From positions 1 through 39,224 of the forward strand of contig JBDRBZ010000123.1 in NCBI GenBank assembly GCA_043822175.1: DNA of 39,224 nucleotides, given 5' to 3'. This document shows positions 1 through 39,224 of the stretch, piece by piece. Under the pieces are notes generated by a model. That model did not search any database. It worked only from the letters and a program-made list of their open reading frames with translations, and had not been told where the DNA came from. The translations under genes and the position numbers were made by a program. The stretch is from Candidatus Omnitrophota bacterium. GTDB lineage: Bacteria; Omnitrophota; Gorgyraeia; JABMRN01. Each line of letters begins with the position of its first letter. Positions within the stretch are counted from its first letter, which is position 1.

Positions 1-3000
1 TTAATTCCCGGACTTGTGCTTGGATCTGTTATAAGTATCGTCCTTTTCATGCTGGATCATTGGACATACTGCCGCAAGCTGGTTAAGGATATATACAGAG
101 AAAGGATAATCCAGGATTATACCGTAAGAGGAGATCTCTGGGGCTTCTTCGCTGTTCAGGTCGTTATGCGGTTAGGGAATATCCTTATGTTGTATCATCC
201 CGGAGCGGGGTGGTGTTTTAACTGCATAAACTGTTTGATAATCGGTATTACACTTATTGTTGCACATGGCATTGTCCTCAACGCTACAATGCTGCCCGTT
301 CTTAAGGGAGCGCTCATGATGGTCCCGTCGAGGAGAGACGAGAACACGCGTCTCATGGGGTCGCTGATGGGGATAAGGCGCGATATGCTGTTTGAGAATA
401 CCCGTGAAGCGCGGGACGAGCGGGCGTTAGACGCGAAATATCAGGAGCTTTTAGCGGTTTTATCAGAGATCGAGAAACATGACGATCCTGAATTAATAAC
501 GTGGCTGATATACGCCCTTGAACGGCATAATAAGAATATCGACAAATGGCTGTCGAACGTGTGGAATACCAGTACGGAGCGGGCGCAAAAAGTCCACAAT
601 AAGGACATCGCTTTATCCGATAAAATAACGCGTGTATTAGTCAAACTCTGCAATAATCACAGGAAGGAATACGAAGAAAAATATCAGAATGAAATTCTGA
701 ATGCCTTGAACTGGCCACGGCAAAGCGCGTATGTGATGCAATGCATGCTGGAAGTCCTTCAGGGCACAGGTGTTAGTTTGGACATAGCGACGCTGAACCG
801 GTATCGCGCAAGACTGTGGAAGTCAGCAAGGCATCCTATGCCTTATTTCTCGGGCATACTCCTGGATGACGGGACCGAGGTAAGGGATGCCAGGGCAGTA
901 TTTGGGCACGCGATATCTTTGATGACACAGTACGCTCAGCAGGCGCAACAGCCGGGCGCTCCCATGGATGATGACACATCACAGGCGGCCGAGATAATTA
1001 CCAATGCCGGAGGCCTTTCCCACGTTACCGCAATGTGGTCGATGTTAGAGGAAGAAGAAAAGCGGTTAGCCGCGACTCTGGCACAGTATAGGCCGGCGCT
1101 GATTTTAAGGCAGCCTCAGGATGTCAAGCCGGAGCCGGCGCAACCCGCGCCTGTACAGGCCGCCGCGCCGCCGGAAACACAGACAGCGGCTGAAGCGCCT
1201 AAAGACGACGAAGAAAACCGGTGGTCGATCAGCGCCGAAGGCGCGCGAAATATCGAAAATGGCTCTCAGCTGGTCTTTGGCATGGGCGGCAAGCGAAAAA
1301 TAACGTTTTATGGCCTGCCCGAAGGTACTCAATACGTGACATTTGGTAATGCCATCGCGCTTTATAATCCACGGACAGACCAACACCTGTGTTTTATCGT
1401 TAAAGGCGCTTCAGAGAAGGCCTTTAGGGTCATGTGCTTTCAGGTCGCGCGGGGCCGGCAGCATTCGGACCGTCTTTATGCGCGGGGACGCGTCTGGCCC
1501 AATGAATTAATAACAGACAGGCCTGAGGCGGAAGGCGCGGCATATAGCGTGTCTACTTGGAACAGGCCGTACGCGCTGGATTTGTCCGTTTACAGGGGCC
1601 GAATCCCGGTCATCGGCGCGTTTCTTGAGGAAGCGACAGGTGGTGCGCAACCCTTTAACGACGTGCTGTCTCGCGTGAAAATCGACAAGTATACGAGCTG
1701 CCTGGCGGGCCTCGGCATTCCGCCGGTATTAATAAACGGGTTCAGGACGATATTATCCGAAGAGAGAGGACTTATCAAACTTGATCCGGGTTCAGGAGGA
1801 TTGTCGGCCGATAAGAATCTGACCGGCCTGGTCGACCGGCTGGAACGCGTATTTGGTTTGCGGCCCACTTTTGAGCGCAGCTATGACCATGAACTCCTGC
1901 ATATAGCCGTGAGAGACTCGGGGTTTGTGGGAGAATTTACCCGGCGGCTGGAACAGGTAAAGCCGCGTGAAAAGGGAAGGTTTTTCGAGGCCTTTGACAA
2001 GGCCTTTGCCATGTCCGGAGGCATGAATCTCGACAGGTACATTTCCGCACCTGAAAACAAGGCCGCGTTTTATGAAGAAATAGGCGTGAAATACCTTTCA
2101 GCGATTCATGAAGGCGATTTTGCTGATAATCCCGGCGCGCACAACTATATATATTCTAAAACCATAAAGGGCGTCCTGGACCGTCTTATGGCGGAATTAA
2201 AATATAATGGTATGCCGCTTATTCAACTGGCGGAATCAGACAGCGTGGCGCTGAGGCGGACAATGCGCCCTCTGCCGTCCGACACAGGCCTGGATGTTAA
2301 TTTTGAGGAGAATCCAGCGTACATTCAAATTCTGAGAAAACTGGACCGGTATCTCCCGGCGCCAGCAGGAGAACCGTACGACATGGGATCGAATTTCGCG
2401 AGAAATATAGGGCACGCGAGGAGGACGATCAGGGAAATAGCGTCGTCAATACCTTTAATCGGCCGCTCACGGACCGTGACCGCGGCGTTGGGGTATATTT
2501 TAGGAGCCGTTTTCATTCTCGCTATAATCCGCGCGGCCTACCCGTATTTTTCGGTTGTGTTTATTCACCATCTTTTTATTACGGATGCGTCTTTTTGCTT
2601 TGCGGCTTATACGCTGGCCATCGCATTCTATCCTTTTTACAGAATGAAATCGCTCGAAGGGATCAAGGGGAAAGTCTTCACGAGAAACATTGAAGCCGGC
2701 CTGCAGAAAGCAGGAGAAAGCCCGAGGATATTCGACTGGAGCCGCGCGTGGACGACCGTAAAAGCCATGTTTTTTTCAGAGGTACTGATCCTTATATGCC
2801 TGATGCTTTGCCTCAAGTTCCTGCCGGGATATTGGTTTTTCCCGTCAGACCCGGTACGGCCGCTGGTAACCTTCAGGCTTATAAACTGGCTCGGGCCCAT
2901 CGTTTACTATGTGGACACGTTTGCCAGCAGCATGCTGATGGCGCCGCTCATCGAGGAGATCGTCTACAGGGTTGTTTTGTTCGGCGGATTGATGCGCCTG

Positions 3001-5178
3001 GCCGGGATGGTGTTTCGCGGTAAAGACAGGGCTTTTATCCCGGCGGCTGTAATATCGGCCGCGCTTTTCTCATACGCCCATATGAGCGGAGCGGCGCCGC
3101 TTTTCTTTATAAAAACATTTATAGGCGGCATGATATACGCTTACCTTTACTTTCGCACCGGCAAGGTAATAGTGCCTGTGATAGCTCACGGATTCTCTAA
3201 TTTTTACAGTCAATTTATGGAACTGGCGTTCGCGTTGCGCCTCATGAACGAAACCGGCCTTATACTTATCGGCATTAGCCTGGTAATCGTGCCGGCGTTG
3301 TTCAGGAAGCTTGCGCGTAAAAGAACGCCGCGCCCCTGCCCGGCGTCAGGCGCGCCGGGTATTTCCCATAAAGAGTTCAATGAAAAACTCGCGAAAATGC
3401 TGTCCGCTAAAACAGGAACGACTGTCTTTACCGCCAATTGTGGTGTTTCACCAAATAACACCGATGGCCGGGGCGAAAACAAATATTCGGTCATAACGAG
3501 TATTATGCATGAGGGGCTTCCTGTTTTTACACAGGTTCCGCTCATAAAATATGGTGTACATAAGCCCGAAGCCAGCATCCCATTAGATATCGGTGGATAT
3601 GCGGCAGGCCCGGCTGCCGGGATTCCGATTCTTAACGAGCTGAAGGAAGGCAATGTCCCTTCCGGGATAGAAATCGTGCTCATAAAAAGCCACCCCGGTA
3701 ACAGAAGCGCGCTTTACTGGAACAGGAAAAAAGGCAAGGATTGCGTGGTCCAGGTAGCGCACGCGGGTAAGGGCATCGAATCAGACCCGAACAGGGAAAA
3801 CAGGATGGTGATATACCTTGACCAGGATTTTGTCGAAGACCATCTAAGAAGCCGGAAGGTCTTGACAGAGCTTATCGCCGAAGAAATTGCCGAGGAGCTT
3901 GCCCGCAGGAATGGATTTGATTCGAGGTTTGTGCATAATCATCTTGTGCGTTCGGGGCAGGTAAAAAGATTCTATTCAGAATATAGGAAATACTACGAAG
4001 CCATTCTCGGCACAAGGCCCAATTTTCTCCATGACACGGCCGGATACACCAGGCGGGAGGACCAGAATGTGGCGAGCGGCAAAGGCGGTAGCGGCCAAAA
4101 CGCGATAGGAGACGGATTCTTACGGTTTGATGGACAGTTCGGCAGAAAAACGATACATTCCTCGGAAATCGCCAAATTTTTAAAAGAATGGCAGGCATAT
4201 TTGGCAGACAAAGGAATTAAAGGCATAGTCCTGTTGCTGCGCTTGGCAGTGACAGAGTTTGATCAAGAAAGCGGCATATTAACAGTTGGCGTGATAAACA
4301 ATAACCCCCAAAGTATCTGCGACAGGCTAGTTACAGAATTGGGAAATTTAGGTTATGCAGCGAAAGATATGAAGGCCTGGAATGAGACTGAAGAAAGGCA
4401 GCGGCGGGCGAAAGATACTGTCCGGCAGCGCCAGGCCGTCCCAAAAAGAACTACGGCAAACGAAATGGTTTCTGTCACAGGAAAAGGGGAAGGGATTATC
4501 ATCCCGATGAGCCATGGCGAATATGAGGAGCACCCGGCTGTGCGGATAGCGCGGGATTTTGCTGATGACGGGCAACTGGCGCAGTCTGTCAGGGAGTCGC
4601 TCGTCTCGAAGGCGCTCACCACGAAAAACCTTGTGCTTGCCTTTGACCTGGCTACGGGGGCAGGAAACGCCGGAAGCCCCGTAGCCGTTATCGAGAGGGC
4701 GCTGGAAGACCTTAAAAAAGAGCCGTTGTATGAAAAGCTCCTCAAAAACGTGATTATCAAAAAATCGGTCTCAGCCAATATGGCCAGGACCCTGGAAAGC
4801 TATTTAGGCGCCGATAATACGGAAATATTTATCTTCGCGCCCGAATCAAACCGGCAAACGCTTCAGACGTTGGAATCCGCTCGCGGCGTGCGAAACGTTT
4901 ATATCGATGAAGGAAAAAAGCCGGGCGAACGGTTTCCCATAAACGCCTATTACCCGCTCGTCGAAGTAGTCGCGATTACCCTGGCAAACGCGCTCGGCAA
5001 TGTGGATTTTGAGTATCTCGCGGAAAACAGCGATGTAAAGGCGCTTAATCTACGGTCGATACCCGAGGTGGCAGGTACGGCGCTTATATTCAGGTTACTG
5101 CCCGGGGCGAAAGAATTTGACAAACAAAGCCTTATCCGGTACCAGGCCAGCCTGCGCCGCCTTCTCATAGCCGCGTAA
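1..5178 (+). CDS. Giant (>=1720 aa) multi-domain membrane protein with an embedded CPBP/Abi-type intramembrane protease core; probably 5'-truncated by the window edge
   Basis: Frame 1 is uninterrupted from nt 1 to the TAA at 5176-5178. The track gives 16..5178; the first candidate start is GTG16, with no Shine-Dalgarno in the 15 nt upstream, so the start is probably outside the window. A hydrophobic multi-pass block at nt ~2490-3300 carries the three CPBP motifs in order: EEIVYR (2953-2970), FSYAH (3067-3081) and HGFSN (3187-3201). There is a separate HELLH (HExxH) at 1888-1902 and a Pro/Ala-rich linker at ~1111-1215. I do not recognise the remaining ~1400 aa. Confidence 0.75.
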   Translation, partial: LIPGLVLGSVISIVLFMLDHWTYCRKLVKDIYRERIIQDYTVRGDLWGFFAVQVVMRLGNILMLYHPGAGWCFNCINCLIIGITLIVAHGIVLNATMLPVLKGALMMVPSRRDENTRLMGSLMGIRRDMLFENTREARDERALDAKYQELLAVLSEIEKHDDPELITWLIYALERHNKNIDKWLSNVWNTSTERAQKVHNKDIALSDKITRVLVKLCNNHRKEYEEKYQNEILNALNWPRQSAYVMQCMLEVLQGTGVSLDIATLNRYRARLWKSARHPMPYFSGILLDDGTEVRDARAVFGHAISLMTQYAQQAQQPGAPMDDDTSQAAEIITNAGGLSHVTAMWSMLEEEEKRLAATLAQYRPALILRQPQDVKPEPAQPAPVQAAAPPETQTAAEAPKDDEENRWSISAEGARNIENGSQLVFGMGGKRKITFYGLPEGTQYVTFGNAIALYNPRTDQHLCFIVKGASEKAFRVMCFQVARGRQHSDRLYARGRVWPNELITDRPEAEGAAYSVSTWNRPYALDLSVYRGRIPVIGAFLEEATGGAQPFNDVLSRVKIDKYTSCLAGLGIPPVLINGFRTILSEERGLIKLDPGSGGLSADKNLTGLVDRLERVFGLRPTFERSYDHELLHIAVRDSGFVGEFTRRLEQVKPREKGRFFEAFDKAFAMSGGMNLDRYISAPENKAAFYEEIGVKYLSAIHEGDFADNPGAHNYIYSKTIKGVLDRLMAELKYNGMPLIQLAESDSVALRRTMRPLPSDTGLDVNFEENPAYIQILRKLDRYLPAPAGEPYDMGSNFARNIGHARRTIREIASSIPLIGRSRTVTAALGYILGAVFILAIIRAAYPYFSVVFIHHLFITDASFCFAAYTLAIAFYPFYRMKSLEGIKGKVFTRNIEAGLQKAGESPRIFDWSRAWTTVKAMFFSEVLILICLMLCLKFLPGYWFFPSDPVRPLVTFRLINWLGPIVYYVDTFASSMLMAPLIEEIVYRVVLFGGLMRLAGMVFRGKDRAFIPAAVISAALFSYAHMSGAAPLFFIKTFIGGMIYAYLYFRTGKVIVPVIAHGFSNFYSQFMELAFALRLMNETGLILIGISLVIVPALFRKLARKRTPRPCPASGAPGISHKEFNEKLAKMLSAKTGTTVFTANCGVSPNNTDGRGENKYSVITSIMHEGLPVFTQVPLIKYGVHKPEASIPLDIGGYAAGPAAGIPILNELKEGNVPSGIEIVLIKSHPGNRSALYWNRKKGKDCVVQVAHAGKGIESDPNRENRMVIYLDQDFVEDHLRSRKVLTELIAEEIAEELARRNGFDSRFVHNHLVRSGQVKRFYSEYRKYYEAILGTRPNFLHDTAGYTRREDQNVASGKGGSGQNAIGDGFLRFDGQFGRKTIHSSEIAKFLKEWQAYLADKGIKGIVLLLRLAVTEFDQESGILTVGVINNNPQSICDRLVTELGNLGYAAKDMKAWNETEERQRRAKDTVRQRQAVPKRTTANEMVSVTGKGEGIIIPMSHGEYEEHPAVRIARDFADDGQLAQSVRESLVSKALTTKNLVLAFDLATGAGNAGSPVAVIERALEDLKKEPLYEKLLKNVIIKKSVSANMARTLESYLGADNTEIFIFAPESNRQTLQTLESARGVRNVYIDEGKKPGERFPINAYYPLVEVVAITLANALGNVDFEYLAENSDVKALNLRSIPEVAGTALIFRLLPGAKEFDKQSLIRYQASLRRLLIAA

Positions 5179-5205
5179 AACGAGGAAGCATACAGGCATT
5201 CTTTC

Positions 5206-5234
5206 TTTACCATAGCCGCCCCGTCTGGTATAAT
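5206..5234 (+). promoter_or_regulatory. Candidate sigma70-type promoter for the carbamoyltransferase operon
   Basis: TTTACC (5206-5211), a 17-nt spacer, then TATAAT (5229-5234) preceded by TGg (extended -10). It lies 38 nt upstream of the ATG at 5272, and GAGGTGA sits 7 nt before that ATG. Consensus matching only. Confidence 0.45.
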
Positions 5235-5271
5235 ACGGTTTCTACGTGCTATATTTATGAGGTGATCCCGC

Positions 5272-7089
5272 ATGTATATCTTAGGCATTTCAGCGTTCTA
5301 CCACGATTCTGCCGCCGCGCTTATCAAAGACGGCGATATAGTAGCGGCCGCGCAGGAAGAGCGGTTTACCAGGAAAAAACACGATTACAATTTCCCGGCG
5401 CGCGCCGTACAATACTGCCTCGATACGGCAGGTATTTCGGTAAATGACCTCGGATATGTCGCGTTCTATGATAAGCCCTTCATAAAATTCGAGAGAATAC
5501 TCGAAACCTACATGGCGTACGCGCCTTCGGGGATACAATCCTTTATAAAAGCGGTTCCGCTATGGATAAAGCAGAAACTGTGGATGAAGGACCTGATACT
5601 CAAGGAACTCGGTTATAAGGGGCAGATCGTTTTTCCGGAACACCACGAGTCACATGCGGCAAGCGCTTTTTTCCCGTCGCCGTACCGTGAAGCCGCGATA
5701 CTGACCATGGACGGCGTGGGCGAATGGACAACGGCGAGCTACGGCACCGGCGAAGGCAATAACATATCAATAATGGCCGAAATAAAATTCCCGCACTCCC
5801 TCGGGCTCCTTTATTCCGCGTTTACCTATTATACGGGGTTCAGGGTTAATTCAGGGGAGTATAAAGTCATGGGGCTTGCCCCGTACGGCAAAGGGCGGTA
5901 TGCGGACCTGATCCTGAAAGAGCTTATGGACCTGAAAGAAGACGGGTCGTTCAAGCTGAACATGAAATATTTCAATTACTGCGCCGGCCTTACCATGACG
6001 AATAAGAGGTTCCACGATCTTTTCGGCGGCCCGCCGAGAAAACCCGAATCAAAACTTACCCAGCGCGACATGGACCTGGCGCGGTCCATACAGGACGTGA
6101 CCGAAGAAGTCATGCTTAGGATGGCCAGGCACGTTCATAAAGAGACCGGAAAAGATTACCTTGTCCTGGCCGGCGGCGTGGCGCTCAACTGCGTCGGTAA
6201 CGGCAGGATTTTAAGAGAATCTCCTTTCAAGAATATCTGGATACAGCCGGCGGCGGGCGACGCCGGCGGGGCGCTGGGCGCGGCCCTTTTTATGTGGTAT
6301 CAATACCTCGGTAATAACAGGACGGCCGATGACAAGAGCGATTTCCAGATGGGGTCTTATCTGGGGCCGGGTTACAGCGGCTCTAAAATAAAAGAATTTC
6401 TGGACGCGAAAGGCATAGCTTATACAGAGCTTGATGAGGCGGCCGTGCCCGAAAAGATCGCCGACCTTATAGCGGATGAGAAAGTCATCGGGTGGTTTAA
6501 AGGGAGGATGGAATTCGGGCCCAGGGCCCTCGGCGCGAGGAGCATTATCGGCGACGCGCGCTCGCCCAAGATGCAGGAAATCATGAACCTGAAAATAAAA
6601 TTCAGGGAGAGCTTCAGGCCGTTTGCTCCGTCTGTGCTTGTCGAAAAGGCCCCGGATTATTTCGGGATAGACGGTGAGAGCCCCTACATGCTGCTCGTCG
6701 CCCCTGTGGCTGATTCAAAGAGGAAAGAAGTAAGCGTAAACGAGGACGGGCTTTTCGGCCTGGATAAGCTGAGCATAGAGCGTTCGGTAATACCCGCTGT
6801 GACGCATGTTGATTATTCGGCCAGAATACAGACGGTTAACGGCGAGACGAACCCGGTTTTTTATTCTATGATAAAGAAATTCAACGAAAAGCACTGCTGC
6901 CCGGTCATCATAAACACATCTTTCAACGTGCGCGGCGAGCCGATCGTGTGTTCGCCGGAGGACGCGTACCTGTGCTTTATGAGAACGAACATGGATTACC
7001 TGATTATGGAGAATATTCTCCTTGAGAAAAAAGACCAGAAATCCCTTGATAAAGACATAGACTGGCTTCGCGAGTACGAGCTGGATTAA
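5272..7089 (+). CDS. NodU/CmcH-family carbamoyltransferase (SxtI-like)
   Basis: 605-aa ORF. The N-terminus MYILGISAFYHDSAAALIKDGDIVAAAQEERFTRKKH is the characteristic start of the NodU/CmcH carbamoyltransferase family, and the length is typical. Confidence 0.9.
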   Translation: MYILGISAFYHDSAAALIKDGDIVAAAQEERFTRKKHDYNFPARAVQYCLDTAGISVNDLGYVAFYDKPFIKFERILETYMAYAPSGIQSFIKAVPLWIKQKLWMKDLILKELGYKGQIVFPEHHESHAASAFFPSPYREAAILTMDGVGEWTTASYGTGEGNNISIMAEIKFPHSLGLLYSAFTYYTGFRVNSGEYKVMGLAPYGKGRYADLILKELMDLKEDGSFKLNMKYFNYCAGLTMTNKRFHDLFGGPPRKPESKLTQRDMDLARSIQDVTEEVMLRMARHVHKETGKDYLVLAGGVALNCVGNGRILRESPFKNIWIQPAAGDAGGALGAALFMWYQYLGNNRTADDKSDFQMGSYLGPGYSGSKIKEFLDAKGIAYTELDEAAVPEKIADLIADEKVIGWFKGRMEFGPRALGARSIIGDARSPKMQEIMNLKIKFRESFRPFAPSVLVEKAPDYFGIDGESPYMLLVAPVADSKRKEVSVNEDGLFGLDKLSIERSVIPAVTHVDYSARIQTVNGETNPVFYSMIKKFNEKHCCPVIINTSFNVRGEPIVCSPEDAYLCFMRTNMDYLIMENILLEKKDQKSLDKDIDWLREYELD

Positions 7090-7107
7090 AAGGCGGGTGC
7101 AATCGGC

Positions 7108-7521
7108 ATGATAGACGACATAAAAAAGATAAAAAGCGGCAAAAAAGAACTCCGCGAGTTTGGCTTGACGGTAGGGTTAATTCTTGCTATCTTAGGCGGC
7201 ATAGCCCTCTGGAGGGGGAAGCCGATAGGGCCGTATCTCCTTGTCCCGGGCATCCTGCTCGCGGCAGCCGGTATATTCATGCCGCATATCTTGAAACCCC
7301 TGCAGAAGATATGGATGGGCCTGGCGATAGTGATCGGGTTTTTCGTGAGCAGGATAATACTGTCAATACTTTTCTTTCTTGTGATGACACCGATAGGCGT
7401 GATGTTAAGGCTTTGCGGTAAAGACATACTGGATCAGCGCATGGAAAGAGAGAAAGATTCGTACTGGCACAGGCGCGGGCCGGAAAAGAAAACAAAAGAA
7501 AGCTACAATAACCAGTATTGA
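7108..7521 (+). CDS. SxtJ-family small membrane protein
   Basis: 137-aa ORF 18 nt after the carbamoyltransferase. It has 3-4 hydrophobic helices and the pattern LREFGLTVG...LWRG...FFLVMTPIG...GKD, which I recognise as SxtJ-like. Its position next to a carbamoyltransferase is the usual one for this family. Confidence 0.7.
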   Translation: MIDDIKKIKSGKKELREFGLTVGLILAILGGIALWRGKPIGPYLLVPGILLAAAGIFMPHILKPLQKIWMGLAIVIGFFVSRIILSILFFLVMTPIGVMLRLCGKDILDQRMEREKDSYWHRRGPEKKTKESYNNQY

Positions 7522-7535
7522 CGGAGGGATGGCTT

Positions 7536-7694
7536 ATGGGCGGCATGAGTTTTTTTAAGGAATTATGGGGATTTCTCATGACGAGGAAGAAATGGTGGCT
7601 TCTGCCGATTATAATAGTGCTTTTGCTCCTCGGACTTCTCATAATTTTCACCGAGAGTTCAGCTGTGGCGCCGTTTATCTACACGCTTTTTTAG
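7536..7694 (+). CDS. DUF5989 / SxtK-like 52-aa single-pass membrane protein (not in the ORF track)
   Basis: ATG at 7536 follows GGAGGGA (7523-7529); the stop is TAG 7692-7694. Translation: MGGMSFFKELWGFLMTRKKWWLLPIIIVLLLLGLLIIFTESSAVAPFIYTLF. The KKxWLLPIIIVLLLLG core and the APFIYTLF C-terminus match my memory of the DUF5989 family. An alternative start is ATG 7545. Confidence 0.75.
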   Translation: MGGMSFFKELWGFLMTRKKWWLLPIIIVLLLLGLLIIFTESSAVAPFIYTLF

Positions 7695-7734
7695 GCGTCT
7701 CACGGCCCGTGTAAATTAACGATATGAGGATACA

Positions 7735-9637
<1,903 letters not shown>

Positions 9638-9688
9638 GGCCGGCAGAGGGATCCCGGTTCCCGGCGGACATTTAAGAGGAGGGCGGTT

Positions 9689-9949
9689 GTGAACAGGCGC
9701 AAACTCATCCGGTACGGCCTTGTCCTTCTCATGCTGGCAGTTATCTATTTTCCCGGTTTCTCCAGGCTCCAGCAGCTGAAAGAGGAAAACAGGGCGCTTG
9801 AGCGAAAGATAGAGGAGCTTAAGGGCTCAAACACGCTTCTGATAGAGACAATACGCAGGCTGGAGACAGACCCCGTCTATGTCGAAAAGGTGGCCAGGGA
9901 AAAGATGAAGAAGACACGCCAGGGCGAGATTATATATAAAACCGATTAA
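9689..9949 (+). CDS. ftsB: Septum formation initiator (FtsB/DivIC family)
   Basis: 86 aa with a GTG start after AAGAGGAGGG. It has one N-terminal TM helix followed by a coiled coil (LQQLKEENRALERKIEELK). Its position directly downstream of eno is a common conserved arrangement. Confidence 0.7.
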   Translation: MNRRKLIRYGLVLLMLAVIYFPGFSRLQQLKEENRALERKIEELKGSNTLLIETIRRLETDPVYVEKVAREKMKKTRQGEIIYKTD

Positions 9950-9952
9950 TGC

Positions 9953-9981
9953 TTGCGCAGCCGGGGCGGATTTGTTATAAT
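9953..9981 (+). promoter_or_regulatory. Candidate promoter of the initiator tRNA gene
   Basis: TTGCGC (9953-9958), a 17-nt spacer, then TATAAT (9976-9981) preceded by TGt (extended -10). It is about 20 nt upstream of the mature tRNA 5' end. Confidence 0.55.
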
Positions 9982-10000
9982 AGGCGCTCGTCTACACAAT

Positions 10001-10077
<77 letters not shown>

Positions 10078-10143
10078 AATTTGTCCTGAGGCAATGCCCA
10101 ATGCCGAAAGGCCTGATCCCTTCTTATTCTTAAAAGATAAATA

Positions 10144-10171
10144 TTGAAACTATGCCCGCGTGTGATATATT
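10144..10171 (+). promoter_or_regulatory. Candidate promoter for gmd-fcl
   Basis: TTGAAA (10144-10149), a 16-nt spacer, then TATATT (10166-10171) preceded by TGa. Consensus matching only. Confidence 0.35.
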
Positions 10172-10243
10172 AGAAAACTGAACATACGAAAGAGGTCAAT
10201 AAGGCGCGGTCTTTTTAACGCGCGGTTGAAAGGAGCCCGGGAT

Positions 10244-12727
<2,484 letters not shown>

Positions 12728-12766
12728 TGGTTTATTATATCACAAATCGCAAATTTATCTGACTGG

Positions 12767-12775
12767 ATTATATCA
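12767..12775 (-). promoter_or_regulatory. Candidate extended -10 promoter for the PilZ gene
   Basis: The reverse complement reads TGATATAAT (TGnTATAAT), about 40 nt upstream of the ATG at 12727. A TTGACA (12793-12798) exists, but its 20-nt spacing is too long to count. Confidence 0.35.
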
Positions 12776-13050
12776 TACGCGCGGCATTGAATTGTCAAAG
12801 AAATGTAACCGTATTGTAATTGTTAGGTATGCGCGCCGATAGGCCGGAAGGAGCGCCAACGATATAGGACAAGCCCGGGTTGCCGTATTTTCTGTGCTTC
12901 CTGCCATGAAAAGTAGTATAATTACGGCAAAGCGATTACATGAGGGGGCGCTGGTGACTGATATGGGTCCGCAATATGCTATTTAGTTCTCCTGTACAGT
13001 GACATAGCGGCGCGGCTTGCGCAGAGGAATATCACATTATATGGATTCAG

Positions 13051-13079
13051 CCGGGGGTCGCTCGCAAACCGGGGGTCGC
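13051..13079 (+). repeat. 11-nt perfect direct repeat CCGGGGGTCGC x2 next to the purB -35 element (possible regulator site)
   Basis: Copies at 13051-13061 and 13069-13079, 18 nt start to start. The second copy ends 3 nt before TTGACA at 13083. Confidence 0.6.
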
Positions 13080-13082
13080 GTG

Positions 13083-13111
13083 TTGACAACATATCCCTAT
13101 TATGGTATAAA
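13083..13111 (+). promoter_or_regulatory. Candidate promoter for the purB-purC-purM-purD-purE cluster
   Basis: TTGACA (13083-13088), a 17-nt spacer, then TATAAA (13106-13111) preceded by TGg. It is about 50 nt upstream of the purB ATG, which has AAAGGAA as its RBS. Confidence 0.55.
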
Positions 13112-13163
13112 ATACAGACCGGTGACCCCTTATAAACAACGATAACATAACAAAGGAACGCAT

Positions 13164-14459
13164 ATGATATCGCGATATTCTCTGCCTGGAATGGTGAAAA
13201 TCTGGACCGAGGAAAACAAGTTCAGAAAAATGCTGGATGTGGAAATTCTTGCCTGCGAGGCGTTTTCCCGCCTTAAGGTGGTGCCGAAAAAGGCTGTCTC
13301 GGATATCAGGAAAAAGGCCAGGATAGACATTGACAGGATAAAGGCCATCGAGAAAGAGACAAATCACGACATCGTAGCCTTTGTGAAAAGCATTACCGAG
13401 CAGGTCGGCGAACCGGCCAAGTACCTGCACTACGGCCTTACCTCCAGCGATGTCCTTGATACCGGACTTTCGGTCATGATGGCCGAGGCCATGGATATCC
13501 TTATAGAAGACGCGAAGGTCCTGATGAAGGCCCTCAAAAAGAAGGCGCTGCGCTATAAAAACACAGTGATGATAGGCCGGTCGCACGGCATGCATGCCGA
13601 GCCGACAAGCTTCGGCCTTAAGATGGCCTTATTTTACGACGAGATGGCGCGCAATCTTGACCGGCTGAGACATGCCCGCGAGACCATAGCGTACGGCAAG
13701 ATATCGGGGTCTGTCGGCACGTACGCCAACGTGAACCCGTTTGTGGAAGAGTACGTGTGCAAAAAGATGGCCTTAAAGCCCGCCCGCGTATCCTCGCAGA
13801 TACTGCAGAGGGACAGGCACGCGGAGTACATGACCGCCCTGGCCCTGTGCGGGACCTCGCTCGAGAAATTCGCGACAGAATTCAGGTCTCTGCAGCGCAC
13901 GGAGATAGGCGAGGTCCAGGAATTCTTCTCGTCTACGCAGAAGGGGTCGTCGAGCATGCCGCACAAGAAAAACCCCATAATATGCGAGCGGATATGCGGC
14001 CTCGCGCGGATATTGCGCGGCAACGCCCTGGCGGCGATGGAGAACATGCCGCTGTGGCACGAGAGGGACATATCTCATTCCTCTGTTGAGCGGGTGATCG
14101 TGCCGGATTCCACGATACTGCTCGATTACATGTTTGGGAAGATGACGGACATAGTGGATAAACTTGTGGTAAATACGGACCGGATGAAAGAGAATCTCGA
14201 CAGGACAAAAGGCATAATATTTTCCCAGCACCTCATGCTGCGGCTCATAGACAAAGGGATCACCAGGGATGAGGCCTATGACATCATGCAGGCCGCGGCC
14301 CTTACGGTGCAGGCGGAAGAGCTGCCTTTTCTGGACGCGGTGCTTGAGGACAGGAAGGTCAGGCGCTACCTGACGGAAAAAGAGATAAAGGCATGCGCCG
14401 ATATGGGATATCATCTCAAACAGGCGGATTACATTTTTAAAAAGGTCGGCATAAGCTAG
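13164..14459 (+). CDS. purB: Adenylosuccinate lyase
   Basis: 431 aa. Shows MISRYSLPGMVKIWTEENKF, GLTSSDVLDT and the SSSMPHKKNP signature loop. Confidence 0.95.
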   Translation: MISRYSLPGMVKIWTEENKFRKMLDVEILACEAFSRLKVVPKKAVSDIRKKARIDIDRIKAIEKETNHDIVAFVKSITEQVGEPAKYLHYGLTSSDVLDTGLSVMMAEAMDILIEDAKVLMKALKKKALRYKNTVMIGRSHGMHAEPTSFGLKMALFYDEMARNLDRLRHARETIAYGKISGSVGTYANVNPFVEEYVCKKMALKPARVSSQILQRDRHAEYMTALALCGTSLEKFATEFRSLQRTEIGEVQEFFSSTQKGSSSMPHKKNPIICERICGLARILRGNALAAMENMPLWHERDISHSSVERVIVPDSTILLDYMFGKMTDIVDKLVVNTDRMKENLDRTKGIIFSQHLMLRLIDKGITRDEAYDIMQAAALTVQAEELPFLDAVLEDRKVRRYLTEKEIKACADMGYHLKQADYIFKKVGIS

Positions 14460-14476
14460 AAATGGAGGTACGACAG

Positions 14477-15193
14477 ATGAAGAAGCTGAAGATGATCTAT
14501 GAGGGAAAGGCTAAAAAACTCTTTACCACGGAAGACCCGGAACTGGTCATACAGGAATTCAAGGACGACGCGACGGCATTTGACGCCACGAAGCGGGGCG
14601 TGATAAAGGGCAAGGGCGTGGTCAACAATAAGATATCGTCGGAATTATTCGGGCTCCTCGAGTCCAAAGGCGTCGAGACGCATTTTGTGCGCCTGTTAAA
14701 CGAAAGGGACATGCTCGTCAAAAAACTGGAGATAATACCGGTTGAGGTCACAATACGCAATATCGTCGCCGGAGGCATGAGCAAACTGCTCGCTATCGAG
14801 GAAGGGCTGGTGCTCAAAACCCCTGTGCTGGAATATCACTATAAGGCGGATTCCCTGCATGACCCGCTCATAAACGATTATCACATCCTGGCCCTTGAGA
14901 TGGCCAAGGAGAATGAGCTCGAGACCATAAAAAGGCGCTCGTTTGAGGTTAATAACGTCCTTAGGAATTTCTTCGGGGAGAGGAACCTGGACCTCGTCGA
15001 TTTCAAGCTGGAGTTCGGCAGGCATAAGGGGAAAGTCCTGCTCGGGGACGAAATCTCACCCGATACATGCAGGTTGTGGGAAAAGGGGACCCGCCGAAAG
15101 ATGGATAAGGACAGGTTCAGGCGTGATCTCGGCAACATAGAAGAGACGTACGAGGAAGTGTTGAAAATCGTGGAAGGGGACAAGGCAAAATAA
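14477..15193 (+). CDS. purC: SAICAR synthetase
   Basis: Shows MKKLKMIYEGKAKKLF. ATG 14477 lies 8 nt after GGAGG (14464-14468). The track's ATG 14462 would place the SD inside the ORF and is the less likely alternative. Confidence 0.92.
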   Translation: MKKLKMIYEGKAKKLFTTEDPELVIQEFKDDATAFDATKRGVIKGKGVVNNKISSELFGLLESKGVETHFVRLLNERDMLVKKLEIIPVEVTIRNIVAGGMSKLLAIEEGLVLKTPVLEYHYKADSLHDPLINDYHILALEMAKENELETIKRRSFEVNNVLRNFFGERNLDLVDFKLEFGRHKGKVLLGDEISPDTCRLWEKGTRRKMDKDRFRRDLGNIEETYEEVLKIVEGDKAK

Positions 15194-15212
15194 GGAAAAC
15201 GGGTATAAACAC

Positions 15213-16220
15213 ATGAAAATAACATACAGAAAAGCGGGCGTTGACATAAACAAGGCCAACCGGTTTGTCGAGGATATTAAACCCATGGTCGCCTCTACCA
15301 GGAGGGACGGATGGGTGGGGAATATCGGCGCGTTCGCCGGATTTTTCAGGCCCGCGGCCGGGAAATACAAGCGGCCGCTCCTTGTGGCGTCTACGGACGG
15401 CGTGGGCACGAAGCTCCTTATCGCGCAGCAGGCCGGCAAGAATGACACGGTGGGCATTGATCTTGTGGCCATGTGCGTCAACGACCTTGTGACATGCGGC
15501 GCCGAGCCGCTGTTTTTCCTGGACTATTTCGGCACGGGCAAAATCAAGCCTTGCGTTGCCCGTGATATTCTAAAAGGCATAGCCGAGGGATGCAGGATCG
15601 CGAATGTCGCCTTGATCGGAGGAGAAACCGCGGAATTGCCCGACATGTACGGTAGGGGCGTATACGACATCGCGGGGTTTGCCGTGGGCATGGTCGACGA
15701 GGACGGCGTTATCGACGGTTCGTCGGCGCGCGAAGGGGATCTTATTCTCGGCATCCAATCCAGCGGGATACATTCAAACGGTTATTCGATGGTGCGGAAA
15801 GTTTTCTCGAAAAGCGAAATCAGGGGGAAACTTAAGGATGAGCTTCTCAGGCCCACGCTGATTTATGTCAGGCCGATACTTGAGCTTATCCGCGCCCTCG
15901 ACATAAAAGGCATAGCGCATATTACCGGAGGGGGTTTTTTCGACAATGTTATCCGCATACTTCCGGAAAACAAAGCCGCGGTCATGTTTAAGCGCGCATG
16001 GCAGGTGCCGGAGATATTCAACCTGATACAGAAAAGGGGCAACGTGGACGAGAGGGAGATGTTCAGGACGTTCAACATGGGCATCGGCATGGTTATCGTC
16101 ACATCGAAGCAGGCCGCGTGGAAGGCCAAACGGATACTGCTCGACAAATACGGGCTTGAAAGCTGTCTTATCGGAGAAATAATAAAAGGCAGACGCAGGG
16201 TCGAGCTGATCGATTCATAG
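15213..16220 (+). CDS. purM: AIR synthetase (phosphoribosylformylglycinamidine cyclo-ligase)
   Basis: 335 aa. Shows YRKAGVDINKAN, STDGVGTKL and DYF..GK motifs. Confidence 0.95.
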   Translation: MKITYRKAGVDINKANRFVEDIKPMVASTRRDGWVGNIGAFAGFFRPAAGKYKRPLLVASTDGVGTKLLIAQQAGKNDTVGIDLVAMCVNDLVTCGAEPLFFLDYFGTGKIKPCVARDILKGIAEGCRIANVALIGGETAELPDMYGRGVYDIAGFAVGMVDEDGVIDGSSAREGDLILGIQSSGIHSNGYSMVRKVFSKSEIRGKLKDELLRPTLIYVRPILELIRALDIKGIAHITGGGFFDNVIRILPENKAAVMFKRAWQVPEIFNLIQKRGNVDEREMFRTFNMGIGMVIVTSKQAAWKAKRILLDKYGLESCLIGEIIKGRRRVELIDS

Positions 16221-16229
16221 GGCGCTTAT

Positions 16230-17534
16230 ATGGGGATAAAAGTACTGGTCGTGGGGTCGGGCGGCAGGGAGCACGCGCTTTCGTGGAAGATAGCGCGGTC
16301 CGACGCGGTGGATAAGATATTCTGCGCTCCCGGAAACGCGGGCACGGCCGAAACCGCCGAAAACGTGAACATAAAAGCGGATGACATAAACGGGCTTTTA
16401 TCGTTTGCCAAGGATGAAAGAATAGATCTTACATGCGTGGGGCCGGAGGCGCCGCTCGTCGCCGGCATCGCGGACATCTTCTCCCAAAACGGGTTAAAGG
16501 TATTCGGCCCGTCGGGGAAAGCGGCCATGCTGGAAGGCAGCAAGGCTTACGCGAAAGCCATGATGCGCAAATACGGTATTTCTACGGCTGATTTTGAGGT
16601 GTTCGACAACGCCGAAAAGGCAAAAGAGTATGTGAGAAAGAAGGGCGCCGCTTTTGTCATAAAGGCTGACGGGCTGGCAGCCGGCAAGGGCGTTACAGTG
16701 TGCGGCTCGGCCCGCGAGGCCGAGAACGCGATAGAAGAGGCGCTCTGCAAAAAGGCGTTCGGGTCAGCAGGCGCCAGAATTATCGTGGAAGAGGCGCTCT
16801 CGGGCGAAGAGGCCTCCATACTGGCGGTATCCGACGGAAAAAACCGGATCATACTCGATTCGAGCCAGGACCACAAGCGCGTTTTTGACAACGATAAAGG
16901 GCCGAATACGGGCGGGATGGGCGCTTATTCCCCGGCGCCGGTCATTACAGGGGATATGCTTGACAGGATAGCGAGAGAGGTAATCGACCCTCTTCTCGAA
17001 GGAATGAAAAAAGAGGGCAACCCTTACAAGGGAGTGATTTACGCGGGCGTCATGATAACCGAAGACGGGCCGAAGGTGCTTGAGTTTAACGCGCGGTTCG
17101 GAGATCCGGAGACACAGGCGTTACTGCCGCGGCTCAAAACCGACCTTGTTAGGCTTATGCTCGCTTCAGTGAACGGCGATATCGGCGGCATGACGGTTGA
17201 GTGGGATCCGAGACCGTGCGTCTCGGTTGTGATGACGTCCGAAGGTTATCCCGGCCCGTACGAAAAAGGCAAGGCAATATCAGGGCTGGATTTTTTTAAA
17301 GACAAAAAGGATATAATGGTGTTTCACGCGGGTACGAGGAAAGACGGCGCCGGGGTGGTGACTGACGGCGGCAGGGTACTCAACGTGACAGGCATGGGGG
17401 AAACCGTCGGGGATGCCATAGATGCGGTGTACCGGGCCTGCGGGCGGATTAAGTTTGACGGCGCGCATTACCGTCATGACATAGGATATCGGGCCCTCAG
17501 GGCGGGCGCCGGTGCCAGGGACCGCAAAAATTAA
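16230..17534 (+). CDS. purD: Phosphoribosylamine-glycine ligase
   Basis: 434 aa. Shows KVLVVGSGGREHALSWK, ATP-grasp motifs and RFGDPE. Confidence 0.95.
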   Translation: MGIKVLVVGSGGREHALSWKIARSDAVDKIFCAPGNAGTAETAENVNIKADDINGLLSFAKDERIDLTCVGPEAPLVAGIADIFSQNGLKVFGPSGKAAMLEGSKAYAKAMMRKYGISTADFEVFDNAEKAKEYVRKKGAAFVIKADGLAAGKGVTVCGSAREAENAIEEALCKKAFGSAGARIIVEEALSGEEASILAVSDGKNRIILDSSQDHKRVFDNDKGPNTGGMGAYSPAPVITGDMLDRIAREVIDPLLEGMKKEGNPYKGVIYAGVMITEDGPKVLEFNARFGDPETQALLPRLKTDLVRLMLASVNGDIGGMTVEWDPRPCVSVVMTSEGYPGPYEKGKAISGLDFFKDKKDIMVFHAGTRKDGAGVVTDGGRVLNVTGMGETVGDAIDAVYRACGRIKFDGAHYRHDIGYRALRAGAGARDRKN

Positions 17535-17547
17535 AGAAAGGATTGCC

Positions 17548-18042
17548 ATGAAGATGCCGGCAGTATCGGTCATAATGGGCAGTGATTCGGACATGTCAGT
17601 GATGAAAAACGCGCACGATATGCTCAATAAATTCGGCATAGCGTGCGAGGTTAAAATTCTTTCGGCCCACCGTTCGCCCGAGGACGTGGCAAGATTCGCC
17701 AGGCACGCCTCCAGGCGGGGCATAAAGGTTATAATCGCGGGCGCCGGAGGGGCGGCGCATTTAGCGGGTGTCGTGGCGAGCCTTACGTCATTACCCGTTA
17801 TCGGGGTTCCGATGGAGTCCCAGGCCCTGAGAGGCATTGATTCTCTTCTGTCTACCGTGCAGATGCCGGCCGGCGTGCCGGTGGCGACGATGGCGATCGG
17901 GCCGGCCGGGGCCAGAAATGCCGGGATTTTCGCAGCCGAGATAATAGCGCTTTCGGACAGGAAACTGGCAAAGAAACTGGAGATCCATAAAAAAGACCTG
18001 GCCGTCTCGGTCAGGAAGAAGAACCGGAAAATTAATCCGTAG
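17548..18042 (+). CDS. purE: N5-CAIR mutase / AIR carboxylase catalytic subunit
   Basis: Shows MKMPAVSVIMGSDSD...SAHRSP...AGGAAHLAGV. ATG 17548 avoids the 23-nt overlap with purD that the track's start at 17512 implies. Confidence 0.93.
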   Translation: MKMPAVSVIMGSDSDMSVMKNAHDMLNKFGIACEVKILSAHRSPEDVARFARHASRRGIKVIIAGAGGAAHLAGVVASLTSLPVIGVPMESQALRGIDSLLSTVQMPAGVPVATMAIGPAGARNAGIFAAEIIALSDRKLAKKLEIHKKDLAVSVRKKNRKINP

Positions 18043-18052
18043 GAAACGAATC

Positions 18053-18682
18053 GTGAAAAGCACCAAAGTTATCCTGGTAACGCCGGATGATCCGGAAACC
18101 GAGGCCATAGAGGAGGCCGCGCAGATATTGCGCGCCGGCGGGCTTGTGGCCTTTCCCACGGAAACAGTGTACGGCCTGGCGGCCGTGTACGGCGATGAGG
18201 CGGCCGTAAACCGGCTTTACGAAGTTAAACAAAGGCCCGGGCATAAGCCGTTTGCGATGCTTATTTCAGACGAAAAGATGATGGAAGATACGGGCGTTTA
18301 CGTCCCTCCGGCCGCGAAGGCGCTTATGGACCGGTTCTGGCCAGGGCCGCTTACGATAATTCTCAAGGCAAAGGAAAAAGGCAAAACAATAGCCTTCAGG
18401 ATGCCGGATAATAAAATAGCCAGAGAATTGGTCGGGGCCGCGGGCGCGCCCCTGGCCGCTCCCAGCGCCAATATGTCGGGTTCGCCGTCGCCCGTAACCG
18501 CGGAAGATGTTTTAAATGACCTGGGAGGCCGGATAGACGCCGTTATTGACGGGGGCAGGACGCGCATAGGGGTTGATTCCACCATTGTGGACGCGAGCGG
18601 GCCGCTTTTACGCATCGTCAGGAAAGGCGCGGTCAGCGGGGAGGCCTTAAAAAGCGTGTGCCTGGCAGCTATAGAGGGATAA
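18053..18682 (+). CDS. tsaC: L-threonylcarbamoyladenylate synthase (Sua5/YrdC/YwlC family, short form)
   Basis: 209 aa with a GTG start. Shows FPTETVYGLAA, KQRPGHKP, WPGPLT and SAN.SG motifs. Confidence 0.88.
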   Translation: MKSTKVILVTPDDPETEAIEEAAQILRAGGLVAFPTETVYGLAAVYGDEAAVNRLYEVKQRPGHKPFAMLISDEKMMEDTGVYVPPAAKALMDRFWPGPLTIILKAKEKGKTIAFRMPDNKIARELVGAAGAPLAAPSANMSGSPSPVTAEDVLNDLGGRIDAVIDGGRTRIGVDSTIVDASGPLLRIVRKGAVSGEALKSVCLAAIEG

Positions 18683-19150
18683 ATGGCAAAGGAAGGCATA
18701 AAAGACGTGCTCATCGTATGCACCGGGAACAGCTGCCGGAGCATAATGGCCGAAGGCTACCTTAAAAAACGGGCGAAAGAACTGGGCCTGGATTTGAACG
18801 CGCATTCGGCGGGGACAGGCGCCATGGAGCACATGCCGCCTTCGCCCGAGACGGTTGAAGTGATGAAGGAGGAAGGCATTGACGTGTCCCGTTACAAGTC
18901 AACCTGCATTGCTCCGGATATTATTCAGCGGGCGGATGTGGTGCTTATCATGGAACCGCATCACCAGTACATAATACACGCGATGGCGCCTGACAGCGAT
19001 GATAAGGTGTTTTTCCTGCGCGAGTTTGACGCGGAAGCGGATGAGAAAAACATACCAGACCCAATAGGCAAGAGCAAGACGTTCTACACAAACGTGCTGT
19101 TCGCGATAAAAGATTCCATAGAAGGTTTTTTGGGGTGGTTAAAGAATTGA
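18683..19150 (+). CDS. Low-molecular-weight protein phosphatase (YwlE-like arginine/tyrosine phosphatase)
   Basis: 155 aa. The CX5R(S) P-loop VCTGNSCRSIMAEG is at the N-terminus, and a DP motif lies near the C-terminus. The ATG directly abuts the tsaC stop. Confidence 0.85.
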   Translation: MAKEGIKDVLIVCTGNSCRSIMAEGYLKKRAKELGLDLNAHSAGTGAMEHMPPSPETVEVMKEEGIDVSRYKSTCIAPDIIQRADVVLIMEPHHQYIIHAMAPDSDDKVFFLREFDAEADEKNIPDPIGKSKTFYTNVLFAIKDSIEGFLGWLKN

Positions 19151-19183
19151 CGGCCGCTCGCGGCCGGGTTAGGAGAGGGGTTT

Positions 19184-19633
19184 ATGGCCGATAAACCGGT
19201 TGTAGCAATGGGCGCCGACCACGGGGGCTTTATATTGAAAGAGGCCCTTAAACAGCATCTAAGCGCGAAGGGTTACGAAGTCATCGATTTCGGGACAGAT
19301 ACCGCGGAGGCGTGCGATTATCCGCTTTTCGGGCATAAGGCGGCAAAGGCGGTAGCGGACGGTAAAGCGGAGTTCGGCATAGTTATCTGCAAGACCGGGT
19401 TCGGCATGGCCATAGTCGCCAATAAAGTCAGCGGCGTACGCTCGGCGGTGTGCGATACGGCTGATGAAGCCGAATCAGCCAGGCGCCATAACGCCTGTAA
19501 TGTCCTGTCGCTTGCGGCCACGAGGGTGGGAATCGGGGCCGCTAAAGATATCGCGGATGTTTTTCTGTCAACCGGAACAGAGGGGGGGCGTCACGAAAGA
19601 CGCGTGGGACAGATAAAAGAACTGGAGAGGTAA
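19184..19633 (+). CDS. rpiB: Ribose-5-phosphate isomerase B
   Basis: 149 aa with the RpiB/LacAB pattern GADHGGF.LKE and CKTGFGM.I.ANK. Confidence 0.9.
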
Positions 19634-19635
19634 AA

Positions 19636-20898
19636 GTGAAATATCTGAAAAAGCAGGATCCCGAGGTTTTCAAGGCCATCCTGAACGAGACAAAAAGGCA
19701 GGCCGCCAATATAGAGCTCATAGCGAGCGAAAATTTCACAAGCCCCGCGGTGCTTGAGGCCCAGGGGTCCACCATGGTGAACAAATATGCCGAGGGGTAT
19801 CCCGGCAAAAGGTGGTATAACGGCTGTGAGTTTGTCGACGTAGTCGAGCAGCTGGCGATAGAAAGGGCGAAGAAGCTCTTCGGCGCCGAACATGTCAACG
19901 TCCAGCCCCATTGCGGAACGCAGGCCAATATGGCGGTTTACCTGTCCGTGCTCAAACCCGGGGATACGGTAATGGCGCTTGACCTGGCGTGCGGCGGGCA
20001 CTTGAGCCACGGGCACACGCATAATTTTTCCGGCATGCTCTACAATATAGTGCCGTACGGGCTGAACGGAAAGACCGAGCAGATAGATTACAACGAGGTT
20101 CTGGCGATCGCGCAGAAAACAAAGCCCAAGATGATACTCGCCGGGGCGAGCGCCTATCCGAGGAAGATAGATTTCAAAAAGTTCCGGCAGATCTGCGACA
20201 GGACCGGCGCCTATCTTTTCGTGGACATGGCCCATTTCGCGGGCCTTGTGGCCGCGGGCATACATCCCGACCCTGTTCCTTTCGCCGAGTTCGTCACCAC
20301 CACGACTCATAAGACGCTTAGGGGCCCGCGCGCGGGTATCATCATATGCAGGAAAGAGTTCGCGAAAAGAATAGACATGGCCGTTTTCCCGGGTATGCAG
20401 GGCGGGCCCCAGATGCAGACCATAGCGGCCAAGGCCGTCGCCCTCAAGGAGGCGCTTAAACCGGAGTTTAAAACTTACCAGAAGCAGATTGTGGCAAACG
20501 CCAGGGCGCTTGCGGCGGAACTGGCGGGCCGCGGGTACAGGATAGTGTCGGGCGGTACGGACACGCATCTGTTGCTCGTGGATCTGCGCAACAAAAATAT
20601 TACCGGCAAAGATGCCGCGCTCTTTCTGGATAAGGCCAATATAACCGTCAACAAAAATTTGATACCGTTCGACGAGGAAAGCCCGTTTGTGACAAGCGGC
20701 ATAAGGCTGGGCACCCCTGCCGCCACTACCAGGGGCATGAAAGAGCCCCAGATGCGCGAGATAGCGGTCCTGATAGATGAGATACTCACGCATCCCAGGG
20801 ATCTGAAGACGCTCAGGGTGGTAAAGCCCAGGGTAAAGCGCATCGTCGAGGCATTCCCTCTTTACGCTGATATGATCATGGAAATGGAGGGTCTGTGA
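19636..20898 (+). CDS. glyA: Serine hydroxymethyltransferase
   Basis: 420 aa with a GTG start 5 nt after GGAGAGG. Shows [18 protein letters not shown] and [12 protein letters not shown] (PLP lysine motif). Confidence 0.96.
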
Positions 20899-21395
20899 TG
20901 GCCGGAATTAAGCGCCCGGACGGGAAAAAGCGCCCTTCGTGGGACGAGTATTTTATGTCAATAGCCGAACTTGTGGCCACGCGTTCCACGTGCGTGCGGA
21001 GGCATGTGGGGGCGGTCCTTGTGCGGGACAGGAAGATACTCGCCACTGGGTACAACGGCGCGCCGTCCTCGATAGAGCACTGCGACAGGACCGGCTGCCT
21101 GCGCGCAAAGATGAGCGTACCGTCGGGAGAAAGGCACGAGCTGTGCCGCGGGCTTCATGCCGAGCAGAACGCCTTTCTGCAGGCCGCGCTCCATGGGACC
21201 AGCGTAAAGGGGGCCGTCCTTTATTCCACCATACACCCCTGCATAATATGCGCGAAGATGATTATTAACGCGGGTATAAAGGCCGTGGTTATCGCAGACT
21301 CGTATCCGGACAGCATGTCGGCAGGGTTTCTCAGGGAGGCGCGCGTACGGGTGCGGGTGACAAATCCCCGAAGGGCGCCGCGGACAAAGCCATGA
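20898..21395 (+). CDS. comEB: dCMP deaminase (ComEB-type cytidine/deoxycytidylate deaminase)
   Basis: Zinc motifs HAEQNA and PCIICAKMI are present. ATG 20898 overlaps the glyA TGA by 1 nt (TGATG); GTG 20895 is an alternative start. Confidence 0.85.
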
Positions 21396-21841
21396 GATGC
21401 CCATATTGCGGATCACGGAAGGATAAGGTAATAGATTCACGGGGCTCGAACTCGGGCCAGAGCATAAGGCGCCGCAGGGAATGCCTGAAGTGTGAGAGGC
21501 GTTTTACCACGTATGAGCATATCGAGGAGATACCGCTCATGGTCGTGAAGAAGGACAGCCGCAGGGAGCCGTTTGACAGGAAAAAAATACTCGCGGGCAT
21601 AATGAAGGCATGCGAAAAGAGGCCGGTGTCCATAGAGAAACAGGAAGCGATAATAGACAGGGTCGAGAAGCAGATACAGCGAAAATTCGAAAAAGAAGTG
21701 GACTCAAAAGAGATCGGCGAGCTCGTCATGACAAATCTGTACGAGACGGATGAGATAGCGTATGTCAGGTTCGCCTCGGTATACAGGCAGTTCAGGGACG
21801 TGTCCCAGTTCATGAAAGAGCTGAAGAAATTTCTGAGGTAA
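21392..21841 (+). CDS. nrdR: Transcriptional repressor NrdR
   Basis: 149 aa. Shows the [17 protein letters not shown] zinc ribbon followed by an ATP-cone. There is an ATGA overlap with the upstream gene. Confidence 0.95.
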
Positions 21842-21842
21842 C

Positions 21843-23312
21843 ATGCTGAATTTTCTGCGTAAAAAAAAGGTCCAGAAACGCATCCTTGTGGCCCTTGCGT
21901 TCATTATCATCCCGGCGTTTGTGCTGTGGGGGGTGGGCAGCATGGGCAAAAAGACCATAGCGGGCAGCCGGTACGTCGGCGACATAGACGGCAAAGCCGT
22001 ACCGATAGACGACTTTCTGAAGGCGCGCCGGGAGACGGAGATACAGCTTATACTGCATTTTGCCGGTAATAAGGACATGCTGGACAAACTGATAGAGGAC
22101 CGGGCGCTTGTTAACGGCATGACGTGGGACAACCTTATCATGCTGGACGAGGCCAGGCGCGACAATGTCAGGGTTAGCGACGGAGAAGTCGTGGCCTTTA
22201 TAACCAACAACCCCCTTTTCGTGAGGGACGGCGCGTTCGACGGAAAATTTTACGACTATGTAATAACCCAGAATCTCGGCATTACCACGAGAAGTTTCGA
22301 GGAATGCATAAGAAAACTGCTTATCATAGCCAGGGAAAAGGAAAACATACTGAAAAACGTCGGCGTTTCGGATGATGAGATACTCGAGGCCTACAGGCGG
22401 GACAACGAAAAGGGGAGGATATCGTACATAAGCGTGGACAGGGAGGCGTTTTTGCCGGAAGCCGGCACATCACGGGAAGACATTGATAAATATTACCGGG
22501 AGCATATCGATGATTTTACGGCGCCGGAACGGGCTGATCTTGTGTGCATGAAGTTTCCGTACGCGAGCCTTATGGAGAAGGAATTTATGATGCGCGGGGT
22601 GAACGGCATTTACGGGGAGATAAAGAAAAACCCCGGCCCCGGCAAATTCCGCGAGATAGCCGCCGAAAACGGGATTACCGTTGAGGATATCGGGGCTCTG
22701 CCCAGGGGGACGCCTCCGGATGAGTTCAAGTTCGACGCCAAAACATATGACGGCATATTTAACATGAATCCGGGAGACAACGCCATACTGTCGGACGACG
22801 CGGCCGGGGGGTATATTTATCTGATCGAGATAAAATCAAAAACCCCAAAGACGGTAAAAAGCAGGGAAGATGCCGAACCGGTCATAAGGGCTGAATTAGG
22901 CCGTGAAAAATCCGACGTCCTGGCCGGACAAAAGGCCGAAGAAATATACAATCGCATTTCCGGAGGCGGCATCTCCATGGAAGACGCCGCCCGGACCTAC
23001 GGGCTGAAAAGGCAGGAAACGGATTTTATCACGAGATTCGATTACCTCGAAGGTGTCGGCGAGGCGGTCCTGATTCTGGATAAGGTCATGACATTGTCTC
23101 CCGGACAGTCAAACGGCCCGTTCAAGACCAGGAAGGGGTACATAATCGCCCGCCTGGACGAGTTCAAGGCGATTGATACGGAAAAGTTTTCGCGTGAGAA
23201 AGAAAATTACAGCGCGAAGGTGCTGTCTATTAAAAAAATGAAAGCGCTGAAAGACTGGTTTGCGGTTATTTCGTCAAAGGCCCGGCTGGCCATAGACCTG
23301 AAGCGCATCTAA
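21843..23312 (+). CDS. PpiD/SurA-like periplasmic chaperone (peptidyl-prolyl isomerase family)
   Basis: 489 aa. The N-terminal membrane anchor MLNFLRKKKVQKRILVALAFIIIPAFVLWG is typical of PpiD-like proteins. I cannot confirm an intact parvulin domain by eye. Confidence 0.55.
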   Translation: MLNFLRKKKVQKRILVALAFIIIPAFVLWGVGSMGKKTIAGSRYVGDIDGKAVPIDDFLKARRETEIQLILHFAGNKDMLDKLIEDRALVNGMTWDNLIMLDEARRDNVRVSDGEVVAFITNNPLFVRDGAFDGKFYDYVITQNLGITTRSFEECIRKLLIIAREKENILKNVGVSDDEILEAYRRDNEKGRISYISVDREAFLPEAGTSREDIDKYYREHIDDFTAPERADLVCMKFPYASLMEKEFMMRGVNGIYGEIKKNPGPGKFREIAAENGITVEDIGALPRGTPPDEFKFDAKTYDGIFNMNPGDNAILSDDAAGGYIYLIEIKSKTPKTVKSREDAEPVIRAELGREKSDVLAGQKAEEIYNRISGGGISMEDAARTYGLKRQETDFITRFDYLEGVGEAVLILDKVMTLSPGQSNGPFKTRKGYIIARLDEFKAIDTEKFSREKENYSAKVLSIKKMKALKDWFAVISSKARLAIDLKRI

Positions 23313-23343
23313 CCTGCCGCATAAATCCCGCTTATCTATTATA

Positions 23344-23372
23344 TTGACACGCAATTACTTATACTATAAAAT
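23344..23372 (+). promoter_or_regulatory. Candidate promoter upstream of the micro-ORF and hisG
   Basis: TTGACA (23344-23349), a 17-nt spacer, then TAAAAT (23367-23372). Confidence 0.45.
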
Positions 23373-23405
23373 CATAATAAGCGGAAAAACGCGATAATAA
23401 CGAAA

Positions 23406-23546
23406 ATGTCACCCAAAAAGCCGAAATCGCTGAAAATAAGAAAAAAATGGCGGATCAATCCGCGCACCCGCGTTAAAAAGAGCCGAATGGTATATTCACG
23501 GAAACAAAAAAGCACACTGGTACAGGAAGAATTGAGAGGGGCATAA
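23406..23546 (+). CDS. Tentative 46-aa highly basic micro-ORF (not in the ORF track)
   Basis: ATG 23406 to TAA 23544-23546. Translation: MSPKKPKSLKIRKKWRINPRTRVKKSRMVYSRKQKSTLVQEELRGA. It fills the promoter-to-hisG leader and ends 3 nt before the hisG ATG. There is no clear SD and I recognise no family. The A-rich sequence could yield Lys codons by chance. Confidence 0.3.
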   Translation: MSPKKPKSLKIRKKWRINPRTRVKKSRMVYSRKQKSTLVQEELRGA

Positions 23547-23549
23547 ACA

Positions 23550-24419
23550 ATGAAGCTGAAATTAGGCATTCCAAAGGGCAGCCTGCAGGAGTCAACAATC
23601 AGGATATTCAAAAAGGCGGGATTTAACGTACATGTTTCGCAAAGAAGCTATTTCCCGTCCATAGACGACAACGATATAGAGGCGGTTTTATTCAGGGCTC
23701 AGGAGATGTCAAGATATGTGGAAAACGGCCTCATAGACTGCGGAATAACGGGTAATGACTGGATACTTGAGAATAATTCTAAAGTCGTAAGGGTTGCGGA
23801 CCTTGTTTACGCGAAGCAGAGCATAAAACCTGTGCGGTGGGTGCTGGCCGTGCCCGTGAAATCAAAGATAAAAGGGGTAAAGGGACTGCACCGCAAGCGC
23901 GTAGCGACCGAACTGGTCAACGTAACCAGGGCATATTTCAGAAAGAAGAAGGTCCTGGCGGACGTGGAATTCAGCTGGGGCGCGACCGAAGTGAAGACCA
24001 AAATGGGCATTGACGGCATCGTTGAACTGACCGAGACAGGGGCCTCGTTGAGGGCGAATGACCTGCGCATAGTGGATACTGTCTGTGAATCCACGACGCA
24101 GTTTATCGCGAACAAAACCGCCTGGAATACCCCGTCAAAAAAGAGGAAAATGGAGGAAATCGTACTTTTGCTCAAAGGCGCCATTATGGCAGAAGACAAG
24201 GTCGGGCTGAAGATGAACGTAAATTCGGCAAACCTTGGAAGGGTGCTGGCCATCCTGCCGGCCATGAAGAAGCCCACCATATCGCACCTGTCCGAAAAAG
24301 GGTGGTTTGACGTGGATACGATTATCAGCGAGGCAGACGTAAAGAAGCTGATCCCCGGGCTAAAAAAGGCCGGGGCCCAAGGTATAATCGAATATCCCTT
24401 GAATAAAGTCATTGACTGA
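23550..24419 (+). CDS. hisG: ATP phosphoribosyltransferase, long form
   Basis: 289 aa. Shows [25 protein letters not shown] and a C-terminal regulatory domain. The RBS GAGAGGGG lies 8 nt upstream. Confidence 0.92.
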
Positions 24420-24437
24420 TGAGGAGGTGAGAAAAGG

Positions 24438-24533
24438 ATGCCCTGCGGGAGAAAGAGAAAAAGACACAAGATGGCGACACATAAAAGGAAAAAAAGGCTG
24501 AGAAGAGACAGACACAAGAAGAGAATCAGATAG
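24438..24533 (+). CDS. 31-aa Arg/Lys-rich protein resembling ribosomal protein bS22 (AURKAIP1/COX24-domain family); not in the ORF track
   Basis: GAGGAGGTGA (24421-24430) lies 7 nt before ATG 24438; the stop is TAG 24531-24533. Translation: MPCGRKRKRHKMATHKRKKRLRRDRHKKRIR. The pattern RKRK.KM..HK.RK.LRR.R matches my memory of bS22 from actinobacterial and Bacteroidota ribosomes. Confidence 0.6.
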   Translation: MPCGRKRKRHKMATHKRKKRLRRDRHKKRIR

Positions 24534-24536
24534 GAT

Positions 24537-26090
24537 ATGCGGGAAGGCGTTATCAAAATATGCGTTTTCTTGTGCGCGTTTTTTCCGTGTTTTAACGGTC
24601 CCGGAACATTGTGCCGGGCTCTGGAATTTCACGAAGCCGCGGCCGCGGCTGGCGATTCTGTCAAGGTTTCCCAAAAAGAAACAGAAGAGGAGCGTTTTGC
24701 CGACTGCCTTGCCCATTACACGATGGGCCTTATTTACGACAACCAGAGGGACACACACAAAGCGATAGCCGAATATAAAAAGGCGCTTCGCTGTAACGGA
24801 TGGAACTCCTACGTAAGGCTGAGGCTGGGCATAGATTATCTCGGGACCGGAAAAACGCGCCAGGCAATCCGGCAGTTTGAGCGCGTGAAAAAACTGGATC
24901 CTGACAACGCGGCGCCGTATCTCATCCTGGCCGTTGTGTATATGTCGGAAAAAAAGCATGACATGGCCAGAAAAGAATATGAAAGCGTCATAAAAAAAGA
25001 CCCCGGCAACGCGAAGGCGCTTTTTTCTCTCGCAGACCTCATGGTGATGCAGAGAAAATACAAAGAGGCGGTAGGGGTATACGAAAAAATAATCGCCTCT
25101 GAACCCGATTCGCCGCTCGGGCATTTCAACCTCGGTGTCGTATATACCAGGCTGAACCGGGTTGATGACGCTATAGCGCAAATACGCAAAGTGACCGAGC
25201 TCGAGCCCCGGTATCTTGAGGCGTATATCACACTGGGGCTGCTTTATGAGATTAAGGGGGATACCGAAAACTCTGAGCAGGCGTATCTGTCCGCGCTGAA
25301 AATCGATGCGCTCAATGCGGCTGTCTATAACCGCCTCGCTCAGCTTTATTACGGCGCGGGACAAACCGAAAAGGCAGTTTCCATTTACAGGAAGCTGGTG
25401 CACCTGTACCCCGGCGAACTGGAGAACTATATTCTACTCTATATGGCATACATGAAAGAAGGCCAGAGCGGTCCGGCGATAGATGTTTTGCGTAAAGCCG
25501 AAAACAGGGGATTCCAGGGGGTTAAGCTTAACAGAATGCTGGGGTACGCTTACATGATTTCCGGCGACAACGATGAAGCTGCCGCGTATTTGGGCAAGGT
25601 GCTTGCCGTAAATCCGGAAGACGCGTGGAGTTATTTTTATCTCGGCGTGATTTACGACAGGAAGGGCGACAGGGCAAATGCCGCGGGCGCGTTCCGGAAA
25701 GCGATCGGTTATGACGGGACGATGCACGAGGCGTACAATTATCTGGCGTACATGTATGCCGAGGAAGGCGCCAATCTGGATGATGCCGAAGATCTGGCAG
25801 TTAAGGCCCTTAAAATGGATCCGGGCAATGCCGCTTATCTTGACAGCCTGGGATGGATATACTACAAAAAGGGCGATATGGAGGGCGCGGTGAGAGAGCT
25901 GGAACAGTCCGTAGCCCGCGAAGGGGAGGATCCGGTAATAAGGGATCACATGGGCGATGTATACCATGCCCTGGGCATGGATGACACAGCCCGCGTCCAA
26001 TGGGAAAAATCACTTGAGCTTAAACCCGGACAGGATGAGATAAGAAACAAAATAAACGCTTTAAGCGACGTTCTGGAGAAAGCTGAATAG
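24537..26090 (+). CDS. Secreted or periplasmic tetratricopeptide-repeat (TPR) protein
   Basis: 517 aa with a hydrophobic N-terminal signal-like segment. This is followed by about 12 tandem 34-aa TPR-like units (recurring A..Y..AL...P....A...LG pattern). Confidence 0.8.
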   Translation: MREGVIKICVFLCAFFPCFNGPGTLCRALEFHEAAAAAGDSVKVSQKETEEERFADCLAHYTMGLIYDNQRDTHKAIAEYKKALRCNGWNSYVRLRLGIDYLGTGKTRQAIRQFERVKKLDPDNAAPYLILAVVYMSEKKHDMARKEYESVIKKDPGNAKALFSLADLMVMQRKYKEAVGVYEKIIASEPDSPLGHFNLGVVYTRLNRVDDAIAQIRKVTELEPRYLEAYITLGLLYEIKGDTENSEQAYLSALKIDALNAAVYNRLAQLYYGAGQTEKAVSIYRKLVHLYPGELENYILLYMAYMKEGQSGPAIDVLRKAENRGFQGVKLNRMLGYAYMISGDNDEAAAYLGKVLAVNPEDAWSYFYLGVIYDRKGDRANAAGAFRKAIGYDGTMHEAYNYLAYMYAEEGANLDDAEDLAVKALKMDPGNAAYLDSLGWIYYKKGDMEGAVRELEQSVAREGEDPVIRDHMGDVYHALGMDDTARVQWEKSLELKPGQDEIRNKINALSDVLEKAE

Positions 26091-26121
26091 CAGGCAAAAA
26101 ACGGAAGGAGCTGCACAAGAC

Positions 26122-26970
26122 ATGAGAGAAGACGCGACCGCACCCGATATCGGCACGCTGAAAAAAAAGGCCGTAGAAATACGGAAAGATATACTGAAAA
26201 TGCTTTACACGGCCGGGAGCGGCCACCCCGGAGGATCACTGTCGCTGGTGGAAATACTCGCGGCGCTCTATTATTGCGAGATGCGGTACGATCCGAAAAG
26301 GCCGGCCTGGAGGGAAAGGGATAAGCTGCTTTTGTCCAAAGGCCATGGATGCCCGGCTTTGTACGCCGTGCTGGCGGACAGAGGGTTTTTCCCGAGGCAG
26401 GAACTCTGGACATTGAGAAAACTCGGTACCCGGCTTCAGGGGCACCCCCAGCTGGGGCTTCCCGGGCTTGAGATATCGAGTGGTTCGCTCGGACAGGGGC
26501 TTTCCATCGCGAACGGCATGGCCCTGGCAGACAGGATGGACAACGTGAAAGCGCGAGTTTACTGCATAATGGGTGACGGCGAGACTAATGAAGGGCAGGT
26601 ATGGGAGGCGGCCATGACGGCCAGCCATTATAAATTGGATAATTTATGCGCGATTATAGACCATAATAAGATGCAGATCGACGGGTTCTGCTGCGAGGTG
26701 AAAGATATGACGAATTTCTGCAGCAAATGGTCAAGCTTCGGATGGCATGTAATCGAGGCGGACGGCCATGATTTCAGCCAGCTTATGGACGCGTTTGACA
26801 GGGCAAGGCAGGTCAAGGGCAAGCCGCAGGTGATAATGGCGCATACAATAAAGGGCGCGGGTGTTTCGTTCATGGAGAACAAGGTGAAATGGCACGGTGT
26901 CGCGCCGAAGAAAGACGAGTATGAGGCGGCGATCAAAGAACTGGACGGCGCCCGCTCCAAGCTTGGGTAA
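26122..26970 (+). CDS. Transketolase, N-terminal (TPP-binding) subunit
   Basis: 282 aa. Shows GSGHPGGSLS, SKGH..PALYA and GDGE.NEGQVWEA. It stops where split transketolases stop. Confidence 0.92.
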   Translation: MREDATAPDIGTLKKKAVEIRKDILKMLYTAGSGHPGGSLSLVEILAALYYCEMRYDPKRPAWRERDKLLLSKGHGCPALYAVLADRGFFPRQELWTLRKLGTRLQGHPQLGLPGLEISSGSLGQGLSIANGMALADRMDNVKARVYCIMGDGETNEGQVWEAAMTASHYKLDNLCAIIDHNKMQIDGFCCEVKDMTNFCSKWSSFGWHVIEADGHDFSQLMDAFDRARQVKGKPQVIMAHTIKGAGVSFMENKVKWHGVAPKKDEYEAAIKELDGARSKLG

Positions 26971-27012
26971 AAGCGAAGACGCGGGGCAGGACATAAAAAG
27001 GAGGCCACAACA

Positions 27013-28623
27013 ATGAGAAGATTTATGATGTATCTCAAGATGTACAAGATGATGATTATCGTCGCGGCGGTTGTCATCATCCTGCTCATAGGCACGGTTA
27101 TAGGGCTGATGTCTCTTGAGTCTTTTTACAGGAAGCTTACACTGGCCACGATGCCGCTTCAATTCCTGATGGCGGGTATACATGCCGGCATATTTGTCTT
27201 TATGTATCTTATTTTTCTCAGAGGGGGCTTTGCCAAGCTCGACAAGGCGCCCATAAGGGGAAAGGATATCGAAATCAGATGGAAGGACGTGATCGGCATG
27301 GACGACGCCAAGCAGGAGGCCTGGGAAGTGGTGCAGCTTATACGCGACAGGGCGCGGCTAATGGCGGTCGGCGGCAAGGTCATAAAAGGCCTGCTCATGG
27401 TCGGGCCTCCGGGATGCGGCAAGACATATCTGGCAAAGGCCATTGCCACGGAGGCGCGGCTGCCTTTCATATCGATGTCGGGAAGTGAATTTACGGAAAT
27501 ATTCGTCGGTGTGGGCGCGTCGCGGGTGAGGAAACTCTTCCAGAAAGCGCGCGATTACGCGTACGGATACGGCGGATGCATCATATTCATAGACGAACTT
27601 GATGCCATAGGGCGCGTGAGGCAGCTTTCCTGGGGCGGCGGCGGCCAGGAGACGAACGCCACGCAGAACCAGCTCCTTGTCGAGCTGGACGGTTTGAGGG
27701 AAAAGGGAGGCAATATAGTGGTCATAGGCGCGACAAACGCGCCCGAAGACAGCCTCGACAAGGCGCTTTTACGGCCCGGCAGATTTGACAGAAAGATATA
27801 CGTCAACTTCCCGGGGCTCGAGGACAGAGAAAAAATCTTCGCGTATTACCTGAGCAAAGTTCAGACGGATGACAGCATAGATGTGGGGCGCCTGGCCAGG
27901 AGGACTGTCAATAAATCACCGGCCGATATCGCCAACGCGGTCATGGAAGGCGCGCTGATCGCGACACGGAAAAAGAATGACAAGGTGAGCATGAAAGAGC
28001 TGAGCGAGGCATTCGAACGGATAGACCTCGGCATAAAACACAAGATCAGCATGACAAAAGAAGAAAAAGAGATGACGGCGTATCATGAATCCGGGCATCT
28101 TATCGTGACATATCTGCTGCACCCCACGGACGATGTGTTTAAGGCTTCGATTATACCGCGGGGTTCGGCTCTGGGGTATGTATATCCTACGCCCAAGGAA
28201 GAATCCCATTCCGCTAAAAAAGATAAAATACTGGCCGACATTAAAGTCGGCGTAAGCGGGTATGTGGCCGAAAAGCTTGTGTATAACACATCGACTGCGG
28301 GCGTGTCCAAAGATTTCAGTATGGCCATGGAAAAGGCGCATGTTATGGTTTGGTGCCTGGGCATGGGCGAATCCGGATACGTGGGCGATTACACGAGAAT
28401 ACCGAGCGAACAGCTTTCGGACGACATCAAACAGGCATTGAATAAAGACACGGGAAAGATACTCTCGGACTGCGTGTCCGATGTCGACGCGTTGCTCAAA
28501 GCGGAAAGGCCGCTCCTCGACCGGTTCGCGCAGGAGCTCCTCACGAAAGAGGAGCTGGAATATGACGAGATAGAGGCTATTTTCAAAGAATACAATAAGA
28601 CAAAACGTCCGTTTTCGACATAA
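27013..28623 (+). CDS. FtsH-family AAA+ zinc metalloprotease paralogue with a minimal extracytoplasmic loop
   Basis: 536 aa. Has Walker A GPPGCGKT (27403-27426), Walker B IIFIDELDA, the SRH/Arg finger LLRPGRFDR, and HESGH (28084-28098). The two N-terminal TM helices are separated by only ~11 aa (ESFYRKLTLAT). Confidence 0.85.
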   Translation: MRRFMMYLKMYKMMIIVAAVVIILLIGTVIGLMSLESFYRKLTLATMPLQFLMAGIHAGIFVFMYLIFLRGGFAKLDKAPIRGKDIEIRWKDVIGMDDAKQEAWEVVQLIRDRARLMAVGGKVIKGLLMVGPPGCGKTYLAKAIATEARLPFISMSGSEFTEIFVGVGASRVRKLFQKARDYAYGYGGCIIFIDELDAIGRVRQLSWGGGGQETNATQNQLLVELDGLREKGGNIVVIGATNAPEDSLDKALLRPGRFDRKIYVNFPGLEDREKIFAYYLSKVQTDDSIDVGRLARRTVNKSPADIANAVMEGALIATRKKNDKVSMKELSEAFERIDLGIKHKISMTKEEKEMTAYHESGHLIVTYLLHPTDDVFKASIIPRGSALGYVYPTPKEESHSAKKDKILADIKVGVSGYVAEKLVYNTSTAGVSKDFSMAMEKAHVMVWCLGMGESGYVGDYTRIPSEQLSDDIKQALNKDTGKILSDCVSDVDALLKAERPLLDRFAQELLTKEELEYDEIEAIFKEYNKTKRPFST

Positions 28624-28624
28624 G

Positions 28625-29614
28625 ATGAGAAATATTTTTCGCCTTTCGATTATCCTGATGTTGATTTTCGCCCTGGCAGGATGCAAGGCCACATTTCCTA
28701 AAGAGACCCTGGCCCAATCCATAGCCGCGTTGTGCCTGGAAGAGTATGGCCTGGAAATAAAGGCCGAGGTTATCGGCCAGACGCTGGCGGTTTACCTGCC
28801 TCTTAAGAGCCTGCTCGATCTATCCTTCGGCCTGAGCGAGGAGGCGCAGGATGCCATTCAGGATGTGCTCCTGTCGGCATCCCGGGTTGTCTTGAGTACG
28901 GACGCGGATATCCGATTTTATTGCGTGATAGCCCAGGATATAAGGCTGCCCGAACTGCAGGTTATAGTCATAAAATCGGTCGAAGACGTGAAGCGGGCGT
29001 ACTTTAACGACATATCGCGCGGCGAATACCTGAAAAGGACGATATTCGATATCAACATCAATCCCCAGTCAAGGAAAGAGCAGACCATAAAGGACGTGTT
29101 TAAGAAGTATAAACTGGATCCTGAGTGGCAGGACCAGATTCTCGAGGAGTTTTTCAGGAATACCCCCCTCGCGCTTAAGGATTTCGGCTACTGGAACGAC
29201 AGGTTCTACGTAAAGAATATCACCCTTCCCGAATTCATAGCAGAGCAGATAGTTTACAGGATAAGGATGCATTTTCGCGAGAACAAGGAGCTGGCCAGGA
29301 AGTACGTCGTAAAAGCGGTTAACGCGAGGTATGAGGAAGAAGGCAACGCGCGGCAGTTCCGCGTGGATTTTGACATCAAGCTGAACGAAGTGCTGAAGGT
29401 CCTCGGGGAGGCCGGCGGCGACGATGGAGTTATCTTCGGGAACGTGATGGAGGAAATAGCGGACTGCGTGTACGGGTATAAATTTGAGGACTTTGATTCG
29501 GTGAAATGCGTCGATGCCGCGAGCGGCAAAAAACTCACCGTCTCCAAGAATGAGATATACGCGCTTAAGAAAAGAAAGATAAACATGGATAACGTCCTGG
29601 CCGGTTTAAGCTGA
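28625..29614 (+). CDS. Orphan lipoprotein
   Basis: 329 aa. The signal peptide has the lipobox LAGC (28673-28684, Cys20). The ATG lies 1 nt after the FtsH-like stop. I recognise no family. Confidence 0.7.
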   Translation: MRNIFRLSIILMLIFALAGCKATFPKETLAQSIAALCLEEYGLEIKAEVIGQTLAVYLPLKSLLDLSFGLSEEAQDAIQDVLLSASRVVLSTDADIRFYCVIAQDIRLPELQVIVIKSVEDVKRAYFNDISRGEYLKRTIFDININPQSRKEQTIKDVFKKYKLDPEWQDQILEEFFRNTPLALKDFGYWNDRFYVKNITLPEFIAEQIVYRIRMHFRENKELARKYVVKAVNARYEEEGNARQFRVDFDIKLNEVLKVLGEAGGDDGVIFGNVMEEIADCVYGYKFEDFDSVKCVDAASGKKLTVSKNEIYALKKRKINMDNVLAGLS

Positions 29615-29646
29615 TCCGGGACCGCGGTAAAAGGAGAAAAGACAGC

Positions 29647-30657
29647 ATGACAGTAAGAAAGCTTGAGAAGAATGAGGCAAAACAGCAGGCGCTCCCTACA
29701 AGGGACGGTTTCGGGAAAGGGCTCCTGGAGCTCGGGGCAAAAGACAAAAACGTGGTGGTCCTTTCGGCTGACCTTACCGATTCGACGCGCGCGGCCTGGT
29801 TCAGGGACGCGTATCCGGACAGATTCCTCGGCTTCGGCGTAGCCGAGCAGGATATGTTCGGCGCGGCCGCGGGCCTGGCGCTGCTCGGGAAAATACCGTT
29901 CGCGTGCACGTTCGGCGTTTTCGCCAGCGGAAGGGCGTGGGATCAGATCAGGATCTCATTGGCATACATGAATTTAAATGTGAAAATCGGCGGCACGCAC
30001 GGCGGTATTTCCGTCGGCCCTGACGGCGCGACCCACCAGGCGCTTGAGGAGATCACCCTTATGCGCATGCTGCCCAACATGACGATCGTCGTGCCCTGTG
30101 ACGCGGTCGCGGCGAAAAAGGCAACGCTGGCCGCTGCGGCGTTAAAGGGGCCGGTGTACATAAGATTGGGGCGAAGCGCCGTGCCGGTCATAACCCGGGA
30201 AAACGATTTTTTTAAAATCGGGAAAGCCAACGTTCTCAACAAAGGGGATGACATAACCGTCTTCGCGTGCGGGCAGGTGGTATATGAGGCGCTCGCGGCC
30301 GCGAAAATTCTCAAAAAAGAGGGAATTGAAGCGAGGGTGATCAACCTTCATACGCCGAAGCCGATTGACAGAAGCGCCATTATCAAAGCGGCGCGCGAGA
30401 CAGGCGCCATAGTCACGGTAGAGGAGCACACGCTTTACGGCGGGTTCGGCAGCGCCATAGCCGAGGTCGTGATAGAGAAATGCCCGGTTATAATGAAGAT
30501 GATAGGGGTGAAAGATACTTTCGGAGAATCAGGCGAACCCGAAGAACTGTTCGAGCACTTCGGCCTTACGGCCAAACATATTGTGCAGGCTGCCCGGCAG
30601 GCCATTAAAGAGAAAAGGCCGCGCTTGCCGGAGAGGCCGCGAAAGAAAAGAAAATGA
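29647..30657 (+). CDS. Transketolase, C-terminal (pyrimidine-binding) subunit
   Basis: 336 aa. Shows FGVAEQDM.GAAAGLA and GGTH.G.S.G.DG.THQ. Confidence 0.92.
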   Translation: MTVRKLEKNEAKQQALPTRDGFGKGLLELGAKDKNVVVLSADLTDSTRAAWFRDAYPDRFLGFGVAEQDMFGAAAGLALLGKIPFACTFGVFASGRAWDQIRISLAYMNLNVKIGGTHGGISVGPDGATHQALEEITLMRMLPNMTIVVPCDAVAAKKATLAAAALKGPVYIRLGRSAVPVITRENDFFKIGKANVLNKGDDITVFACGQVVYEALAAAKILKKEGIEARVINLHTPKPIDRSAIIKAARETGAIVTVEEHTLYGGFGSAIAEVVIEKCPVIMKMIGVKDTFGESGEPEELFEHFGLTAKHIVQAARQAIKEKRPRLPERPRKKRK

Positions 30658-31535
30658 AATCCCTCACATTATGGGCGCCGGCTAAGGTTAATCTGTACCT
30701 GAGGGTGAAGAGAAAGCGGCCGGACGGGTACCACGACATAGAGACGCTCTTTGAAAGAATAAATATAAAGGACCGGATAACCGTTTCCGTGACAAAAGGG
30801 CGGATGACCGTGACAACATCGGGCATCCCTGTCCCGGCCGGCAGAAAAAACATCTGCTATAAGGCCGCGGCGCTTTTAAAAAAGGGATACGGCGTCAAAT
30901 CGCGGGTCAAAATACATATTGAGAAGCGAATACCGGTTGCGGCCGGTCTTGGCGGCGGCTCGAGCGACGCGGCGGGTGTTTTAAAGGCGCTTAACAGGCT
31001 GTGGAAGCTGTCTATCGGGGAGGACGCCATGATGCGCATCGCGGCCCGCGTAGGGGCTGACGTACCCTTTTTCATTAAAGATGTCTCTTTTGCGCGGGGT
31101 TCGGGTATCGGTGACAGGCTGATTCCCGTAAAATCCAGAACAGTGATCTGGCATCTGGTTGTAACCCCGCCTATCAGGACGCTATCAGGTACAATATATA
31201 AGATGTATGATAAGAAGGGGTGTTTGCCCTTGACAAGGCCGGGGGGTACTGATAAAATGAAAACCCCCAAAAATCTTATAAGCAACAGGGGACAGCTCAG
31301 TTCATTCCTTTGCAATGATTTGGAGGAGACCGCAGTCAATATGTGTCCGCTGATAGGGCGCATAAAGGCGGAAATGTTAAGCGCGGGGGCGTTAGGCGCC
31401 CTTGTTTCGGGCAGCGGCCCCAGCGTATTCGCTGTATATCGGACACGAAAGGAGGCACTGAAGGGGAAGCGTTTATGTATGGAGCGCCTTCCAGCGGACA
31501 ACGGATGGCGCGTGTTCGTGGCGAGAACATTCTGA
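30654..31535 (+). CDS. ispE: 4-diphosphocytidyl-2-C-methyl-D-erythritol kinase
   Basis: 293 aa. Shows APAKVNLYLRV and the GHMP-kinase motif PVAAGLGGGSSDAA. There is an ATGA overlap with the upstream gene. Confidence 0.92.
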   Translation: MKSLTLWAPAKVNLYLRVKRKRPDGYHDIETLFERINIKDRITVSVTKGRMTVTTSGIPVPAGRKNICYKAAALLKKGYGVKSRVKIHIEKRIPVAAGLGGGSSDAAGVLKALNRLWKLSIGEDAMMRIAARVGADVPFFIKDVSFARGSGIGDRLIPVKSRTVIWHLVVTPPIRTLSGTIYKMYDKKGCLPLTRPGGTDKMKTPKNLISNRGQLSSFLCNDLEETAVNMCPLIGRIKAEMLSAGALGALVSGSGPSVFAVYRTRKEALKGKRLCMERLPADNGWRVFVARTF

Positions 31536-31557
31536 GATCGAGAAAGGAGAATGAAGC

Positions 31558-32022
31558 ATGGAGATCACCGAAGTACGTGTTTTTCTGAAGGAGGGGCCGG
31601 ATAAGAAGCTTAAGGCTTATGCGACGCTGACATTCGACAATTGTTTTGTGGTAAGGAATGTAAAGGTTATTCAGGGCACGAAGGGGCTTTTTGTGGCGAT
31701 GCCTTCGAGAAAAATCAGGGAGGCGTGCCCGAAGTGCCATTATAAAAATACGGCGAGAAGCAGATATTGCAGTCAATGCGGATCGGCCCTTCCGCAGCAG
31801 CCGCAGCAGCAGAATGCGGCCGTGGCGAGGCAGGCCGAACATAGGGATATCGCGCATCCCATAACACTTGAGTGCAGGGAGATGATTCAGAGAAAGGTGC
31901 TTGAGGCTTATGATGCCGAGGCGGCGAAAGAGCCGAAGGCAAGGGCGCGGTTTGAGGATGAGGACAGCCCGGTTGCGGAAGAGAACTTCGACGAGATAGA
32001 AGGCAGGGATATAGCGCTGTAA
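31558..32022 (+). CDS. spoVG: SpoVG-family protein with an inserted zinc ribbon and an acidic C-terminal extension
   Basis: The SpoVG core is present: MEITEVRVFL...LKAYATLTFDNCFVVRNVKVIQGTKGLFVAMPSRK and RDIAHPIT..REMIQ. CPKC (31726-31737) and CSQC (31768-31779) lie in the loop between FVAMPS and RDIAHP. The protein is 154 aa, against about 95 aa for the canonical form. Confidence 0.85.
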   Translation: MEITEVRVFLKEGPDKKLKAYATLTFDNCFVVRNVKVIQGTKGLFVAMPSRKIREACPKCHYKNTARSRYCSQCGSALPQQPQQQNAAVARQAEHRDIAHPITLECREMIQRKVLEAYDAEAAKEPKARARFEDEDSPVAEENFDEIEGRDIAL

Positions 32023-32031
32023 AGACGCCGT

Positions 32032-32105
32032 TGCCCGGTAGTGTAACGGTAGCACAGCAGCTTTTGGAGCTGCGCGTCCTGGTTCGAATCCAGGCTGGGC
32101 AACCA
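32032..32105 (+). tRNA. tRNA-Gln (anticodon TTG)
   Basis: 74-nt cloverleaf folded by hand: acceptor TGCCCGG/CTGGGCA (U1-A72), D arm GTGT/GCAC, anticodon arm GCAGC-TTTTGGA-GCTGC (anticodon 32064-32066), T arm CCTGG-TTCGAAT-CCAGG, with an encoded CCA. Confidence 0.92.
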
Positions 32106-32231
32106 AATTTTGCGAAGAAAAATTTGTCCTGGGGGCATGAATATAGCGAAGCAAAATTTGAAAAACGTGAAAAATAGAAATTTGAAAATAGACCGAAATT
32201 GATTCTCAGTAGTTATTGAATTTTAGGGCAT

Positions 32232-33512
32232 ATGAAAAAAAACATCGCATGTCTTATTCTGGCGGCGGGAAGGGGGACGAGGATGAAGTCCTCTCTGCCG
32301 AAGCCGCTTCATGAGATCCATTCCAGACCCATGCTGGGGTATCTCATTGATACGGTGCGGGCGCTTGGAATAAAAAGGATCGGGCTCGTGTTCGGGCATG
32401 AGGCCGGGAAGCTCAGGCGCGTTTTTAAGGGGTTTGACGTGGTCCTGCAGCGGAGGCCCCTGGGCAGCGGCGATGCCATAAGGTGCGCAAAGGCTTATTT
32501 CCGCGCCTATTCCGGTGATATACTGCTGCTTTATTCGGATACGCCGCTTCTTAAGGCAGAAACATTGAAGGCCCTGATTGAGACGCACGCGAAAAACGGC
32601 AACAAATGCACGCTTCTTACCGCGGTAATGAGCGATCCGAAAGGGTACGGCAGGATATTGCGGGATGATTCGGGCAGGGTAAAGAAAATAGTCGAGGAGA
32701 CGGACGCGGCGTTTTATGAACAGGCTATCCGGGAAATAAACGTGGGGGCTTATATGCTTGACAAAAAAACCCTTTTTGAAAATATAGACAGGATAAGGCC
32801 TAACAGGCGGAAAAAGGAGTTTTTTCTGACCGATATAATAGAGATATTCGGGAAGCAAAATCTCAAGATGGGTTTCCATACTACGGATGACCCTACGGAG
32901 GCGCAGGGCGTGAACTCCAGGGTAGATCTTGCACTGGCAAATGAAATAGCCGGGCGAAGGGTAACGGATGATCTCATGGCGCAAGGTGTAACCATAGAGG
33001 ACCCGTCCACGACCAGCGTGGACAAGGACGCTAAAGTCGGGCAGGATACGGTGATTTATCCGCATACTATCATCGAGAAAGACGTTGTCATAGGGCGCGA
33101 TTGCCGCATCGGCCCGTACGCCAGGTTAAGGCCCGGTACGGTCCTGGACGCTAAAGTCGAAGTGGGCAATTTTGTCGAGCTTGTCAGAACAAGGGTGGGC
33201 GCGGGGTGCAAGATAAAGCACATGACCTATCTCGGAGACGCGGTACTCGGGAAAGGCATCAACATAGGCGCGGGGACCATTACGGCTAATTATGACGGCA
33301 AGGATAAAAACAGGACTGAAATTGGGGATAACGCCTTTATCGGGGTCGGGGCTATACTTATAGCGCCGGTGAAAATAGGACGCGGCGCAGTCGTCGGGGC
33401 AGGCAGCGTGGTTACAAAGGGCCGGAATGTCCCGGCTGACGCCACGGTCCTGGGGGTGCCGGCAAAAATATACAAAAAGCGGACAAAAAATAAAAGCCGG
33501 AGGGAAAAATGA
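32232..33512 (+). CDS. glmU: Bifunctional UDP-N-acetylglucosamine pyrophosphorylase / GlcN-1-P acetyltransferase
   Basis: 426 aa. Shows LAAGRGTRMKS at the N-terminus and C-terminal left-handed beta-helix hexapeptide repeats. Confidence 0.9.
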   Translation: MKKNIACLILAAGRGTRMKSSLPKPLHEIHSRPMLGYLIDTVRALGIKRIGLVFGHEAGKLRRVFKGFDVVLQRRPLGSGDAIRCAKAYFRAYSGDILLLYSDTPLLKAETLKALIETHAKNGNKCTLLTAVMSDPKGYGRILRDDSGRVKKIVEETDAAFYEQAIREINVGAYMLDKKTLFENIDRIRPNRRKKEFFLTDIIEIFGKQNLKMGFHTTDDPTEAQGVNSRVDLALANEIAGRRVTDDLMAQGVTIEDPSTTSVDKDAKVGQDTVIYPHTIIEKDVVIGRDCRIGPYARLRPGTVLDAKVEVGNFVELVRTRVGAGCKIKHMTYLGDAVLGKGINIGAGTITANYDGKDKNRTEIGDNAFIGVGAILIAPVKIGRGAVVGAGSVVTKGRNVPADATVLGVPAKIYKKRTKNKSRREK

Positions 33513-34447
33513 CTGATAAACTAAAGATATTTACGGGCAGCTCGAACAGGCCTGTCGCCGAAGGTATATGCAGGACCTTGAGGATCAATATGGGCAGCGC
33601 CGATGTCGAGAGATTCAGTGACGGTGAAATACGCGTAAAGGTTAACGAGAATGTGAGGGGGGAAGACGTTTTTGTGGTGCAGTCTACCTCAAGCCCGGCG
33701 AACGACAACATCATGGAGCTCCTGATAATGATCGACGCGCTTAAGCGCGCGTCGGCGTCACGGATAACCGCGGTACTGCCTTATTTCGGGTACGCCAGGC
33801 AGGACAGGAAAGATCAGCCGAGGGTGCCCATTACGGCAAAACTTGTGGCCAATATCCTTACGCGGGCCGGGGCCAACAGGGTGCTTACCGTTGACCTGCA
33901 TGCGGGCCAGATACAGGGCTTTTTCGATATCCCCCTGGATCACCTCTACGCGGTAAACGTATTCGTGGAATATTTCGAGAAGATGAAAATGACCAATCTT
34001 ACCATCGTATCTCCGGATGTCGGGGGCATAAAAATGGCGCGTGCCTACGCCAAGAGGTTAAACGCCAACCTGGCCATAGTCGATAAGAGGCGGATAGACG
34101 ATAAAAAGACAGAGGTCATGAATATAATGGGTGAGGTTGAGGGACAGAACGTGGTGATAGTCGATGATATAGTGGCCACGGCCGGCAGCCTTATCGAAGC
34201 CGCCCAGGCAGTGAAAAACGCCGGCGCCCTTGACGTTTACGCGGCGATAACTCACCCTGTCTTAAGCGGGCCGGCCATAGAGAGGATACGCTACAGCGTC
34301 CTTAAGAAAATGCTGACCACGGATACGATAAAGATCGAGGAGTCAAAGGCGACCGAGAAAATAGAGGTAATATCCATTGTGCCCCTTCTGGCCGAGGCCA
34401 TAAGGAGGATACACAATGAGCAGTCTGTAAGCATGTTATTCGATTAA
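33509..34447 (+). CDS. prs: Ribose-phosphate pyrophosphokinase
   Basis: 312 aa. Shows LPYFGYARQDRK and the PRPP-binding loop VIVDDIVATAGS. There is an ATGA overlap with glmU. Confidence 0.96.
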   Translation: MTDKLKIFTGSSNRPVAEGICRTLRINMGSADVERFSDGEIRVKVNENVRGEDVFVVQSTSSPANDNIMELLIMIDALKRASASRITAVLPYFGYARQDRKDQPRVPITAKLVANILTRAGANRVLTVDLHAGQIQGFFDIPLDHLYAVNVFVEYFEKMKMTNLTIVSPDVGGIKMARAYAKRLNANLAIVDKRRIDDKKTEVMNIMGEVEGQNVVIVDDIVATAGSLIEAAQAVKNAGALDVYAAITHPVLSGPAIERIRYSVLKKMLTTDTIKIEESKATEKIEVISIVPLLAEAIRRIHNEQSVSMLFD

Positions 34448-34470
34448 ATCGCGAAACGGAGGTAATGATA

Positions 34471-35178
34471 ATGGAGAAGGTAATATTGACCGCGGAAGTG
34501 AGACAGGAAACCGGCAAATCACATGCCAAGCATCTCAGGCGGAACAATCTTGTGCCGGCAGTATGTTACAGGGGCGGCAAGGAGTGCGTGAGCCTTAAGG
34601 TGGGCGCAAAAGCCCTTTATCAGGCCCTGCATACGAAGGCCGGGGAAAACGTGCTGATCACGCTGAACGTGGAAGGGGCTAAGACAAAAAAGGAACGCAC
34701 TGTCCTGGTGAAGGAAGTGCAGGTAGACCCCATACGCGGGGATCTGCTGCACGTTGATTTTAACGAGATATCACTGACCGAAAAAATAAAGGTAAAAGTC
34801 CCTGTTACGACGCACGGCGAGGCAAAGGAAGTGCAGAGGGAAAGCGGGGTTGTCGAACACACTGTATGGGAGGTCGAGGTGGAATGCCTGCCGACCAACA
34901 TTCCGGAAAAAATACAGGTGGAGATCGAAGGCATGAAAATAGGCGACACTGTCCATATCGGCGATCTTAAAGCCCCTGAAGGGGTTAAAATTCTGGGAGA
35001 TCCGGAGCTTATCGTGCTGATTGCCAAGGCGTCAAAGGTAGAAGTCGTGGAGGAAGTGCCTGTGGAAGGTGAGGCCGAAGAGCCTGAAGTTATAGCCAAA
35101 GGCAAGAAGCCTGAAGAGGAAGGCGAGGAAGAAGACGCGGAAGCGGCGCCTCAGGAAAAGAAGGATAAAAAGGAATAG
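34471..35178 (+). CDS. rplY: 50S ribosomal protein L25 / general stress protein Ctc, with an acidic tail
   Basis: Shows EVRQETGKSHAKHLRRNNLVPAVCYG and a two-domain Ctc form. ATG 34471 lies 8 nt after GGAGG (34458-34462). The track's ATG 34465 is only 2 nt from the SD. Confidence 0.88.
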   Translation: MEKVILTAEVRQETGKSHAKHLRRNNLVPAVCYRGGKECVSLKVGAKALYQALHTKAGENVLITLNVEGAKTKKERTVLVKEVQVDPIRGDLLHVDFNEISLTEKIKVKVPVTTHGEAKEVQRESGVVEHTVWEVEVECLPTNIPEKIQVEIEGMKIGDTVHIGDLKAPEGVKILGDPELIVLIAKASKVEVVEEVPVEGEAEEPEVIAKGKKPEEEGEEEDAEAAPQEKKDKKE

Positions 35179-35198
35179 CTGTTTGTGCGGTATAACCG

Positions 35199-35774
35199 AT
35201 GAAGCTTATTGTTGGGCTGGGCAACCCGGGGTTCAGGTACAGGAATACCCGGCATAATGTTGGATTCATGGCCGTATCGCATATAGCGCATAAACACGGG
35301 ATAAGGTTGAAGAAGAGGCTTTACAACGGCCTGGCAGGGGAAGGGCGCATAGCCGGCAAAAATGTACTGTTGCTTCTTCCTCAGGGGTTTATGAATCTAT
35401 CGGGTGAATCGGTAAAACCGGCCGCCGGCAGGCTTGGCGGCATTGAAGACATGATAATATGCTATGATGACAAGGACCTGAGGCTTGGCCGTATAAGGTT
35501 CAGGGAAAAAGGGTCAAGCGGCGGGCATAAAGGGGTAGGGTCGATTATAGAATCACTGGGGACCGGTGAATTCTCAAGGCTCCGGATCGGCATACATCCC
35601 GATAACGGGATAGAGGACACTTCCGAATTTGTGTTAAGGCCGTTTACGAAAGGCGAAAAAACGGTACTCGACAGTGTGCTGGATGTTACAGTCAGCGGCA
35701 TAGAGACATGGATAAAGAGCGGCATCGGGGCCTGCATGAATCGCTACAACGGCGCGTGTGCGACGGATGTATAA
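35199..35774 (+). CDS. pth: Peptidyl-tRNA hydrolase
   Basis: 191 aa. Shows MKLIVGLGNPG..Y..TRHNVGF. Confidence 0.95.
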   Translation: MKLIVGLGNPGFRYRNTRHNVGFMAVSHIAHKHGIRLKKRLYNGLAGEGRIAGKNVLLLLPQGFMNLSGESVKPAAGRLGGIEDMIICYDDKDLRLGRIRFREKGSSGGHKGVGSIIESLGTGEFSRLRIGIHPDNGIEDTSEFVLRPFTKGEKTVLDSVLDVTVSGIETWIKSGIGACMNRYNGACATDV

Positions 35775-35821
35775 AAAGGCGGTAGGCATAGGGCTTGAAT
35801 TAGGGAAGGAGATATGTTAAT

Positions 35822-36109
35822 ATGCGAGACTATGAAGCGTTGTTCATTCTGAAACCGAAAGATGACGAAGGTATCGAAAAGGCCATTGCCTCGGTGCTCA
35901 GCACTATTGAAAAAAACAAAGGCAAGGTCAACAATCAGGAGAATTGGGGTAAACAGAATATCGCCTTCAAGATAAAGAAGGAAAAAGAGGGCGTTTATTA
36001 CAAACTGCATTTCTCCGCAGAACCGTCCGCGATAAAGGACATGGAAGCCGCGTACCGGCTGAATTCGGATATCCTGCGGTCGATGTTTATCGCAAGAGAA
36101 TCTAAATAG
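35822..36109 (+). CDS. rpsF: 30S ribosomal protein S6
   Basis: 95 aa. Shows MRDYEALFILKP, and lies at the head of an rpsF-ssb-rpsR arrangement. Confidence 0.93.
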   Translation: MRDYEALFILKPKDDEGIEKAIASVLSTIEKNKGKVNNQENWGKQNIAFKIKKEKEGVYYKLHFSAEPSAIKDMEAAYRLNSDILRSMFIARESK

Positions 36110-36154
36110 ATCCATTCCGCGTGTGCCGGTTTACCTTGATGAGGGGGTGACAAT

Positions 36155-36625
36155 ATGGCGGCGAGTCTGAACAGAGTATTTTTGATGGGTAATCTTACCC
36201 GGGATCCGGAGCTTAGGTATATCCCCAGCGGGACGGCGGTTGCTTCTTTTACGCTTGCGGTAAACAGGACATTTACGGGCCAGAGCGGAGAGAAGAAAGA
36301 CGAAGTGGCGTTTATACGTATTGTCGTGTGGGGCAGGCGCGCTGAAGTGTGCGGGGAATATCTGTCCAAAGGAAGCCCTGTTTTTGTCGAAGGGCGGCTG
36401 CGCACGCGGTCGTGGAAGACGCCGGACGGGCAGGCCAGGAGCGCCATGGAGGTCGTGGCCCAGAGCGTTCAGTTCCTGCGGGGCGCGGCGCGCGCGCCGC
36501 AGACCGGCGGGGCAGATAGCGATGCGGCGCACGAGGAACCGGACACAATCGACCTCAGCAGTGACGGCGTCGGTAAAGATCAGAGCGGTTTTGGAGAAGG
36601 GGGCGCGGAAGAAATCCCCTTTTAA
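36155..36625 (+). CDS. ssb: Single-stranded DNA-binding protein
   Basis: 156 aa. Has the OB-fold N-terminus LNRVFLMGNLTRDPELRY, a disordered Gly/Ala-rich tail and an acidic C-terminal tip EEIPF. Confidence 0.95.
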   Translation: MAASLNRVFLMGNLTRDPELRYIPSGTAVASFTLAVNRTFTGQSGEKKDEVAFIRIVVWGRRAEVCGEYLSKGSPVFVEGRLRTRSWKTPDGQARSAMEVVAQSVQFLRGAARAPQTGGADSDAAHEEPDTIDLSSDGVGKDQSGFGEGGAEEIPF

Positions 36626-36666
36626 CGGGTAAACACTGAAACAAAGGCTGAAAGGAACGGTAAAAA

Positions 36667-36942
36667 ATGGAGAGAAGAGGAAGATCGGCAGACGGAAAGG
36701 ATGACAGGAAAAAGAGGTCCAAGCGTACCTTTATCAGGCAGAAGCCCAAGTGCAAATTCTGCCTCAACAGAATTGAGCAAATAGATTATCTTGATTATCA
36801 GTCCCTGGGGCGGTTTACTACGGAACGCGGCAAGATACTGCCTTCACGTATAACCGGGACATGCGCAAAACATCAACGGCAGCTCGCTGCGGCCATTAAA
36901 AGGGCGCGGTTTATGGGGCTTATGCCCTATGTGGCCACATAG
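36667..36942 (+). CDS. rpsR: 30S ribosomal protein S18
   Basis: 91 aa. Shows CKFC....[27 protein letters not shown]. Confidence 0.95.
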
Positions 36943-36991
36943 ACATCGGCAAACAAAATAGACGCGGATATTACCGTGTAAGGAGCGTAAG

Positions 36992-37435
36992 ATGGAAGTC
37001 ATAATGCTGAAAGACGTGGAAAATATCGGAAAAGAAGGCGATGTGGTCAAGGTTAAAGACGGTTACGCCAGAAATTTTCTCATACCGAAGGGATTAGCGG
37101 ACCTGGCGACAAAACAGACTATGAATATACTGGAACAGCGGAAGAAGAAAAAGCGGCTTGAGGAAGAGCGCCTTAAGGCCCAGGCCGCGGAACTGGCCGG
37201 CAAAATAACCGCTCTTTCATGCACGATTCCGGTGGAGGCGGGCGTAGAGGACAAGATCTTCGGTACGGTGACATCCGAGATGATAAGAAACGTGCTGCGG
37301 AACGAGGGCATAGAAGTCGATAAAAAGAATATTGTTATAGATGAGCCCATTAACAAACTCGGCGTTTACCAGATTAAGATTAAGATGCACCCCGAGGTAA
37401 CGGCAGACCTCAGGATATGGGTTGTGAAGAAATAG
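36992..37435 (+). CDS. rplI: 50S ribosomal protein L9
   Basis: 147 aa. Shows MEVIMLKDVENIGKEGDVVKVKDGYARNFLIPKGLA. Confidence 0.95.
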   Translation: MEVIMLKDVENIGKEGDVVKVKDGYARNFLIPKGLADLATKQTMNILEQRKKKKRLEEERLKAQAAELAGKITALSCTIPVEAGVEDKIFGTVTSEMIRNVLRNEGIEVDKKNIVIDEPINKLGVYQIKIKMHPEVTADLRIWVVKK

Positions 37436-37453
37436 AAATGCAGGGTAAGTATC

Positions 37454-38803
37454 ATGGCATTACATGAGGTGGTGGGCAAAGTCCCTCCGCAGAACATCGA
37501 GGCCGAGATAGCCGTTCTCGGATCGATGCTTCTTGAAAGGGATGCGGTAAGCCAGGCGATCGAGATCATCGACGAATCCTTTTTCTATAAAGACGCCCAC
37601 AGGATCATATATTCCGCTATCGTAAAACTATACGATTCAAACAAAGCCGTTGATACCATTACGCTCGTGGAAGAGCTGAAGAAGCGGAACCGCCTGGAGG
37701 AAATCGGCGGGGTCTCTTATCTTACAACCCTTACCGCCAGCATCCCCACGGCAGCCAATATCGAATACTATGCCAAGATAGTCAAGGAAAAGGCGATCCT
37801 GCGCAGCCTCATATCCACCGCGAGCCAGATAGTGTCCGAAAGCTACGATGCCTCGTCAAACGTTGACAACCTCCTCGATAAGGCCGAGAAAATGATTTTC
37901 GATATCTCATCGAATAAGGTAGAGTCAAATATCGTATCGATCAAGGATGTCATAAAATCCAGCATAGAGGCCATTGATAACCTTTACCAGAGGAAAGAGC
38001 ATGTGACGGGCCTGGCTACGGGTTTTCATGAATTCGATATCATGACTGCTGGGCTGCAGCCGTCAGACTTTATAGTCATAGCCGGAAGGCCCTCAATGGG
38101 CAAAAGCGCCCTGGTCACGTGCATGGCCGAACATATAGCCGTTGTCGAGAAAAAACCGATAGCCTTTTTCAGTATCGAAATGTCGAAGGAACAGCTTGTG
38201 CAAAGGCTGCTTTGTTCGCACGCGCGGGTAGATTACCATAAGGTAAGGACCGGATTCCTGTCGCAGTCAGACTGGCCCAGGCTTGTGAACGCTGCCGGCA
38301 AGCTGTCCGAGTCGCCCCTGTACATAGATGACACCCCAGGCATTACAGTCCTTGAACTGAGGGCAAAGGCCAGACGGCTGAAATCCAAATATGATATCCA
38401 GCTCATCGTCATGGACTACATGCAGCTCATACAGGGCCCGCAAGGCATAGAAAACAGGCAGCAGGAGATTTCGGAAATATCGCGCTCGATAAAGGCCCTG
38501 GCCCGCGAATTGCACGTACCGGTTATCGCCGTCAGCCAGCTTTCCAGGGCAGTGGAGCAGAGGTCGGATAAACGGCCGCAACTGTCGGATCTGAGGGAAT
38601 CAGGGGCCATAGAACAGGATGCCGACCTGGTAATACTACTGCTCAGGGAAGAATATTATAACCCGACGGACGAAAACAGGGGTACCGCCGAGGTGATTGT
38701 GGCAAAACAGCGTAACGGCCCGGTGGGGTCCGTGAAGCTGGCTTTTATACACGAATTCACGAGGTTCGAGAACCTGGCCAAGAGAGAAGAAGTGGAGTTT
38801 TAA
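37454..38803 (+). CDS. dnaB: Replicative DNA helicase
   Basis: 449 aa. Shows PPQNIEAEIAVLGSML, Walker A GRPSMGKSAL and the RecA-like C-terminal domain. Confidence 0.96.
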   Translation: MALHEVVGKVPPQNIEAEIAVLGSMLLERDAVSQAIEIIDESFFYKDAHRIIYSAIVKLYDSNKAVDTITLVEELKKRNRLEEIGGVSYLTTLTASIPTAANIEYYAKIVKEKAILRSLISTASQIVSESYDASSNVDNLLDKAEKMIFDISSNKVESNIVSIKDVIKSSIEAIDNLYQRKEHVTGLATGFHEFDIMTAGLQPSDFIVIAGRPSMGKSALVTCMAEHIAVVEKKPIAFFSIEMSKEQLVQRLLCSHARVDYHKVRTGFLSQSDWPRLVNAAGKLSESPLYIDDTPGITVLELRAKARRLKSKYDIQLIVMDYMQLIQGPQGIENRQQEISEISRSIKALARELHVPVIAVSQLSRAVEQRSDKRPQLSDLRESGAIEQDADLVILLLREEYYNPTDENRGTAEVIVAKQRNGPVGSVKLAFIHEFTRFENLAKREEVEF

Positions 38804-38835
38804 TGCCGCCGCGCGTAAATAAGGAGGAGAAACCA

Positions 38836-39224
38836 TTGAGACTTAAAAAAATATGCGGGGTTTTCACATGTATCGCGGTTTGTTTGCTGTTCTTATCGTC
38901 GGGTTCTGACGCCCAGGGGCAGAAGGCCGTGATAAAGGAAGTGCGCGTTGATGGCAACAGGGCCGTGAGCGAAGCGACAATTCTTTCCAAGATAAAAACC
39001 CGTCCCGGTGACGCGTTCAGCCAGGATATCCTGAACGATGACCTTAAAAGACTTTACGCGATGGGGTATTTTACAGATGTGTCCATTGATGTCCAGGGCG
39101 AAGAGGAAGGCCTCATAATTGTGATACTCGTGGAGGAAAAGCCCATTGTCGAGGATGTCGTTATCACGGGAAACAGCAAGATCTCAACCTCCAAGCTGAA
39201 ACAGGGCATGCAGATAAAGACGGG
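38836..39224 (+). CDS. bamA: Outer membrane protein assembly factor BamA, N-terminal fragment (runs off the window; not in the ORF track)
   Basis: TTG 38836 lies 8 nt after AAGGAGG (38821-38827). The signal peptide LRLKKICGVFTCIAVCLLFLSSGSDAQG is followed by a POTRA-1 pattern IKEVRVDGNRAVSEATILSKIKTRPGDAFSQDILNDDLKRLYAMGYFTDV...EEKPIV..V.I.GN. The frame is open to nt 39224. Confidence 0.8.
   Translation, partial: MRLKKICGVFTCIAVCLLFLSSGSDAQGQKAVIKEVRVDGNRAVSEATILSKIKTRPGDAFSQDILNDDLKRLYAMGYFTDVSIDVQGEEEGLIIVILVEEKPIVEDVVITGNSKISTSKLKQGMQIKT

Follow-up and report, generated by a model that had tools for sequence, protein, structure and literature searches.

A CPBP intramembrane protease core and a shared C-terminal domain in a 5'-truncated mosaic protein of Candidatus Omnitrophota

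Introduction

Few known proteins are as large or as poorly understood as the long proteins of Omnitrophota, whose sequence is for the most part 'dark'. Long and giant multi-enzyme proteins of this phylum have already been described in two preprints (West-Roberts et al., 2023, 10.1101/2023.11.21.568195; Nielsen and Lui, 2026, 10.64898/2026.06.07.730766). Neither of them uses the terms CPBP or CAAX, and when both were searched for wording on C-terminal domains, no shared domain of that kind turned up.

Intramembrane proteases of the CPBP, or type II CAAX prenyl endopeptidase, family (PF02517; MEROPS M79) include Rce1, MroQ and the myxosortases. In CPBP-dependent sorting, such as the MYXO-CTERM/myxosortase (PMC11980579) and PEP-CTERM CAAX systems, a CPBP protease goes together with a family of proteins that have a conserved C-terminus. 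The MYXO- and PEP-CTERM tags are short, consisting of a motif, a TM helix and an Arg cluster, and are served by a protease that is a small protein in its own right.

The DNA analysed here (the window) is the whole of a 39,224-bp contig from a metagenome-assembled genome (MAG) of Candidatus Omnitrophota. The NCBI annotation of the gene at its 5' edge (P0001) is a 1709-aa 'CPBP family intramembrane glutamic endopeptidase'. We think it likely that this gene, a genuine one cut at its 5' end, encodes a membrane-anchored mosaic that belongs, as a small or truncated representative, to the known lineage-specific class of long multi-module proteins and works by the mechanism proposed below.

Results and discussion

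A genuine gene cut at the contig edge

Nucleotides 1–5178 are a genuine gene of Candidatus Omnitrophota that has lost its 5' end at the contig edge. When 33 windows of 300 nt were scored by the codon usage seen elsewhere among the genes of the contig, frame 1 came out best in each of them, without a dip or a frame switch, and no long repeats were seen at the domain junctions; both observations argue for a real gene. Its truncation is indicated by a frame that is already open at nt 1, by the lack of a Shine–Dalgarno (SD) core upstream of either candidate start, GTG16 or ATG49 (16 of the 22 other genes of the contig have one), and by a first TM helix that is severed by the contig edge in a Kyte-Doolittle scan. 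Counted from GTG16, the product has 1720 aa. An earlier note on this DNA had called the protein giant, with at least 1720 aa; the 1725 codons are indeed visible, although 'giant' is a generous word for about 1.7 kaa with the 5' end missing.

A chain of modules with few curated relatives

The protein was shown to be a chain of separable modules, namely a TM cluster, a soluble stretch of about 700 aa with a conserved module that bears an HELLH motif, the CPBP block, a module that we call F1, a middle piece and a C-terminal domain (CTD) (Table 1). Hydropathy places the hydrophobic helices at aa 1–108 and aa 824–1104, and both the N-terminal TM helices and the Pro/Ala-rich linker (nt 1111–1215) that the earlier note had described were found in their places.

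Table 1. Features of the reading frame at the 5' edge of the contig.
Feature	Position (nt)	Strand	Basis or remark
Whole ORF	1..5178	+	1725 codons, open at contig 5' edge, stop TAA at 5176–5178
N-terminal hydrophobic cluster, aa 1–108, about 3 helices	1..324	+	Kyte-Doolittle scan
Soluble, probably helical region, aa 109–370	325..1110	+	Sub-threshold Pfam matches only
Pro/Ala-rich linker, aa 371–405	1111..1215	+	Translation
Region aa 406–552, no assigned family	1216..1656	+	Pfam, phmmer
HELLH module, aa 553–823	1657..2469	+	phmmer and alignment with P0038
CPBP intramembrane protease block, aa 824–1104, 8–9 helices	2470..3312	+	Pfam, motifs, hydropathy
F1 module, aa ~1111–1365	3331..4095	+	Homology to P0002–P0006
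Middle region, aa 1366–1509	4096..4527	+	Sub-threshold MraZ matches in relatives
CTD, aa 1510–1725, alpha/beta, polypeptide end	4528..5175	+	HMMER, AF2 model

Nothing outside the CPBP core matched an entry in Pfam, NCBIfam, PHROGs, PADLOC or the PDB. No significant match came from searching PDB sequences with either flank, with the CPBP block or with the CTD profile, and a fold search of the multi-domain model against the PDB gave nothing at E<1. For aa 109–370 we found no relatives, the best Pfam matches being sub-threshold (HD-CE, E=0.007; NusB) and NCBIfam giving none, and for aa 406–552 neither Pfam nor local phmmer found any. Profile and fold searches, which the earlier note had proposed, assigned neither flank to any described domain. 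Its view of the flanks as unrecognisable and orphan holds for curated libraries and the PDB; among uncurated sequences, exhaustive HMMER and phmmer searches recovered many relatives.

Word-indexed searches had given a very different picture. The whole protein retrieved only itself (the NCBI record of the same contig), the C flank retrieved nothing, missing even itself, and a 40-sequence CTD profile retrieved 2 proteins. These negatives are unreliable, as an exhaustive HMMER search with the C flank (aa 1105–1725) found 213 representative proteins at E<=1e-3, most of them through the CTD; 140 reached E<=1e-10. When these relatives were compared by phmmer, their matches mapped to F1, to the CTD or, in the single case of P0038, to aa 553–1084 plus the CTD. 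Neither the whole protein nor the HELLH alignment led to confirmed relatives when GTDB genomes and JGI metagenomes were scanned; these are weak negatives, as each scan used just 2–6 short peptide patterns.

The CPBP core

The Rce1-like Pfam family PF02517 matched aa 974–1068 (nt 2920–3204) with E=1.8e-16 and 60.7 bits against a gathering cutoff of 22.4. As the earlier note had reported, with exact coordinates, three intact motifs follow one another in order inside a hydrophobic block: EEIVYR (nt 2953–2970), FSYAH (3067–3081) and HGFSN (3187–3201). They supply the signature residues E985-E986-R990 (EExxxR), F1023-H1027 (FxxxH) and H1063-N1067 (HxxxN/D). The motifs lie in consecutive helices at aa 982–1004, 1013–1029, 1033–1053 and 1059–1084, drawn from hydropathy and a structure model and approximate in their boundaries because the confidence of the model is low there. 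The homologue P0038 keeps the motifs as EEIIYR, FAFDH and HGLTN, and a PHROG of unknown function matches the core as well.

None of the 11 NCBIfam matches (among them MroQ, the myxosortases MrtC/P/X/Z, MrtJ, MrtS, PEP-CTERM CAAX and an ABC-permease/CPBP model) reached its equivalog cutoff; the scores were 49.5 bits against 270 for MroQ, 43.1 against 75 for MrtJ and 28.9 against 81 for PEP-CTERM CAAX. The picture of a CPBP core amid more than 1400 aa of non-matching sequence was borne out for curated families. The accompanying premise of uniformly compact CPBP proteins goes too far, since a 636-position model of an 'ABC transporter permease/CPBP' fusion exists in NCBIfam.

The HELLH module

The motif HELLH (aa 630–634, nt 1888–1902) stands in a module with a sole homologue, the Omnitrophota fragment P0038 (MFH1791261.1) from another assembly, which phmmer matched over aa 553–1084 with E=2.7e-71. 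In P0038 the HELLH, CPBP and CTD parts follow each other in this order in one frame. The two proteins are 38% identical across the module and share the identical blocks RSYDHELLH, AFYEEIGVKYLSA and EGDFAD. The module matched no peptidase family at E<=10 in Pfam or E<=1 in NCBIfam. In the structure model, built on an alignment that left out P0038 and of low confidence in its HELLH and CPBP parts, the HELLH region is all-helical with no beta-sheet (pLDDT 36–66) and HELLH opens a 6-residue helix.

F1 and the middle region

The F1 module is 46–52% identical to internal segments of five Omnitrophota proteins of 0.7–4.4 kaa (P0002–P0006), with the conserved motifs SGAPGI[ST]H, [IV][IV]QVAHAG[RK]G, Y[LM]DxxFVxxHL, EE[IM]AEE, RRN, VH[ND]xL and [QH]N[IV]ASG. 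It is modelled with pLDDT 70–89 and has no fold match in the PDB and no match in Pfam. On an 85.9-kb contig (P0002/P0152), F1 lies upstream of the CTD within one polypeptide. We considered whether F1 might derive from the HELLH module by duplication and decay, with EEIAEE in the place of HELLH, and rejected the idea at an hhalign probability of 0.15%. 'ASG' was likewise rejected as a general linker or cleavage motif between modules, being essentially confined to F1.

The middle region (aa 1366–1509) might, tentatively, resemble a hairpin of the AbrB/MraZ type with a charged linker after it. Sub-threshold MraZ matches occur 8–120 aa downstream of F1 in P0002 and P0005; Pfam gave no MraZ match in the middle region of this protein itself.

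The C-terminal domain

The most novel element of the protein is its CTD, an alpha/beta domain of ~210 aa (AF2 pLDDT 91.3) that appears to be an undescribed domain closing about 200 other clusters of long Omnitrophota proteins. It lies at the protein end in 145 of the 145 best-scoring carriers, whose lengths range from 121 to 6938 aa (apparently complete ones start at ~300 aa), and in 135 of these the stop falls at exactly the homologous residue, after a tail of the form L-x-[AS]-A (LIAA in this protein, nt 5164–5175). The domain has no relative in Pfam, the PDB or BFVD, fold searches returning only generic Rossmann-, SIS- and DHH-like folds with TM<=0.37, and no hydrophobic helix was found at its C-terminus.

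Carriers of a CPBP domain are rare, with just 2 among the best 150 representative matches. Paralogy was seen in locus L004, which has two CTD genes no more than 15 kb apart. Across the CTD loci we found neither a constant TM-to-CTD spacing nor a conserved neighbour gene. The new machine of the earlier note is not supported as a one-off, F1 and the CTD of the C flank being modules that recur in long mosaic proteins of over 200 clusters.

The source-named members of the family (7 of 7, this protein included) are all from Omnitrophota. The relatives carry methyltransferase, PALP/PLP, GNAT, HAD, nucleotidyltransferase, HD, HEAT, LMW phosphatase and HATPase_c domains. F1 and the CTD were shown to recur in Omnitrophota proteins otherwise made of domains that look like cytoplasmic-type enzymes.

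Topology and proposed mechanism

Both large flanks are predicted to be cytoplasmic, on the basis of K/R-rich juxtamembrane loops (aa 20–45 and 109–128; the loops on either side of the TM blocks have K/R counts of 5, 4, 7 and 5) and of the cofactor-dependent enzyme domains in the sister proteins. Should the CPBP block have nine helices instead of eight, the membrane would separate the two flanks. For the giant proteins, West-Roberts et al. placed most domains outside the cell by prediction, and themselves noted that such predictions were unreliable (10.1101/2023.11.21.568195).

With its full set of catalytic motif residues, the CPBP core would be an active glutamic-type intramembrane endopeptidase that cuts a membrane-proximal peptide. 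From the cytoplasmic side, the flanks may tether, select or regulate its substrate, with no extracellular role. The CTD would not be a catalytic partner specific to the protease. Our guess is that it is a shared 'handle' of the family that may serve in assembly, localisation or turnover through its fixed Ala-rich C-terminus.

Alternative explanations

We hold it possible, if rather unlikely, that the ORF is the C-terminal tail of a truly giant Omnitrophota protein (at least 10 kaa), the rest of its gene lying beyond the contig edge. The open frame at the edge, the lack of an SD core and the cut TM helix fit this reading, long ORFs are reported to be cut systematically at the ends of contigs in fragmented MAGs (10.64898/2026.06.07.730766), and the CTD closes proteins of up to 6938 aa. 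However, apparently complete CTD proteins can be quite short, as noted above, and a crude scan placed the beginning of a hydrophobic helix within the first 20 residues in 5 of 9 members (P0002, P0003, P0004, P0018 and P0051), so that the helix cut at nt 1 could be an N-terminal anchor with few codons missing. A fusion of a CPBP protease gene with unrelated neighbours by an assembly or frameshift error is very improbable: the contig does come from a short-read MAG and its CPBP-to-F1 junction is unique, but the uniform frame-1 signal and repeat-free junctions speak against a chimera, as do the contiguous HELLH, CPBP and CTD parts on the independent contig of P0038 and the F1–CTD polypeptide of P0002/P0152. 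An ordinary CPBP/Abi protease of bacteriocin immunity or abortive infection with incidental extensions is scarcely credible, even though the core belongs to the CPBP family and matches a PHROG. The neighbouring genes are housekeeping ones (a carbamoyltransferase, purN, enolase and pur genes), with no bacteriocin, ABC exporter or defence genes nearby, PADLOC found no match, and all NCBIfam equivalog cutoffs are far out of reach; in rejecting a standard immunity protease, the earlier note was right.

Two further proposals give the HELLH module or the CTD a larger role. In one, the reading of the earlier note, the protein is a dual-protease processing or signalling machine in which the HELLH module is a zinc metalloprotease (zincin) that partners the CPBP core, which we regard as doubtful. 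By the composition of the protein, HExxH is expected by chance only 0.04 times, in agreement with the earlier estimate of well under once, the RSYDHELLH block is wholly identical in P0038 despite the much lower identity of the module, a conserved acidic AFYEEIG lies 57 residues downstream at a spacing that fits the third ligand of gluzincins, and the HELLH and CPBP modules are paired on two independent contigs. Yet no peptidase family in Pfam or NCBIfam matched the module, even at E values of up to 10, and the low-confidence model is all-helical without a beta-sheet. In thermolysin-like zincins, a hydrophobic turn usually precedes HE in the active-site helix, whereas here HE is preceded by the polar R-S-Y-D. 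Conservation between two sequences, moreover, does not distinguish catalytic residues from structural ones. In the other, which we consider a long shot, the CTD is a hallmark that marks the long mosaic proteins of Omnitrophota for a common fate, and the rare CPBP carriers (this protein and P0038) are the membrane-embedded enzymes by which the class is processed or anchored, perhaps helped by a novel metalloprotease module around HELLH; the fate could be docking in a membrane-associated super-assembly or recognition of L-x-[AS]-A-COOH, which resembles an ssrA/tail-specific-protease signal, by a protease or unfoldase. Our preferred reading remains that of a 5'-cut, membrane-anchored mosaic protein of the Omnitrophota long-protein class.

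Implications

This locus shows that part of the 'dark' sequence of Omnitrophota consists of recurrent modules that can be aligned. The CTD, which has a fixed end residue, a confident model and no solved structural relative and occurs in more than 200 clusters, offers a handle for classifying long proteins. It can also be used to locate the true 3' ends of long-protein genes in fragmented MAGs and to study their assembly and turnover. For CPBP proteases, an intramembrane core inside a long multi-module scaffold, proposed to be cytoplasmic, is an additional architecture, found in none of the settings (immunity, quorum sensing, sorting) in which they have been studied to date. As to method, 'no hit' in word-indexed or curated searches badly overstated the orphan status of this protein.

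Comparison with known systems

All three signature motifs are common to this protein and the CPBP family. In contrast to that family, just ~6% of the visible length belongs to the core (~16% when the whole TM block is counted), and a bacteriocin, prenylation or C-terminal sorting-tag context is absent. The fixed end of the CTD is reminiscent of the conserved C-terminus in CPBP-dependent sorting, but here the conserved part is a globular alpha/beta domain of 210 aa without a TM helix, and the short layout of motif, TM helix and basic cluster is absent from this C-terminus. With zincin metallopeptidases the protein has in common HExxH and conserved downstream acidic residues (FYEE 57 aa downstream and EGDFAD); it differs from them in having no sequence-family match and an atypical, polar context before the motif, and its fold in this region is modelled at low confidence.

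The domain repertoire of the relatives matches both 'Module 1' of the multi-enzyme class (Nielsen and Lui, 2026, 10.64898/2026.06.07.730766) and the Archaeovorin domain set (West-Roberts et al., 2023, 10.1101/2023.11.21.568195). Embedded peptidase domains have been reported in Omnitrophota long proteins (C39, S8), whereas the one found here is CPBP. The visible 1.7 kaa, with the 5' end missing, is far below the thresholds used for such proteins (at least 10 kaa in the 2026 study; a gene of more than 90 kb in the 2023 study; also at least 30 kaa), and membership in the class is therefore assigned by shared modules and not by size. What this protein shares with the long proteins of Omnitrophota is the phylum, the TM-anchored mosaic build, and the F1 and CTD modules, which are common to enzyme-bearing proteins of 0.7–7 kaa.

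Gene boundaries and coding integrity

The reading frame at nt 1–5178 (+) is best read as the 5′-truncated gene of an Omnitrophota mosaic protein that is anchored in the membrane and in which an intact CPBP intramembrane protease is joined to modules specific to the lineage, designated here the HELLH module, F1 and the C-terminal domain (CTD). Because these modules are shared, the protein is best placed among the already described long multi-enzyme proteins of Omnitrophota.

Frame 1 of this complete 39,224-bp contig runs without a stop from nt 1 to the TAA at 5176–5178 (1725 codons; residues are numbered from the codon at nt 1). A mechanical ORF list starts the gene at GTG16 (1720 aa). The sole full-length database match, the NCBI record of the same contig ('MAG: CPBP family intramembrane glutamic endopeptidase [Candidatus Omnitrophota bacterium]'), starts at ATG49 (1709 aa). 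Neither codon is preceded by a Shine–Dalgarno core, which is present in 16 of the 22 other contig genes; the contig edge cuts through a hydrophobic helix; and long ORFs are systematically broken at contig ends in fragmented Omnitrophota MAGs (2026 preprint, 10.64898/2026.06.07.730766), all of which suggests a true start beyond the contig edge. When nine relatives were crudely scanned for hydrophobicity, five had a hydrophobic helix beginning within the first 20 residues, so that the missing 5′ part could comprise anything from a few codons to many thousands. Frame 1 scored best in each of 33 overlapping 300-nt windows (codon usage from the 22 other genes), and no long direct or inverted repeats were found at the domain junctions; judged from the assembled sequence alone, nothing therefore points to a frameshift or a chimeric join.

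Features of the protein and of the contig
Feature	Residues (aa)	Window (nt)	Strand	Remark
HELLH		1888–1902	+	HExxH motif
EEIVYR		2953–2970	+	CPBP motif
FSYAH		3067–3081	+	CPBP motif
HGFSN		3187–3201	+	CPBP motif
F1 module	~1111–1365	3331–4095	+	~255 aa, shared with five relatives: P0002 (3573 aa), P0003 (4353 aa), P0004 (4048 aa), P0005 (2754 aa), P0006 (675 aa)
CTD	1510–1725		+	~210 aa, matched in relatives
CTD tail	1722–1725	5164–5175	+	
tRNA-Met		10001–10077	+	
tRNA-Gln		32032–32105	+	

CPBP core and membrane topology

The three CPBP motifs and HELLH were found exactly where an earlier note, made from the sequence alone, had placed them. The Pfam Rce1-like/CPBP model matched aa 974–1068 with 60.7 bits (gathering score 22.4), and all catalytic motif residues are kept (E985, E986, R990, H1027, H1063 and N1067). 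No characterised CPBP subfamily was reached, every NCBIfam equivalog score being far under its cutoff; judged by sequence, the core is a CPBP family member outside the characterised subfamilies.

Hydrophobic helices form two clusters (aa 1–108 and 824–1104), both flanked by K/R-rich segments: the terminal 20 residues on each side of the 715-aa soluble region contain 5 and 4 K/R, the loop at aa 876–912 contains 7, and 5 come right after the last helix. The positive-inside rule would put both large flanks in the cytoplasm, consistent with the cofactor-dependent enzymes of the sister proteins; with either 8 or 9 helices counted, this placement is one that we infer.

Relatives of the flanking regions

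Outside the CPBP core there was no match in Pfam, NCBIfam, PHROGs or PDB sequences. A word-indexed protein search returned only the self-match for the whole protein and nothing, self included, for the 621-aa C flank. An exhaustive HMMER search with aa 1105–1725 against 1.84 billion cluster representatives recovered 213 proteins at E ≤ 1e-3 (140 at E ≤ 1e-10), and local re-scanning of the best 150 with the full-length query yielded three shared units. The sequence-level observation of the earlier note stands, but its 'orphan' label is wrong for the flanks, which lack only curated matches, and so is the uniqueness that it implied, as F1, the CTD and the HELLH module with CPBP recur in other proteins. 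The word-indexed search found 2 relatives versus 213 by exhaustive HMMER; word-indexed negatives for domains within long proteins are unreliable.

The HELLH module

The HELLH module and CPBP block (aa 553–1084) are jointly matched (E = 2.7e-71) in P0038 (MFH1791261.1, 'type II CAAX endopeptidase family protein, partial'), an 837-aa N-terminally truncated fragment from another Omnitrophota MAG in which the CPBP motifs are conserved as EEIIYR, FAFDH and HGLTN and which then runs on into its own CTD. A zincin metalloprotease site at HELLH would fit the low chance expectation of HExxH (0.04 from the protein's own composition, in line with the earlier estimate of well under one), the identity of RSYDHELLH in P0038 within a module 38% identical overall, and the downstream acidic blocks AFYEEIGVKYLSA and EGDFAD, both kept in P0038. 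Nevertheless, no peptidase family matched even at permissive thresholds, and the motif is preceded by a polar R-S-Y-D turn. The region is all-helical in a structure model built without P0038, but its pLDDT of 36–66 is too poor for use. On balance we consider a zincin site unlikely.

F1 and the adjoining stretch

F1 shares 46–52% identity with stretches inside five proteins among the best 150 of the 213 matches, with conserved motifs SGAPGI[ST]H, [IV][IV]QVAHAG[RK]G, Y[LM]DxxFVxxHL, EE[IM]AEE, RRN, VH[ND]xL and [QH]N[IV]ASG. Many invariant motifs contain His, Asp or Glu (QVAHAG[RK]G, Y[LM]DxxFVxxHL, EE[IM]AEE and VH[ND]xL). In the structure model that also covers the HELLH region, F1 reached pLDDT 70–89; it had no Foldseek relative, nor has it one in Pfam or PDB; it may be an uncharacterised enzyme. 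Kinship between F1 and the HELLH module was not detectable. A sub-threshold MraZ/AbrB-like match lies ~8–120 aa after F1 in P0002 (aa 1271–1310) and P0005 (aa 1955–1999); by eye, the stretch GFLRFDGQFGRKTIHSSEIAKFL (window 4096–4530), which has no Pfam match, resembles this region.

The C-terminal domain

The CTD is present in 145 of the best 150 of the 213 matches, in proteins of 121–6938 aa, and is terminal in all of them: 135 of the 145 stop at exactly the homologous residue and 8 one residue later. The last four residues follow the pattern [LIV]-x-[AS]-[AV], with 'AA' in 58 of 112 and a final Ala in about 85%. From an alignment of 40 sequences (mean column identity 37%), AlphaFold2 produced a model (mean pLDDT 91.3, pTM 0.89) in which a parallel beta-sheet is flanked by helices and accompanied by a beta-hairpin and a terminal helix that is long. 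The domain has no Pfam or PDB sequence match, and its fold had none in PDB or BFVD at E ≤ 1e-3 (best CDC45/DHH and SIS domains, TM-score ≤ 0.37); no fixed spacing from the last hydrophobic helix was found. Judged by C-terminal-domain wording, neither Omnitrophota giant-protein preprint describes such a domain; the CTD apparently defines its family and has so far gone undescribed. It may be a shared handle for assembly, localisation or turnover, read via its fixed C-terminus. Ala-Ala-COOH resembles ssrA/ClpX and tail-specific-protease recognition signals, a likeness that is only a lead.

Genomic context

The neighbours are housekeeping genes, all on the + strand (carbamoyltransferase, purN, enolase, GDP-mannose dehydratase, purBCMDE, SHMT, HisG, DnaB and others), with no bacteriocin, defence or mobile-element context among them, no PADLOC match and no second CTD in the window. 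All supported genes and both tRNAs lie on the + strand and GC skew is positive in 39 of 39 one-kb bins; for a 39-kb stretch, such a strand bias is unusually strict. An FtsH-like AAA+/M41 protease ORF (27013–28623) has just 536 aa, with its AAA domain from aa 127; its N-terminal double-TM/periplasmic region therefore seems shorter than usual.

At five loci of relatives, the genes likewise sit amid housekeeping genes, with no conserved neighbour. A 14.9-kb metagenome contig (L004) carries two CTD-ending genes (1–1980 and 9481–12021), and the CTD family is therefore paralogous within genomes. On another contig (L003, 25597–35318), a gene for a 5105-aa CTD protein is directly followed by one of at least 4767 aa (PALP, HAD, helicase, HD). 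These pairs indicate that long mosaic genes can sit in tandem.

Comparison with long Omnitrophota proteins

All seven source-named members, our protein included, are from Candidatus Omnitrophota. Beyond 'CPBP-type intramembrane endopeptidase with cytoplasmic accessory modules', any mechanism is one that we would only infer. What is new here, besides the apparently undescribed CTD, is the CPBP core, not noted before in the long multi-enzyme Omnitrophota proteins. Pfam searches of ten relatives showed a mosaic build from enzyme and scaffold domains of cytoplasmic type (several SAM methyltransferases, a PLP enzyme, GNAT, HAD hydrolase, nucleotidyltransferase, HD, HEAT repeats, LMW phosphatase, glucosamine-6-P isomerase-like and HATPase_c). 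The same repertoire constitutes 'Module 1' of the multi-enzyme long proteins (10.64898/2026.06.07.730766), and the relatives' domain set overlaps that of the 'Archaeovorin' of West-Roberts et al. (10.1101/2023.11.21.568195).

Follow-up and report, generated by a model that had tools for sequence, protein, structure and literature searches.

The window analyzed here (the whole 39,224-nt contig JBDRBZ010000123.1 from a Candidatus Omnitrophota bacterium) includes four open reading frames on the same strand, tktN, ftsHp, lipo, and tktC, which are separated by gaps of 42, 1, and 32 nt. The coordinates, strands, and gaps reported for these genes in the initial annotation proved to be exact when the open reading frames were checked. 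The features of the locus are as follows:

24537..26090, + strand: TPR-repeat protein, matched by many TPR Pfam families
26122..26970, + strand: tktN, N-terminal thiamine-diphosphate-binding subunit of a split transketolase (282 aa; PF00456)
26971..27012, + strand: 42-nt spacer, the upstream junction of the insertion, holding the GGAGG Shine-Dalgarno sequence of ftsHp
27013..28623, + strand: ftsHp, FtsH-family AAA+/M41 protease paralogue (536 aa; PF00004 and PF01434)
28625..29614, + strand: lipo, predicted lipoprotein (329 aa; signal peptide with lipobox)
29615..29646, + strand: 32-nt spacer, the downstream junction of the insertion, holding the AAGGAG Shine-Dalgarno sequence of tktC
29647..30657, + strand: tktC, pyrimidine-binding and C-terminal domain subunit of the split transketolase (336 aa; PF02779 and PF02780)
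30654..31535, + strand: ispE, with GHMP kinase domains, overlapping tktC by 4 nt

The window is part of a long one-directional housekeeping array (ppiD, hisG, the TPR gene, tktN, tktC, and ispE onward). The order hisG, TPR gene, tktN is kept in 15 of the 17 tkt loci examined in relatives of the same class, and ispE is the first gene of a conserved array, ispE-spoVG-tRNA-Gln-glmU-prs-ctc-pth, which continues here with rpsF, ssb, rpsR, rplI, and dnaB. Apart from the tRNA-Gln, no Rfam element was found between 23300 and 32300, and a search for repeats or traces of mobile elements flanking the ftsHp-lipo insert returned only short matches of chance size.

The outer two genes encode the halves of a transketolase. 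The tktN product matches PF00456 (E = 5.7e-54) and covers positions 13–283 of the 627-position NF004559 transketolase model, and the tktC product, with PF02779 and PF02780, covers positions 312–625 of the same model; as separate polypeptides, they jointly cover the full enzyme. In the window's genome, tktN is the sole TktN match. Although the genes of a split transketolase are expected to adjoin or overlap, the two lie 2676 nt apart in the window.

Judged by its motifs, ftsHp is an FtsH-family protease with the catalytic apparatus fully intact. Its AAA+ module (PF00004, E = 1.3e-39) has Walker A, Walker B, pore loop, and SRH, with GPPGCGKT, FIDELD, FVGVG, and LLRPGRFDR kept in all 15 of the 15 aligned ftsHp sequences, and in its M41 domain (PF01434, E = 1e-37) both H358-E359-x-x-H362 (HESGH) and D434, the third, acidic ligand, are invariant. 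In these respects it is like canonical FtsH (TIGR01241; MEROPS M41), which likewise combines two N-terminal membrane helices with an AAA+ module bearing arginine fingers and with an M41 zinc-protease domain. What sets it apart is the stretch between the helices. Hydrophobic segments at approximately residues 13–33 and 49–70 (located by a simple hydropathy calculation rather than a dedicated predictor) give the order TM1, a conserved 15-residue loop (SLESFYRKLTLATMP), TM2, and then the cytoplasmic ATPase and protease. The folded periplasmic domain of FtsH (~70–80 aa) is absent, and no Pfam family matched within the first 96 residues, whereas canonical FtsH carries PF06480 between its membrane helices and the canonical proteins of Omnitrophota have a domain of ~75 aa at the position of the loop. 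The TIGR01241 score of ftsHp (460.6) falls below the curated NCBIfam equivalog cut-off of 600 bits, and the match begins only at profile position 144. A canonical FtsH, with 37–42% identity to ftsHp, is encoded elsewhere in the window's genome. Relatives of ftsHp are usually named only “AAA family ATPase” by NCBI, and a literature search for Omnitrophota with FtsH, or for FtsH without a periplasmic domain, found nothing relevant.

Unlike canonical FtsH, ftsHp is always followed directly by a lipoprotein gene. The signal peptide of lipo (MRNIFRLSIILMLIFALAGC) closes with the lipobox L-A-G-C20, whose Cys20 does not vary in any of the 19 aligned relatives. Across the family, a lipobox follows a hydrophobic stretch in 163 of the 246 members that begin with M; the position that follows the lipobox Cys is variable (G, S, A, E, K, and others). 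The AlphaFold2 model of lipo (pLDDT 91.4) has two domains, with conserved residues in the N-domain that include E40, Y41, T53, R87, S91, D105, D121, and R138, and a search of the PDB for similar folds assigned no neighbor (best E 0.011, TM-scores <0.25), the low-probability matches being to generic alpha/beta domains and CamS-type lipoproteins. The secondary-structure elements in the two halves of the model occur in a similar order, without sequence support.

By sequence, too, lipo stands apart. It matched nothing in Pfam, NCBIfam, or the PDB sequences; a Pfam scan of 19 family members with E values up to 1 matched no family consistently and gave no SPFH/Band-7 hit; and a profile search of the PDB with the family returned nothing consistent. 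An origin by internal duplication of one domain was considered and rejected (hhalign of N- versus C-terminal halves, probability 0.2%). The family comprises 829 clusters at 50% identity, and wherever any source names its members, they are called “hypothetical.” From its sequence and model, lipo is a predicted periplasmic, lipid-anchored protein with a fold of its own, and the family to which it belongs is, as these searches describe it, previously undescribed and limited to Omnitrophota among named relatives.

The two inserted genes are strictly paired throughout the phylum. The family search found lipo in 174 of 201 Omnitrophota genomes before exceptions were inspected; after inspection of five apparent exceptions, the counts are 176 genomes with both ftsHp and lipo, 25 with neither, and none with one alone. 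The genes are adjacent on the same strand in every locus inspected, with a median gap of 5 nt (80 loci; 1 nt in the window), and in many lineages the start of lipo overlaps or abuts the stop of ftsHp. In several families, the two have been lost jointly. The co-occurrence comparison proposed in the initial annotation, of the lipoprotein family with this FtsH clade, thus gave an unbroken match, and the claim made there from the 1-nt spacing, that the two proteins act together, has strong support from the lasting adjacency of the genes and from their shared presence and absence across the phylum. That ftsHp never occurs without lipo points to a dedicated partner. There may also be a hint of the context in which the pair acts, as 13 of the 16 loci from another class show the order uvrA-X-ftsHp-lipo-hrcA-grpE-dnaJ, a neighborhood that would link the pair to protein quality control.

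It should be considered whether lipo is a partner at all. It has no similarity to known FtsH modulators, which would fit a substrate of ftsHp, or an envelope protein with no relation to the protease beyond a common transcript. We regard this as improbable, given that the adjacency survives changes of neighborhood, that the presence/absence match is perfect in 201 genomes and includes joint losses, and that the reading frames so often overlap or abut; such consistent joint travel is rare for unrelated genes. We favor instead a role for lipo as a dedicated partner of ftsHp at the periplasmic surface of the inner membrane, where it might modulate the protease, act as its adaptor, or cap it during quality control of membrane proteins. 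A more specific version of this partnership is that ftsHp and lipo form a two-component protease, in which lipo docks on the 15-residue loops of the hexamer as a periplasmic cap supplied in trans, with an unrelated fold; this is possible, although we would give it well short of an even chance.

The qualification “unrelated fold” matters, as ftsHp lacks exactly the domain that faces the compartment to which lipo is exported, and lipo could accordingly be imagined to be the FtsH periplasmic domain itself, separated when the gene underwent fission and now acting in trans. This origin is very hard to credit. Profile-profile comparison of the periplasmic domain of canonical Omnitrophota FtsH with lipo gave probabilities of ≤3%, no FtsH periplasmic-domain structure is among the listed fold matches, and lipo has 329 aa in two domains, compared with ~75 aa for the FtsH domain. 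We therefore reject homology to the periplasmic domain; these tests speak against homology and not against functional replacement.

How the pair came to lie between the transketolase genes can be approached by comparing gene orders. In a sample of 48 loci, which was found with an alignment of closer relatives and is biased toward the window's own clade, the complete order tktN-ftsHp-lipo-tktC occurs in 37 loci of other Omnitrophota species, from at least six families, and another 10 are truncated by contig ends yet consistent with it. Among the relatives sampled from the window's clade, eight have a locus that reaches across both tkt genes, and all eight show this order. Given this recurrence, the arrangement is not due to chance. 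Outside the clade the picture is different. Fifteen genomes from the same class have tktN next to tktC within an array hisG-TPR-tkt-ispE-spoVG-glmU-prs, and ftsHp-lipo is elsewhere, far from tkt, in 12 of them and missing in 3. The two genes are likewise adjacent in four of four genomes of another class, and in paralogous tkt pairs.

A tree of TktN and TktC rooted with the paralogues places 14 split entries together with one further genome (G018) in a nested clade (support 100/97). G018, which is 100% complete, has neither ftsHp nor lipo, and its tktN and tktC are again adjacent. As drawn, the tree requires three changes of state and does not resolve the position of G033; a single clade of all split entries is not rejected (p-AU 0.096). 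A tree of FtsHp rooted with canonical FtsH was set aside as a historical record, the root branch being too long for it to resolve the history. Taken together, the gene orders and the nesting of the split order on the tkt tree show adjacency of tktN and tktC to be the ancestral state and the split to be derived. Of the two readings offered in the initial annotation, insertion of a protease-lipoprotein module into the transketolase operon is the one that holds, because the genes are adjacent in the same class, in another class, and in paralogous pairs. The ftsHp-lipo unit would have moved into the short tktN-tktC spacer in the ancestor of a large clade and stayed there since. A single origin of the split order is possible, and no more than two or three need be assumed.

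The second of those readings was that the four genes are deliberately co-expressed, coupling the protease and lipoprotein to pentose-phosphate enzyme stoichiometry. On this account, the grouping of the four genes is itself functional, with the pair tied to transketolase or pentose-phosphate flux, or with a transketolase subunit as substrate. The stability of the split order, with tight spacing, across at least six families fits such coupling, as do two further configurations that place the pair next to tkt or within the same array, ftsHp-lipo-tktN-tktC-ispE in one genome (G038) and hisG-ftsHp-lipo-ispE in two others (G025 and G039). However, the latter two have no tkt in the array. Further, in the 12 same-class genomes tktN and tktC are intact and adjacent, and the pair lies far away; in the other class it lies by hrcA-grpE-dnaJ with tkt on other contigs; and among the 25 genomes without the pair, all three examined (G023, G035, and G018, the last nested within the split clade) keep tktN and tktC intact and adjacent. 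Because ftsHp-lipo sits at such unrelated places, the coupling is not supported, and we consider it highly improbable; nothing in the analysis linked the pair functionally to transketolase or sugar metabolism. The two additional in-array configurations do make it possible that residence in the array is of some advantage to ftsHp-lipo, or that its history of rearrangement is more complex than an insertion.

The initial annotation also noted that the gaps lack promoter- or terminator-like sequence, and this is borne out by a consensus scan, which found no such site on the + strand in any of the three gaps (the consensus may not cover Omnitrophota promoters). Over 23300–34600, the scan gave 13 promoter-like sites (9.7±3.4 in shuffled sequence) and 20 terminator-like sites (13.7±4.1), both close to the shuffled values. 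From the spacing and this weak scan, we infer that the four genes are co-transcribed, and they and their neighbors are probably read as one transcript. It is also conceivable that the interval is transcribed as more than one unit, from internal promoters ahead of ftsHp and/or tktC, which would let the tkt halves be expressed independently of the pair. Gaps of up to 100–330 nt in some relatives, and weak promoter-like sites within tktN (26614) and tktC (29959), lend this some weight, but we think it unlikely in view of the short, match-free gaps in the window and of clade-wide medians of 30 nt between tktN and ftsHp (45 loci), 5 nt between ftsHp and lipo, and 30 nt between lipo and tktC (49 loci).

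Upstream of ftsHp and tktC there is in each case a good Shine-Dalgarno sequence (GGAGG and AAGGAG, respectively), and none precedes the ATG of lipo, which comes 1 nt after the TAA stop of ftsHp; lipo may be translated by re-initiation after ftsHp. We propose that interruption of the tkt pair has been tolerated because tktN and tktC each have their own ribosome-binding site and their products, like those of other split transketolases, would assemble after translation.

In our view, the probable explanation of the locus as a whole is that a strictly paired ftsHp-lipo unit, with lipo as the partner of the protease, was inserted into the tkt array in the ancestor of the clade. An obligate two-subunit enzyme can bear the separation of its genes by an unrelated two-gene unit. 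The separated state has lasted while at least six families diverged, so close linkage of the subunit genes is not indispensable. The phylum as a whole keeps a second FtsH, without a periplasmic domain, beside the ordinary one, and ftsHp and lipo are a concrete pair to express and test. If they do form a two-component protease, it would be a second, separately regulated machine for membrane quality control, tied to the heat-shock regulon, in bacteria with small genomes.

The closest comparison for the transketolase is that of Carboxydothermus hydrogenoformans, which is also split and assembles into a functional heterotetramer (PMC13663882). The N- and C-terminal halves are in both cases separate polypeptides with the usual domains. 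Unlike in that case, the tkt genes of the Omnitrophota clade are separated by 2.7 kb that hold two unrelated genes, and they differ in this from the adjacent tktN and tktC of the other Omnitrophota examined. Downstream from tktC, the genes and their order are the same as in the housekeeping array of Bacillus subtilis, which we take to be ispE-(purR)-spoVG-glmU-prs-ctc-pth; the Omnitrophota version has hisG-TPR-tkt added at its upstream end and also contains the inserted ftsHp-lipo.

For the protease and its putative partner, two systems offer likenesses. In Escherichia coli, HflK and HflC are membrane-anchored periplasmic modulators of FtsH, which is thought to meet HflKC through its periplasmic domain. 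The idea of a protease of the FtsH type that cooperates with proteins facing the periplasm from the inner membrane is common to both, but lipo has no SPFH/Band-7 or other recognized domain and would be anchored by lipid rather than by a membrane helix, its gene strictly adjoins that of the protease, and ftsHp has no periplasmic domain. The TPR lipoprotein NlpI is an adaptor of Prc, a soluble periplasmic serine protease, and resembles lipo in being a lipoprotein dedicated to a single protease. In contrast, ftsHp is an AAA+ zinc protease of the membrane whose active sites lie in the cytoplasm, and lipo is not a TPR protein.

The initial annotation had placed a transketolase split by two inserted genes on one strand, and a six-frame ORF listing reproduced its coordinates exactly for all four genes:

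26122-26970, + strand: tktN, N-terminal transketolase half, 282 aa; PF00456; NF004559 positions 13-283 of 627
27013-28623, + strand: ftsHp, FtsH-family protease paralogue (AAA+/M41), 536 aa
28625-29614, + strand: lipo, lipoprotein, 329 aa; no Pfam or NCBIfam family
29647-30657, + strand: tktC, C-terminal transketolase half, 336 aa; PF02779 and PF02780; NF004559 positions 312-625 of 627

The next gene after tktC is ispE, with a 4-nt overlap. A consensus scan placed no promoter-like or terminator-like match on the + strand in the three gaps, as the initial annotation had judged by eye, and its site counts across the region were close to those for shuffled sequence. Shine-Dalgarno sequences precede ftsHp (GGAGG) and tktC (AAGGAG). 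The lipo ATG, one base past the ftsHp TAA stop, has none, a layout that would be expected for translational re-initiation. The window genome has no second TktN match and, apart from a 633-aa Dxs-like frame, no further TktC-like match; both transketolase halves are therefore needed.

The array runs in one direction throughout (ppiD, hisG, a TPR protein, tktN, ftsHp, lipo, tktC, and ispE onward) and continues past ispE with spoVG, tRNA-Gln, glmU, prs, ctc, pth, rpsF, ssb, rpsR, rplI, and dnaB. The TPR protein (24537-26090), between hisG and tktN, is a conserved array member within the window genome's class. Its N-terminus is hydrophobic and contains cysteine (MREGVIKICVFLCAFFPCFNGPGTLC), so this protein too may be exported or carry a lipid anchor. 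SpoVG (31558-32022) has a zinc-ribbon insertion, with PF13240 and PF12773 matches inside the PF04026 match.

Comparison of the locus among related genomes, as had been proposed, reveals both states: the split order is conserved in the window's clade, and the two genes are adjacent elsewhere. The order tktN-ftsHp-lipo-tktC-ispE occurs in 8/8 relatives with a locus spanning both tkt genes (the window's family, its order, and four further families). It is also found in 37 complete loci, with 10 more contig-truncated but consistent, of 48 from other species (including Ca. Omnitrophus magneticus and Ca. Makaraimicrobium thalassicum), a sample retrieved with patterns from close relatives and therefore biased towards the window's clade. 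Median gaps, with start sites picked by a heuristic, are 30 nt for tktN to ftsHp (n=45), 5 nt for ftsHp to lipo (n=80), and 30 nt for lipo to tktC (n=49). Fifteen other genomes of the class have hisG-TPR-tktN-tktC-ispE-spoVG-glmU-prs, with tktN adjoining tktC and ftsHp-lipo elsewhere (12) or not found (3). In another class of the phylum, tktN adjoins tktC in 4/4 genomes, on contigs other than those of ftsHp-lipo, and paralogous tkt pairs in three genomes are adjacent as well.

In a maximum-likelihood tree of concatenated TktN and TktC, rooted on the paralogous pairs, adjacent-gene lineages are basal, and 14 split rows plus one genome without the insert (G018) form a single nested clade (support 100/97). 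One further split genome (G033) is placed nearby without resolution, and the AU test does not reject a tree in which all split rows and G018 are held together as a single clade (p-AU 0.096). Because the adjacent lineages are basal, the split rows nested, and the paralogues and the other class adjacent, the split order is, on this evidence, derived and adjacency older, which bears out the earlier suggestion that the module inserted into the transketolase operon. There was one insertion event, or a few at most, and the insertion is old: TktN identity inside the clade is as low as ~61-65%. G018 (L123, G018:C9, 7662-9546) is 100% complete and has neither ftsHp nor lipo, though it lies inside the split clade; its tktN and tktC are adjacent, with a spacer (~115 nt) longer than in most adjacent-tkt genomes. 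This state fits loss of the insert, with the spacer as a possible deletion scar.

Without exception, lipo directly follows ftsHp on the same strand in the loci inspected: 20 of the class, 47 from the genome collection, another 3 of the class, and 17 of other classes. Among 201 genomes sampled phylum-wide, the lipoprotein profile matches 174 and ftsHp matches 173 (threshold E up to 1e-125, of which canonical FtsH, at ~1e-95, falls short). Three of the five discordant genomes have ftsHp beside lipo, but cut by a contig end or broken; in the other two (family f38) ftsHp is followed by a divergent lipoprotein-family member (hhalign probability 97.6%, E 4.7e-12). After correction, 176 genomes have both genes, 25 neither, and 0 one alone, counts given without a statistic because related genomes are not independent. 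The genomes with neither gene are spread over several families, and many are >95% complete. This co-occurrence check shows the two genes to be inseparable across the phylum and, with their conserved adjacency, strongly supports the initial annotation's view that the two inserted proteins act together. Three genomes have a tandem ftsHp duplicate upstream of a single lipo (L029 [G029:C30] 7439-10927; L052 4-3268; G102:C78 18356-21626), and the two G029 copies are nearly identical on the tree.

The pair is found in the hisG/tkt/ispE array in three configurations: inside the tkt pair in the window's clade; immediately 5' of tktN in G038 (L023; hisG..ftsHp-lipo-tktN-tktC-ispE); and as hisG-ftsHp-lipo-ispE, with tkt relocated elsewhere, in G025 (L032) and G039 (L034). 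One old insertion may have been rearranged locally, or residence in a strongly expressed array may bring some benefit. The remaining class loci have the pair at various places, with no neighbor conserved across them. In another class, 13/16 loci read uvrA-X-ftsHp-lipo-hrcA-grpE-dnaJ, and this position directly upstream of hrcA-grpE-dnaJ links the pair to heat-shock chaperone genes. X has 160 aa and matches no Pfam family (L083-L098; e.g., L083 3044-12272). Across most of the phylum the pair occurs independently of tkt, and a coupling of the protease to pentose-phosphate enzymes, also suggested initially, is therefore not supported.

ftsHp retains Walker A and B, the FVG pore loop, the arginine-finger region, HExxH, and the invariant Asp434; its score (460.6) does not reach the equivalog cut-off set for FtsH (600). 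A canonical FtsH (39-45% identity to ftsHp) is also present in 41/41 relatives; the window genome's own copy is truncated by the start of its contig. In 12 full-length canonical sequences, ~75 aa separate the helices and Walker A comes ~80 residues later, whereas ftsHp has only a conserved loop (SLESFYRKLTLATMP) connecting its hydrophobic segments (~13-33 and 49-70) and no periplasmic domain. An LESF-like motif occurs in 120/120 retrieved relatives of this N-terminal region; those named by organism are all Omnitrophota, mostly labelled "AAA family ATPase".

The lipo N-terminus (MRNIFRLSIILMLIFALAGC) is a lipoprotein signal peptide with a lipobox. Its family comprises 829 clusters at 50% identity among 1.84 billion representatives; named members are all hypothetical proteins and all but one Omnitrophota. 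The one outlier is labelled as a Deltaproteobacteria MAG, and a divergent match (L082, CAYYAU010000017.1, 381-1541) comes from a contig with the label 'uncultured Clostridia bacterium'; both probably come from mislabelled or misbinned metagenome bins. Ten positions are invariant (C20, E40, T53, R87, S91, D105, D121, R138, F204, and Y285), the N-terminal half is better conserved than the C-terminal, and other classes have a longer form with an insert. An AlphaFold2 model (19-sequence alignment; pLDDT 91.4, pTM 0.85) predicts two alpha/beta domains, each helix-strand-strand-helix-strand-strand. All Foldseek hits in the PDB had E of at least 0.01 and TM-scores no higher than 0.25, the profile matched nothing in the PDB or Pfam, and the two halves share no sequence similarity. 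Homology to the periplasmic domain of canonical FtsH was considered and rejected, as neither half shows sequence similarity to it.

Sequence and gene order show that a conserved unit of two genes long ago entered the spacer between the halves of a split transketolase, within a housekeeping array. Transcription of the array would run through the insert, and translation of lipo would be coupled to that of ftsHp. The lipoprotein would serve as a dedicated partner, on the periplasmic side, for a protease deprived of its periplasmic domain, the two acting jointly in membrane-protein quality control. Transketolase, the FtsH family, and the array are already known; the literature searched describes neither an Omnitrophota-wide FtsH paralogue without periplasmic domain paired with an obligate lipoprotein nor a stable interruption of the tkt pair by these genes. 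The ispE-spoVG-glmU-prs-ctc-pth part of the window matches the housekeeping array of Bacillus subtilis. A known split transketolase is a heterotetramer (PMC13663882), and by analogy the halves encoded here, each with its own ribosome-binding site, would assemble after translation.
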